Shown here in pieces: positions 1 to 64,000 of a stretch of DNA of 64,000 bases. Below the pieces are notes generated by a model. It was not told where the DNA came from and searched no databases. It saw only the letters and a program-made list of their open reading frames with translations. Origin of the DNA: Chitinophagia bacterium (GTDB taxonomy: Bacteria > Bacteroidota > Bacteroidia > Chitinophagales > Chitinophagaceae); contig JBKCOY010000066.1 of NCBI GenBank assembly GCA_046309555.1, positions 2,694 through 66,693 on the forward strand, read 5' to 3'. The translations under genes were made by a program, and so were the position numbers. The stretch's first letter is position 1; each line of letters begins with the position of its first letter.

Positions 1-9
1 TTTTTTCAT
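1..9 (-). CDS. Possible start (ATG AAA AAA) of a gene running off the left edge
   Basis: ttttttcat at 1-9, with a minus-strand TATATTTG box at 28-35 just upstream; only 3 codons visible. Confidence 0.3.
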
Positions 10-27
10 TAGAATAGTGTTGTTATG

Positions 28-35
28 CAAATATA
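28..35 (-). promoter_or_regulatory. Bacteroidota sigma-70-type -7 element (TAnnTTTG)
   Basis: caaatata on + strand = TATATTTG on - strand. Confidence 0.45.
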
Positions 36-191
36 AAACTCATTTTTAACTGTTTTAGTATGTGAACTACTCTTTTTTTCCCTTTTTAGCTGTTTTTAAC
101 TTCGTTTTTTGGCTTGTTTTCTCTTTCATAGCAGTTGATTTTCGCATTAAACAAGTTAATTTCATCTTATCTTGTGCAGATAAATTTTAAT

Positions 192-968
192 ATGAATATC
201 CTTCTCCAGAGGCCTATTGTTTTTCTTGATCTTGAGACTACAGGACTAAATTTGGCAGTAGACAGGGTAGTGGAAATAGCCCTGCTCAAAGTGAATGTTG
301 ATGGGCAGCGTACAGTCAAACGCAAATTGATCAACCCGGAAAGGCATATTCCTGAGGAAGTATCCGCCATACATGGTATAACTGATGAAATGGTAAAGGA
401 TGCACCCACCTTCCGACAGGTCGCCAATGAAGTAAAACAATTTCTGGAAGGGGCTGATCTGGGAGGATACAATTCAAACAAATTTGACTGGCCATTGCTT
501 GTTGAGGAATTTCTAAGGACCGGAATTGAATTTTCAATTGAAGGTAAAAAACTCCTGGATGTTCAAAAGATCTATCATTTAATGGAACCCAGGAATCTTT
601 CTGCTGCTTATAGGTTCTATTGTGCAAAAGAACTTGAGAATGCCCATAGTGCAGAAACAGATGTCAATGCAACCTGGGAGGTTTTTCAATCGCAGGTCAA
701 TCAATATCCACAACTCGGCAATTCTATTGATTCCGTTTTAAAAGTGATTGGTGAGGATGAGATAGTGGATTTTGCCAGAAGAATGGTGATGGAAAACGGA
801 AAAATCGTTTTCAATTTTGGGAAACACAAAGGTAGACAGGTTGAAGAAGTATTGCGTGTTGAACCTTCTTACTATGACTGGATCATGAAAAGTGAATTCG
901 CTTTGCACACAAAAATGAAACTCACCGAGATATTCAACCGGTCCATGCTCAAGAATAAAAATAATTAG
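192..968 (+). CDS. DEDDh 3'-5' exonuclease (DnaQ/Pol III epsilon-like) with short C-terminal FGKHKG domain
   Basis: ExoI motif FLDLETTG, ExoIII HSAETD, C-terminal FNFGKHKG; ATG at 192 preferred to the track start at 135. Confidence 0.88.
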   Translation: MNILLQRPIVFLDLETTGLNLAVDRVVEIALLKVNVDGQRTVKRKLINPERHIPEEVSAIHGITDEMVKDAPTFRQVANEVKQFLEGADLGGYNSNKFDWPLLVEEFLRTGIEFSIEGKKLLDVQKIYHLMEPRNLSAAYRFYCAKELENAHSAETDVNATWEVFQSQVNQYPQLGNSIDSVLKVIGEDEIVDFARRMVMENGKIVFNFGKHKGRQVEEVLRVEPSYYDWIMKSEFALHTKMKLTEIFNRSMLKNKNN

Positions 969-969
969 A

Positions 970-1710
970 CTGAAAAAGCTGGTCATCATACCAACTTATA
1001 AGGAAAAAGAAAATGTTTCCAACATCATCTCGGCTATTCTGGGATTGAACAAGGATTATCATATCCTGATTATCGATGATAATTCACCTGACGGAACAGC
1101 AGCTATTGTAAAAGATTTACAGTTGAGACACCAGCAGGATCTTTTTCTAGTTGAACGTTCCGGAAAACTCGGATTGGGAACTGCCTACATCTTGGGTTTT
1201 GAATGGGCGCTTGAAAGAGGTTACACTCATATTTTTGAAATGGATGCCGATTTCTCTCACAATCCTGAAGATTTGGAGCGGCTGTATGCAGCCTGCACAA
1301 CAGGGGGAGCAGATCTGGCCATTGGCTCTCGTTATGTAAAAGGAGGAGAGATTGAGAACTGGCCTTTCAGCAGAAAGTTAATCTCAAAGGGTGGTGCCTT
1401 GTACAGCAAGCTCTTTACCTGGATGCCGGTTAATGATCCCACTGCCGGATTCATTTGTTATACCAGTAAAGTCTTATCGGCCATGAATTTGTCCAATATT
1501 CGCTTCATTGGTTATGCGTTCCAGATAGAAATGAAATTTGCTGCGTGGCGTCTTGGATTTATCATCAAAGAGGTGCCGATTGTTTTTCGCGACAGAGAAC
1601 ATGGAGCCTCTAAAATGACAAAAGGCATCATCAGAGAGGGGATCGTTGGTGTTGTTTCCATGCAATGGCAATATTTGATAGGCGACTATATAAAGCGGAT
1701 AAGAAAATGA
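970..1710 (+). CDS. Polyprenol-phosphate mannosyltransferase (GT2, DPM1-like); probable CTG start
   Basis: IIDDNSPDGT, KLGLGTAY, EMDADFSH, AIGSRY motifs; the N-terminal strand KLVIIPTYKEKEN is encoded in frame upstream of the track TTG, starting at CTG 970. Confidence 0.88.
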   Translation: MKKLVIIPTYKEKENVSNIISAILGLNKDYHILIIDDNSPDGTAAIVKDLQLRHQQDLFLVERSGKLGLGTAYILGFEWALERGYTHIFEMDADFSHNPEDLERLYAACTTGGADLAIGSRYVKGGEIENWPFSRKLISKGGALYSKLFTWMPVNDPTAGFICYTSKVLSAMNLSNIRFIGYAFQIEMKFAAWRLGFIIKEVPIVFRDREHGASKMTKGIIREGIVGVVSMQWQYLIGDYIKRIRK

Positions 1711-1729
1711 AAACCTTGTCATCCTTCAT

Positions 1730-2611
1730 ATGAAAAAGGCTTTTCTTCAGTTACACATCGCCATTTTTTTAGCAGGATTTACAGGTGTTTTTGGCAGACT
1801 GATTACCATTAATGAAGCATTACTGGTTTGGTACAGGATGTTCTTTGCTGCCATAATCCTTTTGGTCATTGCTATGTTTACCAGAAAGCTGGTGCATCCC
1901 GACAGGAAAACCAAGTTTAGACTCATCGGTATCGGATTCATCATTGCCTTGCACTGGGTATTTTTTTATGGCAGCATCAAATATGCAAATATTTCAGTTG
2001 GTTTGGTATGCTTCTCTGCCATGGGATTTTTTTCATCCTTGCTGGAGCCTTTTATCCTAAAACGCAAGTTTGATTTTGTTGAAATGCTGTTGGGCTTTAT
2101 TGTGATGATAGGAGTCTATCTGATCTTTCACTTTGGAAATCAATACCGAACAGGCATTATTTTTGGGATTATTTCGTCTCTGCTTGCAGCAAGCTTTACC
2201 ATTTTTAACAAGAAGCTGGTTGGCAGATGTGATCCGGAAACAATCACATTTTATGAACTGGGGGGTGGGTGGTTGACCTTGACATTCTTTTTACCGATCT
2301 ACTTTTACTGGATACCTGTCGGACGCATCATCCCATCAGGATCGGACTTGTTTTGGTTGCTCGTGATGAGTTTGTTTTGCACAGTTCTTGCCTTTAACCT
2401 TTCTATTCGTTCTCTTCAAAAAATATCTCCATTCACCGTAAATCTCAGCTATAACCTTGAACCGGTTTACGGTATTGCGTTGGCATTTCTAATCTATAAA
2501 GAGCACACCTTGCTGGGTTTTTCATTTTACATCGGACTTGCCCTGATCATCCTCACTGTGTTGATCCAAACCTGGCGTTCATGGCGAGGTCATGTCAAAA
2601 CAGAGACATAG
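1730..2611 (+). CDS. DMT/EamA family transporter
   Basis: 293 aa, about 10 hydrophobic segments in two repeats, HWVFFYGSIK and NLEPVYGI motifs. Confidence 0.88.
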   Translation: MKKAFLQLHIAIFLAGFTGVFGRLITINEALLVWYRMFFAAIILLVIAMFTRKLVHPDRKTKFRLIGIGFIIALHWVFFYGSIKYANISVGLVCFSAMGFFSSLLEPFILKRKFDFVEMLLGFIVMIGVYLIFHFGNQYRTGIIFGIISSLLAASFTIFNKKLVGRCDPETITFYELGGGWLTLTFFLPIYFYWIPVGRIIPSGSDLFWLLVMSLFCTVLAFNLSIRSLQKISPFTVNLSYNLEPVYGIALAFLIYKEHTLLGFSFYIGLALIILTVLIQTWRSWRGHVKTET

Positions 2612-2622
2612 ACAAGAATGAG

Positions 2623-2630
2623 TATATTTG
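2623..2630 (+). promoter_or_regulatory. -7 promoter element TATATTTG
   Basis: Exact TAnnTTTG match 33 nt before the ATG at 2664. Confidence 0.55.
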
Positions 2631-2663
2631 AAGAGATAAATTCTTCATGCCTAAAATTCTCAC

Positions 2664-5597
2664 ATGACAAGGAATATAGTAGTATTGCTCTTTCTGTTAG
2701 GTATCTCTCTGAATTTGTTTTCACAGAAAAAACCATTGGATCACAGCGTCTATGATGGCTGGCAGTCTATTGGGGAAAGAAAAATAAATGCATCAGGTGA
2801 ATGGATTGCCTATGTGATTGATGTACAAGAGGGTGATGGCAATCTGATCATCCAAAAAACAGATTCGTCTTTTCAGCAATCTTTTCCGAGAGGTTATGGG
2901 TCAAATTTCTCATACGATGGAAGGTATCTTGTATTCAAAATAAAACCTCCGTATGCTGATGTTAGAAATGCCAGGATCAAAAAGAAAAAGCCTGAAGACA
3001 TGCCCAAGGATTCACTCGCTATTTATGATCTTTTAACTCAAACAGTAGAAAAAATCGCAAATATATCCGCCTTTAAAATGCCGGAGAAATCTGCCGGTTT
3101 CCTTGCTGTTCACATGCTGAAAAAGCCTGCTGATACAACACGGAAACCACCATCAAAGGATACTGTTGTTGTTTCAAAAGATACAGTGAAAAAGAATATC
3201 CCTCTGATCATTGAACAAGTCCCCGATAAAAAACAAAAAAGAAAACTAAGCGGCAAAACCGAACAGGATGATGAAGACTTTGAGTTTGATGCTGATGGCG
3301 ATGAAAATGCTGCTGGCCCCGTTCAGGAAGGAACAGAACTCCTGGTATACCAATTGGGCTCTACCAAGAAATTGTCATTCCCACTGGTGAATGAATTTTA
3401 CTGGAGTGATAATGCCAAAATTCTTTTGCTGGAAACATCCGGCAGCAAGTCAGATAAATCCATCAAACCTTCAGTTTCCATCTGGCGCTCTGCAGAAGAC
3501 AGGACTGACACATTGTTGAAAGGCGGTAATGATTTTAAAAATTTTGCGATCGATGACAATGGTTATCAGATCGCCTTTCTTGCTGAAAGAGATAGTGCCT
3601 TCAAGTCACTTCAAAAGTTTTATAAACTCTGGTACTGGAGAAATGGTGACAAAGAGGCTACTGTGCTGGCAGATAAGTTTACAAGAGGGATGAAGGCCAA
3701 TTGGACCGTCAGTGAAAATTCTTCACCCAATTTTAGTCGTTCTGGGAAAAAAATATTTTTCGGTACCGCACCCATCAAGCCTATCAGAGATACTTCTTTG
3801 ATCGATATGGACCTTGTGAAACTTGATATCTGGCACTATAACGACGATTATCTTCAGTCCTATCAACTGAAAACCGTTGATCAGGAAAACAGACGATCTT
3901 ACCTATCATCTGTTGATCTGTATAGCAAGTCTTTTGTTCAGCTAGGCGATACGGATGTTCCATCCATTGTTACTTCAAAAGAGGGTGATGGAAACCTCAT
4001 CATTGGAGTAACCGATAAAGGGAATCGTATTGCTATGCAGTGGGAGGGTGGAACAAAGAAATCAATCTATTTGATTGATCCGGTTTCAGGTGATAAGAAA
4101 AAAATAATTTCCGATCTGAACGGAATGCCGCAAATGTCTCCAGATGGCAACTATGTAATTTGGTACGACATGGTTCAAAAAAACTATTTTACATATAGCA
4201 ATGGTATCACTGCCAATATCAGCAAATCAATCCCCCATAAATTATACGATGAAGAATACGATATGCCTTCAGAGCCCACACCCTACGGTATCATGAGATG
4301 GCATCAACAAGATTCATTTGTATATGTATATGACCGCTATGATATATGGCGACTTGATCCTGCCGGTAAGAAATCACCCTTGAATATCACATCCGGTTTG
4401 GGTAGAAAAAATGCATTGTCTTATCGATATGTCAATCTTGACCCCGAAGAAAAATATCTTACTTCAGAGCAAACGATTGTTTTGAAAACTTTCAATGAAA
4501 AAAATAAAAATGCAGGACTGTCCAGTTTGAAGATCTGCTGTGGCAATGCTCCTGTTGAATTACAATCCGGTCCCTTCGCTTTGGGTCTCATACTCAAAGC
4601 CAGATCATCAGATAATTATATCTATACGAAGGAAACTTTTTCCAAATCTCCCGATGTGCATTTTTCTCCAGATCTTAGAACAGACAAAAAATTAAGCGCT
4701 ATCAATCCCCAGCAATCATCTTACAACTGGATGACTGCTGAACTCTATACCTGGAAAGCCTATGATGGGAAAACCGCTACAGGTATTGTATACAAGCCGG
4801 AAGGATTTGTTCCCGGTAAAAAGTATCCGATGATCGCGTATTTCTATGAAACATTGTCTGATGGTTTATACAATTATCAGGCACCTTCTCCAACCCCCAG
4901 TAGACTCAACATACCTTTCTTTGTGAGTCGCGGTTATATTGTACTTGCTCCAGATATTCATTATAAAGATGGATATCCCGGAAGAGCAGCTTTTGACTAT
5001 GTTGTGAGTGGTGCGAGATCTCTGGTGAAAAAAGGTTGGGTTGACAGCACCAAGATGGGCATACAAGGACAAAGCTGGGGAGGATATCAGGTAGCACATA
5101 TCATTACCAGAACTCCATTGTTTGCTGCCGCATGGGCAGGAGCACCTGTAGCTAACATGACGAGTGCATACGGTGGTATTCGCTGGGAGAGTGGCATGAA
5201 CAGGCAATTCCAGTATGAAAAATCTCAGAGTCGCATCGGAGCAACTCTCTGGCAAAAGCCTCAGTTGTATATAGAAAATTCACCTTTGTTTCATTTGCCA
5301 AAAGTGAAAACTCCTTTGGTGGTCATGTCGAACGACAATGATGGTGCCGTTCCCTGGTATCAGGGTATTGAAATGTTTACTGCCATGCGAAGGTTGAACA
5401 AAAAAGTATGGCTCTTGAATTATAATGGTGAAGCACACAACCTGATAGAACGAAAGAACCGCAAGGATATACAAATAAGGGAGCAGCAATTTTTCGACTG
5501 GTTGTTGAAAGGAGAGAAGCCTTCGGTTTGGTTAATGGAAGGGGTGCCTGCAATTGACAAAGGAAGGAGTTGGGGTCTCGAGTCCAGCCTCAATTGA
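2664..5597 (+). CDS. Secreted S9 family (prolyl oligopeptidase-like) peptidase
   Basis: Signal peptide, beta-propeller-like N-region, nucleophile GQSWGG, candidate Asp (NDNDG) and His (EAHN). Confidence 0.9.
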   Translation: MTRNIVVLLFLLGISLNLFSQKKPLDHSVYDGWQSIGERKINASGEWIAYVIDVQEGDGNLIIQKTDSSFQQSFPRGYGSNFSYDGRYLVFKIKPPYADVRNARIKKKKPEDMPKDSLAIYDLLTQTVEKIANISAFKMPEKSAGFLAVHMLKKPADTTRKPPSKDTVVVSKDTVKKNIPLIIEQVPDKKQKRKLSGKTEQDDEDFEFDADGDENAAGPVQEGTELLVYQLGSTKKLSFPLVNEFYWSDNAKILLLETSGSKSDKSIKPSVSIWRSAEDRTDTLLKGGNDFKNFAIDDNGYQIAFLAERDSAFKSLQKFYKLWYWRNGDKEATVLADKFTRGMKANWTVSENSSPNFSRSGKKIFFGTAPIKPIRDTSLIDMDLVKLDIWHYNDDYLQSYQLKTVDQENRRSYLSSVDLYSKSFVQLGDTDVPSIVTSKEGDGNLIIGVTDKGNRIAMQWEGGTKKSIYLIDPVSGDKKKIISDLNGMPQMSPDGNYVIWYDMVQKNYFTYSNGITANISKSIPHKLYDEEYDMPSEPTPYGIMRWHQQDSFVYVYDRYDIWRLDPAGKKSPLNITSGLGRKNALSYRYVNLDPEEKYLTSEQTIVLKTFNEKNKNAGLSSLKICCGNAPVELQSGPFALGLILKARSSDNYIYTKETFSKSPDVHFSPDLRTDKKLSAINPQQSSYNWMTAELYTWKAYDGKTATGIVYKPEGFVPGKKYPMIAYFYETLSDGLYNYQAPSPTPSRLNIPFFVSRGYIVLAPDIHYKDGYPGRAAFDYVVSGARSLVKKGWVDSTKMGIQGQSWGGYQVAHIITRTPLFAAAWAGAPVANMTSAYGGIRWESGMNRQFQYEKSQSRIGATLWQKPQLYIENSPLFHLPKVKTPLVVMSNDNDGAVPWYQGIEMFTAMRRLNKKVWLLNYNGEAHNLIERKNRKDIQIREQQFFDWLLKGEKPSVWLMEGVPAIDKGRSWGLESSLN

Positions 5598-5602
5598 TCG
5601 CA

Positions 5603-7795
5603 TCAAATCCTAAGAAGACCAACCTTATAAAGGTTGCTCACAGGTTTATTGTCGATGAATAATTCAAAGTCTTCAAGACCGCTGTTTTCATAATCGGTCT
5701 TTAATTCTTGCATAGACATCATTGTGCCGGAATTGCTGAGTTTTTTCAGCGCTGTCAATAGCCAATCCGCATGTTGAACAGGAAGATCAATGCTGAGTAT
5801 GGCTGTTTTGTTCACAAAGCTGATGGAAGTCATCTCTCTTTGCTGTCCTTTTTTCGATTGGGTGAAGTTCTTTGCCTCCATTATTTTGCCCAGCCAGATA
5901 ACCTTGCTTTCGGGCCGGAAGGGCAGCCATTCTTGTTCTGAAATGATCTTTTCTATATGATCTTTGGCTATTTTGGTTTGAGGGATCTTGAATTCAAACC
6001 ATTTTTGCAAAGAATCATCCAGGCAGTTTTGTTGCATGTAGTTGAAGAGTGACTTTTTTAAACCAAAGCTGTATTTCTCATGATCAGCACCGGTGGGATC
6101 TTCATGTTCCCGATCATTGTTTGCAAAGCTGCCTATAGAAGATTTGTTTTTTACGTTGAATTTTTCGGGATCAAGTCCAACCGGACTATGCGCAGTCATG
6201 GTGAACTGATGCCAGAAAGCTGATTGCAATACTCCTGTCTTGAAGAGTTGTCTGACCATCTCGAGCGAGTCAATGGTTTCCTGATCGGTTTGTGTTGGGA
6301 ATCCATACATGAGGTAGGCATGAACCATTATGCCGGCTTCTGTAAAATGTTGATTCACCTTGGCCACCTGGGCAACAGTTATTCCCTTATCGATTAGTCC
6401 CAGCAACCTGTCTGATGCCACCTCCAGTCCACCACTTACTGCAATACATCCCGAAGCCCTGAGCAAAAAGCATAGGTCTCTGGTAAAGTTTTTTTCAAAA
6501 CGGATATTGGTCCACCAGCTTACCACCAGGTTTCTTTTGATGATCTCTATTGCCAGCGCTTTCATCAGGGAAGGAGGTGCTGCTTCATCAACAAAATGAA
6601 AACCATTTTGTCCGGTTGCTTCGATCAGTTGTTCCATCCTGTCGCAGATCAGACTGGCAGCAACAGGCTCATATACCTTGATGTAATCAAGGCTGATGTC
6701 GCAAAATGTGCATTTCCCCCAATAACAGCCATGGGCCATGGTTAGCTTGTTCCACCTTCCGTCACTCCACAACCTGTGCATGGGATTTGCTATTTCCACT
6801 GCTGAGATATAATCCTGCAAAGGCAAACCGCTGTAATCCGGAGTACCTGTTTCGGATTGTTTATAGTCCCGGCAACTTGCATTATTGATATAGGTTACTT
6901 TATTTTCTTGCAGTAGAAAAGTTCTTTTTAATTCGGATGCAAAACATTTTCCATTCAGGTGATCCAGTAATTTCTCTATCGGTGCTTCGCCGTCATCAAG
7001 GGTGATGAAATCAAAAAATTCAAATACCCTGATGTCTGTAAGGGATCGCAGTTCAGTATTTGGGAATCCTCCTCCCATCGCAACCTTTATCTCGGGGTGA
7101 TGTTGCTTAAGCCATTGAGCACATCGAAAAGCAGCATATAGATTTCCAGGAAAAGGAACTGAAAAAGCTACAAGGGTTGGATGAATCCTGTTGATATGGT
7201 CCTCCAATAATTCCAGATAGATTGCGTCCACATAAGTTTTATCTTTTTTCAGTGATCCATACAGCTCATCAAAGCTGTTTGCACTTCTGCCCAGTTTTTC
7301 CGCATACCTGCTGAACCCAAAATGTTCATCCGTTGTCTCCTGTATCAGATCGGAAAGGTCTTCCAGATACATGGTGCAGAGAAATTTTGAATGATCATTC
7401 ATGCCCATGTTGCCGAATGCCCATTCGAGGTGTTCTGTATTGGAAAAACGGGATGCTTCGGGAAGAAATTTTCTTTTGCTGATGGTATAGGCCAGTGTTG
7501 GCGATTTTCCTTGTAAAAAGGATATTACATGATTGATCGTTAGCAGGTATTCATCTTTTAAAGTGAGAATTCTTCTCGCATTGTCCGACAGTACAGGATT
7601 TTTGGCATTTATATGATTGAAAAGATCCTCCAGCCCTTTTCTGCAGAACAGTTGGATAATGGTTTCTATACCAAGATCGGCTTGTACCGAATCAATATTT
7701 TTGGTGTTGAGAAACCCTTTTAAATAAGCGGTTGCAGGATAGGGAGTATTCAGTTGTGTAAATGGGGGCGTTACCAGAAATACAGGGTCCTGCAC
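5603..7795 (-). CDS. Cobalamin-binding-domain radical SAM protein (class B-like); GTG start
   Basis: CxxxCxxC motif CYWGKCTFC, N-terminal domain with FSVPFPGN and MGGGF, FVDEAAPP; start overlaps the upstream stop by 1 nt. Confidence 0.85.
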   Translation of the reverse strand: MQDPVFLVTPPFTQLNTPYPATAYLKGFLNTKNIDSVQADLGIETIIQLFCRKGLEDLFNHINAKNPVLSDNARRILTLKDEYLLTINHVISFLQGKSPTLAYTISKRKFLPEASRFSNTEHLEWAFGNMGMNDHSKFLCTMYLEDLSDLIQETTDEHFGFSRYAEKLGRSANSFDELYGSLKKDKTYVDAIYLELLEDHINRIHPTLVAFSVPFPGNLYAAFRCAQWLKQHHPEIKVAMGGGFPNTELRSLTDIRVFEFFDFITLDDGEAPIEKLLDHLNGKCFASELKRTFLLQENKVTYINNASCRDYKQSETGTPDYSGLPLQDYISAVEIANPMHRLWSDGRWNKLTMAHGCYWGKCTFCDISLDYIKVYEPVAASLICDRMEQLIEATGQNGFHFVDEAAPPSLMKALAIEIIKRNLVVSWWTNIRFEKNFTRDLCFLLRASGCIAVSGGLEVASDRLLGLIDKGITVAQVAKVNQHFTEAGIMVHAYLMYGFPTQTDQETIDSLEMVRQLFKTGVLQSAFWHQFTMTAHSPVGLDPEKFNVKNKSSIGSFANNDREHEDPTGADHEKYSFGLKKSLFNYMQQNCLDDSLQKWFEFKIPQTKIAKDHIEKIISEQEWLPFRPESKVIWLGKIMEAKNFTQSKKGQQREMTSISFVNKTAILSIDLPVQHADWLLTALKKLSNSGTMMSMQELKTDYENSGLEDFELFIDNKPVSNLYKVGLLRI

Positions 7796-9183
7796 TAGAT
7801 TGTACGGTTGGTGTCAAAAGATTCCAATTCATTTACAAAGGCAGACAGAAACAGGGAACCCATTCCGCCATCTATGATCCTGTGGTCATATGAAATAGAG
7901 ACAAACATCATATGTCTGATCACAATGCTGTCTCCTTTTTCTGTTTCCACCACAACTGGTTTTTTCTTGATGGCTCCCGTTGCCAGAATGGCCACCTGTG
8001 GCTGATTGATGATGGGAGTGCCCATCAGGCTACCGAAAGTGCCAACGTTGGTGAAGGTGAACGTACCCTCCTGAATATCCGATGGGCTCAGTTGTCCCTT
8101 CCTGGCCTGGTTGGCCAAACGATTTACATGTTTGGTGATGCCGATGATGCTCAACTGATCGGCATACCGGATCACCGGTACGATAAGATTACCATTTGGA
8201 AGTGCGGTTGCCATTCCGATGTTCACATCTTTTTTCAGTAAGATCTTATCACCCTCAACACTGGAGTTGAGCATGGGATATTTCCTGATGCATTTGGCAA
8301 TGGCTTCAATGAAAATGGGGGTGAAGGTTATCTTTTCTCCTTCTCTTTTTTCAAATTCATTTTTGACCTTTTCTCTCCATTTGACCAGATTGGTAACGTC
8401 AGCTTCTGCAAAGCTGGTTACATGGGCACTTGTGTCAAGGCTTTTCCGCATGTGATCTGCGATCAGTCTGCGCATCCTGTCCATTTCAATAACCTCTACA
8501 TTGCCCAAGGGCTGTTGGAATTGAGGGGAAGGTTGATTGATATTTTTTTCTGGAAGTTCTGTTCTGCTTTGTTCTACTGGCTGGTTTTGATATCCAGCTG
8601 AACTTACCGTGTGCTGATAAGTAGATTGTTGTGCCTGTCCACGCTTTCTATCGATATAATCAAGGATGTCTTTTTTGGAAACACGGCCATCATTGCCACT
8701 GCCGGCTATTTTTTCCAACTCTGCCAGTCCGATACCTTCTCTGCTGGCAATGTTCATAACAAGAGGGGAGTAGAATCGCGCGCCCTCCTGTTTTGGTTTA
8801 ACAATTGCTGAAACAGGCTGATAAGGAACAGCAATTTCAGCTCCATTGTCAGTTTGATGATGTCCGTTTCCAGAAGGCAACGGCATTGCAGCTGAAGGGG
8901 CAGATACAGGAGGTTCGGTTTTAACAGGTTCCGCTTCAGATGACATGGTTTTCACCCTGGCGATAACGGATCCGATGGAAATGACGTCGTTTTCCTTGCA
9001 GAGTATTTCTTCCAGAACACCCTCTGCTGTGGAAGGGACCTCGCTGTCTACTTTGTCTGTGGCAATATCCAGAAGTGTGTCATCGATCTTGACCACATCA
9101 CCCACTTTCTTGTGCCAGCGCAGCACGGTTGCTTCCATGATGCTTTCGCCAAGTTTGGGCATTATGATGTTGACAATCGACAT
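7795..9183 (-). CDS. 2-oxo-acid dehydrogenase E2 (dihydrolipoamide acyltransferase), single lipoyl domain
   Basis: MPKLGES, lipoyl motif TDKVDSEVPS, E3-binding GSGNDGRVSKKD, catalytic DHRIIDG. Confidence 0.93.
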   Translation of the reverse strand: MSIVNIIMPKLGESIMEATVLRWHKKVGDVVKIDDTLLDIATDKVDSEVPSTAEGVLEEILCKENDVISIGSVIARVKTMSSEAEPVKTEPPVSAPSAAMPLPSGNGHHQTDNGAEIAVPYQPVSAIVKPKQEGARFYSPLVMNIASREGIGLAELEKIAGSGNDGRVSKKDILDYIDRKRGQAQQSTYQHTVSSAGYQNQPVEQSRTELPEKNINQPSPQFQQPLGNVEVIEMDRMRRLIADHMRKSLDTSAHVTSFAEADVTNLVKWREKVKNEFEKREGEKITFTPIFIEAIAKCIRKYPMLNSSVEGDKILLKKDVNIGMATALPNGNLIVPVIRYADQLSIIGITKHVNRLANQARKGQLSPSDIQEGTFTFTNVGTFGSLMGTPIINQPQVAILATGAIKKKPVVVETEKGDSIVIRHMMFVSISYDHRIIDGGMGSLFLSAFVNELESFDTNRTI

Positions 9184-9255
9184 GAACTATCTTCCTCTCA
9201 ATTTGGTGTAAAAATAGATGTTTTAGGGGATGCTTTGTGTGTTTTGGGAGCCAAC

Positions 9256-10497
9256 TTATCCCATATTTTTCCTCAAAAAGTCGAGTGCATGTGCAGCTGT
9301 CAATTCAATATTTCTTTTTCGATCGAACCGAAAATGAAAGGCAATCGATGCTGTTGATGTTGGTGTTGAGCAGGCGACATAAACTGTACCTACCGGTTTT
9401 GTTTCAGTGCCACCACCCGGACCCATGATTCCTGATGTTGCCAATGAAAAATCAGAACCTGTTCTTTCTCTGACACCAATAGCCATCTTGATTACGGTTT
9501 CCATACTGACAGCACCATGATTGTCTAATGATTCCTGGTCTACCCCCAGTAATTTTTTCTTCACCTCATTGTCATAGGCGATCACAGATCCCAGAAAAAA
9601 ACCGCTGCTACCGGGTATGCTGGTCAGCAGATGGGAAATATATCCTCCGGTGCAGCTTTCAGCCACAGATAAGGTCTGTTTTCTGTTCAGTAGTTTTTCT
9701 GCAATAGTACCCTGAATGGTGAGATCCTTGTCTACAACCAAATATTCACTGACAAGCAGCTTTAGTTTTTCAAACTGCTCGTCAACAGGTGCATTGTCGG
9801 TTTGGCTACTCAGTCTAATTCTTACCATACCATAGTTTGGCAGATACGCCATTTTAATGGAGGATGGCAGTTCTGATTCAAATCCGATCAATTTTTCAGC
9901 CAAAAAGGATTCTCCGATGCCGGCCGTCAATAACGTTCTGTGCTGAACAGGTTTTAAGATGAACCTTTCTTTGATGGCGGGAATGACATCCAGTGTCATC
10001 ATGCCTTTCATTTCATTAGGAACCCCGGGCATGCTCACAAAAATGACACCATTTTTCTCAAACCACATACCAGGTGCTGTTCCTCTACTATTTTGAATGA
10101 CCCTGCAATTGTTGGGCACCTCTGCCTGTTTCAGATTTCTATCCAATAGAGGGCGATTCAGTTTTTTGGTGAAAATCTCAATTACATTTTCTCTTGCGGC
10201 TTCATCAACCACCATTTTGCCACCAAAAAATTCACACAATAGAGGCTTGGTGATATCGTCGGAAGTAGGTCCGAGTCCGCCAGTAATGAGTATCAATTGT
10301 GCAGTTTGTGATTCTTCTTCCAGCGCTGACCAGATCTCCTGCCATGCATCACCCACTGCGACTCTTCTTTTAACAGTAACGCCTATATTATTCAGCTCGG
10401 TGGCCATCCATGCACTATTGGTATCTATTGTCTGACCAATGAGGAGTTCATCTCCTATGGTAATCAGCGTGGCATGAATATTTTCTTGATTGTTCAT
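9256..10497 (-). CDS. cinA: CinA family protein (MoCF-like domain + PncC NMN deamidase domain)
   Basis: IGDELLIGQTIDTNS, TGGLGPTSDD, AESCTGG, SGIMGPGG. Confidence 0.92.
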   Translation of the reverse strand: MNNQENIHATLITIGDELLIGQTIDTNSAWMATELNNIGVTVKRRVAVGDAWQEIWSALEEESQTAQLILITGGLGPTSDDITKPLLCEFFGGKMVVDEAARENVIEIFTKKLNRPLLDRNLKQAEVPNNCRVIQNSRGTAPGMWFEKNGVIFVSMPGVPNEMKGMMTLDVIPAIKERFILKPVQHRTLLTAGIGESFLAEKLIGFESELPSSIKMAYLPNYGMVRIRLSSQTDNAPVDEQFEKLKLLVSEYLVVDKDLTIQGTIAEKLLNRKQTLSVAESCTGGYISHLLTSIPGSSGFFLGSVIAYDNEVKKKLLGVDQESLDNHGAVSMETVIKMAIGVRERTGSDFSLATSGIMGPGGGTETKPVGTVYVACSTPTSTASIAFHFRFDRKRNIELTAAHALDFLRKNMG

Positions 10498-10524
10498 TTA
10501 CGTTTCACAGGTTTAGGGGATATC

Positions 10525-10932
10525 TTATTTGCTTGCAATTCCATCTACACTCACCTTACCGGGGCCGCACAACAACAGAACAGAAAATCCTGATAAAAAC
10601 AGAGCAGCTTTTTCACCTGTATCAAAGAAATCCATGCTATGAACCTGAAAGAGGGCAACCGACATGATGATGATGAGTGGGATGGCAACTGCTCTTGTAA
10701 ACAGGCCGATGATGATGAAAAGTGCACAGAAAAACTCTGCAAAAACGGCAAGTGACAGAGAAGCCGTTGATCCGAGTCCGAAAAAGTTATAAAAGTCCGT
10801 TTTCCGCGAGGAGAATCCTGTAAGCTTGGCATAACCATGAGACATCATCAGTGCTCCCATGGCAACTCTGAGTAACAACATGGCAATGTTAAAGGCAAGT
10901 GCACTGTAATGAATGCTCATTAGTTTTTTCAT
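10525..10932 (-). CDS. DoxX family membrane protein
   Basis: LLLRV..G..M..HG..KL and AEFFCALFIIIGLFTR pattern; ATG 10932 chosen because the -7 box lies at 10975-10982. Confidence 0.85.
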   Translation of the reverse strand: MKKLMSIHYSALAFNIAMLLLRVAMGALMMSHGYAKLTGFSSRKTDFYNFFGLGSTASLSLAVFAEFFCALFIIIGLFTRAVAIPLIIIMSVALFQVHSMDFFDTGEKAALFLSGFSVLLLCGPGKVSVDGIASK

Positions 10933-10974
10933 CTTTCGGAATTTTGCGGATAAAGCTTCGTTAATATTGTTTTG

Positions 10975-10982
10975 CAAAGTTA
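10975..10982 (-). promoter_or_regulatory. -7 promoter element TAACTTTG(CA) for the doxX-cinA-E2-radical SAM unit
   Basis: caaagtta on + strand. Confidence 0.55.
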
Positions 10983-11013
10983 AGATATTGATGGAATCTC
11001 CTGATTTAAAGGT

Positions 11014-11021
11014 TATTTTTG
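11014..11021 (+). promoter_or_regulatory. -7 promoter element TATTTTTG for the TPR operon
   Basis: TAnnTTTG match overlapping the track TTG start, which supports ATG 11046 as the real start. Confidence 0.5.
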
Positions 11022-11045
11022 AAGAAGAAAATCATTTACAGCAGC

Positions 11046-14000
11046 ATGAATTCAATTCCCTGTAAAATCCTGTCGAAATTCACCCTGATCTGCCTGCTCA
11101 ATGTTTCTTTCGTATTTGGACAGGCAACGGATGGTATGACCTCCAAGACTTTGTTCATTTCTAAAGCAAGAGATCTATTCAAAGCGTCACAGTTTTCAGC
11201 AGCCAATGCACATATACAATCCTATTTCCATCAATTCAATGCAAGTGGCCAGCTGAATGAGTCAGATAAGTCGGAACTGCAATTGATGATGCTGGTGTCT
11301 GGTATCAATGCCAGAGAAACCTACTCGGTTAAAAATGCCCGTGTTTTGATGGAAACCACTGAAGAGAAATCGGTGGCCGTGAAACTTGCGTATCATCTCG
11401 GACATTATTATTTTGGATTGTCGATGTACGATGATGCAATTGCTAATTTGGAGAAAACAGACCCCCTTTATTTGGACAACGAGGAAAATGAGAGGGTTCA
11501 GTATGAGAAAGGAGTCAGCTATTTCTCACTGAAGAAATTTGACAATGCCAGACCTTTTTTTCGCAGCATTATCCAGCTCGAGCAGTCGGTTTACAAAGCT
11601 GATGTTCAGTATTATCTGGGATTTGTTGATTTTTCTGAGAAAAGATATAATGATGCATCCGGTTGGTTCAGGGAGATCGAAGATCATCCCTATTACAAAA
11701 AGGCTGTTCCCTTCTATCAGGCATTCATTGCTCATGAAACAGGAAAAATCGAAAAAGCAATACAATATGGAGAAGCATATCTGACTGCAGGGGATGGCAT
11801 TCATCTCAGGGAGATGCAGCAACTGCTGGCTTCTATTTATTCCAACAAGGGTGATCATAGCAAGGCAGTTGCCTTGTATGAAAAAGTATTAGCCGCAGGT
11901 ATTGCCCTTAATCCAACACAACGATTTGAATTGGGCGCAGGATATTATCATCAGAAAAAATATTCCAAAGCCATTGAGCAGCTCAAACCTTTGTCGGCCG
12001 GGTCTGACAAGGTTTCGTTAGAGTCTATGTACCTGCTGGGACAGTCATATCTGCAGATCAATGATAAGTCCAGTGCTAGAAATGCTTTTCAATATGTGCT
12101 TGATGGTAAACTTGGGAAAGAACAAACGAGCATGGCAAGGTTTCAATTTGCCAAGCTTTCCATGGAATTGGGATTTGAAGACCAGGGACTTCAGGGGCTA
12201 ACCAAGTTTTTGAAGGAAGAATCATCTTCTATCTATATAAAAGAGTGCAAAGAGATCCTGCTGGCGCATTATGCCAAAACCAATAATTATCGGCAGGCGA
12301 TTGTACTGCTGGAGAATATTGGTGCATCTTCTGCCAGCATCATGAATGTTGCACCCAGGATCTATTATGGAAGGGCTATAGAACTGGTCATCGATCTTCA
12401 ATATGATCAGGCCGATCAATTGTTCTCCCAAATGATCAGATACAAATCATCTCCCTTTTATGCGGCTTCTTTGTTTTGGAGAGGAGAATTGGCCTACAGA
12501 AGATCAGATTATCTCTCCTGCATCAATCATCTCCTGGACTACATAAAAATTCCAAGTAAAGGGATGGACGAATCCAATATTGAAAACGCCTGGTATAATC
12601 TGGGGTATTCATATTTTGAACAAGAAGAGTATACTAAAGCGTTGCCCTGGTTTGAAAAAATCTATGGCAAAACTTCTACTGCTGCCATAGACGTAAAGCG
12701 TGAGGCCATGCTAAGGGCAGCTGATTGCGCTTTCATGGAAAAACAGATAGAAAAAGCAAAATCACTGTATGCGCAGGTGTTCAATGCAGATGGATTTGGC
12801 ACGGACTATGCCAGTTTCCAGCTTGCCATCATTGAAGGAATCAAATCCCCGTCTGGAAAAATCAATCTGCTTCGTGCCGCAGAAAAGAAATTTGCCTCTT
12901 CAGCTTATCTGCCATTGATCACTGCAGAGCTTGCCGATACCTATATGTCAGAAGAACAATACGATCAGGCCATTCCTTATTTGAAACGTATACCATCATT
13001 GGTAGGCGAGGATGATGAATTGATACCGGAATCCCTGCTCAAATTGGGCATCGCATATTATAATCTGGATAAGCCTGACGAATCAGCTGAGCAATTCAGG
13101 AGATTATTAAAAGAATATCCGGCATCTGGTCAGGCATCGGAAGCACTTGAATCTGCAAGAAGTTTGTATGTAGAATCAGGCAGAATCGATGAATATGAGA
13201 AATTCCTGCAAACCTCGGGTATGTCATTGGGTGCATTGCAGAAAGATTCACTGAGTTTTCAATTTGTACAGAAAACATATGCCGATGGCAATACTCGACA
13301 ATCATTGTCGGCGTTGGATTCCTACATCAATTCATTCCCGGATGGCTTGTTCATCGCTGAAGTGCTCAACTACAAGGCGGAGCTGATGCAGAAAGATAAA
13401 GATTGGGCCTCCACTGCAAAAGTATATGACCAGCTTGCTGCCAAAGGGGTTAGCAAATATCAGGAAAAGGCATTGCGGCAGTCGGGCAGAATCTACTTTT
13501 TTGAATTGAAGGATTTTGCGTCTGCCCTTCAGTCATTCAAACAGTTGTCCGCTACCACCTCTAAACCGGATGTTCTTTTGGAATCCAGAAGAGGGGAGGT
13601 CAGGTGTTATTTTTATCTGAAATTATGGGAACAGGGAAATGATGCAGCCAAAGCGTTGCTGGAAAATGAATCCTCCACGAATGATGACAAAGCTTTCGCG
13701 TACATGGTGATGGGATATGCAGCAATACAACAACGCAATTTTGCACCTGCACTTTCGATTTTCACCTCTGTAGCAGAACTGAATAAATCAGCACTTGGTG
13801 CAGAAGCAAGATACCAGAAGGCCTTTGCCTATTTCAGCAATGAAGACCTTGCCAATGCAGAAAAATATGCACTTGAATCCATAGAAGTATCGGGTTCTTA
13901 CGAATTCTGGATCACAAAATCTTATATGTTACTGGGTGAAATTTTCTTTGTTCAGAAAGACTATTTTAATGCCAAGGCAACACTGAAAAGCGTGGTGGAA

Positions 14001-14081
14001 AATTGCAGCATCCCCGCCCTGAAACAGGAAGCAATGACACGTTTGCAACAGGTAGAGACAGCTGAAAAAGGAGGAGCATAA
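11046..14081 (+). CDS. Large exported tetratricopeptide-repeat protein
   Basis: About 1000 aa of helical repeats with TPR-like signatures (AWYNLGYSYF, SLLKLGIAYY, ARYQKAFAYF); hydrophobic N-terminal signal. Confidence 0.85.
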   Translation: MNSIPCKILSKFTLICLLNVSFVFGQATDGMTSKTLFISKARDLFKASQFSAANAHIQSYFHQFNASGQLNESDKSELQLMMLVSGINARETYSVKNARVLMETTEEKSVAVKLAYHLGHYYFGLSMYDDAIANLEKTDPLYLDNEENERVQYEKGVSYFSLKKFDNARPFFRSIIQLEQSVYKADVQYYLGFVDFSEKRYNDASGWFREIEDHPYYKKAVPFYQAFIAHETGKIEKAIQYGEAYLTAGDGIHLREMQQLLASIYSNKGDHSKAVALYEKVLAAGIALNPTQRFELGAGYYHQKKYSKAIEQLKPLSAGSDKVSLESMYLLGQSYLQINDKSSARNAFQYVLDGKLGKEQTSMARFQFAKLSMELGFEDQGLQGLTKFLKEESSSIYIKECKEILLAHYAKTNNYRQAIVLLENIGASSASIMNVAPRIYYGRAIELVIDLQYDQADQLFSQMIRYKSSPFYAASLFWRGELAYRRSDYLSCINHLLDYIKIPSKGMDESNIENAWYNLGYSYFEQEEYTKALPWFEKIYGKTSTAAIDVKREAMLRAADCAFMEKQIEKAKSLYAQVFNADGFGTDYASFQLAIIEGIKSPSGKINLLRAAEKKFASSAYLPLITAELADTYMSEEQYDQAIPYLKRIPSLVGEDDELIPESLLKLGIAYYNLDKPDESAEQFRRLLKEYPASGQASEALESARSLYVESGRIDEYEKFLQTSGMSLGALQKDSLSFQFVQKTYADGNTRQSLSALDSYINSFPDGLFIAEVLNYKAELMQKDKDWASTAKVYDQLAAKGVSKYQEKALRQSGRIYFFELKDFASALQSFKQLSATTSKPDVLLESRRGEVRCYFYLKLWEQGNDAAKALLENESSTNDDKAFAYMVMGYAAIQQRNFAPALSIFTSVAELNKSALGAEARYQKAFAYFSNEDLANAEKYALESIEVSGSYEFWITKSYMLLGEIFFVQKDYFNAKATLKSVVENCSIPALKQEAMTRLQQVETAEKGGA

Positions 14082-14082
14082 T

Positions 14083-15786
14083 ATGAAAACCAGATTGATG
14101 ATCAAGTATTTTAGAATGGTTTACTCTTTGAGATCAGTTCAATTCTTCATCAGCCTGTTGCTGATGACAGCTCCCTTTTCAACTTCCATGGCTCAGGCAG
14201 GGAAAGGCAAGAAAGAAGAGATCAGCATCACATCCAGTTTCAAACCCAGCATTGTTAAAACTGGTAAAATTGAATTTGATGCCAAAGTCCCGACAAAAGA
14301 TACAACTCCTTATGCTTTCAATTATCCCTTCGAGCCCTTCAAGTACACCACTTCATTGAGTCCGTTTACTGTTAAACCACTGGCATTGGTTCAGCAATTG
14401 GAGACACCAGTCACCGGATCATTTGCCAAGCTGGGTTTTGGCAGTTTGCAATCTCCGTTTGTATCTCTTTCCCATGCAGCAGGAAAAGGCAAGACTATAT
14501 ATGCAGCAGGACTGGATCATTTTTCTGCAAAAGGGGAAATCGCCGATCAGAAAATTTCACAAACCAGTTTGTTTGGCTCACTGAAAAACAATTACAGTGA
14601 GAATCAATCTCTTGCTGTTGACATGGGTTACGACCGTCAATCTTTCAAACTATACGGTTATGATCATACCGTTTTCAATCTTTCCGGAAACGACATACAA
14701 CAGGATTTCAATACCATACACCTGGGGGCCACTTATCGTCAGGTTACAGGTACTGAAGGGCAGTCAACTTTTGCTCCCGGTTTTCATGCATACTACCTTT
14801 TGGGCAGCAGAAAAACCAATGAATTTTCAGCTAATTTCAATTTGCCACTGACCATCAGTCTTGCCAATAATTTATTCCTTCACGCACAGCTGGATGTATC
14901 ACATGCCAGCTTGCGTGATACGGCAGCACCCAACAGGGCAGCTACACTGGTGCAATTGCCTTTGCAACTTTCCTTCAAAACGGAAAAGTTCCAAATCAAG
15001 GGAGGTGTTTCCCCGGTTTTTGATGGAAATAAATTTGGAATAGCTCCTCAGTTTAAATTTTTATACAATGTGAACGACAAAGGGTTACGATTTAAGGCAG
15101 GTCTGAGCAACGCCTTTGAGTTGAATTCTTTGCAGAAGTTATCAAAACTCAATCCATTCCTTGTAGCGCCGGACTCCATAAAAGTATTTCGTCAGTCAGA
15201 TTATTATATTGGACTTGACTGGGTGAACCAAAAGGGTTTGCAGTTTAATTTCAGTTTGGGAATGACCCAGTTCAGGAATATTCCGTTGTTTGTCAATGCA
15301 GGTTTCACAGAGAGACAGTTCAAAGTATTGAATGAGTCACTGTTAAGCGCTTTTTCGTTGTCGGGCGGACTCGAATATGTCTTTGACGAGACCCTTAAAT
15401 TCAGAACAGACCTGAAGTATTATGCCTTTACAGATCAGAAAGACCAGGATCATCCTTTCGGTATTCTTCCAATGGAATTAAAGAGCAATATTTCCTGGAA
15501 TCCGATCGATCCCTTAACCTTACGTTTTAATGCTTATCTGTGGAGAGGTACCATGGCGCTACCCGTATCCAATGGCAATGTTGGTGGTGGGTTTCCTGCA
15601 TTTCAGCTAAAAGATGCAGCGGATCTGAGTTTTGGTGTGGATTATAAGTTGATTAAAAACTGGGCACTATGGGTTGATTTGAATAATATTGCCAATGTCA
15701 GGTATCAGCGATGGAACAAGTATGAATCTTTCGGATTTAATTTCATCGGAGGTGTCAGATATGTTTTCAATACCCCAAACAAATGA
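14083..15786 (+). CDS. Outer-membrane beta-barrel protein (TonB-dependent-receptor-like, no obvious plug)
   Basis: Signal peptide, alternating beta-strand pattern, C-terminal DLNNIAN..YQRW..Y...GFNFIGGVRYVF. Confidence 0.72.
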   Translation: MKTRLMIKYFRMVYSLRSVQFFISLLLMTAPFSTSMAQAGKGKKEEISITSSFKPSIVKTGKIEFDAKVPTKDTTPYAFNYPFEPFKYTTSLSPFTVKPLALVQQLETPVTGSFAKLGFGSLQSPFVSLSHAAGKGKTIYAAGLDHFSAKGEIADQKISQTSLFGSLKNNYSENQSLAVDMGYDRQSFKLYGYDHTVFNLSGNDIQQDFNTIHLGATYRQVTGTEGQSTFAPGFHAYYLLGSRKTNEFSANFNLPLTISLANNLFLHAQLDVSHASLRDTAAPNRAATLVQLPLQLSFKTEKFQIKGGVSPVFDGNKFGIAPQFKFLYNVNDKGLRFKAGLSNAFELNSLQKLSKLNPFLVAPDSIKVFRQSDYYIGLDWVNQKGLQFNFSLGMTQFRNIPLFVNAGFTERQFKVLNESLLSAFSLSGGLEYVFDETLKFRTDLKYYAFTDQKDQDHPFGILPMELKSNISWNPIDPLTLRFNAYLWRGTMALPVSNGNVGGGFPAFQLKDAADLSFGVDYKLIKNWALWVDLNNIANVRYQRWNKYESFGFNFIGGVRYVFNTPNK

Positions 15787-15787
15787 T

Positions 15788-16471
15788 ATGCAGTTTGAAC
15801 AATTGTCATTTCTGCTTTCAAAATATTATTTCCTGAGTGGTTCCGTTTTCATACCCGGACTGGGAATGATCAGCCGACAGCGAACTTCCTCTCTCCACCA
15901 ACCGGAGAACATGACGTACGATCCGCCATCTTTTCTCATTCAATTTGATCATCAAGCAGAGCGGGATCCCCAAAGACAACTTCATTATCTGGTGGCCAAA
16001 ACGGGAAATGCCATTCAGGAAATGCAGGATCAGCTGCTGGTATTGGGCCAATCGATATGCCGCTATCTGGAGAATGAACGGAAACTCGAGTGGCTCGGCA
16101 TTGGTTCCTTTCATATGGATGAAGAGGGCGCTATATCCTTTCAGCCTAAAACCATTTCTACCCACTATTTTGTTCCGGTTGCCTATCAGCAATTGGTGCA
16201 GAAGAACACAACAGAATCGACTGAAGAGAAAATCTATGAGGTAAAACAGGAAGAACCGGAAACAGAGAGCGTTGTAGAATCAGAGGAATATGCTGAAGAA
16301 GATCAAATCAACGTGGGATGGCAACCTTGGCAGAAATTTGCTCTCATGATTGTTATTCTTTCTGCCCTGTTCTTGTCAATTCGATTCTTCATGGGCAATT
16401 TTGATCCATTGGGACCAACCTTGCAAAAACTCCATCCCAAATCGGCACCGGCAACCTATTCCAAACCCTGA
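15788..16471 (+). CDS. HU/CCDC81-like-domain protein with C-terminal transmembrane helix
   Basis: V.IPGLG and L...GIGSF.....G.I.F.P patterns typical of HU-like folds, acidic linker, TM FALMIVILSALFLSIRFF; ATG 15788 follows the upstream TGA directly. Confidence 0.65.
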   Translation: MQFEQLSFLLSKYYFLSGSVFIPGLGMISRQRTSSLHQPENMTYDPPSFLIQFDHQAERDPQRQLHYLVAKTGNAIQEMQDQLLVLGQSICRYLENERKLEWLGIGSFHMDEEGAISFQPKTISTHYFVPVAYQQLVQKNTTESTEEKIYEVKQEEPETESVVESEEYAEEDQINVGWQPWQKFALMIVILSALFLSIRFFMGNFDPLGPTLQKLHPKSAPATYSKP

Positions 16472-16478
16472 TTCCAAG

Positions 16479-17366
16479 ATGAAAGCAATACCTTGTCCGA
16501 TTTGCAACAGTTTGGAATCCTCTCCATTTTTATCTGTTCAGGATCATACAGTTTCAGGAGAGGTATTCTCCCTCGTAAAGTGTGTGTCTTGCGGTTTTTT
16601 ATTTACTGCAAATCCGCCAGCTGCTGATAAAATTGGCAATTATTACCAGTCTGATGCATACATATCCCACACAGATAGCCATGATGGAATGTTCAACAAG
16701 ATCTATCAGCTAATTCGAAACTTCACCCTTGTTTCCAAAAGAAAACTAGTAGAGGAATACTCCGGCATCAGAAAAGGGAAGATGCTGGACTATGGATGTG
16801 GTACGGGTGCCTTTTTAAGGGAAATGAAAACCTCAGGATGGGACACCCTTGGCATGGAACCAGATCCTACAGCAAGGCAAAGAGCAAAAGATCTTACCGG
16901 AAGCCAGATTGAAGATCCTTCCGCACTAACCAACACAGTTGAACATTCATTGGATGCTATTACTTTGTGGCATGTACTTGAGCATGTTCATGACCTTGAT
17001 GTAGTACTCACAAGGTTTTATAAAATCCTGAATGACAATGGGGTTTTGCTGATTGCGGTTCCCAATCATACATCGCATGACGCACAACATTACGGGGTTC
17101 ATTGGGCTGCTTATGATGTACCCAGACATCTTTATCACTTCTCTCCAGAAAGCATCAGCCAATTGCTTCTGAAACATGGTTTCAAGAGAGTCGGTCTTAA
17201 ACCCATGTGGTTTGATGCCTTCTATGTAAGTATGCTCAGCGAGCAATATCGCAATGGTAAAATGAGGTTGGTACCGGCTGTCTTAACTGGATTGATTTCA
17301 AATATCAAAGCACTGCTCAGTCCCGGTACCTGCAGCTCGCAGATCTATATTTTCAGAAAAAAATAA
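16479..17366 (+). CDS. Class I SAM-dependent methyltransferase with N-terminal CxxC/CxxC zinc finger
   Basis: CPIC...CVSC, motif I LDYGCGTG, ITLWHVLEHV, IAVPN. Confidence 0.88.
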   Translation: MKAIPCPICNSLESSPFLSVQDHTVSGEVFSLVKCVSCGFLFTANPPAADKIGNYYQSDAYISHTDSHDGMFNKIYQLIRNFTLVSKRKLVEEYSGIRKGKMLDYGCGTGAFLREMKTSGWDTLGMEPDPTARQRAKDLTGSQIEDPSALTNTVEHSLDAITLWHVLEHVHDLDVVLTRFYKILNDNGVLLIAVPNHTSHDAQHYGVHWAAYDVPRHLYHFSPESISQLLLKHGFKRVGLKPMWFDAFYVSMLSEQYRNGKMRLVPAVLTGLISNIKALLSPGTCSSQIYIFRKK

Positions 17367-17373
17367 TTTTTCA

Positions 17374-18231
17374 ATGACGGGATATACCTTGATCGCAGAC
17401 AGTGGGGCAACAAAAACTGAATGGAAGCTGATCGGCAAATCCGTTTCGACATCCATGTTCACCAAAGGGATCAGTCCCTATCACATGGACCAGATACAGA
17501 TCGTGGAATTGATAACCACTGAATTGCCAAAAAGTATCCTAAAAAAATCCATAGATCAGATCTATTATTATGGAACGGGCTGCAAGACCAAAGCAAAGGC
17601 CAGTATTGTAAAAAATGCCCTTAAGAAGATCTTTCCTGGAGCATCGATTCATGTTACCCATGATTTGATGGGCGCAGCACTTGCCTTATGCGGTCATGAA
17701 AAAGGGATTGCCTGCATCCTCGGAACAGGCTCAAACTCCTGTTATTTCAACGGTAAAAGAATTGTAGCCAATTCACCGGGATTGGGATATGTGCTGGGTG
17801 ATGAAGGAAGCGGCGCTTATCTGGGTAAGAAACTGATCCAGCATGTTCTGTATGATATGCTGGACGAAACCTTGCTGAAAGCTTTTCATAAAATGTTTTC
17901 AACAAGCAGGGATGAGATCCTGCACAAGGTCTATCGGGAACCCTATGCCAACCGATATCTTGCCGGATTTTCGAAATTTCTTTCTGCCAACAGAGGGCAT
18001 TATATCATCGAAAATATCATTGAAGACGGGTTGAGAATATTTTTTGAACAACATATTTCCACCTATCCGCAGCGAAAAGAAGTACCGGTACATTTTGTAG
18101 GGGGGATCGCCTTTCATTTCAAAGATAAAATTGCCGAACTTTGTACTGACTACAATCTGAAGATGGGGAAAGTCTTCAAGCAACCCATGACCGGTCTTGT
18201 AGCTTTCCATAAAGAACTTAACCGGTCGTAA
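17374..18231 (+). CDS. BadF/BadG/BcrA/BcrD-family amino-sugar kinase (GlcNAc or MurNAc kinase)
   Basis: IADSGATKTEW, ILGTGSNS, LGDEGSGAYLG, FVGGIAF; adjacent to murQ. Confidence 0.85.
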   Translation: MTGYTLIADSGATKTEWKLIGKSVSTSMFTKGISPYHMDQIQIVELITTELPKSILKKSIDQIYYYGTGCKTKAKASIVKNALKKIFPGASIHVTHDLMGAALALCGHEKGIACILGTGSNSCYFNGKRIVANSPGLGYVLGDEGSGAYLGKKLIQHVLYDMLDETLLKAFHKMFSTSRDEILHKVYREPYANRYLAGFSKFLSANRGHYIIENIIEDGLRIFFEQHISTYPQRKEVPVHFVGGIAFHFKDKIAELCTDYNLKMGKVFKQPMTGLVAFHKELNRS

Positions 18232-18241
18232 AGGCGCAACC

Positions 18242-19057
18242 ATGATCTCAAAAACCACCGAGCAGGATTCATTGTACAGGCATCTGGAGAAAATGTCGGT
18301 GGATGACATTCTCCATGCGATCAATACCGAGGATAGAAAGGTACCAGAGGCTGTTGCCCTGGCTATTCCCCAAATCACTGCATTGGCTGAAGCTGTTTCT
18401 GATAAAATGCTTGCCGGTGGAAGGTTATTTTACATTGGTGCCGGAACTAGCGGCAGACTTGGAGTAGTAGATGCCTCTGAATGTCCGCCTACCTATGGTG
18501 TTCCTCACGGACTGGTGGTAGGTATTATCGCAGGAGGAAACAATGCGATGTTTCAGGCTGTGGAATTTGCAGAAGATGATCCGGAGCAGGCATGGAAAGA
18601 CCTTAATGAATTCGGGATCTCTGACAAGGATGTAGTAGTGGGTATTGCAGCCAGCGGAACAACTCCCTATGTTATTGGCGGACTCAAAAAATGCAGAGAG
18701 GAAGGAATATTGACTGGTTCCATTTCGTGCAATGCCAACTCACCTGTTTCTGCTTGTGCAGATCATCCGGTGGAAGTGGTTGTTGGTCCGGAATTTGTTA
18801 CCGGCAGCACCCGCATGAAAAGTGGTACCGCCCAAAAGCTTGTCCTCAATATGTTGTCGACTACCGTCATGATTCAGCTGGGTAGGGTAGAGGACAATAA
18901 AATGGTCAACATGCAACTCACCAATGATAAACTGATCGACAGAGGCGTGAAGATGTTGATGTCCAAAACCGGCATTTCTGATTATGAAGAAGCAAAAAAA
19001 TTGCTGCTCGAGCATGGTACTGTCAAAAAAGCCATCATTGCCATAAAGGGAGGTTGA
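18242..19057 (+). CDS. murQ: N-acetylmuramic acid 6-phosphate etherase
   Basis: GAGTSGRLG, DASECPPTYG, GPEFVTGSTRMKSGTAQK, NDKLIDRG. Confidence 0.95.
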   Translation: MISKTTEQDSLYRHLEKMSVDDILHAINTEDRKVPEAVALAIPQITALAEAVSDKMLAGGRLFYIGAGTSGRLGVVDASECPPTYGVPHGLVVGIIAGGNNAMFQAVEFAEDDPEQAWKDLNEFGISDKDVVVGIAASGTTPYVIGGLKKCREEGILTGSISCNANSPVSACADHPVEVVVGPEFVTGSTRMKSGTAQKLVLNMLSTTVMIQLGRVEDNKMVNMQLTNDKLIDRGVKMLMSKTGISDYEEAKKLLLEHGTVKKAIIAIKGG

Positions 19058-19058
19058 G

Positions 19059-19625
19059 ATGCACGAGATTGAACCTTTTTTCAACTGGAGACATCTTTAT
19101 GTTGCTGAGGAAGATCCCAGATCTCCTTTTCACGGCAGGGAATATTCAGAATTTCAATTTACCCAAACGGTTTACAATTATTTCATCCATCCACAGTGGG
19201 ATGATTTCGGGTCACAGACCCTGTACATGAAGATCCTCTTTGTCGATTATGAGGCTGGTTTCAGTATTTTGGAGTTTATCGGAGAATGGAATGATGCCAT
19301 TGAAAATGACATCATGACCCTGAAGAGGGATGTTATCGATCATTTGATTGCGCATGGCATTTGCAAATTCATCCTGATAGGAGAAAATATTCTGAATTTT
19401 CACAGCAGTGACGATTGTTATTACGAAGAGTGGTTCGAGGATCTTGAAGATAGGGGGGGATGGATTTGTATGATAGGCATGCCCGAACAATCCTTATACG
19501 ATTTTACCAGAGCTGGAATCAACCGGTATGTTCACATTTTGGAGATACCCGACTGGAGGCCTTTCACACCCGGTAACCTCTATCAAAAAGTGGATAATAT
19601 GATCATGAAACAACTCGGTTATTGA
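19059..19625 (+). CDS. Hypothetical protein with a possible STAS-like domain
   Basis: 188-aa ORF starting 1 nt after the murQ stop; see findings. Confidence 0.75.
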   Translation: MHEIEPFFNWRHLYVAEEDPRSPFHGREYSEFQFTQTVYNYFIHPQWDDFGSQTLYMKILFVDYEAGFSILEFIGEWNDAIENDIMTLKRDVIDHLIAHGICKFILIGENILNFHSSDDCYYEEWFEDLEDRGGWICMIGMPEQSLYDFTRAGINRYVHILEIPDWRPFTPGNLYQKVDNMIMKQLGY

Positions 19626-19707
19626 CACTGCAAACGTTTTCGTAGACATCCTGAGCTTTTATTCTCATAAGGGCTTAAACATTTCCTTTTTTTCCCCCAT
19701 TCTGATG

Positions 19708-19715
19708 TAAATTTG
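19708..19715 (+). promoter_or_regulatory. -7 promoter element TAAATTTG for sdhCAB
   Basis: TAnnTTTG match 29 nt before ATG 19745. Confidence 0.6.
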
Positions 19716-19744
19716 TGCGATTTTATAATCGAGAAATTAAGTCT

Positions 19745-20455
19745 ATGAACTGGAGTAAACTTTTTACCTCATCCATCGGAAAAAAAATTGTGATGGCCCT
19801 TACGGGTGTCTTCCTTGTTGTTTTTCTGGTGGTCCATTGCTATGTAAATGCTAATGTCTTCTTTTCCCATGCTGAAGAAAATTTCAATAGAGCAGCCCAT
19901 TTCATGGGGACAAACATCCTTATCCGAATTACAGAGTTAGGATTGTTCGCTGGCTTCATCCTGCATATTGTTCAGGGATACAAGCTCTGGTTGCAGAACA
20001 AATCAGCACGAAAAAGTCGCTATGCCGTTACGGCCGGAAATCAAACCTCCAAATGGTATTCCAGGTCCATGGCGCTGCTGGGAACTTTGATCCTGTTGTT
20101 CCTGATTGTTCACCTCGTTCATTTCTGGGTACCCTCACGTTTTGGAGGATTAGAGCCAGTAACCTACAATGGTATAGAGCATCACAATCTATATGCCCAG
20201 ATGAAAAATGTATTTGCAGAACCCATCTGGGTTATCCTCTACCTCATCGGTTGTTTCTCACTTTCCTGGCATCTGCTTCATGGCGTACAAAGTGCGGCAC
20301 AAACCCTCGGATGGACCAGTAAAAATTTCTTTCCAACCATAAAGGCTTTCGGTATCGTATTCGCTATTGTTGTTCCCTTGATCTTTGCCCTGATGCCACT
20401 TTTCATGCATTTTGGCTGGGAGATCAATACCGGTGACTTGACCTTATTGTTTTAA
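19745..20455 (+). CDS. sdhC: Succinate dehydrogenase/fumarate reductase cytochrome b subunit
   Basis: [13 protein letters not shown], five hydrophobic helices, heme-ligand His motifs (VVH, ILH, IVH, SWHLLHG). Confidence 0.92.
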
Positions 20456-20475
20456 ATTTTCCAAAATCATCATAT

Positions 20476-22449
20476 ATGCTTGATGCTAAAATTCCTGCAG
20501 GCGAACTTGATCAAAAATGGACCAAATACAAGGGTTCCGTTAAACTGGTCAACCCTGCCAATAAACGTAAACTGGAAATCATCGTTGTAGGAACCGGCCT
20601 CGCTGGTTCGTCTGCCGCCGCCAGCTTGGGTGAGATGGGTTATAAAGTAAAAGCCTTTTGTTTTCAGGATTCTCCACGTCGTGCGCACTCCATTGCTGCA
20701 CAAGGCGGAATCAATGCTGCCAAGAATTACCAGAACGATGGCGATTCCGTCTATCGTTTGTTCTACGATACCATCAAAGGTGGAGATTACCGTGCAAGAG
20801 AAGGGAATGTACATCGACTGGCAGAGGTTAGCACCAACATCATCGACCAATGTGTAGCACAGGGTGTTCCCTTCGCTAGGGAATATGGTGGATTGTTGAG
20901 CAACCGTTCGTTTGGAGGTACACAGGTACAGAGAACTTTCTATGCAGCAGGACAAACAGGACAACAATTGCTAATAGGAGCTTATCAGGCTCTCGAGCGC
21001 CAGGTTGCCTTGGGCACTGTTGAAATGCATACCCGTCATGAAATGGTGGAACTGGTAATCATAGACGGCAAGGCACGCGGTATTATTGCCCGTAATCTAG
21101 TTACTGGGGAACTCGAAAGACATTTCGGACATGCTGTCTTATTGTGTACAGGAGGATATGGTAACGTGTTCTATCTTTCCACCAATGCCATGGGATCCAA
21201 TGTCACTGCGGCTTGGAAGGCACATAAAAAGGGTGCATATTTTGCCAATCCCTGTTTTACACAGATCCACCCAACCTGTATTCCAGTTTCAGGTGATCAT
21301 CAGTCCAAACTAACCTTGATGTCTGAATCCCTTCGGAATGACGGCAGGATATGGGTGCCGCTCAAGGAGGGCGACAACAGACCGCCCAATGAGATTCCTG
21401 AGAACGAAAGAGATTATTATCTGGAAAGAAGATATCCGGCCTTTGGTAATCTTGTGCCAAGAGACGTTGCATCAAGGGCTGCCAAAGAGCGCTGCGATGC
21501 TGGCTATGGCGTAGGTTCTTCCAAGCAGGCCGTATACCTTGATTATGCAGCCGCCATTCAGCGTTACGGAAAGGCAGAAGTGAACAAGCGTAACCTGGGA
21601 GATGTAAGTGCTGATGTGATCACCCAACTTGGTAAGGATGTTGTCAAGGAAAAATACGGTAATCTATTCAACATGTATGAGAAGATCACCGGTGAGAATC
21701 CCTACGAAGTACCCATGAGAATCTATCCTGCAGTACACTATACCATGGGCGGACTTTGGGTGGATTATGAACTCAAGACAACCATCGATGGATTGTATGC
21801 CCTTGGTGAAGCCAATTTCAGTGAACATGGAGCCAACAGGCTGGGAGCCTCTGCGCTGATGCAGGGACTTGCCGATGGTTATTTTGTGATCCCTTATACA
21901 CTTGGTAACTACCTGGCTGACGATATCAAGACCAATTCAATTCCTACTGATCATCCTGCTTTCGCTGAGGCAGAGAAAATAGCTTCAGATCGCATCAATA
22001 AATTGATGTCGATCAAGGGTAAGCAGACAGTGGAAAGCTTCCATAAGCGTTTGGGTAAGATCATTTGGGACAAATGTGGAATGGCCAGGACTGCTGAAGG
22101 TTTGAAGCAAGCCATTCAGGAAGTAAGGGCGCTGAAAGAAGAGTTCTGGTCTGATGTACGCATACCCGGAAATGTTGGTGAGATGAATCCCGAGCTCGAC
22201 AAAGCTGGTCGTGTTGCTGATTTCATTGAACTCGGAGAGCTGATGTGTCTGGACGCGCTCGATAGGAACGAAAGCTGCGGCGGTCATTTCAGGGAAGAGT
22301 ATCAGACGCCTGATGGTGAAGCCCTCAGGGATGATGAGAATTACATGTACGTGGCTGCATGGGAAAACAAAGGCTCATCTGAATGGCAGCTCCACAAGGA
22401 GACATTGAACTATGAAATTGTAAAACCAAGTCAGCGTAGTTATAAATAA
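20476..22449 (+). CDS. sdhA: Succinate dehydrogenase/fumarate reductase flavoprotein subunit
   Basis: [49 protein letters not shown]. Confidence 0.96.
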
Positions 22450-22470
22450 CAAATAAGACAAACAACGTAT

Positions 22471-23232
22471 ATGCAACATTATACAATGAACCTCACCTTG
22501 AAGGTATGGCGTCAGCGGAACAACAATGAGCAGGGACATTTTGAGACCTATGATGTGAAGGATATTTCTTCAGAGATGTCATTCCTGGAGATGTTTGATG
22601 TGTTGAATGAAAGGCTGATTGCTGCAGGCAATGATCCGATTGCTTTTGATCATGATTGCCGTGAAGGAATCTGCGGAATGTGTTCGATGGTGATTGATGG
22701 AAGGCCCCATGGTCCATGGAAAGGAACTACCACCTGCCAGTTGCACATGAGGGCATTTAAAGATGGTGATGTAATCACGGTTGAGCCATTCAGGGCCAAT
22801 GCCTTTCCGGTGGTCAAAGACCTTATGGTGAGCAGAAGTGCTTTTGACAGGATCATTCAGTCTGGTGGATATATTTCCGTGAATACGGGAAATGCAGTGG
22901 ATGGCAATTCAATTCCAATAGAAAAAGATCATGCCGATGATGCATTTGCAGCAGCAGCCTGTATCGGTTGTGGCGCCTGTGTTGCCGCCTGTAAAAATGC
23001 TTCAGCCATGTTGTTTGTTTCTGCCAAAGTATCTCACCTGGCATTGCTTCCACAAGGTGAGCCAGAGAGGAAACAACGTGTTGTCAGCATGATTGCACAA
23101 ATGGACAAAGAAGGTTTCGGCAGTTGTACAAACACGTACGCTTGTGAGGCAGAATGTCCTAAGGAGATTTCTGTGCTAAACATTGCCAGGTTGAACAGGG
23201 AATACCTGAATGCCAACTTGTCTGGTCAGTAA
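22471..23232 (+). CDS. sdhB: Succinate dehydrogenase/fumarate reductase iron-sulfur subunit
   Basis: [31 protein letters not shown] cysteine clusters. Confidence 0.96.
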
Positions 23233-23283
23233 TTAGCAATTTCCCGATAATTTATTCTGATACGCCCTTTATTGGGCGTATTT
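23164..23283 (+). repeat. Direct repeat copy 1 (last 22 codons and stop of sdhB, plus terminator)
   Basis: Matches 24654-24774 with 4 substitutions and 1 indel; first 50 bp identical. Confidence 0.95.
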
Positions 23284-23287
23284 TTTT
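23260..23287 (+). terminator. Intrinsic terminator of sdhCAB
   Basis: atacgccc-tttatt-gggcgtat 8-bp stem followed by a T run. Confidence 0.88.
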
Positions 23288-23415
23288 ATTTCAATATTCA
23301 AAGCTTAAATTTTGTCTGCACGGTAAATGATATTTTCTAGGGAAAATCATTTCGGGGATTCAAATAGCAAGAAGGGAGATATAATGGGTGTTTTATCATT
23401 TATTTTCCATTATTC

Positions 23416-23464
23416 AGGATTAAAATCCGTAATAATGGCAATATTTAAGGATTGAAATCCGTAA
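23416..23464. promoter_or_regulatory. Tandem palindromic operator-like sites GGATT-NN-AATCC
   Basis: aggattaaaatccgtaa (23416-23432) and aggattgaaatccgtaa (23448-23464), 32 bp apart. Confidence 0.65.
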
Positions 23465-23470
23465 ATCATG

Positions 23471-23478
23471 TAATTTTG
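23471..23478 (+). promoter_or_regulatory. -7 promoter element TAATTTTG for the ATPase gene
   Basis: TAnnTTTG match 17 nt before ATG 23496. Confidence 0.6.
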
Positions 23479-23495
23479 TCGGAAAGGTTGATTTT

Positions 23496-24617
23496 ATGAT
23501 AGAGCGTTCACTTGAGAAAACAATACGGTCAAAGCTTAAAACCGGGAAGGCAATTATTTTGATGGGAGCTCGTCAGGTGGGTAAGACAACCTTATTGAAA
23601 AAACTATTTGAAGATGATCGTGATGTTTTGTGGTTGAGTGGTGACGAAAAAGACGTACAGGATTTGTTTCTGCATAGTTCATCAACGCGTTTGAAGGCGT
23701 TTTTTGGGAAGAATAAAACAGTGATTATTGATGAGGCGCAACGCATCCAGGAAATAGGGTTGCGCATGAAATTGATTACTGATCAGATACCGGAGGTTCA
23801 ATTGGTAGTAACAGGAAGTTCTTCTTTTGAGTTGGCCAATCAAATCAATGAACCGCTTACAGGGCGTAAATGGGAGTATAAAATGTATCCCATATCATTT
23901 GGTGAAATGGTAACCAACCATGGGCTATTGGAAGAAAAGCGCTTGTTGCCGCACAGAATGGTGTATGGGTACTATCCAGAAGTGGTGAATCATATTGGTT
24001 CTGAGAAGGAAATATTAAAACAACTGTCAGATAGCTTTTTATATAAAGATGTTTTGCTGTTGGATCAGATCCAAAAGCCCGATGGGTTGATCAAACTGCT
24101 ACAAGCATTGGCCTATCAGGTCGGTTCTCAGGTTTCTTACAATGAATTGTCACTGTTGACAGGCCTGGATGCCAAAACGGTGGACAAATACATAACTGTT
24201 TTGGAGCAGGCATATGTTGTTTTCAGGCTTGGTTCTTTCAGTAGAAATCTTCGTTCGGAATTGAAAAAGAGCCGGAAAATTTATTTTTACGACAATGGCA
24301 TTCGAAATGCCTTGATTGCAAATTTCAACCAGCTTGAGAGCAGGCAGGATGTTGGGGCGCTTTGGGAGAATTTTTTAATGGCAGAGCGAAAAAAATATCT
24401 TGAATACCATCAACAATGGAGCAACGTTTGGTATTGGCGCACAACGGAGCAGGCAGAGATTGATTATGTGGAGGAAGAGGGTGGAAAGATCAATGCGTAC
24501 GAAATGAAATGGAATGAAAACGCGAAACATAAGCTTCCCCGCCTTTTTCTGAATACCTATCCAGATAGTGTTTTCAAGGTGATACATCCGGGTAATGTGG
24601 AGGATTTTTTGTTATAA
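23496..24617 (+). CDS. AAA_14 ATPase with C-terminal DUF4143-like domain (COG1373-type)
   Basis: Walker A GARQVGKT, Walker B VIIDEAQ, VTGSSS, KSRKIYFYDNG, C-terminal EIDYVEE...AYEMK. Confidence 0.88.
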   Translation: MIERSLEKTIRSKLKTGKAIILMGARQVGKTTLLKKLFEDDRDVLWLSGDEKDVQDLFLHSSSTRLKAFFGKNKTVIIDEAQRIQEIGLRMKLITDQIPEVQLVVTGSSSFELANQINEPLTGRKWEYKMYPISFGEMVTNHGLLEEKRLLPHRMVYGYYPEVVNHIGSEKEILKQLSDSFLYKDVLLLDQIQKPDGLIKLLQALAYQVGSQVSYNELSLLTGLDAKTVDKYITVLEQAYVVFRLGSFSRNLRSELKKSRKIYFYDNGIRNALIANFNQLESRQDVGALWENFLMAERKKYLEYHQQWSNVWYWRTTEQAEIDYVEEEGGKINAYEMKWNENAKHKLPRLFLNTYPDSVFKVIHPGNVEDFLL

Positions 24618-24653
24618 GTTCCATTTTATTGCGCTACAATATTTCATCTAGAA

Positions 24654-24774
24654 GAGATTTCTGTGCTAAACATTGCCAGGTTGAACAGGGAATACCTGAA
24701 TGCTAACCTGTCTGGTCAATAATTAGCAATTTCCCCTATAATTTATTCTGATACGCCCTTTATTGGGCGTATTT
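24654..24774 (+). repeat. Direct repeat copy 2 (orphan sdhB 3' end encoding [22 protein letters not shown], plus terminator hairpin)
   Basis: Same peptide as the sdhB C-terminus, three synonymous changes; hairpin at 24751-24772 with shortened T tract. Confidence 0.95.
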
Positions 24775-24799
24775 AGCTTTAATTTCTCAAGTTTATTGT

Positions 24800-25924
24800 T
24801 TATCTAGGCCAGTAAAGAAATCCGCTTATCTTCCTGTTGTACCTGCTGGCTGAAGCATTGATCGCCTTGAGATAGACTGTAGTTTCAGGAAATGCAAGCA
24901 ACAACTCTTCCAATGCATAGATGGAGGAAGAAGGTACATAGGGTTTGTTATAATCAGTCCTTGTTTTATCTGGAGCATAATTGGTTTTCACAAATTCAAC
25001 ATGTACATTGTTGGCAGGGTCAATGAGAAAAGGTTTCCAATAGTTCATCATGTCCTGAACGGAAACATTGATGTTGTTCTTTCTGTTCTTGAATGTGTTC
25101 ATGGCATCATATCCTTCAAAAAAAGCCTTGGCCTTGAATATTCTGGCATAAAACGACAGGTTGTAAGCATGATAGGCAAAGGCATCTCTGCTGATCAGAT
25201 CTTCCGACTTTCCACCTGCCATAACGTTTACGTTAAGCAGAGTAGTATAAGCGACGGCTGCATAATCAAGGAGGTTTTGGGAATCCAGTAAAAACCCAAA
25301 ATAATAAATAAAATTCATCCGGATGGTTTCCCAATTATTGACCCTCGCTGGAAAGTTCTTGAATACCAGCGCTCTTGCATTGATCCATGTGTCCACCTTG
25401 CTTCTGTCTGAAGTTGTCATCCTGCTTCTAACCACGGAATAGGCCTCATAAAATGCAAGATAAGATGTTTCATTGGGGAGATGTGTTGTCGCAGTATTGC
25501 CAAAATTCACCCAGGCCAAAAGAGTGCTTACCACTTTGTCAAAATAGGGCTTTGCTTCATCCGGACTTTTTTCATATAACATCAACCAGCGCAGGGCCAA
25601 AATTTTACAGTCAGTTGCTTGACTGGAAATATTCGAAAAATTATCTGAATTCACTTCCTTGAAAAGTGAGGGTGATTTACTCAGTGCTGCAAGAGAAGGA
25701 GAGTTGATGATGCTTGCAACTGCAGATGACATATCAGTATTGCTTTCAGTCTCGAGTTTGATATACGCTAATGTGATAGAGTCTGCTAAAAGATTAACAG
25801 GAAACCTAGTGTCCTGGACTATTGGTGTTATTGGAACCACAGGTGCCACTGGCGCTGCTGGATCCTTCTTTTTACAAGCGGAGAAAAAAATGAAAAACGA
25901 AATAAATATATAAATGTACTTCAT
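24800..25924 (-). CDS. Lipoprotein, probable alginate-lyase-fold (alpha/alpha toroid) polysaccharide lyase family
   Basis: Lipobox FSAC followed by KKKD; NNW motif and RDAFAYHAY motif resembling the NN(H/W) and RD..HYH..Y motifs of this family. Confidence 0.6.
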   Translation of the reverse strand: MKYIYIFISFFIFFSACKKKDPAAPVAPVVPITPIVQDTRFPVNLLADSITLAYIKLETESNTDMSSAVASIINSPSLAALSKSPSLFKEVNSDNFSNISSQATDCKILALRWLMLYEKSPDEAKPYFDKVVSTLLAWVNFGNTATTHLPNETSYLAFYEAYSVVRSRMTTSDRSKVDTWINARALVFKNFPARVNNWETIRMNFIYYFGFLLDSQNLLDYAAVAYTTLLNVNVMAGGKSEDLISRDAFAYHAYNLSFYARIFKAKAFFEGYDAMNTFKNRKNNINVSVQDMMNYWKPFLIDPANNVHVEFVKTNYAPDKTRTDYNKPYVPSSSIYALEELLLAFPETTVYLKAINASASRYNRKISGFLYWPR

Positions 25925-26388
25925 ACAGTGGTGACTGTTAAAAAATCATATTAGAATTCGTGTATTTTAAAATTAAAAAGAAATTAGTTTGAACACCCTG
26001 ATTTTTTGAACAAAGTTGGATTTAATTTGAATTTTAGCCTTTTATTTATTAGTTGCAAACTGCGCTATTTTATATTAACTGCAACTGGAAGAAAAATAAG
26101 TTTCAGGTTTATAACTGTTGCAGCGGGAGTTGTTTTCTAGGTTCAAGACTTTGCTTCAACGGGTTGTGACGGAAATCTAAGATTGCTTGCGTTGAATTCA
26201 ACAGCCTGCTATACAGCACCTCCAACTGAATAGTTCCAGTGATCAACTTGAAACCAAATAACCCAATTGCGCCAATGACAATTAACCAATAGCGAAAATT
26301 TATGTATTTCCTGATACCGTATGCAGGATGTAAGATTTTGATTATATGTCCCAAACAAGTAACTTTAAAACATCAAAAAAAATCCCTT

Positions 26389-27783
26389 ATGTCAAATTCC
26401 GATTCAAGAAGAAAATTCATCAAACAATTAGGCTCAACGGCAGCTTTGTTTTCAGGCGGTACCATGGGCGCCATGGCCATGGATGAAGAAAAAATCCATC
26501 ATCTGCAACCTGAAAAAAGATACATGTCGAATGATAAAATAAGAGTAGCAGGTATCGGTATGGGAATCATGGGCTTTGGCGACATGAGAGCTGCCCTGAA
26601 AGTGCCCGGAGTGGAAATCGCAGGGGTTTGTGATCTCTATACAGGACACCTCGACAGGGCAAAAGAACTTTGGGGGAATGACCTCTATACAACAAGAGAT
26701 TTTCGTGAACTGCTGCAGAGAAAAGATATTGATGCCGTCATCATCGCCACTCCAGACCATTGGCATGATCATATCTCCATCGCTGCCATGAAAGCCGGCA
26801 AACACGTTTACTGCGAAAAGCCCATGGTTCAGCACCTGGATGAAGGTCATGCAGTCATCAAGACCCAGAAAGAAACCGGAATGGTAATGATCGTGGGCTC
26901 TCAAGGTGTGAGCAGCATCACCCTCGCTGAAGCCAAAAGAAGGATCAAAGCTGGTGATATCGGCGAGATCAATCTGGTTGAAGCGGTAAATGATCGTTTC
27001 AGCTCAAACGGTGCATGGCAATATGCCATACCGTTAGATGCCACACCAGAAACAGTCGACTGGGATAGTTTCCTTGGAGATGCTCCCAAAAGACCTTTCG
27101 ATCCAACCCGCTTTTTCAGATGGAGAAATTATAAGGATTATGGAACTGGAGTAGCAGGTGATCTGTTCATCCATCTCATCTCAGCTGTTCACCATGCAAT
27201 CGACTCTAATGGTCCAACCCGTGTTTTTTCCAGTGGACAGCTTAGCTATTGGAAAGATGGAAGAGATGTTCCCGATGTACTCGCTGCCATCATGGATTAT
27301 CCTAAAACCGACAATCACGGAGCCTTCCAGATGCAACTGAGGGTTAATTTTGCTGATGGCTCTGGCGGAAGCAACAGAACCCGCATCGTTGGATCCGAAG
27401 GTGTGATAGAATGGGGTGGAAACAAGTTCACACTGAAAAAACAAAAGTTGCCTAAGGCTGCAGAATTGGGTGGATACGACAGCTATCTTCATTTCTCCGA
27501 AAAACAGAGAGCTGAATATGTGAAATGGTACAATACTACCAACTCAGCTGACGATAGAAAAGCTTTCGCACCTGAAGAGATCAAATATGCAGCTCCAGTG
27601 GGTTATGATGAAAGGGTTGATCACTTTGCCAATTTCTTCCAGGCCATAAGAACAAAGGGTACTGTAGTGGAAGATCCAACCTTTGGTTTGCGAGCTGCCG
27701 GTCCGGCACTTGCCAGCAACCTGAGTTATGAAAAAGGTAAGATCATCAACTGGGATCCTGTGAGCATGAAATTGATCAAATAA
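26389..27783 (+). CDS. Tat-exported Gfo/Idh/MocA family oxidoreductase
   Basis: Twin-arginine SRRKFIK, IGMGIMG, IATPDHWH, HVYCEKP; ATG 26389 preferred. Confidence 0.88.
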   Translation: MSNSDSRRKFIKQLGSTAALFSGGTMGAMAMDEEKIHHLQPEKRYMSNDKIRVAGIGMGIMGFGDMRAALKVPGVEIAGVCDLYTGHLDRAKELWGNDLYTTRDFRELLQRKDIDAVIIATPDHWHDHISIAAMKAGKHVYCEKPMVQHLDEGHAVIKTQKETGMVMIVGSQGVSSITLAEAKRRIKAGDIGEINLVEAVNDRFSSNGAWQYAIPLDATPETVDWDSFLGDAPKRPFDPTRFFRWRNYKDYGTGVAGDLFIHLISAVHHAIDSNGPTRVFSSGQLSYWKDGRDVPDVLAAIMDYPKTDNHGAFQMQLRVNFADGSGGSNRTRIVGSEGVIEWGGNKFTLKKQKLPKAAELGGYDSYLHFSEKQRAEYVKWYNTTNSADDRKAFAPEEIKYAAPVGYDERVDHFANFFQAIRTKGTVVEDPTFGLRAAGPALASNLSYEKGKIINWDPVSMKLIK

Positions 27784-27789
27784 AAACAT

Positions 27790-30700
27790 GTGGTATCCAA
27801 AAGGATAATCGCCCTGTTGTTTCTGACGATTGGAGTACTGGTTTCTCAAGGCCAGGACATCTCCAATATCAGAACAAAACTTTACAGAATCTCGGGAGAA
27901 ACAATTTTAATTGATAGTTCAGTTGTTGTTCCCAACTCATTAAAAATCAGCGGAGTAGACTCCGCTGATTTTGTTATGGATTATACCCGGGGATTGCTAA
28001 ACTGGAAGAAGATTCCACCTCTAAAGGAGATATGGATATCTTACCGGGTGATGCCGTTTTCACTTGGTCAGGTCAGCAAAAGGTTATCTTTTGACAGTGT
28101 TTTCTACCGATTCGGAATCACACCAGAAAAACTTTCCGGAAAAACCTCGAACCAGAAGCCTTTGGACTTCGGCAAGCTATCCTCCAACGGCAGTATCGGC
28201 CGTTCACTGTCTTTCGGAAACCGGCAGGATGCCGTTTTCAATTCCAGTCTTAACCTCCAACTGAATGGTTACATGGGCGACAGCATCCTCATCAATGCTG
28301 CCATTTCAGACAACAATATTCCTATTCAGCCGGATGGCAATACACAGAATCTGAACGAATTTGATCAGGTATACATTCAGTTTTCCAAGGAGAAATGGAA
28401 ACTCTCCGTGGGAGATCTTGACATCCGACAAAACCAGCAGTATTATCTGAATTTTTACAAAAGACTACAAGGCATATCCTATGCAGCTGAAACGAATATA
28501 AGTCCCACCATAAAAAATCAGGTGCTTGCCAGTGGGGCAGTGGCAAAGGGTAAATTCACCAGAAATGTTTTTCAGGGTGTCGAGGGTAATCAGGGTCCAT
28601 ACCGGTTAAAGGGTGCCAATCAGGAACTGTTTTTCATTGTGCTTGCGGGAACAGAGAGAGTATTTATAGATGGTGAATTGATGCAGAGAGGAGAGGATCA
28701 GGATTATGTGATCAATTACAATACGGCGGAAGTTACTTTCATGCCCAAACAGATGATCACCAAGGACAAAAGGATACAGATTGAGTTTGAGTATGCCGAC
28801 AGGAATTTTCTGAATTCCCAATTGTATCTCAATAACAAAATTGAAGTGGACAAGAAGCTCAGTATTTCAGTGGGGTATTTTGGAAATACAGATGCAAGAA
28901 ACTCCCCGATCAACCAGACCCTGGATGCAGGGCAGAAGCAGTTCCTCTCTTCCATTGGCAACAACATCAATCAGGCTTTTTACCCTGCGGCCGTTGCTGA
29001 TACATTTTCGCAAGGTAAACTCCTTTATAAAAAAACAGATACACTTCGCAGCAATGGCAAACGCGATACAATTTTTGTTTATCAGAAAACAGTTGCCCCT
29101 GATCTTTATGCTCTCTCTTTTTCTGACCTGGGTGAAGGCATGGGTAATTACGTATTAGACAAAGAAATTGCTGCCAATGGTAAGGTATTCAAATGGGTGG
29201 CGCCAGACGCGCAAACAGGTAAAAAATCAGGTCGATATGAACCTGTGATACTCCTGGTAGCGCCAAAAAAGCAATCCATTTTCTCGGTTTCCGCAAAGTG
29301 GAATGCAACTGAGAATACCAGTCTGGCAGCAGACCTTGCTTTGAGCAATTATGATCCCAATCGTTTTTCGAATGTAAACGGACAGTATGGACAGGCAGCG
29401 AGGATCATTTTCGACAATACCCAATTGTTGAACCGTGACAAAGGCGTATCACTCAAAACCAATTTGAATGCAGAGTATAACAGTTCCGGATTCAAACCGG
29501 TGGAGCGATTGAGAACAGTTGAGTTTACGAGAGATTGGGGACTGGATCTGGTGGTGATACCGGCTGAAGAGAAATTGTTAAGAAGTGAATTCATGGTTGA
29601 AGACAAAGAAGGATCATCACTCAATTACCAGTTGGGTGGCTATTCCCGAAACAGTGATTTCAAAGCCATACGGAATCAGTTGATGCATAAGGTAAGTAAG
29701 AAAGGATGGGTGTTGAACAATCAATTCTCGCTGACTTCATTTAACGATGATCTGCAAAAAGGATTTTTTCTGAGACCAATCGTGGATGTTTCCAAGAAGA
29801 TCCCAAGTTTATCCAATCGGGAGTTTTCTGCCAGGTACACTTTGGAAAATACCACCACAACCAACAAGACAACTGAAGCACTCACCCCAGGTAGTTTTTC
29901 ATTTAGCACTTTACAAGTGGCAACCCAATCCGATCCGGAAAAAGCAAACAAATGGGGCTTGAAATATTTTACAAGAACTGATGCGTTACCCCTTGGTAAA
30001 GAACTGCTACGATCTGATCAAAGTCACAATATCAATCTGAATGGTGAATGGATGTCGAATGAGCACCATCAGATACGGTTTAATGCTACCTATCGGAAAC
30101 TCAAGGTCATCAATGATCTTTTCAATACCCGTCCGGATGAAGCAATCCTGGGCAGGGTGGAATATTTTACGGATCTATGGAAGGGTGCCATCAATGGAAC
30201 AACCTTGTATGAATTGGGAAGCGGGCAGGAACCGAGAAAAGATTTTACATATTTTGAAGTACCTGCTGGACAGGGAGAATATGCATGGATAGATTATAAC
30301 AATGATGGATTGCAACAGATCAATGAATTTGAGGTGGCAAGGTTCCGGGATCAGGCAAGGTTCATCAGGGTTTTTACCCCAACAAGTGAATTCATCAGAG
30401 CTGATTACCTCAATTATAATTATAACCTTGTCTTCAATCCTTCATTGGCACTGAAACAGGAGAGGGGTAGTCTGTTAGAAGAGTTTTTGAAAAGAATTTA
30501 TTTTCAATCTTCTCTTCAGGTCACAAACAAGCAAACCGCAAATGGTAACCGAAATTTCAATCCCTTTTCCGGCAATTTTGTAGATACCAGCCTGATTACG
30601 AATGAGAGGATACAAAGTCATACACTCTCCTATAACAGATTGAGTCAGGTATGGGGAATTGATCTGAATTATCTGCAAAACGGAAACAAAGCATTTCTTT

Positions 30701-31239
30701 CTTATGGATTTGAAACCAGGGATTTTAAAGATCTATCTCTTCGTGTTAGAAGCAACTGGATCAAAATGTTTACCCTGGATCTTATAGCGAAAACAAACCA
30801 AAATGTATTGAAGACTCCTGGATTTCAAAACAGAAATTACTCGGTGAGATCAAATGTATTGGAACCGAGGCTAACCTTCACCTACGGAACCAAACTCAGG
30901 TTGCAGGCAGGTTATAAAAATGACAACAAACAGAACGGAAACACTGAATCAGCCAAAATAAAAACAGTTTCTGTAGATGGCAAATACAACTTGGTTTCGA
31001 ATACTTCTGTTGCTTCGAAACTTTCATTGAGCAACATCAGTTTCAATGGTGTTCCTTCTTCAACCCTTGGATATGTCATGCTGGAGGGGTTGCAACCGGG
31101 TAAGAATTTCATCTGGACCATGGATGTTACCAAGAGGCTGGGTGCATTCATGGAGATCAGTATTCAATACGAGGGGAGGCAGTCAGGAACTTCCGGGATG
31201 GTACATTTGGGCAGAGCCCAGGTAAGGGCTCTGCTCTGA
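27790..31239 (+). CDS. Large (1149 aa) exported hypothetical protein, probable outer-membrane beta-barrel; GTG start
   Basis: Signal peptide, extensive alternating beta-strand pattern in the C-terminal half, ends with HLGRAQVRALL. Confidence 0.7.
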   Translation: MVSKRIIALLFLTIGVLVSQGQDISNIRTKLYRISGETILIDSSVVVPNSLKISGVDSADFVMDYTRGLLNWKKIPPLKEIWISYRVMPFSLGQVSKRLSFDSVFYRFGITPEKLSGKTSNQKPLDFGKLSSNGSIGRSLSFGNRQDAVFNSSLNLQLNGYMGDSILINAAISDNNIPIQPDGNTQNLNEFDQVYIQFSKEKWKLSVGDLDIRQNQQYYLNFYKRLQGISYAAETNISPTIKNQVLASGAVAKGKFTRNVFQGVEGNQGPYRLKGANQELFFIVLAGTERVFIDGELMQRGEDQDYVINYNTAEVTFMPKQMITKDKRIQIEFEYADRNFLNSQLYLNNKIEVDKKLSISVGYFGNTDARNSPINQTLDAGQKQFLSSIGNNINQAFYPAAVADTFSQGKLLYKKTDTLRSNGKRDTIFVYQKTVAPDLYALSFSDLGEGMGNYVLDKEIAANGKVFKWVAPDAQTGKKSGRYEPVILLVAPKKQSIFSVSAKWNATENTSLAADLALSNYDPNRFSNVNGQYGQAARIIFDNTQLLNRDKGVSLKTNLNAEYNSSGFKPVERLRTVEFTRDWGLDLVVIPAEEKLLRSEFMVEDKEGSSLNYQLGGYSRNSDFKAIRNQLMHKVSKKGWVLNNQFSLTSFNDDLQKGFFLRPIVDVSKKIPSLSNREFSARYTLENTTTTNKTTEALTPGSFSFSTLQVATQSDPEKANKWGLKYFTRTDALPLGKELLRSDQSHNINLNGEWMSNEHHQIRFNATYRKLKVINDLFNTRPDEAILGRVEYFTDLWKGAINGTTLYELGSGQEPRKDFTYFEVPAGQGEYAWIDYNNDGLQQINEFEVARFRDQARFIRVFTPTSEFIRADYLNYNYNLVFNPSLALKQERGSLLEEFLKRIYFQSSLQVTNKQTANGNRNFNPFSGNFVDTSLITNERIQSHTLSYNRLSQVWGIDLNYLQNGNKAFLSYGFETRDFKDLSLRVRSNWIKMFTLDLIAKTNQNVLKTPGFQNRNYSVRSNVLEPRLTFTYGTKLRLQAGYKNDNKQNGNTESAKIKTVSVDGKYNLVSNTSVASKLSLSNISFNGVPSSTLGYVMLEGLQPGKNFIWTMDVTKRLGAFMEISIQYEGRQSGTSGMVHLGRAQVRALL

Positions 31240-31243
31240 TTAC

Positions 31244-32203
31244 TTATTTGAGTATGGCAATTCCTTCTCCGATCTTGAAACCATTCTGGTAAACAAGGAT
31301 GGAGTAGTTTCCTTTTACATATTTTTCAGTTTGTCGCAAATCAAAGCCAACATACTTCACTTCACCGGTTTTGTATTCTACATCTATTTTGGTGGTGAAG
31401 TTTATCTGACCATCTTTTCTTGTTCCAACTTTTCCTGATCCCAGTGATTCTTCAGCTATCACCTTTCCTTCGGGATCTTTGGCAACAATATAAAGTTGTT
31501 TAATGCCTGCTGTTGCGATCATGTTCTCATCAAGGTTGAAGGAGATCCTTAGTTTGTCGGCTCTTTTGGCCGAAGAAGTTGATTTTTCCTTTCCGGAATT
31601 ACGTTCATTGATTGCGCTGATCTTAAATCCGGAGGCATGCAATGTTGAACCTACATCAACTTTATTTTCTGCCTCTTTTCTGGCAGCTTCTGTAGTTGCC
31701 AGGTTGCTGCTCAGGTTCTGGTTTTCTGTAGTTAGGTTATTCTTATCGGTTGTCAGCTGCTGGTTCTCAGCCTGCAGTCTTTCAATCTCTTTTACATAGT
31801 CACTTATTTTTCCATTCAATTCAGCTACCAGGCTTTTGGCTTCTGCAAGATCAGCTTTTGTAGCATTCTGTTTGGCAATAAGTGTTTTGAACTTATCCTT
31901 GATGATACCCAGTTCCTTATCACGTGTTTTCACCAGACTATCCAGGCCGCTGTTCATGGAGGTAAGATCTGTTATCCTCATCATGGCCTCATCGTATTCT
32001 TGCTGAACTTGATTTTTTGCGGAATCAAGTGTGGCATATTGAGCATCTTTCTCTGAAATGACTGCATTGGCCTGGTTTCTGGCATAGAAAAAATAGCCCC
32101 AGGAAGCAACCAACAATACGAGTAATAAAATGATGATGTTATTTTTGTTGTCTTTTTTGGTACCGGTTTCAAAATTTCCGGAAGATGGGTAATTGGAAGA
32201 CAT
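31244..32203 (-). CDS. Membrane-anchored coiled-coil hypothetical protein
   Basis: N-terminal TM IIILLLVLLVASWGYFF, long heptad-like region, beta-rich C-terminal domain. Confidence 0.75.
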   Translation of the reverse strand: MSSNYPSSGNFETGTKKDNKNNIIILLLVLLVASWGYFFYARNQANAVISEKDAQYATLDSAKNQVQQEYDEAMMRITDLTSMNSGLDSLVKTRDKELGIIKDKFKTLIAKQNATKADLAEAKSLVAELNGKISDYVKEIERLQAENQQLTTDKNNLTTENQNLSSNLATTEAARKEAENKVDVGSTLHASGFKISAINERNSGKEKSTSSAKRADKLRISFNLDENMIATAGIKQLYIVAKDPEGKVIAEESLGSGKVGTRKDGQINFTTKIDVEYKTGEVKYVGFDLRQTEKYVKGNYSILVYQNGFKIGEGIAILK

Positions 32204-32302
32204 AGATATAAGTTAAATGGTTAAAAATTTGGATGAAGGTACCTTCTTTTTCAATCAGGAATCTGTTAAAATCATCTAAAAGGACTCAAAAAAATCTTTT
32301 GG

Positions 32303-32310
32303 TATCTTTG
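32303..32310 (+). promoter_or_regulatory. -7 promoter element TATCTTTG for holA
   Basis: TAnnTTTG match 22 nt before the ATG. Confidence 0.55.
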
Positions 32311-32332
32311 ATATTCCTCCACCCAAGAGTTC

Positions 32333-33337
32333 ATGTCTTCAGAAAAAATTTTATCGGATTGGAAAAGAAAAGCCACTCATCCAGTTTACTGGCTGGAGGG
32401 AGAGGAGGCGTATGAAATTGACAAGCTCACAGACATGGCCGGTGACCTTTTGTTGACTCCGGAAGAAATGAGTTTCAATTATTCCTGTTTCTACGGAAAG
32501 GATTCTAAGATTGAAGATGTGATCAATGCTTGTCGCAGATATCCAATGTTTGCGGACAGACAGGTGGTGGTGATAAAAGAAGCACAGCAATTGAAAGATA
32601 TTGAGCGGTTTGAAAACTATATTTCCAATCCGCTGACATCCACTGTGCTGGTTGTGGCATTTAAGGATAAAAAACTTGATGGAAGAGGCAAGCTGGCCAA
32701 GGTTTTGAAATCAAAAGCGGTGGTACTTACCACCAAAAAACTTTACGATAATGAATTGCCGGATTGGACTTCAAATCTGATCTCATCAAAGGGGCTTGAG
32801 ATCAGCAGCAAGGCCCTACACATGCTGGTTGATCACATTGGCAATGATCTCAAGAGAATAGAAAATGAGATTGAAAAGATCAGTGTCAACCTCAATGGAA
32901 AAAATAAGATCAACGAAGATGATATAGAACAATTTGTAGGCGTTAGCAAGGAGTTCAATATTTTTGAAATGCAGGCTGCCATCGCTTCTCGAGATCTTGC
33001 CAAAACATTGCGGATTCTCAACTATTTTTCTTCCAATCCCAAAGCAGCACCTATTCAACTCATTCTTCCAGTACTGTATTCATTCTTTAGTAAAGTTTAC
33101 CTGGCTTACGCTTCCAATAGCAGGGATGAATATTCAATTGCTTCGTCACTCGGACTCAAACCATTCATGGCAAGACAATACATCGGTGCCATGCAGTGTT
33201 ATGGATATGGTGATGTTCAGCGGATCTTGCTTTTGCTGAATGATGCCAATCTAAAAAGTCTGGGTGTTAACAGGGCTGATACTGATGATGAAAGTATCCT
33301 GAAAGAATTCATTTTTAAAATCATGCACCCTTACTGA
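32333..33337 (+). CDS. holA: DNA polymerase III delta subunit
   Basis: VYWLEGEE, RYPMFADRQVVVIKEAQ, DHIGNDL..I.NEIEK, EFNIFEMQ. Confidence 0.92.
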   Translation: MSSEKILSDWKRKATHPVYWLEGEEAYEIDKLTDMAGDLLLTPEEMSFNYSCFYGKDSKIEDVINACRRYPMFADRQVVVIKEAQQLKDIERFENYISNPLTSTVLVVAFKDKKLDGRGKLAKVLKSKAVVLTTKKLYDNELPDWTSNLISSKGLEISSKALHMLVDHIGNDLKRIENEIEKISVNLNGKNKINEDDIEQFVGVSKEFNIFEMQAAIASRDLAKTLRILNYFSSNPKAAPIQLILPVLYSFFSKVYLAYASNSRDEYSIASSLGLKPFMARQYIGAMQCYGYGDVQRILLLLNDANLKSLGVNRADTDDESILKEFIFKIMHPY

Positions 33338-34275
33338 AACTCCTTCAACAACTGCATGATGTTGTTTTTGTCTGTGTTGAGCTGTTCCTTCAATGCGTCA
33401 AGTCCTGAAAATTTCATTTCCTTTCGGGTATAAGCGAGCAATTCAACAGTAAGTCTTTTGCTGTAGATCTCTTCATCGAAATCAAAAATATGCACCTCAA
33501 TCCTACGTTCTTTTCCGTTGACGGTGGGTCTGTAACCGATGTTCATCATGCCCTTGAAATGCCTTTGATTTCCTTTCTCTTCCAGGTGAACCGCAACAGC
33601 ATATACCCCCGATGATGGAATGAGCTTGTCGCTATCAGTAATGGCCAGATTCGCAGTAGGATAACCCAAAGTGCGGCCCAGTCTATCACCTTCAACCACA
33701 ATCCCTGTGAGCCTAAAGGGATAAGATAGCAGCTCATTGGCAGTCTTGATGTTTCCGTTCAGCAGTGCCTGTCTGATCTCGGTTGAGCTGATTCTTGACT
33801 GATCGAGCATGGTCTCCGGGATTTCACATACTGCATATTGATACTGTTCGCCCAATTTTGTCAATAATTGAAAATCGCCGGTCCTGTCTTTCCCAAATTT
33901 GTGATCATATCCGATCACGATGCATCTGGGTTGGAAATATTGAACCAGAAAATCTTTTACATAATCTTCTGCTTTGATATCCGAAAATGTAGGATCAAAA
34001 GGGACCACCACCAGATGATCAACTCCATGTTTCTGAAATTGATTGATACGTTCATCGAGGCTGGTCAGCAGGGAAGGTGCATCGGGATTGCTCAATACTC
34101 TTCTGGGATGGGGATGAAAGGTCAGCACGATACTTTCCCCCTCAACCAGTTTCGCCTGGTGGAGCAAGGTCTTCAATATGGCCTGATGGCCGGTATGCAC
34201 GCCATCGAATGTACCGATGGTGATGACTGCATTGGTAAAGGCAGGGAGAGCGTTGAGTTGAAAATGTACCTGCAT
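33331..34275 (-). CDS. ribF: Bifunctional riboflavin kinase/FAD synthetase
   Basis: IGTFDGVHTGH, GYDHKFG, ISSTEIR, GRTLGYPTAN, NIGYRPT, IEVHIFDF. Confidence 0.96.
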   Translation of the reverse strand: MQVHFQLNALPAFTNAVITIGTFDGVHTGHQAILKTLLHQAKLVEGESIVLTFHPHPRRVLSNPDAPSLLTSLDERINQFQKHGVDHLVVVPFDPTFSDIKAEDYVKDFLVQYFQPRCIVIGYDHKFGKDRTGDFQLLTKLGEQYQYAVCEIPETMLDQSRISSTEIRQALLNGNIKTANELLSYPFRLTGIVVEGDRLGRTLGYPTANLAITDSDKLIPSSGVYAVAVHLEEKGNQRHFKGMMNIGYRPTVNGKERRIEVHIFDFDEEIYSKRLTVELLAYTRKEMKFSGLDALKEQLNTDKNNIMQLLKEFQ

Positions 34276-34283
34276 AAGGTTCG

Positions 34284-34291
34284 CAAAATTA
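34284..34291 (-). promoter_or_regulatory. -7 promoter element TAATTTTG(C) for ribF
   Basis: caaaatta on + strand, 8 nt from the start codon. Confidence 0.5.
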
Positions 34292-34365
34292 ACTCAATTG
34301 TGAGAATCAACACACTGTTGAAAAGAAGAATGCCCCTAATTTCTTGTCGTTTCAGTCATCTAAAG

Positions 34366-34373
34366 TAGATTTG
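34366..34373 (+). promoter_or_regulatory. -7 promoter element TAGATTTG(C) for purM-ftsE
   Basis: TAnnTTTG match 18 nt before ATG 34392. Confidence 0.55.
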
Positions 34374-34391
34374 CTCATACTTTATCCATCC

Positions 34392-35567
34392 ATGAGTTTA
34401 TACCAGCAAAGAGGTGTTTCAGCCCAGAAAGAAGAAGTACATGCTGCCATAAAAGGACTCGATCAGGGTCTTTATCCCCATGCTTTTTGTAAGATGTATC
34501 CGGATTATTTGACTGGATCTGAAGATCATGTGAACATCATGCATGCAGATGGGGCCGGTACCAAAAGTATTCTGGCATATCTCTATTGGAAAGAAACCGG
34601 AGATATTTCAGTATGGAGAGGTATTGCACAGGATGCCATTGTGATGAATTTGGATGATCTGTTGTGCGTTGGGGTATATGACAACATTATTTTCAATTCT
34701 ACCATCGACCGAAATAAAAATCTCATTCCGGGAGAGGTGCTGACTGAGATCATCCATGGTTCCAGCCAGTTGTTTTCAGATCTGTCTGATATGGGAGTGA
34801 ATATTCACTACCTCGGAGGGGAGACAGCAGATGTGGGAGACGTGGTCAGAACAATTGCGGTAAATGGCACCATGACAGCACGCTGGCCCAGGAAAAAACT
34901 GATCACAAACGAGAAGATCGCACCCGGCAATGTGATTGTAGGATTATCTTCTTCCGGTAAGTCCACTTACGAAAAGGAATACAACAGCGGTATAGGCAGC
35001 AATGGACTTACCAGTGCTCGCCATGATTTTTTTGATAAAGTTTATGCCAATAAATATCCAGAGTCGTATGATCCGGCGCTCAACAATGATGTGGTCTATA
35101 TCGGAAAACACAGGCTCACTGATTTGGTTGACATACCCGGTTTTACCGTTGATGCCGGCAAACTGGTGTTGAGCCCGACACGTACATTTGCGCCCATCAT
35201 CAAAAAAGTACTGGATGGACATTTTGAGAATATTTATGGAATCATACACGACAGCGGAGGTGGACAAACCAAATGCCTCAAGTACCTGCCCGGGCCCATG
35301 AAGATTGTGAAAGACAATTTGTTTATGCCTCCACCCGTTTTTCAATTGATTCGCGAAGCCAGCGGCGCAGATGAACGGGAGATGTTTCAGGTATTTAACA
35401 TGGGATGCAGGATGGAGATTTATACGGATGAACAAACTGCAAAATCCATCATCGAAATTGCATCTTCTTTTGATGTTGATGCTCAAATTATTGGAAGAGT
35501 GGAGCCTTGTGTGACAAAAGAGCTTTATATACAAATGAATGGTCATTCCTTTACTTTTACTTCATAA
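34392..35567 (+). CDS. purM: Phosphoribosylformylglycinamidine cyclo-ligase (AIR synthase), Bacteroidota type
   Basis: Y.QRGVSAQKE, HADGAGTKS, MNLDDLLC, GGETADVGD, SNGLTSARH, HDSGGG, VFNMG. Confidence 0.9.
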   Translation: MSLYQQRGVSAQKEEVHAAIKGLDQGLYPHAFCKMYPDYLTGSEDHVNIMHADGAGTKSILAYLYWKETGDISVWRGIAQDAIVMNLDDLLCVGVYDNIIFNSTIDRNKNLIPGEVLTEIIHGSSQLFSDLSDMGVNIHYLGGETADVGDVVRTIAVNGTMTARWPRKKLITNEKIAPGNVIVGLSSSGKSTYEKEYNSGIGSNGLTSARHDFFDKVYANKYPESYDPALNNDVVYIGKHRLTDLVDIPGFTVDAGKLVLSPTRTFAPIIKKVLDGHFENIYGIIHDSGGGQTKCLKYLPGPMKIVKDNLFMPPPVFQLIREASGADEREMFQVFNMGCRMEIYTDEQTAKSIIEIASSFDVDAQIIGRVEPCVTKELYIQMNGHSFTFTS

Positions 35568-35576
35568 TTGATTGAT

Positions 35577-36263
35577 ATGAACGAAACAGTGCTGTCCATA
35601 CAGAATGCCAATATTTATCAGGGAGACTCTCTGATATTGAGTGATGTAAATATCAATATTTCAAGAAGTGAATTTGTTTATCTGGTGGGTAAAACCGGCA
35701 CCGGTAAATCCAGCCTGCTCAAAACATTATATGGTGAATTGCCATTGAGGGAAGGAAGGGCAGTGGTGGCCGGATTTGATCTGAAAGACCTTACCTGGAA
35801 AACAGTCCCTTTCCTCAGAAGAAACATAGGCATTGTGTTTCAGGATTTTCAGTTGCTCACAGACAGGAATGTTCATGATAACCTGAAATTTGTGTTGAGT
35901 GCTACAGGATGGAAGGATGAGAAACTGATAGAGGATAAGATTGAAGATGTACTGGGAAAAGTAGGATTGAAGACAAAGGGATTCAAGTTCCCTTATGAAC
36001 TTTCCGGCGGGGAGCAACAGCGTGTAGACATTGCCAGAGCACTTTTGAATTCACCCAGGTTGATCCTGGCAGATGAGCCTACAGGTAATCTTGATCCTGA
36101 AACCACTGAGGAGATCATGAATCTCTTGGTTCAAATTAGCAAGGACTTTGGCACGGCTATTGTGATGGCCACCCATGATTATATGGTGATCAATAAATAT
36201 CCTGCAAGAATGTTGAGAACAGAAAACGGGAAGGTTATGGATATTGCCGGTGTAGCAAGCTGA
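35577..36263 (+). CDS. ftsE: FtsE-like ABC ATP-binding protein
   Basis: [46 protein letters not shown]. Confidence 0.8.
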
Positions 36264-37350
36264 TCATTTTGTTTGCATTTGACTCATCAGAATCGATTTT
36301 TTCGATTTCCTTCAGCCGTTTATTTTTTGCATCTTCCAGAAACTCTTTTTTGAATAAATCTGCTGCCTTTTGTTTGAATTCTTCCGGGGATTCCGCAACA
36401 TCCAGCAAGCTTTGAAAAGGATTGCCGGCAACTGCTTTTGTATTCACCAGTACATGTCTTCCTATCAGCAGTGATTCAAGTATGTCAACATAGTTTTGCT
36501 GATCAATAAAGGAAGGCAACAAAACGAGCTGTGCTTTTTTGATAAGTTCCTTCAATTCCATTTCTCCCGGATTTGATACCAGACAAGTATGCATCCTCAC
36601 ATGAGCTGCATGTTCAAGTTCTTCAGATGGATTTTTTCCGGCGATCACAAATGGTAACTCCAGCTCATTGAAAACATGTTCCAGCAGCCACTGAGCGGCA
36701 AATTCATTTTCTCTTTTGGAAAGATCACTATAATAGAGACAGAAGGATCCAAGACCATCCTTGAAGAAAATTTCAGATTGCCCCTTGAATTCAGCAACCT
36801 TGATGATGTTCGTTGCATTGGCCTGGTTATCCATGCTGCTTGCAATAGCCCTGTGGGAAAGGATTTTTTGATATGTTTTTTCAGCCTTGAAAGCAGCCAG
36901 CAAATAATAAACCTTTCGAAATCCCCACGGAGTGACTTTGGCAAGATCCAACAGATAATTCGGTTCATTTCTTAAAAAACGAAACAATACCTTTCTAGCC
37001 TTCATTAAGGGTTCATCAAAAACGATTTGGGAAGCCTGAAAACCATGACAAACTATGGGATGATCATCTTTTTTTAAATTTTCCATCAACCGTTTCCGTT
37101 CTGCAGTGTCAATTTTCATTTTACCGAAGAAAAGATCTCTGTCTTCCTGAGTTTCCTGACAATACCCTATGATGTTTGCACAATGATCTTCTACCTGACT
37201 GAGATCTACCCGTTGGGGGTAAAAACAATGAAAATGTATTTTTTGCCCTATCTGATGCAGTGCCTTGATCATAAATAGCAGATCAGACTGGTTTGCCGAT
37301 ACAGTGGCGTTGCTTGATTTAAGGTATACTATATGTATATGGCTGGCCAT
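36235..37350 (-). CDS. Divergent GT-B (GT4-like) glycosyltransferase-like protein
   Basis: IKALH..G.KIHFHCF N-terminus, FVIAGKNP, LIKKAQLVLLPSF, SLLIGRHVLVN. Confidence 0.6.
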   Translation of the reverse strand: MASHIHIVYLKSSNATVSANQSDLLFMIKALHQIGQKIHFHCFYPQRVDLSQVEDHCANIIGYCQETQEDRDLFFGKMKIDTAERKRLMENLKKDDHPIVCHGFQASQIVFDEPLMKARKVLFRFLRNEPNYLLDLAKVTPWGFRKVYYLLAAFKAEKTYQKILSHRAIASSMDNQANATNIIKVAEFKGQSEIFFKDGLGSFCLYYSDLSKRENEFAAQWLLEHVFNELELPFVIAGKNPSEELEHAAHVRMHTCLVSNPGEMELKELIKKAQLVLLPSFIDQQNYVDILESLLIGRHVLVNTKAVAGNPFQSLLDVAESPEEFKQKAADLFKKEFLEDAKNKRLKEIEKIDSDESNANKMISLLHRQYP

Positions 37351-37389
37351 CTATACAAATAAATGGATTATTGCGACAATTGTTCTTAG

Positions 37390-37397
37390 TACCTTTG
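37390..37397 (+). promoter_or_regulatory. -7 promoter element TACCTTTG
   Basis: TAnnTTTG match 15 nt before ATG 37413. Confidence 0.5.
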
Positions 37398-37412
37398 ATA
37401 AAATTTTGTTAG

Positions 37413-37925
37413 ATGGACCAAAACGGATCTGAACCCAATGTTTCTCCTCTTCGCCCGAAGTCACTTACCATTTTGTGTTATCTGACCATATTTGCCAGCA
37501 TGTTCATGATCATGAGCTCTTTCGGAGGCATTTTTAATCCTGAAGACCAGACCAAACGTACCGAAGAATTGCTAAATGAATATGATGCAATGGTTTCACA
37601 AAGCACTCGTGACCCGAAGGCTTTGGAAGATTTCCAAAAGGGATTGAAATCGATTTCATTATCAAATACGTCGTCGAATACGCACGACTATAGCGTTTTT
37701 ACATTGATATTCAATGTGTTAACACTTTCTGGCGCTTTTCTGATGTTACGTCTCAGGAAAAATGGATTCAGGCTTTATGTGCTGGGAAATGTAATCGCCA
37801 TTGTTTCTGCTTTGCTCGTGTATGGATCAGGTAGCTGGTTAGGATTGGCGTATGCCGTCTATCACGGGTTCACCGGTTTTATTTTTGTGTTGCTTTATGC
37901 ATTGAAAATGAAATACATGGAATGA
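37413..37925 (+). CDS. Hypothetical integral membrane protein
   Basis: About four hydrophobic segments; RPKSLTILC.LT and GAFLM..LRKNGF.LY patterns. Confidence 0.75.
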   Translation: MDQNGSEPNVSPLRPKSLTILCYLTIFASMFMIMSSFGGIFNPEDQTKRTEELLNEYDAMVSQSTRDPKALEDFQKGLKSISLSNTSSNTHDYSVFTLIFNVLTLSGAFLMLRLRKNGFRLYVLGNVIAIVSALLVYGSGSWLGLAYAVYHGFTGFIFVLLYALKMKYME

Positions 37926-37965
37926 TCTTTGGGCATGATAAATTTGTGGTTTTCAAGAAATCCAC

Positions 37966-37975
37966 TACCTTTGCA
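37966..37975 (+). promoter_or_regulatory. -7 promoter element TACCTTTGCA for rpsO-pnp
   Basis: Extended consensus TAnnTTTGCA upstream of a ribosomal protein gene. Confidence 0.7.
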
Positions 37976-38020
37976 GCCAATTTTTCGATGTAATCTAAAG
38001 ATGAATTAAAAAAAACTGAG

Positions 38021-38293
38021 ATGTCAAGCGTATCAAAAGAAAAAAAAGTATCAATCGTTACAGAATTCGGTGGCAATGCTAAAAATACCGGTTCAATCGA
38101 TGCACAAGTTGCACTGTTAACAGCTGAGATCAATGAGATCTCCAATCACCTCAAATCCAACAAAAAGGATTTCTCGAGCAACAGAGGGTTGATGAGAAAG
38201 GTAGGACAAAGAAAAAGGCTCCTTTCTTACCTCAGCAAGCATAACCTCCAAGGTTACCGCGCCCTGATCGAAAAGCTCGGATTAAGAAAATAA
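38021..38293 (+). CDS. rpsO: 30S ribosomal protein S15
   Basis: NTGSIDAQVALLT, HLKSNKKDFSSNRGL...VGQRKRLLSYL. Confidence 0.97.
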   Translation: MSSVSKEKKVSIVTEFGGNAKNTGSIDAQVALLTAEINEISNHLKSNKKDFSSNRGLMRKVGQRKRLLSYLSKHNLQGYRALIEKLGLRK

Positions 38294-38309
38294 ATTTACT
38301 GAACAGTTT

Positions 38310-38345
38310 TATTCCCAACTTCCGGTTGGGAATATTGCTTTTTGG
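38310..38345 (+). terminator. Hairpin between rpsO and pnp (terminator or processing site)
   Basis: tattcccaac-ttccg-gttgggaata perfect 10-bp stem followed by ttgcttttt. Confidence 0.65.
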
Positions 38346-38365
38346 AACAATCCAAAAATCACATC

Positions 38366-40519
38366 ATGCTACAACAACCATTTCAATCAAGTTTTGATCT
38401 TGGTAACGGACGTATTGTCACCATCGAAACAGGCCGATTGGCCCGTCAGGCTGATGGTGCAGTTACTGTTAAACAAGGCAATTGTATACTATTGGCAACC
38501 GTTTGCGCGAACAAGGAACCCAGAGAGGGACAAGACTTCTTCCCGTTATCTGTAGATTACCAGGAAAAGTTTGCATCTGCTGGACGTATCCCCGGTTCAT
38601 TTTTTAAACGTGAAGGCCGACTCAGCGACTATGAGATTCTCATCAGCCGTTTGATCGACAGAGCTCTTCGCCCTTTATTCCCTGAAGATTACCTCTGTGA
38701 TGTTCAGGTTTTGGTTACGCTTGTTTCATCTGACCCCGAGGTTATGCCAGATTCACTGGCTTGTCTGGCGGCCTCTGCAGCACTTGCCGTTTCAGATATT
38801 CCCATTAAGGAGATCATTTCTGAAGTGAGGGTTGCCAGGGTCAACGGAAACTACATCGTTAATCCCAGCAGAACAGAAATGGCGTCTGCCGACATGGATT
38901 TTATGATCGGTGCTACTGCAAAGAATCTGATGATGGTGGAAGGTGAATCCAAAGAATGTGCTGAGGCCGATGTGGTGAAGGCATTGGAGATCGCCCATGA
39001 TGCCATTCGTATTCAGATCGCCGCTCAGGAAGAATTAAAACAAAAAGTTGGCGTTGTAGGTAAGCGTGATTATCCCAAGCCTATTTCTGATGAGTCGATC
39101 CAGGAAAAAGTAAATGCATTCGCTTCTGAAAGGGTTTATGCTATTTCAAAAGGCAGCAGCAGCAAGGCTGATCGTAGCAAAGCTTATGATGAGTTGAAAA
39201 AGGAAGTTGTGGCCATGATGGGCCAGGAAGCAACATCCGACCAGATCAAGTTGGCAAAAAAATATTTTGAGGATCTCAAATGGGAAGTAGTTCGTAACAT
39301 GATCCTTGACGATAGGATTCGTTTGGATGGTCGTGCATTGGATCAGGTTCGTCCGCTCAACATGGAAGTGGATGTATTGCCAAGTCCGCATGGCTCAGCA
39401 CTCTTCACTCGCGGTGAAACTCAATCACTTACCACGATCACCTTCGGCACGCCTTTAGATGAATTGTTGATCGAGAGTGCAGCAAAATCTGAATACAATA
39501 AATTCATCCTGCATTATAATTTCCCTGCATTCTCAACTGGTGAAGTAAAGCCCATGCGTGGACCAGGCAGAAGGGAAGTAGGACATGGTAACCTCGCATT
39601 GAGAAGCCTTAAGCAGATGATGCCAGGAAATGATTATGCCTACACCGTTCGTGTGGTTTCAGATATTCTGGAATCAAATGGTTCTTCATCCATGGCTACA
39701 GTATGTGCCGGTTCACTGGCCCTGATGGATGCTGGTGTGCCCATTCCAAAACATGTGAGTGGTGTGGCCATGGGATTGATCACCAGATCAACTGACGGTA
39801 AAAATGCAATTCTGACCGATATACTTGGTGATGAAGATCATCTGGGAGATATGGACTTCAAAGTAACCGGAACCCGTGATGGTATCTGTGGTATTCAGAT
39901 GGACATCAAGATTGACGGTTTGAGCATGCAGACCATGATGGAAGCATTGGAGCAAGCCAGAAGAGGAAGGTTGCACATCCTTGATGAGATGTACAACTGC
40001 ATGGCTGAACACCGTGCCGAAGTAAAACCACATGCACCACGCATGATCAAACTCTTCATTGATAAGGAATTCATCGGCGCTGTTATCGGTCCTCAAGGTA
40101 AGATCATCCAGGAGATCCAGCGTGAAACCGGAACTACCATCAATATTGAAGAGATCGGAAACCAGGGTGAAGTGAGCATTTTCAGTCCTGCTAAAGAAGG
40201 ATTGGACAGGGCAGTGGCCTGGGTAAAGGGAATTGTAGCCATGCCTGAGGTAGGCGAGGATTACGAAGCCAAGGTAAAATCCATCATGCCTTATGGTGCT
40301 TTTGTTGAATTCATGCCCGGTAAGCAGGGACTCCTGCACATCAGTGAGGTAAGCTGGAAGCGACTGGAAAACCTCGATGGCATCATGAAAGAAGGAGATT
40401 CAGTTAAAGTAAGGTTGATTGGAATTGATCACAAAACCGGTAAGTTCAAGCTCAGCCGGAAAGCGTTGATTCCAAAGCCTGAATTCCGCAAAGAAGATGG
40501 CGCTGAAAACGAACAATAA
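38366..40519 (+). CDS. pnp: Polyribonucleotide nucleotidyltransferase
   Basis: ETGRLARQADG, FFKREG, RLDGR, FTRGETQ, ESNGSSSMATVC, GDMDFKVTG, KH and S1 domains. Confidence 0.97.
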   Translation: MLQQPFQSSFDLGNGRIVTIETGRLARQADGAVTVKQGNCILLATVCANKEPREGQDFFPLSVDYQEKFASAGRIPGSFFKREGRLSDYEILISRLIDRALRPLFPEDYLCDVQVLVTLVSSDPEVMPDSLACLAASAALAVSDIPIKEIISEVRVARVNGNYIVNPSRTEMASADMDFMIGATAKNLMMVEGESKECAEADVVKALEIAHDAIRIQIAAQEELKQKVGVVGKRDYPKPISDESIQEKVNAFASERVYAISKGSSSKADRSKAYDELKKEVVAMMGQEATSDQIKLAKKYFEDLKWEVVRNMILDDRIRLDGRALDQVRPLNMEVDVLPSPHGSALFTRGETQSLTTITFGTPLDELLIESAAKSEYNKFILHYNFPAFSTGEVKPMRGPGRREVGHGNLALRSLKQMMPGNDYAYTVRVVSDILESNGSSSMATVCAGSLALMDAGVPIPKHVSGVAMGLITRSTDGKNAILTDILGDEDHLGDMDFKVTGTRDGICGIQMDIKIDGLSMQTMMEALEQARRGRLHILDEMYNCMAEHRAEVKPHAPRMIKLFIDKEFIGAVIGPQGKIIQEIQRETGTTINIEEIGNQGEVSIFSPAKEGLDRAVAWVKGIVAMPEVGEDYEAKVKSIMPYGAFVEFMPGKQGLLHISEVSWKRLENLDGIMKEGDSVKVRLIGIDHKTGKFKLSRKALIPKPEFRKEDGAENEQ

Positions 40520-40528
40520 TTTTTAAAT

Positions 40529-40552
40529 GCCGGCTTCATGCCGGCTTTTTTT
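40529..40552 (+). terminator. Intrinsic terminator after pnp
   Basis: gccggc-ttcat-gccggc stem followed by 7 T. Confidence 0.8.
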
Positions 40553-41374
40553 ATGAAGCAATATCTGAAAGTAATCATTCCCTGCACAGACATATCCCTT
40601 CGGGAGATACTGATAGCATTGCTCCCTGATTTGGGTTTAGATGGTATCGAGGAAAAAGAGGAGACAATCCTGGCTTATGCAGAGGAGAAGAATGTTGATG
40701 TTGATGCGTTAGAAAAAACCCTGAAGGGCATGGGATTGGAGCATACTACTTCAGTTTTGCAGGAAGAGAATTGGAATGCCAGTTGGGAGTCCAATTTTGC
40801 GCCGGTGATCATTCCCGGCAAGATCCTGATAAGAGCAGACTTTCATCAAGAATTGGAAGGATTTGATCACAGCATCGTGATCACTCCCAAAATGAGTTTT
40901 GGTACCGGTCATCACGCTACTACCCGGATGATGCTGGAGCAAATGCTGGAAATGGATATGCGGGGCAAGAGGGTGTTGGATTTTGGAACGGGAACAGGAG
41001 TGCTTGCTATTCTGGCCAGCAGGTTGGGGGCAGTTGACGTAAAGGCTATTGACAATGACGACTGGAGCATCATGAACGCAGTTGAGAACATTCAGCGAAA
41101 TGCTTGTGAAAACATCGAGGTAGAATGGGCGGAAGACCTGAATGCTGAATCAAAAGCTGATATTATCCTTGCCAATATCAACAAGCATATTCTCCTTCAG
41201 CATGCTTCTGCCATTAGAAATATTTTGCATGAAAGCGGTTATTTATTGATAAGTGGCTTATTATCTGAAGATTACGATGATATTTTGTTGGTATATTCTC
41301 CATTGTTCGGAGACGTTATCAGCAGGAGAGAGGATAAAAACTGGATTTCCCTGCTGTTCAAAAGCAATGTTTGA
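40553..41374 (+). CDS. prmA: Ribosomal protein L11 methyltransferase
   Basis: ITPKMSFGTGHHATT, LDFGTGTGVLAI, AIDND.WS..NA.EN, ILANIN, LISGLL. Confidence 0.93.
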   Translation: MKQYLKVIIPCTDISLREILIALLPDLGLDGIEEKEETILAYAEEKNVDVDALEKTLKGMGLEHTTSVLQEENWNASWESNFAPVIIPGKILIRADFHQELEGFDHSIVITPKMSFGTGHHATTRMMLEQMLEMDMRGKRVLDFGTGTGVLAILASRLGAVDVKAIDNDDWSIMNAVENIQRNACENIEVEWAEDLNAESKADIILANINKHILLQHASAIRNILHESGYLLISGLLSEDYDDILLVYSPLFGDVISRREDKNWISLLFKSNV

Positions 41375-41442
41375 CACAGCCATTACAACCCATTTATTAT
41401 TTTTTCATTAATTTTACTCTCCCTTAAAATAAACTTTTGTTG

Positions 41443-42093
41443 ATGAATGAAGTGTTGCTGATCATATTGGCATATTTTATTGGTTCAATTCCCACCTCCC
41501 TGATCGTCAGCCGAACCCAGTTCAATATTGACATCAGAGACTATGGCAGCGGAAATGCAGGAGCTACCAATACTTTTCGCGTATTGGGTTCAAGATGGGG
41601 TACCATTGTGATGATTTTCGATATGTTGAAGGGATTAATTGCTGCCAAGCTTGCTTTCCTTCTTCCATTCTATGCCCAGAATGAATTTGAACTGACCAAT
41701 TTCCAGATCGGACTTGGATTGGCAGCCGTATTGGGCCATATTTTCCCGATCTGGGCAGAGTTCAGGGGTGGTAAAGGGGTAGCAACCCTTTTTGGATTGA
41801 TCATTGCAGTTTCGCCATGGACGGCCCTTAGTTGTTCTGGTGTTTTTCTTCTTGTATTGTTTTTAACCCGATTTGTTTCACTGAGTTCTATATTAGCAAG
41901 TCTTGCTTTTCCTGTTTTTATTCTTGTCATCTTTAATGTTGACAACATTGCGTACAGGATCTTCGCTATTGCAGTTGCCTTGCTTGTCATCATGACCCAT
42001 CAAAAGAACATTTCCAGGCTATTAACCGGAAATGAAAACAAAGTGCCGATCCTGAAGTACAGGGACAGAAAAAGAGCACAGCGCAACCACTGA
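41443..42093 (+). CDS. plsY: Glycerol-3-phosphate acyltransferase
   Basis: YFIGSIP, DIRDYGSGNAGATN..R, GHIFPI...FRGGKGVAT, HQKNISRL..G.E. Confidence 0.96.
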   Translation: MNEVLLIILAYFIGSIPTSLIVSRTQFNIDIRDYGSGNAGATNTFRVLGSRWGTIVMIFDMLKGLIAAKLAFLLPFYAQNEFELTNFQIGLGLAAVLGHIFPIWAEFRGGKGVATLFGLIIAVSPWTALSCSGVFLLVLFLTRFVSLSSILASLAFPVFILVIFNVDNIAYRIFAIAVALLVIMTHQKNISRLLTGNENKVPILKYRDRKRAQRNH

Positions 42094-42176
42094 TTGTCAT
42101 TAAAAAACTTATTGATTAATCGCATTTTTTGTGGAAAAAATGTTAATTTTATTCCCCCACGATAAATTATTCGACA

Positions 42177-42665
42177 ATGCTGCTCAACATTTTTGAAAAA
42201 TTACAACTTGCGGAGGAGAAGAATCTTCTGATACAGGGAATACCCTCTACTTTAGAGAAGCACTTTACGAAATTATCCTTTGCCAAAAATGTTACTCCTT
42301 TGCTCAAGAGCAGGAAGATCGACTTCGCACTGGTATTTGCCATCAACTATAATCAGCTTTCTACCATCCTTTGTGATGTCATTCCAGCATTGAGGGAGAA
42401 GAGCAAACTTTGGATTGCCTATCCCAAACCAACTTCAAAGATTGTCAGCGACCTCAACAGAGATTGCCAGTGGGATTGCCTTAAAACGAAGGGATATTGC
42501 ATCATTGAAGAAGTTGTCATTGACCATGTTTGGACAGCCATGCGCTTTTGTACGGCTCAGGAAAGTTCATTTGAAGAATTGAATCTTGAGGAATTATCTT
42601 CAGACGCTACGGTGAAGGATATCGTGAGCAGATCAAAGAGAAAAGAAAAAATGCTGATGCCCTGA
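42177..42665 (+). CDS. Hypothetical protein (possibly DUF3052-like)
   Basis: LWIAYPK.TSK..SDLNRD, W.A.RF pattern. Confidence 0.6.
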   Translation: MLLNIFEKLQLAEEKNLLIQGIPSTLEKHFTKLSFAKNVTPLLKSRKIDFALVFAINYNQLSTILCDVIPALREKSKLWIAYPKPTSKIVSDLNRDCQWDCLKTKGYCIIEEVVIDHVWTAMRFCTAQESSFEELNLEELSSDATVKDIVSRSKRKEKMLMP

Positions 42666-42681
42666 GGCGTTACCTCTTGAT

Positions 42682-43557
42682 TTACAGACTTTGACAGAAG
42701 TCGATCAGTTCTTTCATGCTTTGCATGTGTTTTACATTTTTCTGATCATTTATAATTTCCTTGAATCCCGGGCCACAGATCAGGATTGTTTGCCTGTTAA
42801 ACTGCTCCGATAAATTCACAACATATGGAGAAGGTTCCCAGTTTGTAAAATTGGTGATCAAAAACGTCAGGAGGTAAGCGGGATTGGTTTTTTTTACGAT
42901 TTGATGAACAGAATCTTCGTCTACATCAGCACCAAGATAGAGGGTATTTATTTTTTTGGATCTCAGCAGAAACTGACAGAACAACAAGGGTATCTCATGG
43001 TGTTCTCCTTTTGGACAAAAGAGCACGATCTTGGGATCTCTTCTCGGTTTTCCATCATATGTTTTATCGATAGAATTGATCAATTCATTCCGTATGATAT
43101 TGCTTGAAAAGTGTTCCTGAAATGGAGCAATCTTTTCATTCAACCAAAAATCGCCAATACGGTTAAGAAAAGGGAATACAACATGCATGTACATATTCAC
43201 TTCTCCCATCATTTCCCGAAGTTCTGACAGGAGCCTTTTGAAACTGCTTTCATTTCCATCAAGAGCAAATTCAATCAGGTTGCTGATGAAAGCCTCAAAA
43301 TTTGATTTGCCTTCATTGGGTAAAGTATTTTTTTTGATCTCATCAATTGACATTTCAGCGATCCTTGAGATCTTGATGCCCTGATGATATAAAGATGAGA
43401 TTCTGAGGATATGTTTGAGATCATTATTGTCGTAAACCCTGTGTTTACCAGGTGCTGTTGGAGGTATGACTATTCCATACCGTTTCTCCCATATTCTTAG
43501 CGTGTGTGCCTTTATGCCGGTGAGATTTTCAATGTCTCTTATGCTGAAGGTATTCAT
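42682..43557 (-). CDS. MerR-family regulator with cobalamin-binding domain (CarH/LitR-like)
   Basis: MerR HTH FSIRDIENLTGIKAHTLRIWEKRY, W-x9-EH motif (WLNEKIAPFQEH), EHHEIP, LYLGADV. Confidence 0.85.
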   Translation of the reverse strand: MNTFSIRDIENLTGIKAHTLRIWEKRYGIVIPPTAPGKHRVYDNNDLKHILRISSLYHQGIKISRIAEMSIDEIKKNTLPNEGKSNFEAFISNLIEFALDGNESSFKRLLSELREMMGEVNMYMHVVFPFLNRIGDFWLNEKIAPFQEHFSSNIIRNELINSIDKTYDGKPRRDPKIVLFCPKGEHHEIPLLFCQFLLRSKKINTLYLGADVDEDSVHQIVKKTNPAYLLTFLITNFTNWEPSPYVVNLSEQFNRQTILICGPGFKEIINDQKNVKHMQSMKELIDFCQSL

Positions 43558-43644
43558 GAAATGGGTTATTAAACTTGAAAATAACCATTCATATTAAATT
43601 ATCAACGTATCTCAATGGATAATATTAAAATCCTCCTTTTGTGT

Positions 43645-43652
43645 TACATTTG
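43645..43652 (+). promoter_or_regulatory. -7 promoter element TACATTTG for lepB-cdd
   Basis: TAnnTTTG match 20 nt before the ATG. Confidence 0.55.
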
Positions 43653-43672
43653 GACACCAAAAGAATTGAACA

Positions 43673-45199
43673 ATGAGTATAGGTTGGCTAATTTTTGCGA
43701 TCGCAACAGCTGGTTTTCACCTCGGATTATTTGGCATGTTCAAAAAAGCTGGTATTGATGGATGGAAGGCTTTTGTTCCTTTTTACAATACCTGGCTGAT
43801 GGTTCAAAAAATGGAATTGAAAACCTATTGGTTTTTCTTTCAATTGATACCGATCGCAGGACAATTTATAACGATTTGGATCTGCATCAAATTTGTGGAA
43901 CATTTCGGTAGATTTTCTCTTGTTCATCATGCTGCAACCGTATTGATTCCGTTCATCTATTTTCCTATTTTGGGTTTTTCAAAAAATGAACGCTATGCTG
44001 GTATTCCCGTTGTAAAAAATTACAGCAAATCTCCTACCAGAGAATGGATAGATGCTGCGGTATTTGCAATTGTGGCTGCCACAATCATTCGCACTTTTAT
44101 TTTTGAAGCTTATGTTATACCAACAGGGTCTATGGAAAAGACGTTGCTGGTGAACGATTTTTTGTTTGTCAGTAAGACAAGCTACGGACCTCGTGTTCCC
44201 AATACACCTCTTGCCTTTCCTTTTGTGCATCATACCATGCCAATTGGTTCGTCTAAGTCTTATCTTGAATGGATCAAACTTCCATATAATAGATTTTTAT
44301 CCAGTCCTGTAAAGAGAAACGATGTAGTAGTTTTCAATTATCCTGTTGGCGATACCGTTATTCAGGAATTTCAGTCAGAAATCAATTACTATGATTATCT
44401 AAGGGCTTATGAAGCCAGGGGAGGCAGCAGGGAGACTTTGTTGGCTGAGAGAGGAGATATCGTGGTGAGGCCAGTTGACAAAAGAGAGAATTTCATCAAA
44501 CGTTGTGTTGCAATAGCTGGTGAAACCATTGAGATAAAAGATGGGTTGCTCTTTGTCAATGGAACACCAAACAATGTTCCTCCGGACTCAGAAATGCCAT
44601 ACTATGTAACGCTTGATGGTAAGGGATTTTTTTCTGAAGAGTTTATTCGGGAAGATCTGAATGTGGATCCTGATGATCCGGAACAACGCGACTTCATTCC
44701 TATTCAGGGTGTTCCCAATTTATACCGTTTGACGCTTACTCCCGGACAGCTTGAAAAAGTTAAATCTTTTTCATTTGTCCTCAAAGACTCCATCAAGGCT
44801 GATCTGAACACCAGTGGATTTGGCAATACCTTTCCATATGATACAGCTGGTTTTAAATGGAGTGAGGATAATTTTGGTCCCCTCTGGATACCCAAAAAAG
44901 GCGAAACGATCACATTGAACAGCAAGAACAAAATTTTTTACAGAAGAGTCATTGAAGTATATGAAAATAATCGTTGGGAGGAAAACGTGGGAAAGGTAAT
45001 TTTAAATGGTGTAGCCACAGAGCAGTACACTTTTAAAATGGACTATTTCTGGATGATGGGGGATAACCGACATAATTCTCAGGACTCAAGGTTCTGGGGT
45101 TTTGTTCCGGAAGACCATATCGTAGGTAAAGCATCAATGATCTGGTTCTCCTGGCAGAAGGGACCCAGATGGAACAGGATCTTCAAAAAGATCATGTAG
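43673..45199 (+). CDS. lepB: Signal peptidase I (Bacteroidota type with extra N-terminal membrane domain)
   Basis: Catalytic Ser IPTGSMEKTL, Lys FIKRCVA, MMGDNRHNSQDSRFWGFVP. Confidence 0.95.
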   Translation: MSIGWLIFAIATAGFHLGLFGMFKKAGIDGWKAFVPFYNTWLMVQKMELKTYWFFFQLIPIAGQFITIWICIKFVEHFGRFSLVHHAATVLIPFIYFPILGFSKNERYAGIPVVKNYSKSPTREWIDAAVFAIVAATIIRTFIFEAYVIPTGSMEKTLLVNDFLFVSKTSYGPRVPNTPLAFPFVHHTMPIGSSKSYLEWIKLPYNRFLSSPVKRNDVVVFNYPVGDTVIQEFQSEINYYDYLRAYEARGGSRETLLAERGDIVVRPVDKRENFIKRCVAIAGETIEIKDGLLFVNGTPNNVPPDSEMPYYVTLDGKGFFSEEFIREDLNVDPDDPEQRDFIPIQGVPNLYRLTLTPGQLEKVKSFSFVLKDSIKADLNTSGFGNTFPYDTAGFKWSEDNFGPLWIPKKGETITLNSKNKIFYRRVIEVYENNRWEENVGKVILNGVATEQYTFKMDYFWMMGDNRHNSQDSRFWGFVPEDHIVGKASMIWFSWQKGPRWNRIFKKIM

Positions 45200-45209
45200 A
45201 AAAGTTTAC

Positions 45210-45698
45210 ATGGAAAAGGCAACGGTAAAAATTCAATTCAGCATACATGATGATCTCTCTTCCCTGAGTGTTCAGGATGCCGCTTTGATTCAGGAAGTAC
45301 GTGAACTTTGTAAAACAGCCTATGCTCCCTATTCCCGCTTTAGGGTAGGTGCCCTGGCCCTGATGGAAGACAAAACAAAGATTCATGGAACCAATCAGGA
45401 GAATGCCTCATATCCGATCGGACTATGTGCAGAAAGGGTTCTTCTGGCTGCTGCATCTTCCATTGCACCGGGCAAATCGATACATACCATGGCCATCAGT
45501 TATGAAAGTGATGAAGTGGCCAGTGTTAATCCGGTAGCTCCCTGTGGTATTTGCAGGCAATCATTGGTGGAATTTGAATCACGGTTCAATCATCCGCTTC
45601 GGTTGTTGCTAACCGGACAGAAAGGAAAAATTTATGAATTCGCTTCAGCTGCTGATATCCTGCCCTTTGCGTTCAAGCACTTTCATCTGGGCAAATAA
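45210..45698 (+). CDS. cdd: Cytidine deaminase
   Basis: AYAPYSRFRVGA, NQENASYP.GLCAER, PCGICRQ. Confidence 0.93.
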   Translation: MEKATVKIQFSIHDDLSSLSVQDAALIQEVRELCKTAYAPYSRFRVGALALMEDKTKIHGTNQENASYPIGLCAERVLLAAASSIAPGKSIHTMAISYESDEVASVNPVAPCGICRQSLVEFESRFNHPLRLLLTGQKGKIYEFASAADILPFAFKHFHLGK

Positions 45699-45713
45699 GT
45701 AAGGATTTTTTTC

Positions 45714-47021
45714 TCAATAACTTTTGCTCATCTCTCCGGTAATGAACTGAAGCGTTGTTGCTGCCAACTGAGCATTGAATTGAGCAAAGATGTACCGGTT
45801 CTGTGCCTCGATCAGACTCAATTGCGCCTGTCTTAATTCAATGGAATTGCTCTGCAGTTTTCTGAATCGTTCAGTGGAAATAAAATTATTCTCTTCTGCA
45901 AGCTTGACATTTTGCTCTTCAATTTTGGCTATTGAACGGGCATTTTGATAATCATTGAATGCTGTTAGCAGATTTTGCTGTAGTGATGCTTTGAGTTGCT
46001 CTGTTTGTAGCACCTGTCTTTTTTGCTGAATGGTATTGACCTTCAATTGTGTTTTGTTGATGCCACCATTAAAAATGGGTATGCCCATTGCCAGTCCAAC
46101 TGTAGGACCAAAATTCTGATTCACCAGGAAAAGTCCAGCTGTACTTTTGGTTTTGTTCAATACTGTATTGGTATTGAAGGTTAGTGTTGGCAAACGTTGA
46201 GAGTTGATGATCTTTCTATCATTCATCAAATTCATCTTCTCCTGCTGAGCTATCAACAGTTGTGGATTCTGACTTTCCATTTTACCGGACAAAGCACTCA
46301 AGGCGATCTCTGGAATACTGAATTGCTGATCCGTAGGATGAAATACAGCATCTGCAGGTTTTTTCAAGAGAACATTAAGGGCTGCTTTTGTATCAACGAT
46401 CTGATTATTGATGTTTTCAAGATTTACTTTTTGGGCATTGAGATCGATGCTGGCTTGGAGCATATCTGTTTTGTTGCCACTGCCCACATTGAATCTTGTC
46501 TCAGCAATTTTCAGTCGCTCAAGAGATAGATTGATAATAGCTTTTGTAGCCTCCACCTGTTTGTTCAATCTGACCAGATTGTAATAGGTTGTCATCACTT
46601 CAAAGATCACCTGGTCTATCTGCTGTTGCACAGCTATTACACCGATTCTCTCCAGTGTTTCAAATCTTTCTTTGGTAGTTCGTATGCGCATGCCATTGAA
46701 GATTCTCCAGCTTATGCCCAGATTTGAATTCAACGCATTATTGGATACATTATTCCTGACAATACTGTTGCCATTGGATAACTTCTGGTTGATGTTGGAA
46801 TTAGCTTCTGTATTGGAAACGTTCAGATTGATGGAGGGCAATGCACCGGCATTACCCCAGTTGTTGTTGATCTTGGCGATCTCCAGTTCTGAACCAGCAA
46901 TTTGAATATCAAGGTTCTGTTGCAGCGCCATCTCTACTGCCTGTTTGAGGGAGAAACTGCTGTCTTGGCCCAATGTTGAACCGATCAGGAAAAAAGAAAA
47001 AAACAAAGACCTAAATTTCAT
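45714..47021 (-). CDS. TolC-family outer-membrane efflux protein
   Basis: SL.QAVEMALQQN.DI, helical repeats, ERFRKLQ...IELRQAQ. Confidence 0.9.
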   Translation of the reverse strand: MKFRSLFFSFFLIGSTLGQDSSFSLKQAVEMALQQNLDIQIAGSELEIAKINNNWGNAGALPSINLNVSNTEANSNINQKLSNGNSIVRNNVSNNALNSNLGISWRIFNGMRIRTTKERFETLERIGVIAVQQQIDQVIFEVMTTYYNLVRLNKQVEATKAIINLSLERLKIAETRFNVGSGNKTDMLQASIDLNAQKVNLENINNQIVDTKAALNVLLKKPADAVFHPTDQQFSIPEIALSALSGKMESQNPQLLIAQQEKMNLMNDRKIINSQRLPTLTFNTNTVLNKTKSTAGLFLVNQNFGPTVGLAMGIPIFNGGINKTQLKVNTIQQKRQVLQTEQLKASLQQNLLTAFNDYQNARSIAKIEEQNVKLAEENNFISTERFRKLQSNSIELRQAQLSLIEAQNRYIFAQFNAQLAATTLQFITGEMSKSY

Positions 47022-50000
47022 GGTTTACCTTTTTTTTCCGGGATATATACGTGTATAAGGCCGGTACAACAAATAAAGTAAGGATGAGGGCAAAGAGTAA
47101 TCCTCCAATGATCACAATTCCCAACGGAATCCTGCTCTTTCCGGCAGATCCGAGTGCCATGGCGATTGGCAAAGCACCCAGTGCAGTTGCCAGTGTTGTC
47201 ATAAGGATTGGCCTCAGCCTTGCCACAGAGGCCTCTAATACGGCGTCAAATTTTTGTAATCCTTGTTCTCTTTTCTGGTTTGCAAATTCTACGATCAGGA
47301 TACCATTTTTGGTAACCAGTCCGATCAGCATAATGATGCCAATTTGAGAGAAGATATTCAGCGATTGATCAAAAACATAAAGACTGATAACCGCACCGGC
47401 AAGAGCAAGGGGAACAGTGATCATGATGATAAAAGGATCAACAAAGCTTTCAAACTGTGCTGCAAGAATGAGGAATATCAACACCAATGCCAGTAAAAAT
47501 GCATTTTGTGTATTGGAAGAGCTTTCGGCAAAATCCCTGGATGTTCCGCTCAGGTTAGTGGAGAATGATTCGTCCAGCGTTTCCTTGGCAATCCTGTTCA
47601 TTTCCTTGATGCCGTCTCCAATGGTTTTGCCAGGTGCCAGACCTGCTGACACAATAGCACTCTTTAACCTGCTATAATGATAGATGGTTGGAGGGTTTGC
47701 AGCTTCACTGATCGTCACAAGATTATCCAATTGAATCAACTCACCGGCTCTGCTTCGAACATAGAATGATTTCAGATCAAGGGGTGCATCCCTGTCTTTT
47801 CGGTCTACCTGTCCGATTACCTCATATTGCTTTCCATTCCTGATAAAGTAACCGAATCGTCTGCCACTCAATGCCAATTGCAACGTATTCGAAATATCCA
47901 AAATGGAAATACCCAGTTCACTGGCTTTTAAGCGATCAATGGTCACCTGCAGTTCAGGTTTGTTGAATTTCAGGTTAACGTCGTTGCCCTGGAAGACGGG
48001 GCTCTTCACTACCTGATCAATGAAAAGAGGTACTTTTTCTTTTAGCTTGTCAAAATTCAGGTTTTGAACCACAAACTGAACGGGCAATTGTCCTCTGCCT
48101 GCCTGTCCTACTGATATGGTCTGTTCCTGTACCACCAGCACCCTGACATTGGTATAGTCCTTGAACATCTTGTTCAGACTTTGCGCAATTTCATTCTGAC
48201 TTCTTTTTCTTTCGCCGGCATCAACAAGACCCATACTGATCGAGGCAGCATTGGCACCGCCGCTACCGGAGAAATTCGGAGCAAAAGAGAGTACAACATA
48301 CCTTTCCGGAACTGAATCCATTATGGTTTGGGTCAATTCGTATACTACTTTGTCCATGTAGTCAAAGTCAGTTCCTTCTGGTGCCAGGATACTTGCCCTC
48401 AGCCTGTTTCTGTCCTCGAGAGGTGCAAGCTCTGAAGGTAATTTTTTACCGATGAAATATATGGCGGCACCACAGATGGCAACAATGACCAGTGCGATCC
48501 ATCTTTTTCTCATGAAGGCAGCCAAGATCCTCTGATATCCGGATTCCATTCCTCTGAAAAACGGTTCAGTCTTGGTATAGAACCAGGAATGTTTGTGAAC
48601 ATTCTTTTTGGTCAGGTAGATATTCAAAACTGGAGTGAGCGTAAGAGAAACGAATGCAGAGATCAATACGGCTCCTGCCACTACAATGCCAAATTCACGG
48701 AATAGCCGTCCAACAAATCCCTGCAAAAATATGATTGGCAGAAAAACGATTGCGAGGGTGAGGGATGTAGAGACAACTGCAAAGAAGATCTCTTTTGATC
48801 CTTCTTTTGCTGCCTTCCATTTATCCATTCCCTGTTCGATTTTCTTGTATATATTTTCCGTCACCACAATACCGTCATCCACCACAAGTCCCGTTGCAAG
48901 AACAAGAGAAAGCAAGGTGAGTACGTTGATGGAAAACCCAGCCAGATACATGATAAAGAAGGCACCTACCAGGGCCACAGGTATGTCAATCAATGGCCTG
49001 AAGGCGATGGACCATTCTCGGAAGAACAAATAAATGATGATCACCACCAGGAGGATTGCAATAAAGAGGGTCTCTTTGACCTCAGAAATGGCCTTGCGTA
49101 CAAAAAGAGACCTGTCGAAACCGATTTCCAGCATGATGTCCTGGGGTAGATCTTTTTTGATCTGTTCAAGTCTTTTATATACCTCATCGGCTATCTCCAC
49201 ATGATTTGAACCTGGTTGGGCTACAACAGCCAGGTTCACAGATCTAACGTTGTTTTTCCTGGTAACGGACTCTTCATTCTCCGGACCTATGATGGCATAT
49301 CCAATGTCTTTCAGTCGGATGATGTTTCCTTCGGTTTGTCTAACAATCAGGTTATTGAAATCTTCTTCGGTAGTCAGTTTTCCGTAGGCTTTTACTGTAA
49401 GTTCTGTTACATCACCCCTTACTTTACCTCCAGGTAATTCCACATTTTCGCGATCAAGTGCAACCTTGACATCCTGGATGGTCATTCTGTAAGCAGAGAG
49501 TTTAACCGGATCAAACCAGATCCTCATGGCTGGTCTTTGCCCGAAAATATTTACACCACTTACTCCCGAGATGGTTTGAAGTCTTTCCTGAATAATATTT
49601 TCCGCAAGATCACTCAGCTCCAGGAGTGATCTCTTGTTGCTTTGCATCTGCATGAAAATGATCGGATCGGAATCAGAATCTTGCTTGGCAACAGTAGGGG
49701 GGGCGTCTATATCCTGCGGCAACCTGCCAGCCACCTGTGATACTTTTTCCCTCACATCATTGGCAGCCCTTTCAAGATCAACACCCAGTTCAAATTCTAC
49801 TGTAATGTTACTGCTTCCCTGAGAGCTGGAGGAAGTGATGTACTTGACACCTTCCACACCATTGACAGCCTTTTCTAGGGGTTCTGTGATCTGCTGTTCG
49901 ATGATTTCGGCATTGGCTCCAACGTACGATGTTCTCACATTCACTACAGGTGGATCAATCGCGGGATATTCCCTAACTCCCAGGAAACTATACCCGATGA

Positions 50001-50076
50001 ATCCGAATATGATGATCACGATACTGCAAACAACTGCAAATACCGGTCTTTTTATGCTGATTTCTGAAAGATTCAT
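47011..50076 (-). CDS. RND efflux permease
   Basis: SIKRPVFA, GLVVDDGIVVTENI, GLVTKNGILIVEF, RLRPILMTT. Confidence 0.95.
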   Translation of the reverse strand: MNLSEISIKRPVFAVVCSIVIIIFGFIGYSFLGVREYPAIDPPVVNVRTSYVGANAEIIEQQITEPLEKAVNGVEGVKYITSSSSQGSSNITVEFELGVDLERAANDVREKVSQVAGRLPQDIDAPPTVAKQDSDSDPIIFMQMQSNKRSLLELSDLAENIIQERLQTISGVSGVNIFGQRPAMRIWFDPVKLSAYRMTIQDVKVALDRENVELPGGKVRGDVTELTVKAYGKLTTEEDFNNLIVRQTEGNIIRLKDIGYAIIGPENEESVTRKNNVRSVNLAVVAQPGSNHVEIADEVYKRLEQIKKDLPQDIMLEIGFDRSLFVRKAISEVKETLFIAILLVVIIIYLFFREWSIAFRPLIDIPVALVGAFFIMYLAGFSINVLTLLSLVLATGLVVDDGIVVTENIYKKIEQGMDKWKAAKEGSKEIFFAVVSTSLTLAIVFLPIIFLQGFVGRLFREFGIVVAGAVLISAFVSLTLTPVLNIYLTKKNVHKHSWFYTKTEPFFRGMESGYQRILAAFMRKRWIALVIVAICGAAIYFIGKKLPSELAPLEDRNRLRASILAPEGTDFDYMDKVVYELTQTIMDSVPERYVVLSFAPNFSGSGGANAASISMGLVDAGERKRSQNEIAQSLNKMFKDYTNVRVLVVQEQTISVGQAGRGQLPVQFVVQNLNFDKLKEKVPLFIDQVVKSPVFQGNDVNLKFNKPELQVTIDRLKASELGISILDISNTLQLALSGRRFGYFIRNGKQYEVIGQVDRKDRDAPLDLKSFYVRSRAGELIQLDNLVTISEAANPPTIYHYSRLKSAIVSAGLAPGKTIGDGIKEMNRIAKETLDESFSTNLSGTSRDFAESSSNTQNAFLLALVLIFLILAAQFESFVDPFIIMITVPLALAGAVISLYVFDQSLNIFSQIGIIMLIGLVTKNGILIVEFANQKREQGLQKFDAVLEASVARLRPILMTTLATALGALPIAMALGSAGKSRIPLGIVIIGGLLFALILTLFVVPALYTYISRKKKVNHEI

Positions 50077-50097
50077 GAGACCTCTGTTTGTGGTTGA

Positions 50098-51135
50098 CTA
50101 TTGGAGCTTGGAAATTTTCAATTTGGAATCTTTCCTGATGAAAAGTAGACCGGTTGTGATCACGGTATCACCAGTTGCGATGCCACTTGTTATCTGGATG
50201 GTTTCAGCACCCCGAATGCCTGTTGTTACGGTTGTAAATTCAGGTTTACCATCACGGAAAAGCACAACCTGCTTGGTTCTCGCATTTGGAATGATACATT
50301 GTGTAGGAACGATAACAGCAGTATCATTCTGTGATAATGTTAGGTTTACTTTTGCAAATGTACCAGGTACAAGCTTTTGTGACACATCGTTGATTGTTGC
50401 CAGTACTTTCAGGTTCCGTGTATTGGATTCCACCACGCTTTCAGAAGCAAGGATGATTCCATTTTCTTGATTTTGAATTCCCTCTATCATGAAGCTGATC
50501 TTCATGCCGGGCTTGATATCGCTGCTGTATTTCTCAGGAACACTGAAACTGATTTTCTTTTTATCAAGCTGGCTAATGCTGGTGATGATAGTGGCAGGAG
50601 TGATATAAGCACCCGGACTAATGCTTCTCAATCCCATTCTGCCGGAATAAGGAGCCCTGATCTCAGTTTTACCAATATTTACCTGCGTAAGTTCTATATC
50701 TGCTTTGATGTTGTTTACCTGAAGCAGACTGAGGTCATAATCCTGCTGACTTATACCATTGATTTTCAGCAATTCCCGCTGACGCTCTTCGGTTTTTTCT
50801 GCAATCATCAGCTGGACCTGTAATTTTTTCATCTGCGCCTGTAAGTCGCCGTCAAAAATCTTAACAAGTAGTGCATTTTTCTGTACAAAGCCTCCTTCGG
50901 TAAAATTGATCTGGATGATTCTGCCTGATATTTCAGGTCTGATCTCTGTCAGTTCAAATGGCAATATGCTACCGGCCACTTCAATACCTTCGGAAAGGGT
51001 TGTAGACGTTACAACTATTCCTTCAACGGAGAGGGGGCCCATCTTTGTTACATCGGTCGTTTTTTTGGTCTCTTTTTTTTCATTGCAGCCGATAAACAGC
51101 ACAAGCAAGAGGGCAGCAGGGAAGATTCTTTTCAT
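50098..51135 (-). CDS. RND efflux periplasmic adaptor (membrane fusion lipoprotein)
   Basis: Lipobox FIGC, IRPEISGRI, IRAPYSG, LVPGTFA. Confidence 0.92.
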   Translation of the reverse strand: MKRIFPAALLLVLFIGCNEKKETKKTTDVTKMGPLSVEGIVVTSTTLSEGIEVAGSILPFELTEIRPEISGRIIQINFTEGGFVQKNALLVKIFDGDLQAQMKKLQVQLMIAEKTEERQRELLKINGISQQDYDLSLLQVNNIKADIELTQVNIGKTEIRAPYSGRMGLRSISPGAYITPATIITSISQLDKKKISFSVPEKYSSDIKPGMKISFMIEGIQNQENGIILASESVVESNTRNLKVLATINDVSQKLVPGTFAKVNLTLSQNDTAVIVPTQCIIPNARTKQVVLFRDGKPEFTTVTTGIRGAETIQITSGIATGDTVITTGLLFIRKDSKLKISKLQ

Positions 51136-51218
51136 AATGACGAAACTAAATGGAATTTATTTATAAAAGCTACTGAATTTGATGCTTTTATGAACATAAA
51201 CCTGCTTACTTTTTCACC

Positions 51219-52076
51219 TCAAATCTGGTTATTGGCTATTTTTCTTATCTGATCCTGTTTCCAGCTGCCAATCGGAAGGGTTTTGGCATATTCGAGCAAC
51301 CATTTTCGAATAAAATCGGAGGAAGAGGCTATGGTTATGTTTTCCACCGGGGCATGATGGCCTATTTTTTTATAGTAATTTTCAATATCCCGGAAGGTAT
51401 ATACCTGACCGCTTGAGGGGTCTAGAAAAAAAAGAATTGAATTCCCATTGCTGAGGGACAAAAAAGAAGAATCGTCGACATAACACAATAGGTTTTGCTT
51501 GTGTATGTCTACAGGATGTAGACCCAAACCCAGCATTTCACTCATAATCAGGTAAAGTGACGAAAAAGGAAAAGAATTGCCAGTTTTAAACTGAATCAGA
51601 GACCCCAGACTGAAGGGTTCTGCTTTCAAATAATTCAACTCGGTACCGGTCAATTTAAAGTGGTCGAAAATGATTTTATTAAAAATATTGATAACCTCAA
51701 GCGGTGTGAGAAATTCATTCAGTTCCAGCCAGATGCTTTTACGCATTTTTTCAAGCTCTCTGAATAGTTGATCCTTATTGGATTCACGTTGTATCAGGTT
51801 GTTAACGATGAATGATCCATCCAGGAAATTTTTTTCTTCATTTTCCTTCCATTCGTTCAGCGAATCAGTTAGAGAGCGGATCGCAATGTTGTCAATGATA
51901 AGTCCTAGCCTGTTTTTTTTGAAGGGATCTTCGGCATATTCATGCTGATCCATGAGCATCGGAACCACATGATCACCATACTGTGCAAATCTGTCGGAAA
52001 CCGATTGAAAAATAATCTCATCAGGGTCATCGATCAACTGAAGCAAAGCATTGATTTCATTCGATAACTCACTCAT
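51219..52076 (-). CDS. SirB1/transglutaminase-like domain protein
   Basis: LIDDPDE, IWLELNEFLTPLE, GNSFPFSSLY, FLDPSSG. Confidence 0.65.
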   Translation of the reverse strand: MSELSNEINALLQLIDDPDEIIFQSVSDRFAQYGDHVVPMLMDQHEYAEDPFKKNRLGLIIDNIAIRSLTDSLNEWKENEEKNFLDGSFIVNNLIQRESNKDQLFRELEKMRKSIWLELNEFLTPLEVINIFNKIIFDHFKLTGTELNYLKAEPFSLGSLIQFKTGNSFPFSSLYLIMSEMLGLGLHPVDIHKQNLLCYVDDSSFLSLSNGNSILFFLDPSSGQVYTFRDIENYYKKIGHHAPVENITIASSSDFIRKWLLEYAKTLPIGSWKQDQIRKIANNQI

Positions 52077-52085
52077 GCCGTATAA

Positions 52086-54434
52086 TTATGCCTTTTTTTT
52101 CGGAGCTCTTCTTTTGCCTTTAGAGGGATTTGCGATTGCATGTTCAATCATTGATTGAACCTCTTCGATGGTAAGGTTTTGAACCTCTTCCTGACGTTCT
52201 TTCGGAATTGGAAAATTTCTCAATCCTTTTTTGATGTAAGGTCCATAGGGCCCTTTCAACAGCTGAATCTTTTCCTTTTCAAAAACCTTGATCGTCCTTT
52301 CATCTTTGGCTTTTCTCTTCTCGATGATCATCGGAATGGCAGCATCCAGTGTGATCTCGTATGGATCAAACTCTTTGCTCAATGAATAGAACTTTTTATC
52401 ATGGGCAATATAGGGGCCAAATCTGCCAATGTTAACCTGCACCTGTTCGTTTTCGAATTCGCCCAGTATCCTGGGAAGTTTGAAGAGTTCCATGGCCTCC
52501 TCAAATTTGATGGTCTCAATGCTTTGGTCGGTCTTCAGTTTGGCAAATCGCGGTTTCTCTTCATCATTGGTATCGCCTATCTGAACCATTGGGCCATATC
52601 TGCCCATTCTCGCAATAACTTTTTTCCCTGATACAGCATCGTAGCCCAGCTCTCTTTCTCCACTGATCCTGGTTGCATTTTCCATGGTATTGTCCACATC
52701 CTTTTTGAATGGGGCATAGAAGTCTTTTAGCATTTTACTCCAGTTCACATCACCATCGGCTATGCTGTCAAATTCATTTTCGATCTTGGCAGTAAATCCA
52801 TAATCCATCACATGATCGAAGTACTGGATCAGGAAATCTGTAACCACAGCACCCAGATCCGTCGGAAATAATTTTGATTTTTCTGCACCTGTATTTTCCT
52901 GTTCAATTGACTTTGAAATCTTTCCATTGTTTAGGGTAAGAATCCTGAAATCTCTTTTGATTCCTTCCTTATCGCGCTTTTCCACATAACCCCTTTTGAG
53001 AATGGTGGATATGGTAGGGGCGTACGTTGAAGGTCTTCCGATTCCGAGCTCTTCCAGTTTCTTAACAAGTGATGCTTCAGTATATCTGGATTGTGGCCTT
53101 GTGAAACGTTCTGTGGCCTTCATTTCAACCAGATTCAGGTTTTGGCCTTTTTCGAGCGGAGGTAACATCCCTTCAGTATCTTTCTCTTCATTTTCATCTT
53201 CCTCATCAGTGCTTTCATTGTATACTTTCAGAAACCCTTCAAACTTCATCACTTCACCTTCTGCTTTCAAGCTTTCCTGCTGGGTTGAGATAGAAATATC
53301 TGCAATGGTTTTCTCCAATTCTGCATCGGCCATCTGTGAGGCCATCGTTCTCTTCCAGATCAGGTCATACAGCCGCTGCGCATCTACAATGTCTACATTG
53401 TTTTTGTCCATGTAAGTTGGACGAATGGCTTCATGGGCCTCCTGGGCGGATTCATTTTTATTCTTGAATTTTCTGATCTGGAGAAAATTCTTTCCGTAAG
53501 AATCAGAGATCTGTCTGGAAATATCCTGTACGGCAGTTTCGCTGAGGCTCACACTGTCTGTACGCATGTAGGTGATATGGCCTGCTTCATAAAGCTTCTG
53601 TGCCAATAACATTGTTTTACTCACTCCGTATCCCAGCTTCCTGCTCGCTTCCTGTTGCAGGGTAGAGGTAGTGAAAGGTGGCGCAGGAGATTTTTTGGCA
53701 GGTTTCTTCTGGATATCATCCACACGGTATGAAGCATCGACACAACCGTTCAAAAAAGTTTCCGCATCCTGTTGTGTGTTTTTCTTTGCTCCTTCTGCTT
53801 TGAAAACTACTTTTTTACCGTTGATGTCTTTCGCATCAAAAAAAGCCTCTATTCTGAAACTTGAAGTAGCACTGAAGTTGTTGATTGATCTTTCCCGCTC
53901 AACAATTAATCTTACTGCAACACTTTGTACCCTTCCGGCACTCAGATTTCCCCTCATGCTCATTTTTCTCCACAGAATGGGGGAGATCTCAAACCCAACT
54001 ATCCTGTCGAGTATTCTTCTTGCTTGCTGTGCATTGACCAGGTTCATGTTGACCGTCCTGGGTTTTTCAACTGCAGATATGATGGCAGGTTTTGTGATTT
54101 CATGGAAAACGATCCTTTTTGTTGACACTGGATCGAGTCCGAGCACCTCACACAAATGCCAGCTAATGGCTTCACCTTCACGGTCCTCATCCGTTGCCAG
54201 CCATACTTCTTCAGATTTTTTAGCCAGCTGCCTGAGTTCTTTCACCACTTTTTCTTTCTCCTCGGGAACGATATACCTGGGTTTGAATCCCTTATTAATA
54301 TCAATGCCCATATCGTCTTTCTCAAGGTCACGGATATGGCCATAACAGCTTTTTACCTCAAAATCAGACCCAAGGATCTTCTCGATGGTTTTGGCTTTGG
54401 CGGGGGACTCAACGATCAATAGATTTTTTGCCAT
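52086..54434 (-). CDS. topA: DNA topoisomerase I
   Basis: IVESPAKAKTI, LATDEDREGEAI, AGRVQS, HITYMRTDS, EAHEAIRPT, GIGRPSTYA. Confidence 0.97.
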   Translation of the reverse strand: MAKNLLIVESPAKAKTIEKILGSDFEVKSCYGHIRDLEKDDMGIDINKGFKPRYIVPEEKEKVVKELRQLAKKSEEVWLATDEDREGEAISWHLCEVLGLDPVSTKRIVFHEITKPAIISAVEKPRTVNMNLVNAQQARRILDRIVGFEISPILWRKMSMRGNLSAGRVQSVAVRLIVERERSINNFSATSSFRIEAFFDAKDINGKKVVFKAEGAKKNTQQDAETFLNGCVDASYRVDDIQKKPAKKSPAPPFTTSTLQQEASRKLGYGVSKTMLLAQKLYEAGHITYMRTDSVSLSETAVQDISRQISDSYGKNFLQIRKFKNKNESAQEAHEAIRPTYMDKNNVDIVDAQRLYDLIWKRTMASQMADAELEKTIADISISTQQESLKAEGEVMKFEGFLKVYNESTDEEDENEEKDTEGMLPPLEKGQNLNLVEMKATERFTRPQSRYTEASLVKKLEELGIGRPSTYAPTISTILKRGYVEKRDKEGIKRDFRILTLNNGKISKSIEQENTGAEKSKLFPTDLGAVVTDFLIQYFDHVMDYGFTAKIENEFDSIADGDVNWSKMLKDFYAPFKKDVDNTMENATRISGERELGYDAVSGKKVIARMGRYGPMVQIGDTNDEEKPRFAKLKTDQSIETIKFEEAMELFKLPRILGEFENEQVQVNIGRFGPYIAHDKKFYSLSKEFDPYEITLDAAIPMIIEKRKAKDERTIKVFEKEKIQLLKGPYGPYIKKGLRNFPIPKERQEEVQNLTIEEVQSMIEHAIANPSKGKRRAPKKKA

Positions 54435-54535
54435 TTGTTCTTACTCTTCTTGGGTTTTCTGCATATTATTTATCGAATCAGAACCAAATTTTCAGTTTAA
54501 ATTTTCGACAAATCGATGCAATAATAAGGTAAAGC

Positions 54536-54651
54536 ATCTGATTTTTTTCATTCAACATGACAAAAGGAAACATTTTGGTGTTCAGCGGAAAGGTAAAATC
54601 CTCTGCTAATTAATGTATTTTCCACCTTGTTTTCTGTGAAAAAAATCAGAT
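54536..54651. repeat. Nested imperfect inverted repeat (15-bp perfect terminal arms), candidate structured RNA or cruciform
   Basis: atctgatttttttca (54536-54550) / tgaaaaaaatcagat (54637-54651), plus several internal helices. Confidence 0.6.
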
Positions 54652-55500
54652 TGAAAGATCCTCAAAAAAGTCAATAACCTTTTTTTGAACTTTATTTTCT
54701 TTATAAATTTTTCGGTGCCCTAAACCCTGGGTGATCATAAATTCAACATTATGCGGATTGGTATCGATCAGTGGAATTACATCAGCTAGGGGAGTGATGT
54801 CATCATCTTCGTCGTGTATCCATAAAACAGGGTTATTGACCATGGGAATGATTCGCTTGATAGAATAATGTGTTGAGCGAACACCTGCAGCCTTAAAAAT
54901 GATATTATCCATTTCTTCTCTTATTGCATCTCCAAGTCTGAAGAAATCACAAAATTTCTGAAGTGCTGTAGACGTTTCAGTAGCCGGTGCGATCAATACC
55001 AAACGGGCATTGGGGTTGTTGTTCTTTTCCTGATGTAGGGCTACTGAAATACCTCCGAATGAATGGCAGATGAACCCATCAAACTTTCCTACTGTGGCTT
55101 CCAGTACTTTTATCATGTCTGCAGTTTCAGGTGCTGTTATGGTTTTGCCTTCACTTTGTCCGTGTGCCTTTGCATCCATGGCAAATACCGCATATCCCTT
55201 TTTCATCAATGGGGATATGTATCTGTCGAAATTATAAGCCCTTGATTCAAATCCGTGAACGATCAAGACCTTTGATTTTGCATTTTCATTCCATTTATGT
55301 CCAATTAACTTGAAACCATTGACCTGGATACTGAATTCTGTAGATTTTTTAAAAATCGGTGGTGCTACTGGTCTGGGTTTGCGAAAAGGGGTACAAAAAA
55401 TGTCAAAAGCCATTTGGGCAGCCTTTCTTTTAGAAAATGCCGCTACAAAATGAATCTTAACTCTCAATAGAAAAATAACGACCTGTTGTGCCTTCTTCAT
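54646..55500 (-). CDS. Alpha/beta hydrolase
   Basis: LIVHGFES, DAKAHG.SEG, nucleophile ICHSFGG, IHDEDD, GLGHRKI; ATG 55500 preferred. Confidence 0.88.
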   Translation of the reverse strand: MKKAQQVVIFLLRVKIHFVAAFSKRKAAQMAFDIFCTPFRKPRPVAPPIFKKSTEFSIQVNGFKLIGHKWNENAKSKVLIVHGFESRAYNFDRYISPLMKKGYAVFAMDAKAHGQSEGKTITAPETADMIKVLEATVGKFDGFICHSFGGISVALHQEKNNNPNARLVLIAPATETSTALQKFCDFFRLGDAIREEMDNIIFKAAGVRSTHYSIKRIIPMVNNPVLWIHDEDDDITPLADVIPLIDTNPHNVEFMITQGLGHRKIYKENKVQKKVIDFFEDLSI

Positions 55501-55512
55501 AAAATTAGGTTG

Positions 55513-55520
55513 CAAAGATA
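55513..55520 (-). promoter_or_regulatory. -7 promoter element TATCTTTG(CA) for the hydrolase
   Basis: caaagata on + strand. Confidence 0.5.
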
Positions 55521-55562
55521 GTCCTCAACTTTGCAAATGAATTGATATTTATCGCTTTCGCA

Positions 55563-55570
55563 TAACTTTG
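55563..55570 (+). promoter_or_regulatory. -7 promoter element TAACTTTG for kdsC-ubiA-like-maf
   Basis: TAnnTTTG match 8 nt before the ATG. Confidence 0.5.
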
Positions 55571-55578
55571 TTCCATAC

Positions 55579-56094
55579 ATGATAGAAAGATTTCTGAACA
55601 TAGGATTGGTGATCATGGATCTGGATGGCGTCCTGACCAATGGTAAATTACTGATCCATCCCGATGGGAAATGGGTTCGTGAAATGGACATTAAAGATGG
55701 CTATGCCATACAATTTGCTGTAAAGTCAGGTTTACATCTTGCAGTGGTCACCGGTTCATCTTCCACTCCTGTAAAAGAAAGAATGGCAGCTTTGGGTGTT
55801 GATCATTTCTATGAAAATCAAAAAGAAAAATCTGTCATCGTTCAGGATTTGATGAGAAAACTTGGACTTTCTGCCGAGCAAACACTTTTTGTTGGTGATG
55901 ATATACCTGATCTAGATGCTTTCAGGGTTGTAGGTTTAAAGGCTTGTCCAATTGACGCAGCTCAGGAACTGAAAAATGCAGCAGATTATATTTCCCCTTA
56001 CCAGGGTGGTAATGGATGTGTGAGGGATATTCTGGAAAAGATTCTTCGTGTTCAGGGTAAATGGGCCACCCAAAGTAATATCTCCAGCATATGA
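55579..56094 (+). CDS. kdsC: KdsC-family HAD phosphatase (KDO-8-phosphate phosphatase-like)
   Basis: DLDGVLTNG, DIKDGYAI, FVGDDIPD, GGNGCVRD. Confidence 0.85.
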   Translation: MIERFLNIGLVIMDLDGVLTNGKLLIHPDGKWVREMDIKDGYAIQFAVKSGLHLAVVTGSSSTPVKERMAALGVDHFYENQKEKSVIVQDLMRKLGLSAEQTLFVGDDIPDLDAFRVVGLKACPIDAAQELKNAADYISPYQGGNGCVRDILEKILRVQGKWATQSNISSI

Positions 56095-57029
56095 AAACAA
56101 TCACGCGTGTGAGGGGATTTATGCAGCTGGTAAGATACCCGAATCTGCTGTTCATTCTGCTGACCCAGGTTTTGTTTTATTTTTCGATTATCGTTCCTGT
56201 TACGGGTGGTGATCCCAAGCTGTCCGCTGATAATTTTATTTTACTGGTGCTGGCTTCTGTAGCCATTGCAGCGGCAGGTTATATCATCAATGACTATTTT
56301 GACATGGACATTGATTATGTAAACAAGCCCGAACGGATGGTAATCGGTAAAATTGTGAGCAGACGATGGGCGATGTTGTTGCACATGCTTCTCTCACTAG
56401 TCGGGCTTTTTCTTACCGCCATTGTTTCCATGAGGCTGGGAAGTTTGTGGCTGCTTTTCCTGAACTTTTTAAGTGTTTTTCTCCTCTTATTGTACTCAAC
56501 AACGTTCAAAAAGCAATTCATAGTTGGAAACATCATCATATCCCTGCTAACGGCCTGGGTGATCATGTCTTTATTTGTTGCTGAATTACAATGGAATGAT
56601 CCTGAATACACAACGGTGCGCTATTCAACACTTTCCACTTTGTATAAATATACCCTTGTGTATGCAGCATTTGCCTTTGTTGTTTCTCTCATCAGGGAAG
56701 TGGTAAAGGATATGGAAGATCAGGTGGGCGACAGGAAGTATGGCTGTACAACTATGCCCATAAAATGGGGAGAGGTAATGACAAAGAATTTTATTTTTAT
56801 CTGGGTCTTTTTGCTGATTGCTTTCCTGATTTCCCTCACAGTCTATGCCTTTATGAACAACTGGTCTTGGGTTGCAGCATTATTTGCTTTGCTCATTTTC
56901 ATTCAGGTGATCATGATCGCTGCAAAAATCAAAAAGGCTTCACAGATTCAGGATTATGCAATCATCAGCCGTGATCTTAAGCTATTGATGCTTTCCGGTA
57001 TTCTCTCAATGATATCATACCAATTGTAA
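56091..57029 (+). CDS. UbiA-superfamily prenyltransferase (DGGGP synthase-like)
   Basis: AAAGYIINDYFDMDID.VNKP.R and REVVKDMED..GD aspartate-rich motifs, multiple TM helices. Confidence 0.85.
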   Translation: MKTITRVRGFMQLVRYPNLLFILLTQVLFYFSIIVPVTGGDPKLSADNFILLVLASVAIAAAGYIINDYFDMDIDYVNKPERMVIGKIVSRRWAMLLHMLLSLVGLFLTAIVSMRLGSLWLLFLNFLSVFLLLLYSTTFKKQFIVGNIIISLLTAWVIMSLFVAELQWNDPEYTTVRYSTLSTLYKYTLVYAAFAFVVSLIREVVKDMEDQVGDRKYGCTTMPIKWGEVMTKNFIFIWVFLLIAFLISLTVYAFMNNWSWVAALFALLIFIQVIMIAAKIKKASQIQDYAIISRDLKLLMLSGILSMISYQL

Positions 57030-57613
57030 TGAAGAAAATCATTCTTGCTTCAGGCTCACCAAGGAGGAAAATGTTGCTTGAATGGGCTGAGATCAAATTT
57101 GAAGTGATTGTTTCAGATGCTGATGAGTCATTTTCTCCAGGTGATGATCCAGTTACAGTAGCATTGCAGATTGCAAAGAAGAAAAATTACGCAACTGCCA
57201 TCCTTCCGGGTCTGGATCTTTCAGAAACGATTATCATTTCAGCCGATACCATTGTTGTTTTGGATCAGAAGGTAATTGGAAAACCAAAAGACCGTAATGA
57301 AGCCATAGCCATTCTTTCTCAATTGTCGGGCCGAACACATGAAGTCATCACAGCCGTCTGTATTTCTTCAGCTCAAAAGGAACATTTGTTTCATGAGGTA
57401 ACTGAAGTTGTTTTTCATGAAATTACACCACAGCAAATTGAACATTATGTTGATGCCTATAAACCTTATGACAAAGCAGGTGCCTATGCCATTCAGGAAT
57501 GGATTGGTGTTATTGGGATAAAACAAATCAAAGGCGATTTCTACAATGTGATGGGATTACCCGTAAGTGCAGTGGTCCGTTCCTTACAGGAAAGTTTTTT
57601 ACACCTGGATTAG
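57029..57613 (+). CDS. maf: Maf family nucleotide pyrophosphatase
   Basis: ILASGSPRR, ISADTIV, KPKD, DKAGAYAIQ, NVMGLP. Confidence 0.93.
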   Translation: MKKIILASGSPRRKMLLEWAEIKFEVIVSDADESFSPGDDPVTVALQIAKKKNYATAILPGLDLSETIIISADTIVVLDQKVIGKPKDRNEAIAILSQLSGRTHEVITAVCISSAQKEHLFHEVTEVVFHEITPQQIEHYVDAYKPYDKAGAYAIQEWIGVIGIKQIKGDFYNVMGLPVSAVVRSLQESFLHLD

Positions 57614-57682
57614 GAGATATTTCTCAGTTATTTCCAGTTTTTTAGCGTTGCTGATCAGAACGATTCTTCATTATTTGCCAAC

Positions 57683-58924
57683 ATGATGAATGAATACGTT
57701 TTTCAACAACTCTGGGCAAAACATGCATTATCGCTCAATGACATTTTTACAACTGAAGGTGAACAGATACACATCATTAAGCCAGGTACACTTAATGTTG
57801 ACCAGGGTGCTGATTTTAAAAATGCACACATCAGAATTGGCAACACAGAGTGGTTCGGAAATATTGAACTCCATATTCGTACATCTGATTGGTTCAGGCA
57901 TGGACATGACACAGATACCAACTACCGAAACATCATTTTACATGTAGTTTGGAAACATGATGTTGGAAACTTTGAGGTTTGCCCGGTGCTGGAGCTTGGA
58001 ATGATCTTCAAAAGAATACAAGAGGTGATGCCTGATCCGCTAACTCATTCAGGATTAGCCTGTGCCACAGTTGGTTCGCGTCGTATCACAGAATATTCAG
58101 ATTGGGTTGATAAATGGGTCATGATGCGTATGGAGAGAAAATTGAATCATTTTTTAACAATGATCGATCAATCAAAAGGGGATATTGAACAGGTTGCATG
58201 GGTTATGTTGGTAAGATGCTTTGGGTACAAGGTGAATGCAGATTGTTTTGAAGAGTTAGGACGAACCTTGCCCATCAAAATTTTACAATGTCATGCCGGA
58301 GATCGATTGTCAATCGAGGCGATTATGCTGGGCCTGGCGGGATTAATCCCCCAACATCCCACGGATGAATATAGTAAAAGCCTTGCTGAACACTATAGTG
58401 CTTTAAAATGGAAGTATCATTTGACTCCTTTACATCATCGGCCTGTTTTCCTGAGAATGAGGCCTTCTAATTTCCCAACGATCAGGCTTGTTCAATTGGC
58501 TTCAATGATCAATGCCCACCCCAATATCATTACAAAACTATTGTCAATTGAGCATTATTCTGCCATCACAGATCTCTTTTCAGTTGAACTTACTCCTTAT
58601 TGGGTTGATCATAATATGCCCGGTAAAACTTGCCGTCCAACTCCGAAAAAAACAGGTCGAGATCTGATAAACGCAATCATCACAAACATGATCATGCCGA
58701 TGCGATTGGCTATTCAATTTAGAAAAGGTGTAAAATGCTTATCACCGGATGATTTTCACCTATTGAAAAAGATTGATCCGGATAATTCTTCAATTATTCG
58801 CTTGTTCAGTGATGCAGGAATCAAACCTGTCAACGCTTTTCAGTCGCAAGCCTTGTTGGAATTATATAGCCAAAAATGCAGCATTCGCGATTGTAGCGAA
58901 TGCGATTTTATTCGTCAGCAATAA
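57683..58924 (+). CDS. DUF2851 family protein
   Basis: Q.LW, G.DF.NA.I.IG...W.GNIELH...DWF.HGH, RMRPSNFPTIRL.QLA, C-terminal Cys cluster. Confidence 0.8.
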   Translation: MMNEYVFQQLWAKHALSLNDIFTTEGEQIHIIKPGTLNVDQGADFKNAHIRIGNTEWFGNIELHIRTSDWFRHGHDTDTNYRNIILHVVWKHDVGNFEVCPVLELGMIFKRIQEVMPDPLTHSGLACATVGSRRITEYSDWVDKWVMMRMERKLNHFLTMIDQSKGDIEQVAWVMLVRCFGYKVNADCFEELGRTLPIKILQCHAGDRLSIEAIMLGLAGLIPQHPTDEYSKSLAEHYSALKWKYHLTPLHHRPVFLRMRPSNFPTIRLVQLASMINAHPNIITKLLSIEHYSAITDLFSVELTPYWVDHNMPGKTCRPTPKKTGRDLINAIITNMIMPMRLAIQFRKGVKCLSPDDFHLLKKIDPDNSSIIRLFSDAGIKPVNAFQSQALLELYSQKCSIRDCSECDFIRQQ

Positions 58925-58930
58925 ATGCGT

Positions 58931-59335
58931 TTACCAGTTGAAGTTGACTTCCAGTTTGATGTCGGGGTGGATACTTTCCTTAACGGGGCAAGACCAGGCT
59001 ATTTCTTCCAGTTTTGTCTTTTCCAGATCTGAAAAAGATGTCCCTTCCGGCCATTTAAATATAATTTGAATGGCACCTATTTTTCTGGGAGCGGAAGTCA
59101 TGATCTTCTGGGTTTCAACCGTTACTCCGTTCAGCCGTGATTCCAGATCTTTGGCCTTTATGGCCATCGTGGTGAGCATGCAAGCGGCCAGAGATGTTCC
59201 AATGAGGTCGGTAGGAGAAAATCTTGCGCCTTTGCCCTGATTATCCGTAGGGGCATCTGTTTCAAAAGTGGATCCCGATTGCAAATGTGTTGCTAAAGTT
59301 CTGAGCTCTCCTGAATAAGTAACTGATGATGTCAT
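58931..59335 (-). CDS. OsmC family protein
   Basis: MTSSVTYSGELRT, TDAP.DN.G.G..FSPTDL, AACM, CPV. Confidence 0.88.
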   Translation of the reverse strand: MTSSVTYSGELRTLATHLQSGSTFETDAPTDNQGKGARFSPTDLIGTSLAACMLTTMAIKAKDLESRLNGVTVETQKIMTSAPRKIGAIQIIFKWPEGTSFSDLEKTKLEEIAWSCPVKESIHPDIKLEVNFNW

Positions 59336-59371
59336 CCTTTTTTTCATAAATTTACACATCATCTGAAGATT

Positions 59372-60199
59372 ATGGCCAAAAGCTTATCTGCAATTCTTTT
59401 TTTCTTTTTCCTGGCGTCATTCGTACAGGCACAAAGAACATCCTCCAACAAAGCGGATAGTAAAAGAGAAGAAAAAATAGAAAGAAGAAATCGTATCAAT
59501 GAGATGATCAGAAATGAAGAGGAAGGTGTACCTGCTTTTGAGAAGCATTTTATTTACAATTTCAAGACACACCATGATGGCTATGGCATAATCCTTGAAA
59601 AAGGAATTGCCAAAACAGCCTATAAATCAACCATATTTCAGTTTGAGTTTGCAGAAAAGCAACATCCCAAAGAGAACAAGCAAAGCAGTACTGATTTTAC
59701 CAATTCAGGGTTCGCCATTTTTGGAAGACCTTTTGTATTCGGTAAGCAAAATATTTTCTATCAGGCGAAGTTGGGCATAGGTAAACAGATCATGATCGGT
59801 GGTAAATCCAATAAAAATGGTGTTGCAGTGTATGGTGTTCTGGTAGGAGGATTTTCTGCCGGTTTGGCCAGACCCTATTATATCGAATTTAACACACCTT
59901 CCGGTACCAAGAATATAAAATACTCCGAGGCAGACAGAGCGATTTTTTTAAGTGCCGACAGGATCATTGGCGGAACAGGATTACAATTGGGTTGGAATGA
60001 AATGAAATTCAACCCCGGAGCCTATGGCAAGGCCGGATTGCGTTTTGACTGGGCCCGTTTCAATCAGGTTGTGTCAGCAGTTGAATTTGGATTTGGCTTC
60101 GACTATTATACTTCAGGAGTTGTTCAGATGGTTGACAACCCAGCTAAATCATTCTTCCCAACAGGTTATATCGGACTTGTTTTTGGTAACAGGAAGTGA
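59372..60199 (+). CDS. Exported hypothetical protein, possible small outer-membrane beta-barrel
   Basis: Signal peptide (VQA), beta-strand pattern, C-terminal YIGLVFGNRK. Confidence 0.65.
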   Translation: MAKSLSAILFFFFLASFVQAQRTSSNKADSKREEKIERRNRINEMIRNEEEGVPAFEKHFIYNFKTHHDGYGIILEKGIAKTAYKSTIFQFEFAEKQHPKENKQSSTDFTNSGFAIFGRPFVFGKQNIFYQAKLGIGKQIMIGGKSNKNGVAVYGVLVGGFSAGLARPYYIEFNTPSGTKNIKYSEADRAIFLSADRIIGGTGLQLGWNEMKFNPGAYGKAGLRFDWARFNQVVSAVEFGFGFDYYTSGVVQMVDNPAKSFFPTGYIGLVFGNRK

Positions 60200-60201
60200 T
60201 G

Positions 60202-60210
60202 TAACTTTGC
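60202..60210 (+). promoter_or_regulatory. -7 promoter element TAACTTTGC for lipA
   Basis: TAnnTTTG match 16 nt before ATG 60226. Confidence 0.55.
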
Positions 60211-60225
60211 TACATAATACTGCGC

Positions 60226-61158
60226 ATGAGTTGTGGATCTGATGCCGGAATTGCACCGGAAACAAGAATCAAAAAGCCGGATTGGCTGAGAGTAAAGCTT
60301 CCAACAGGAGAGGGTTATCGTCATGTCCGAGGATTGGTAGACACCCATAAATTACACACTATTTGCGAAAGCGGGAACTGTCCGAATATGGGCGAGTGTT
60401 GGGGTGCCGGTACTGCAACTTTTATGATCCTGGGGAATGTTTGTACCAGGAGTTGCGGTTTTTGTGCTGTAGCAACGGGAAGACCGGATGCGGTGGACTG
60501 GGATGAACCACAACGTGTTGCAGAAGCAATTCACCTTATGAAGGTAAAGCACGCTGTTATCACTTCCGTTGACCGTGACGAGCTGCCGGATGGAGGGAGT
60601 ACCATCTGGTATAATACTATCCATGCTGTAAAATCCTTGAATCCAGATACGACATTGGAAACCCTGATCCCAGATTTCAAGGGTATCCATGAACAAATTC
60701 AACAGGTAATTGATGCTGCTCCTGAAGTAGTTTCCCATAATATTGAAACAGTCGAACAGTTGACCCGAAAAGTCAGAATTCAGGCAAAATACTGGCGCAG
60801 CATGGAGGTGTTGAGGATACTGAAGCAAGGGGGAATGCGCACCAAGTCAGGGATCATGCTCGGTCTGGGTGAAAAAAAAGAGGAAGTAATCCAAACCTTG
60901 AGAGATCTTGCTGATAATGGAGTTGATGTGGTAACAATAGGTCAGTATTTACAACCCACAGCCAAACATTTACCCGTACAGCGATTCGTTCATCCTGATG
61001 AATTCAGGGAATACAAAGAAATCGGCTACGATCTTGGGATTGATTATGTTGAAAGCGGACCATTGGTTCGTTCATCATACCACAGCGAAAAGCATGTGAT
61101 TCCCGGATATGGAAAACTCCAGTGGGAGAAAGAAAAAGCCATGTTGACTTCTGCCTGA
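60226..61158 (+). CDS. lipA: Lipoyl synthase
   Basis: [11 protein letters not shown]4CX5C ([12 protein letters not shown]), CX3CX2C (CTRSCGFC), RSSY. Confidence 0.97.
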
Positions 61159-61160
61159 TC

Positions 61161-62129
61161 TTACTGATGCTTTTCCCAAACCAAGGCACTTGCCCCCAAA
61201 ATTGCAGCATCTGATTCTTTCAAATGGCTGACCAGTATCTTCACTTTGTTTTGAAAGACCTGTATCAGATTCTCTTCCATGTGTTTCCGTGTTGGTTTCA
61301 GGATAAGATCACCGGATTTGGTGAGTCCGCCAAATAATATGATGGCTTCCGGACTGCTAAACATCACTGCATTTGCCAGCGAAAGTCCCAGTATTTTACC
61401 AGTAAATTCGAATATCTCCAGTGCAAGTTTGTCTCCCTTGATCGCAGCATCGTAAACAACTTTAGAGTCCAATGTTTCTTTATCGGCGGTTCTCAGCAAG
61501 CTGTCTTCGCTGCTGTTCTCCAGGAGTTCAAGTGCCGTTAACCGAACACCAGTTGCAGAGGCGTAGCTTTCTAAAGAGCCTTTTTTGCCAGTACCTTCAT
61601 GCATGCGTCCGTCCGGAATCACGATGGTGTGACCCAGCTCACCAGCAAAACCATCATGGCCATAGATCAGTTGTCCGTTTGCAACAATCCCGCTTCCCAC
61701 GCCGGTGCCAAGGGTGATCATGATGAAATCCTTCATTCCTTTTGCTGCACCATACATCATTTCGCCAATTGCTGCAGCATTGGCATCATTGGTAAGTGTA
61801 ACAGGCAATTGAAACTTGTCTGTCATAAGCTTTGCCAATGGAATGATTCCTTTCCAGGGTAGGTTAGGGGCATATTCAATCGTGCCGCTATAATAATTTC
61901 CATTCGGGGCACCCATGCCTATGCCTCTCATCCTGCCAATTCCACCTGCTTTATCTATCAATACTTTCAGGTTATCATAAAGCTCATCAATAAACGTAGT
62001 GACTTCCTTGTGCTTTTTGGTGGACATTTCACCTGAGAAAAGTACATTGCCGTCTCTGTCTACAATACCAAATTTTGTTCCTGTTCCGCCAATATCTATA
62101 CCTATGGCCAGTGGTTCATTTACACTCAT
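61161..62129 (-). CDS. ROK-family sugar kinase (glucokinase/GlcNAc kinase)
   Basis: GIDIGGT, NDANAAA.GE, TLGTGVGSG, GELGH. Confidence 0.92.
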   Translation of the reverse strand: MSVNEPLAIGIDIGGTGTKFGIVDRDGNVLFSGEMSTKKHKEVTTFIDELYDNLKVLIDKAGGIGRMRGIGMGAPNGNYYSGTIEYAPNLPWKGIIPLAKLMTDKFQLPVTLTNDANAAAIGEMMYGAAKGMKDFIMITLGTGVGSGIVANGQLIYGHDGFAGELGHTIVIPDGRMHEGTGKKGSLESYASATGVRLTALELLENSSEDSLLRTADKETLDSKVVYDAAIKGDKLALEIFEFTGKILGLSLANAVMFSSPEAIILFGGLTKSGDLILKPTRKHMEENLIQVFQNKVKILVSHLKESDAAILGASALVWEKHQ

Positions 62130-62151
62130 GGTGAACTTTTGATTTTATGAT

Positions 62152-63774
62152 TTAATGTCCTCCTGATACTTGTGCATCAACGTCAAGTCCTTGTTTTTTC
62201 AACACAGAACGGGTTTGAATTGCATGCCATGCCAGGTAAGCAAAACAAACCAGAGGCACAGCATAGGAGAGTTGCGTGTAGGTATGAATAGAAGCATCAG
62301 CACTGCTGTCTATGTCAATTACGGCACCTTGCATGGGGGGAATGATAGCACCACCTAAGATCATCATGATGAGGAAGGCAGAGCCCTGGCTTTGATATTT
62401 GCCGATGCCATTTACTGCAAGTGCAAAAATTGCTGGCCACATAACCGAAGACCAGATGCCGCAACTGATAATTGCAAAATTAGCTACCATGCCAGTTGTT
62501 GTAACAGCAATTACCATCGATATTGCGCCCAGGATTGAAACCGTAAGCAATAACTTAACAGGTTTTTCCTCTGCATAGAGAAATGCTAAAACAGCAATCA
62601 TGATGCAAAATGGATACATCATAAAATCGCTGATGTCATTTCCTTTTATGATGTTCACCAGTAAAATGACACCAAAGGCAACAAAAGGAACAACTATCAC
62701 TAACATGCGTTTAAGGGATTTGCTGAGATTGAACACACTTACTGCGCCCGTCCAGCGTCCGATCATCAGTGATCCCCAATAAAGTGAAATCAGATGGGAG
62801 ATGTGGGATTCGTCGTAGCCACCGAATGCATCTTTCTTGAGCAGAGCGCCAAAATTATTGTCGATCGTTACTTCCACTCCCACATAAATAAAAATTGCGA
62901 TCATGCCCAGTACCAACTGAGGATAAGCCATCGCCCCCCATCCTTCTGGGTTTCTCTTGGCCATACCCATTGCTACAAAAAGCAGGGTCAGTATCACAAA
63001 GAGAGATGAAGCGATTATAATACTTTTACTTATCCCGGTTACACCCTGCGTCCAGTCTGAAAACAATACAGGTAGAAATACCAAACCGATGATCAACAAA
63101 AGATTCATGGCTTTTGGACTTTTCTCCAATTTCTCATCTGAAGTGGTTTTGGGCAGATTGGCATAGGCAAAAATGATAGAGGCTATGACAAAAAGACCAG
63201 CAAGAAAAAAGTAAAGTGTTTGAATGTTTTCAATGGATGCCTCTTTCACGCTGGTAACACTTCCAAACAAAAGAAAACTGACCACAAGCGGTCCCAGCAG
63301 GGTACCGAATGAGTTTACACTTCCTCCCATGTTTAATCTGTGTGTACCTGTTTCAGGGCTTCCCAATGCTACAGCGAAGGGTTGTGCCGCTGTTTGTTGC
63401 AATGAAAATCCAAGTGCAATGATAAAGAATGCTACCAGCACCCAGCCAAAGGTTGCGTTTCCGGAGCCGCTGATGAATGCCAGTGCAATTGCACCGATTA
63501 CCGAGATCAACAATCCGTAAATGATCCCTTTTTTGTAGCCAATCTTGTTAAGAAGATCAGTACCTGTAACTGCCGACATCAGATAGAGAATCAGTGAGCC
63601 GTAGAAATAGGCACCATAAAAGGCTGAACCGATCAATTGTGATTGGATCTGGTCTAACTGAAAGAATTTCTTACAGAAGGGAATGAAAATACTGTTGGAA
63701 GCGGCAACAAAGCCCCAGAAAAAGAAAACAGTGATCAAAACGCCAAATTGTGACCATTTGGTTTGCTGGTTCAT
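62152..63774 (-). CDS. MFS sugar transporter of the FucP/GluP/NagP family
   Basis: VFFFWGFVAASN, GFSLQQTAAQP, YVGVEV, YWGSLMIGR, ILGGAIIP. Confidence 0.88.
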   Translation of the reverse strand: MNQQTKWSQFGVLITVFFFWGFVAASNSIFIPFCKKFFQLDQIQSQLIGSAFYGAYFYGSLILYLMSAVTGTDLLNKIGYKKGIIYGLLISVIGAIALAFISGSGNATFGWVLVAFFIIALGFSLQQTAAQPFAVALGSPETGTHRLNMGGSVNSFGTLLGPLVVSFLLFGSVTSVKEASIENIQTLYFFLAGLFVIASIIFAYANLPKTTSDEKLEKSPKAMNLLLIIGLVFLPVLFSDWTQGVTGISKSIIIASSLFVILTLLFVAMGMAKRNPEGWGAMAYPQLVLGMIAIFIYVGVEVTIDNNFGALLKKDAFGGYDESHISHLISLYWGSLMIGRWTGAVSVFNLSKSLKRMLVIVVPFVAFGVILLVNIIKGNDISDFMMYPFCIMIAVLAFLYAEEKPVKLLLTVSILGAISMVIAVTTTGMVANFAIISCGIWSSVMWPAIFALAVNGIGKYQSQGSAFLIMMILGGAIIPPMQGAVIDIDSSADASIHTYTQLSYAVPLVCFAYLAWHAIQTRSVLKKQGLDVDAQVSGGH

Positions 63775-63890
63775 ATGCAAGTTGTTTTATGAATGCTCAA
63801 AATAAAGATAATCAGCCAAAAGCAAAATTTTTTGTTCCCACAGACATAGTCGTTTTAATTCAATAAATTGGCAAAAAATCAGCTGCAACA

Positions 63891-64000
63891 ATGAATATAT
63901 TGCATGTTAGTGCAGAATGTTATCCGGTAGCCAAAGCTGGAGGATTGGGAGATGTTGTCGGTTCTCTCCCCCGATTTCAAAACGAAGTTGGAAATGATGC
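63891..64000 (+). CDS. glgA: Glycogen synthase, 5' fragment (runs off the window; absent from the ORF track)
   Basis: Manual translation MNILHVSAECYPVAKAGGLGDVVGSLPRFQNEVGNDA contains the KXGGL ADP-glucose-binding motif. Confidence 0.88.
   Translation, partial: MNILHVSAECYPVAKAGGLGDVVGSLPRFQNEVGND

Follow-up and report, generated by a model that had tools for sequence, protein, structure and literature searches.

What placed a single gene, bracketed by two copies of the end of sdhB and accompanied by no recombinase, directly behind the sdhCAB operon of a freshwater Chitinophagaceae bacterium? The locus lies in a 64,000-nt stretch of DNA (the window) taken from a metagenome-assembled genome of 169 contigs, and its features are collected in Table 1.

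A duplicated sdhB end brackets a one-gene islet

The two bracketing segments, copy A (120 nt) and copy B (121 nt), form a direct repeat with starts 1490 nt apart. Each spans the last 22 codons of sdhB, the stop codon and the terminator, the hairpin of which forms the end of the repeat. The copies are identical over their first 50 nt and their last 37 nt and differ at five positions in total. Three differences are in coding sequence (GCC/GCT at 24704, TTG/CTG at 24708 and CAG/CAA at 24719) and leave the same 22 residues in both translations; the other two are an inserted C (24733) and a G/T substitution (24737). The preliminary description had reported repeats whose coding differences are exclusively silent, and its coordinates, spacing and differences were all reproduced. 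A whole-genome search found these two copies and no more in 2.44 Mb, and the A/B pair is the only long direct repeat within the window.

Table 1. Coordinates of the islet, its flanking repeats and its neighbours, numbered from the first letter of the window.
Feature	Position	Strand	Description
sdhCAB operon	19715–23232	+	Intact target cluster; sdhC 19715–20455, sdhA 20476–22449, sdhB 22471–23232
Repeat copy A (proximal)	23164–23283	+	Last 22 codons and stop of functional sdhB, then 51 nt including the hairpin at 23259–23282
Left islet spacer	23284–23406	+	AT-rich, 29% GC counted with the promoter region; absent from all orthologous cassettes
Conserved putative operator-promoter	23407–23495	+	Two tandem units of about 32 nt with palindromes, then a −7 box
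Cargo gene, AAA_14 + DUF4143	23496–24617	+	373 aa; Pfam, PADLOC PDC-S01
Right islet spacer	24618–24653	+	36 nt; absent from orthologous cassettes
Repeat copy B (distal)	24654–24774	+	Orphan sdhB end and hairpin, then native downstream flank
Alginate-lyase-like gene, convergent	24800–25924	−	Pfam Alginate_lyase, 8.2e-07; marks the right-hand native flank

Between the copies lie 1370 bp with one ORF. The sdhCAB genes upstream give the Pfam matches Sdh_cyt (sdhC), FAD_binding_2 and Succ_DH_flav_C (sdhA), and Fer2_3 and Fer4 (sdhB). Searches of the islet for a recombinase, a tRNA, an Rfam match and a terminal inverted repeat all returned nothing, and no integrase was found in the islet, in the window neighbourhood examined or in the corresponding neighbourhood of other assemblies, where the alginate-lyase-like gene is again found downstream. 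Domain and repeat searches thus bear out the earlier picture of an integrase-free, one-gene islet that leaves sdhB intact and a spare sdhB end downstream. Because the duplication preserves both sdhB and its terminator, the insertion would be harmless. We conclude that the islet is probably an insertion with long target duplication, situated directly behind the sdhB terminator, in which 120 bp of the sdhB end were duplicated.

Several other classes of element were considered and rejected. An insertion sequence or transposon is not indicated, as the islet ends carry no inverted repeats, a transposase domain is absent, and the duplication measures 120 bp and is variable in orthologs. The flanks consist of sdhB coding sequence and terminator instead of attC, and the window neighbourhood examined has no integrase, which disposes of an integron gene cassette. 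The lack of an Rfam match and of a tRNA in the islet likewise speaks against a riboswitch or sRNA and against a tRNA-linked island.

The arrangement is carried by independent assemblies

The preliminary description had named a chimeric assembly of two strains as one finding that would refute an insertion. Both copies are spanned in independent assemblies, namely a 52-kb contig from ENA (L015) and one from JGI (L021), the latter being identical to the window sequence across both copies; since independent assemblies carry the arrangement, we do not regard it as an artefact. It is barely credible that the contig merges the sdhB ends of two strain variants or has taken in a small circle. The source is a metagenome-assembled genome in many pieces, the repeat is a break point of many public contigs, and Logan unitigs of 1430 bp end exactly at the repeat. 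Against this, the same path emerges from several assemblers and samples, and both junctions lead to the same unique 1370-bp islet. The longest identical stretch in the A-B form is 50 nt, so assemblers working at k of at least 55 resolve this form without ambiguity. An extrachromosomal circle threaded into the contig is unlikely, both junctions having been assembled repeatedly.

The islet is a foreign cassette with one gene and a putative promoter

The cassette is 91% identical in nucleotides (95% in amino acids) to a copy in genome G004, whereas core genes of the two genomes are only about 66% identical; it is therefore foreign, as had been claimed from the window by itself. The ATPase gene is missing from the four closest sister species that have sdhB, and the synteny is also missing in sister species. 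Orthologs with 56–81% amino acid identity have a patchy distribution that takes in Bacteroidota, Treponema, Margulisiibacteriota and other groups. Composition gives no signal: the GC content is 38.6% in the islet and 42% in the window, and GC3 is the same in the islet as in its neighbours.

Homology to 14 orthologous cassettes begins at islet position 119–140, corresponding to 23402–23423 of the window. The conserved region holds two tandem units spaced 32 nt apart, with the palindromes GGATTAAAATCC (23417–23428) and GGATTGAAATCC (23449–23460). On their 3' side lies a −7 box of the Bacteroidota type, TAATTTTG (23471–23478); the Bacteroidota promoter consensus is TAnnTTTG. Orthologs from Chitinophagaceae, Flavobacterium and Bacteroidales keep the twin GGATTnnAATCC layout in front of the gene. 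From this conservation and the match to the consensus, we infer that the segment serves as promoter and operator. A stretch at 23308–23333 that is 73% similar to 23472–23497 was considered as the remnant of an older cassette promoter and is treated as a chance similarity.

No second copy of the left spacer was found in the genome. Because it is common to none of the orthologous cassettes, this spacer probably came along from the donor's flanking DNA or is filler. As judged from these comparisons, the islet is a self-contained PDC-S01 cassette that was acquired horizontally and comprises a putative promoter and one gene.

The cargo gene is predicted to encode an ATPase-nuclease

The cargo protein matches the Pfam families AAA_14 (1.6e-30) and DUF4143 (7.4e-40). 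It aligns over residues 1–372 with the full length of PADLOC profile PDLC04789 (PDC-S01; E = 1.4e-165); PDC-S01 is a family defined by sequence alone, with which the cargo shares the full-length profile and the AAA_14/DUF4143 order. The Walker A and Walker B motifs and residues D323, E336 and K338 are invariant in 30 homologues, made up of 29 orthologues and a paralogue (L014) from the same genome. A sequence search against the PDB gave no match, and similarity is seen at the level of fold: the AlphaFold model (pLDDT 88) has its best PDB fold matches in SSO1545, PAB2304 and ORC/Cdc6. The model thus portrays the cargo as an ORC/STAND-like AAA+ ATPase joined to a helical/winged-helix region and a PD-(D/E)XK nuclease-like domain. 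As a candidate function, the protein most likely acts as an ATP-dependent nuclease against phages or other mobile DNA. PDC-S01 (COG1373) is reported to rank fourth in frequency among the candidate defence systems of prokaryotes, and PDCs still await experimental validation as phage defence (PMC12988326). The literature searched made no mention of PDC-S01 mobility or of duplications flanking its members.

The same footprint recurs around orthologous cassettes

The preliminary description had proposed a search for homologous ATPase genes lying between duplicated ends of other housekeeping genes, and orthologous loci with flanking duplications were found. Direct repeats of at least 28 nt, mostly of the local target, flank 13 of 77 orthologous ATPase loci, although about five of the 13 are REP-like or operator repeats and not clear target duplications; inverted flanking repeats of the same minimum length occur at none of the 77. 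Among control genes, flanking direct repeats were found at 2 of 114 neighbouring ORFs (p = 2e-4) and at 1 of 480 unrelated ORFs of the same genome. This genome has three DUF4143 genes, two of them with the footprint. A third ORF of the genome with flanking repeats, C154, was considered as SIR2-like, a reading dropped in view of its having no Pfam or PADLOC match.

The targets of the orthologs vary (behind gmd, before a DegT-like gene, intergenic and elsewhere), each with its own duplication of variable length (30–170 bp), and for one ortholog (L130) the empty site is proven by comparison with L204 and L205. Two cassettes behind gmd (L115 and L122) share a collinear block of gmd and cassette at 80% identity and differ in the extents of their duplications. 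By contrast, 80 other sdhB loci were examined and all were free of duplicated ends and of elements. The footprint is therefore not special to sdhB and recurs around the PDC-S01 cargo family at unrelated targets.

These counts bear on the possibility that the islet is a CIME-like relic of a larger integrase-bearing island with its attachment site at the sdhB 3' end. Repeats with silent differences over a gene 3' end are typical of phage 21/e14 integration into icd, and a relic would be consistent with an islet that has no integrase. The relic reading is nonetheless most unlikely: a recurrent attachment site is not what the 80 related sdhB loci display, no assembly has an integrase in the neighbourhood, the gene stands alone in all strains, and orthologous cassettes have the same footprint, with varied repeat lengths, at unrelated targets. 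The likeness to islands that use gene 3' ends as attachment sites, which the preliminary description had drawn, fails because sdhB loci elsewhere have no duplicated ends and the orthologous cassettes use many targets.

The footprint also raises the question of whether the cargo itself moves DNA. The PDC-S01 protein might be a mobility enzyme and its cassette, which extends from operator to stop codon, an autonomous element; the protein would then bind the twin palindromes and make widely staggered nicks. Its footprint is specific to the family, both within this genome and relative to the controls; the homology, also with the 91%-identical copy, has sharp limits at the operator and the stop codon; neither the Walker motifs nor the nuclease triad vary; MuB and IstB have a generically similar AAA+ fold; and in Belliella the operator pair flanks the gene on both sides. 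We nevertheless judge this reading distinctly improbable. The islet borders have no terminal repeats or conserved end motifs and their spacers vary, a detectable duplication is absent at 64 of the 77 orthologs, and the structural similarity is one generic to AAA+ proteins. The sharp limits are also functional limits, so selection alone would suffice to keep them. The broader proposal that AAA_14-DUF4143 genes are autonomous one-gene mobile elements, whose ATPase-nuclease would recognize the palindromes of its own promoter and open targets with wide breaks, is likewise improbable.

A probable second sdhB allele and the origin of the duplication

The proximal, sdhB-linked copy is of type A in all 10 public contigs examined that have the same sdhB protein. 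The distal copy is polymorphic: it is of type B in the window and L021, of type A in L015, L025, L026 and L210, and mosaic in L211. These three states of the distal copy point to gene conversion between the copies. Two contigs (L023 and L024) may represent the empty site, as each has sdhB, a type A end and a flank on the lyase side, but this flank is only 18 and 17 nt long and a strain with two A copies could mimic it.

The five A/B differences lie within 34 nt, in contrast to a strain background of about 2 per kb (about 0.2%; Poisson p of about 1e-5). That three of three coding changes are synonymous has a probability of 0.05–0.11 if the functional copy drifts synonymously. The preliminary description had argued from the silent changes that both copies evolved in working sdhB alleles. 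A different-allele origin of one copy is probable, given the clustered differences and the locus L115 described below; the argument from silent changes, taken by itself, is weak. Nor do we favour the companion claim that copy B is the displaced native tail: every sdhB-linked copy and both possible empty-site contigs are of type A, and the sister species are slightly A-like. These species are 12–30% diverged, and their GCC and TTA codons, slightly closer to A, are judged uninformative. No B-type allele attached to sdhB was found in public data. A metagenome sdhB scan, restricted to records remote from the window's genome, gave matches of at most 90% amino acid identity, with neither a close empty site nor a B-type allele among them; allele B, whether it belonged to the donor or to the resident, is thus postulated and not observed.

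A clear instance of two alleles is at L115, where 13 synonymous and five non-synonymous changes and an in-frame codon indel separate the displaced gmd end from the functional one. The displaced end is of another allele type, one that is present in relatives. Compared in this way, the displaced end is clearly a second functional allele. For this reason the mechanism we lean towards is homology-anchored recombination with DNA from a relative, including one foreign allele. The incoming DNA would already have carried the cassette beside an sdhB end, so that the duplication would not have been cut from the recipient, and would have recombined through sdhB homology. Recombination could have been a single crossover of a circle of about 1.5 kb, or a homologous crossover on the left combined with an illegitimate join on the right inside the resident sdhB. 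The two copies would then represent a functional allele of foreign origin and the resident allele, and this would explain differences that are exclusively synonymous. Host recombination could later convert one copy into the other, giving the A-A and mosaic strains, and might also excise the islet in circular form. A single crossover or homology-facilitated illegitimate recombination, suggested in the preliminary description, remains the best mechanistic fit.

A true long target duplication made from recipient DNA presents a different order of events. Two breaks about 120 bp apart, or at differing positions on sister chromosomes, would be joined to a linear cassette; both copies, coming from the recipient's own DNA, would at first be identical (A-A), and the B patch would arise later in the distal copy by short recombination with a diverged sdhB allele. 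Strains in the A-A state do exist, the uniform A type of the sdhB-linked copies and of L023 and L024 accords with such a start, the differing targets of the orthologs imply a duplication made anew at each site, and non-conserved filler is present at both islet ends. For nuclease genes, double-strand breakage has been proposed as the cause they have in common (Furuta et al., 2010, PMC2853133). We regard this order of events as unlikely: it needs a second event in which a foreign sdhB patch lands exactly in the non-functional copy and yet another for the mosaic L211, and it leaves unexplained the displaced copy at L115, which is of another allele type and had been under purifying selection as it evolved.

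Homology-anchored recombination, our preferred reading, covers spread at one locus and not first arrival at new loci. Alternatively, a discrete mobile unit that moves by a mechanism of its own could account for cassette homology that is sharply confined to the span between operator and stop codon.

Implications

The gene appears to travel as a compact promoter-plus-gene cassette that lands beside housekeeping genes, leaves them unharmed and is marked by a long, imperfect target duplication. Its PDC-S01 relatives with the same recombinase-free footprint hint at how such genes spread. A footprint known for 25 years from restriction-modification genes is here extended to PDC-S01, and orphan gene ends beside singleton defence genes could mark recent gene flow more generally. 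A single insertion found with B, A and mosaic distal copies offers a natural system in which the role of host recombination in installing, evening out and removing such cassettes can be set against that of the encoded nuclease. If PDC-S01 were a mobility enzyme, it would represent a new class of mobile element without transposase or integrase, and its mobility might also explain long target duplications at other nuclease genes.

Comparison with known systems

Homology-facilitated illegitimate recombination reportedly takes place in natural transformation. Like that process, formation of the islet would combine a one-sided anchor (sdhB), which draws in the foreign DNA next to it, with an illegitimate joint on the other side, and would involve no element-encoded enzymes; the donor-allele signature and the variable extents of the duplications also fit. 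The classical form of this process, however, gives an insertion accompanied by a deletion and not by a duplication, and the host of the islet is not known to be competent.

Phage 21 and e14 integrate into E. coli icd, and the element supplies a substitute 3' gene end. The sdhB locus has in common with them a duplicated 3' end, a target gene kept functional by a copy with mainly silent differences, and an orphan end beyond the insert. These elements encode an integrase and use a fixed att site, whereas the islet has no integrase and its insertion behind sdhB does not recur at other sdhB loci.

Insertion with long target duplication has been described for restriction-modification genes (Nobusato et al., 2000, Gene 259:99; Furuta et al., 2010, PMC2853133). 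An insert of this kind is shorter than 20 kb and has no mobile-element gene, as in the 1370 bp and one ORF found here, and it duplicates more than 30 bp of an otherwise unique target, here 120/121 nt present in two copies. A single copy at the empty site is seen for ortholog L130; at this locus the candidate contigs L023 and L024 reach 18/17 nt into the flank. The cargo departs from the published pattern, being PDC-S01 without a methyltransferase. A single AAA+/PD-(D/E)XK gene has its nearest published case in solitary mcrA. The host differs as well, freshwater Chitinophagaceae not being among the classic naturally competent species, and the islet copies differ by a clustered silent patch that is polymorphic in the population. 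Shared with the restriction-modification insertions are a small nuclease-encoding unit without transposase or integrase, a long and variable duplication of unique target, and repeats that often span a gene stop or start and so leave the target gene intact; in both, flanking repeats are significantly enriched relative to other genes and can support amplification or excision. Because the cargo is PDC-S01 and not a restriction-modification system, the locus behind sdhB presents the same footprint with a new class of cargo.

The sdhB 3' end is duplicated around a single ATPase gene

The proximal repeat joined to sdhB (copy A) and the distal, orphan sdhB end (copy B) are in direct orientation with a spacing of 1490 bp (Table). 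Their first 50 nt match exactly, as do their last 37 nt, and all five differences lie inside 34 nt: three in the last sdhB codons (GCC/GCT, TTG/CTG and CAG/CAA), which leave the same 22-residue protein end on translation, and, 3' of the stop, one additional C and one G/T. Only these two copies were found in the 2.44-Mb genome, and the pair is the sole long direct repeat within the 64-kb window. The preliminary description was borne out in all its factual points, among them the repeats, the silent codons, the single ATPase gene and the absent recombinase. The islet, the DNA between the copies, contains no recombinase, tRNA, Rfam family or terminal inverted repeat. A decayed integrase island is an unlikely reading of the locus.

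Features of the locus and of related loci
Feature	Location	Length	Remarks
Repeat copy A	window 23164-23283	120 nt	sdhB end and terminator
sdhB terminator hairpin	window 23259-23282		repeat stops here
Islet	window 23284-24653	1370 bp	single gene
GGATTnnAATCC palindromes	window 23417-23428 and 23449-23460		upstream of ATPase gene
Bacteroidota-type -7 box	window 23471-23478		3' of palindrome units
ATPase gene	window 23496-24617	373 aa	Pfam AAA_14 and DUF4143
Repeat copy B	window 24654-24774	121 nt	direct repeat of copy A
ORF 3' of GFO/IDH/MocA oxidoreductase gene	window 27790-31239 (+)	1149 aa	no Pfam match at E <= 0.001
(CTTCAACNN)3-7 arrays, examples	host contigs C34:41624-41677, C65:11076-11138, C102:5660-5722		
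Duplicated gmd 3' end	L115 (Flavobacterium soyangense), 2740-2810 and 4480-4547		
Duplicated 3' ends of other genes	L177, L181, L125		
Duplicated intergenic DNA	L122, L144		
Duplicated junction of two abutting genes	L130		
Twin-palindrome block	Belliella spp. (L184, L186, L187), 2935-2995 and 4123-4183	61 nt	directly upstream and directly downstream of ATPase gene

Over its whole length the ATPase matches PDC-S01, a candidate phage-defence system in PADLOC (E = 1.4e-165). DUF4143 has been placed within the PD-(D/E)XK nuclease superfamily (PMC3424549), and the Walker A, Walker B and D323...E336-x-K338 motifs are invariant across 30 aligned homologues (29 orthologues and a paralogue on contig C17 of the window's own genome). 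The AlphaFold model (pLDDT 88) is closest to archaeal AAA+ ATPases SSO1545 and PAB2304, ORC/Cdc6 and STAND proteins, with MuB, IstB and RuvB matching as generic AAA+ folds; a PDB sequence search found no relative. Two tandem units of ~32 nt 5' of the gene each contain a palindrome, and this layout of putative twin operators is kept in orthologs of several orders.

The arrangement recurs in other assemblies

Identical sdhB and ATPase proteins are encoded on contigs of at least 10 samples in public assemblies. A 52-kb ENA contig (L015) carries the entire arrangement, a JGI contig of 2.9 kb (L021) shows no difference from the window over both repeat copies, and three Logan unitigs of 1430 bp each consist precisely of the islet with the repeat as its limits, the expected outcome of a k = 31 graph. 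An assembly artefact is an unlikely source of the structure: the longest identical stretch in the form with copies A and B is 50 nt, which excludes repeat collapse.

The cassette is foreign to the sdhB locus

The four closest sister species of the host, a freshwater Chitinophagaceae MAG, retain sdhCAB at 73-80% identity and have no ATPase gene. In the congener G004, a copy with 91% nt (95% aa) identity occupies a different context; core genes of G004 share just ~66% identity with those of the window. Orthologs at 56-81% aa identity are scattered through Bacteroidota, with sporadic members in Treponema, Margulisiibacteriota, Desulfobacteraceae and others. Between contexts, homology always extends from the first operator (window ~23402-23423) to the stop codon, so the conserved unit excludes 123 nt at the left edge of the islet and 36 nt at the right.

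On the G004 contig C185 (L110 / L002), the 95%-identical ortholog has a tandem neighbour, a diverged AAA_14-DUF4143 cassette with a distinct twin palindrome of its own (TAATCACCAAAAAG...TTGGTGATTA, two units, spacing 33 nt). The pair suggests cassette accretion and operator specificity co-varying with the protein. In the host genome, direct repeats of 46 nt (91% identity, spacing 1301 bp) enclose the C17 paralogous cassette (L014 700-2700; 29% aa identity), which sits in an operon for an ABC transporter. Another copy of this repeat, the third and inverted, flanks the neighbouring 23S_rRNA_IVP gene, so the operon looks to have gained two small cassettes successively. Dispersed through this genome, in both orientations, are also some 35 arrays with a tandem unit of 9 nt; one of them falls within an ABC-2 permease ORF and encodes a TSTPST run. 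Such arrays border the C17 cassette and the G004 tandem pair and might be insertion hot spots; none was found within the window islet.

Flanking duplications follow the ATPase family

Direct repeats (>= 28 nt, E <= 1e-6) flank 13 of 77 orthologous ATPase loci, and inverted ones flank 0/77; a duplicated end was present at 0/80 other sdhB loci. Neighbouring ORFs of the same ATPase loci, serving as the control, gave 3/115 positives. One of these (L176:2604-3881) is a paralogous AAA_14-DUF4143 gene with a perfect 56-nt direct repeat, without which the control stands at 2/114 (p = 2e-4 vs 13/77). Among similar-size ORFs of the window's own genome 3/482 were positive, two being DUF4143 genes. The footprint belongs to the ATPase gene family and not to sdhB.

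The L176 gene adjoins an ATPase ortholog in an Ignavibacteriaceae MAG, and its perfect repeat suggests a recent insertion. The third own-genome case, C154:5107-6204 (-), is the only non-DUF4143 ORF of 300-450 aa there that lies between direct repeats, here of 32 nt and 91% identity; its 365-aa product has no match in Pfam or PADLOC.

Clear duplications of local unique sequence account for about eight of the 13 repeat-flanked loci, and the remainder show REP-like repeats or, in Belliella, the operator pair itself, where the flanking repeat is cassette sequence and not target. For the Flavobacterium laiguense cassette L130, the empty site is seen in relatives, which have one copy of a segment of ~85 nt that is duplicated around the cassette. 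Homologous ATPases flanked by duplicated gene ends, a search proposed when the locus was first described, were found, for example at the gmd end in L115.

Origin of the two copies

The silent changes had been taken to mean that both copies probably evolved in functional sdhB alleles. On their own they argue weakly, with P = 0.01-0.03 for mutation of the neutral copy alone and P = 0.05-0.11 when synonymous drift of the functional copy is allowed as well; the observations that follow carry more weight. Between strains, 29 sites differ in 12.7 kb (~2 per kb), and five differences in 121 nt therefore far exceed background (Poisson p ~1e-5); the five are also clustered (p = 0.02).

In L115 the displaced and gene-linked gmd ends differ by 13 synonymous and five non-synonymous changes and an in-frame codon indel. 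The displaced end has an intact C-terminus of an allele type present in some relatives (PSKSKK-LGW), and the gene-linked end is of a different type (PTKSKTQLGW). The displaced copy evolved as a functional gene of a separate lineage. L115 and L122 have a collinear gmd and cassette block in common (80% identity, unequal duplication extents), a pattern that fits homology-anchored transfer of blocks comprising neighbour gene and cassette. The displaced copy at L177 is decayed, contains stops and does not fit the working-allele pattern. In L115 the gene-linked gmd is cut short (LKLY*) and has its usual C-terminus KDGGYTTLNYFE* in another frame; the orphan retains the full-length frame.

The sdhB-linked copies examined are A-type without exception. 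The window and L021 have a B-type distal copy; in L015, L025, L026 and L210 it is wholly A-type, and in L211 (GCA_031545555.1 contig start, equivalent to window 24689-24774) it is mosaic, A-type at all three coding differences and B-type at both differences 3' of the stop. This polymorphism indicates that the copies exchange sequence through gene conversion or recombination. The L210 scaffold (JGI 3300008261) has a 69-nt in-frame deletion, equivalent to window 24591-24659, that joins the ATPase C-terminus (...KVIHP) to the orphan sdhB end, either a strain variant or an assembly glitch. In two short contigs, L023 and L024, the A-type sdhB end runs into a flank on the side of the alginate-lyase-like gene. 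L023 ends exactly at a k = 55 graph merge point, so a strain with two A-type copies could yield it; L024 reads on into flanking sequence that differs slightly and could be a genuine empty site bearing the A end.

The preliminary interpretation stands in part: its crossover or homology-facilitated route is favoured, and its silent-change argument is weak alone. We give a slightly better than even chance to a mechanism in which recombination anchored in sdhB homology installed the cassette. Incoming DNA would already have carried it beside a related sdhB end, entry would have been by single crossover of a circle or by homology-facilitated illegitimate recombination, and gene conversion between the copies would have followed. 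The main rival, which we hold less probable, is self-duplication through breaks that are staggered or lie on sister chromosomes, perhaps triggered by the predicted nuclease of the cassette; it accounts for colonisation of new targets.

Relation to known insertions

The window islet is very probably a PDC-S01 cassette, a candidate defence unit, inserted with long target duplication. The family-wide pattern and the polymorphic natural population are of greater interest than this lone locus. PDC-S01, as yet unvalidated, is ranked fourth in frequency among candidate defence systems (PMC12988326), and the few papers mentioning DUF4143 or PDC-S01 do not report flanking duplications. Insertion with direct target duplication was described for restriction-modification units and solitary mcrA (Furuta et al. 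2010, PMC2853133, following Nobusato et al. 2000). Those duplications exceed 30 bp and vary in length, the units lack mobility genes, flanking repeats are significantly enriched at them, and the repeats frequently span a start or stop codon so that the target gene survives; double-strand breakage was proposed as a common cause, and the amplification step alone was demonstrated experimentally (PMC2853133). The cargo family is new, and the kind of insertion is the known one with long target duplication.
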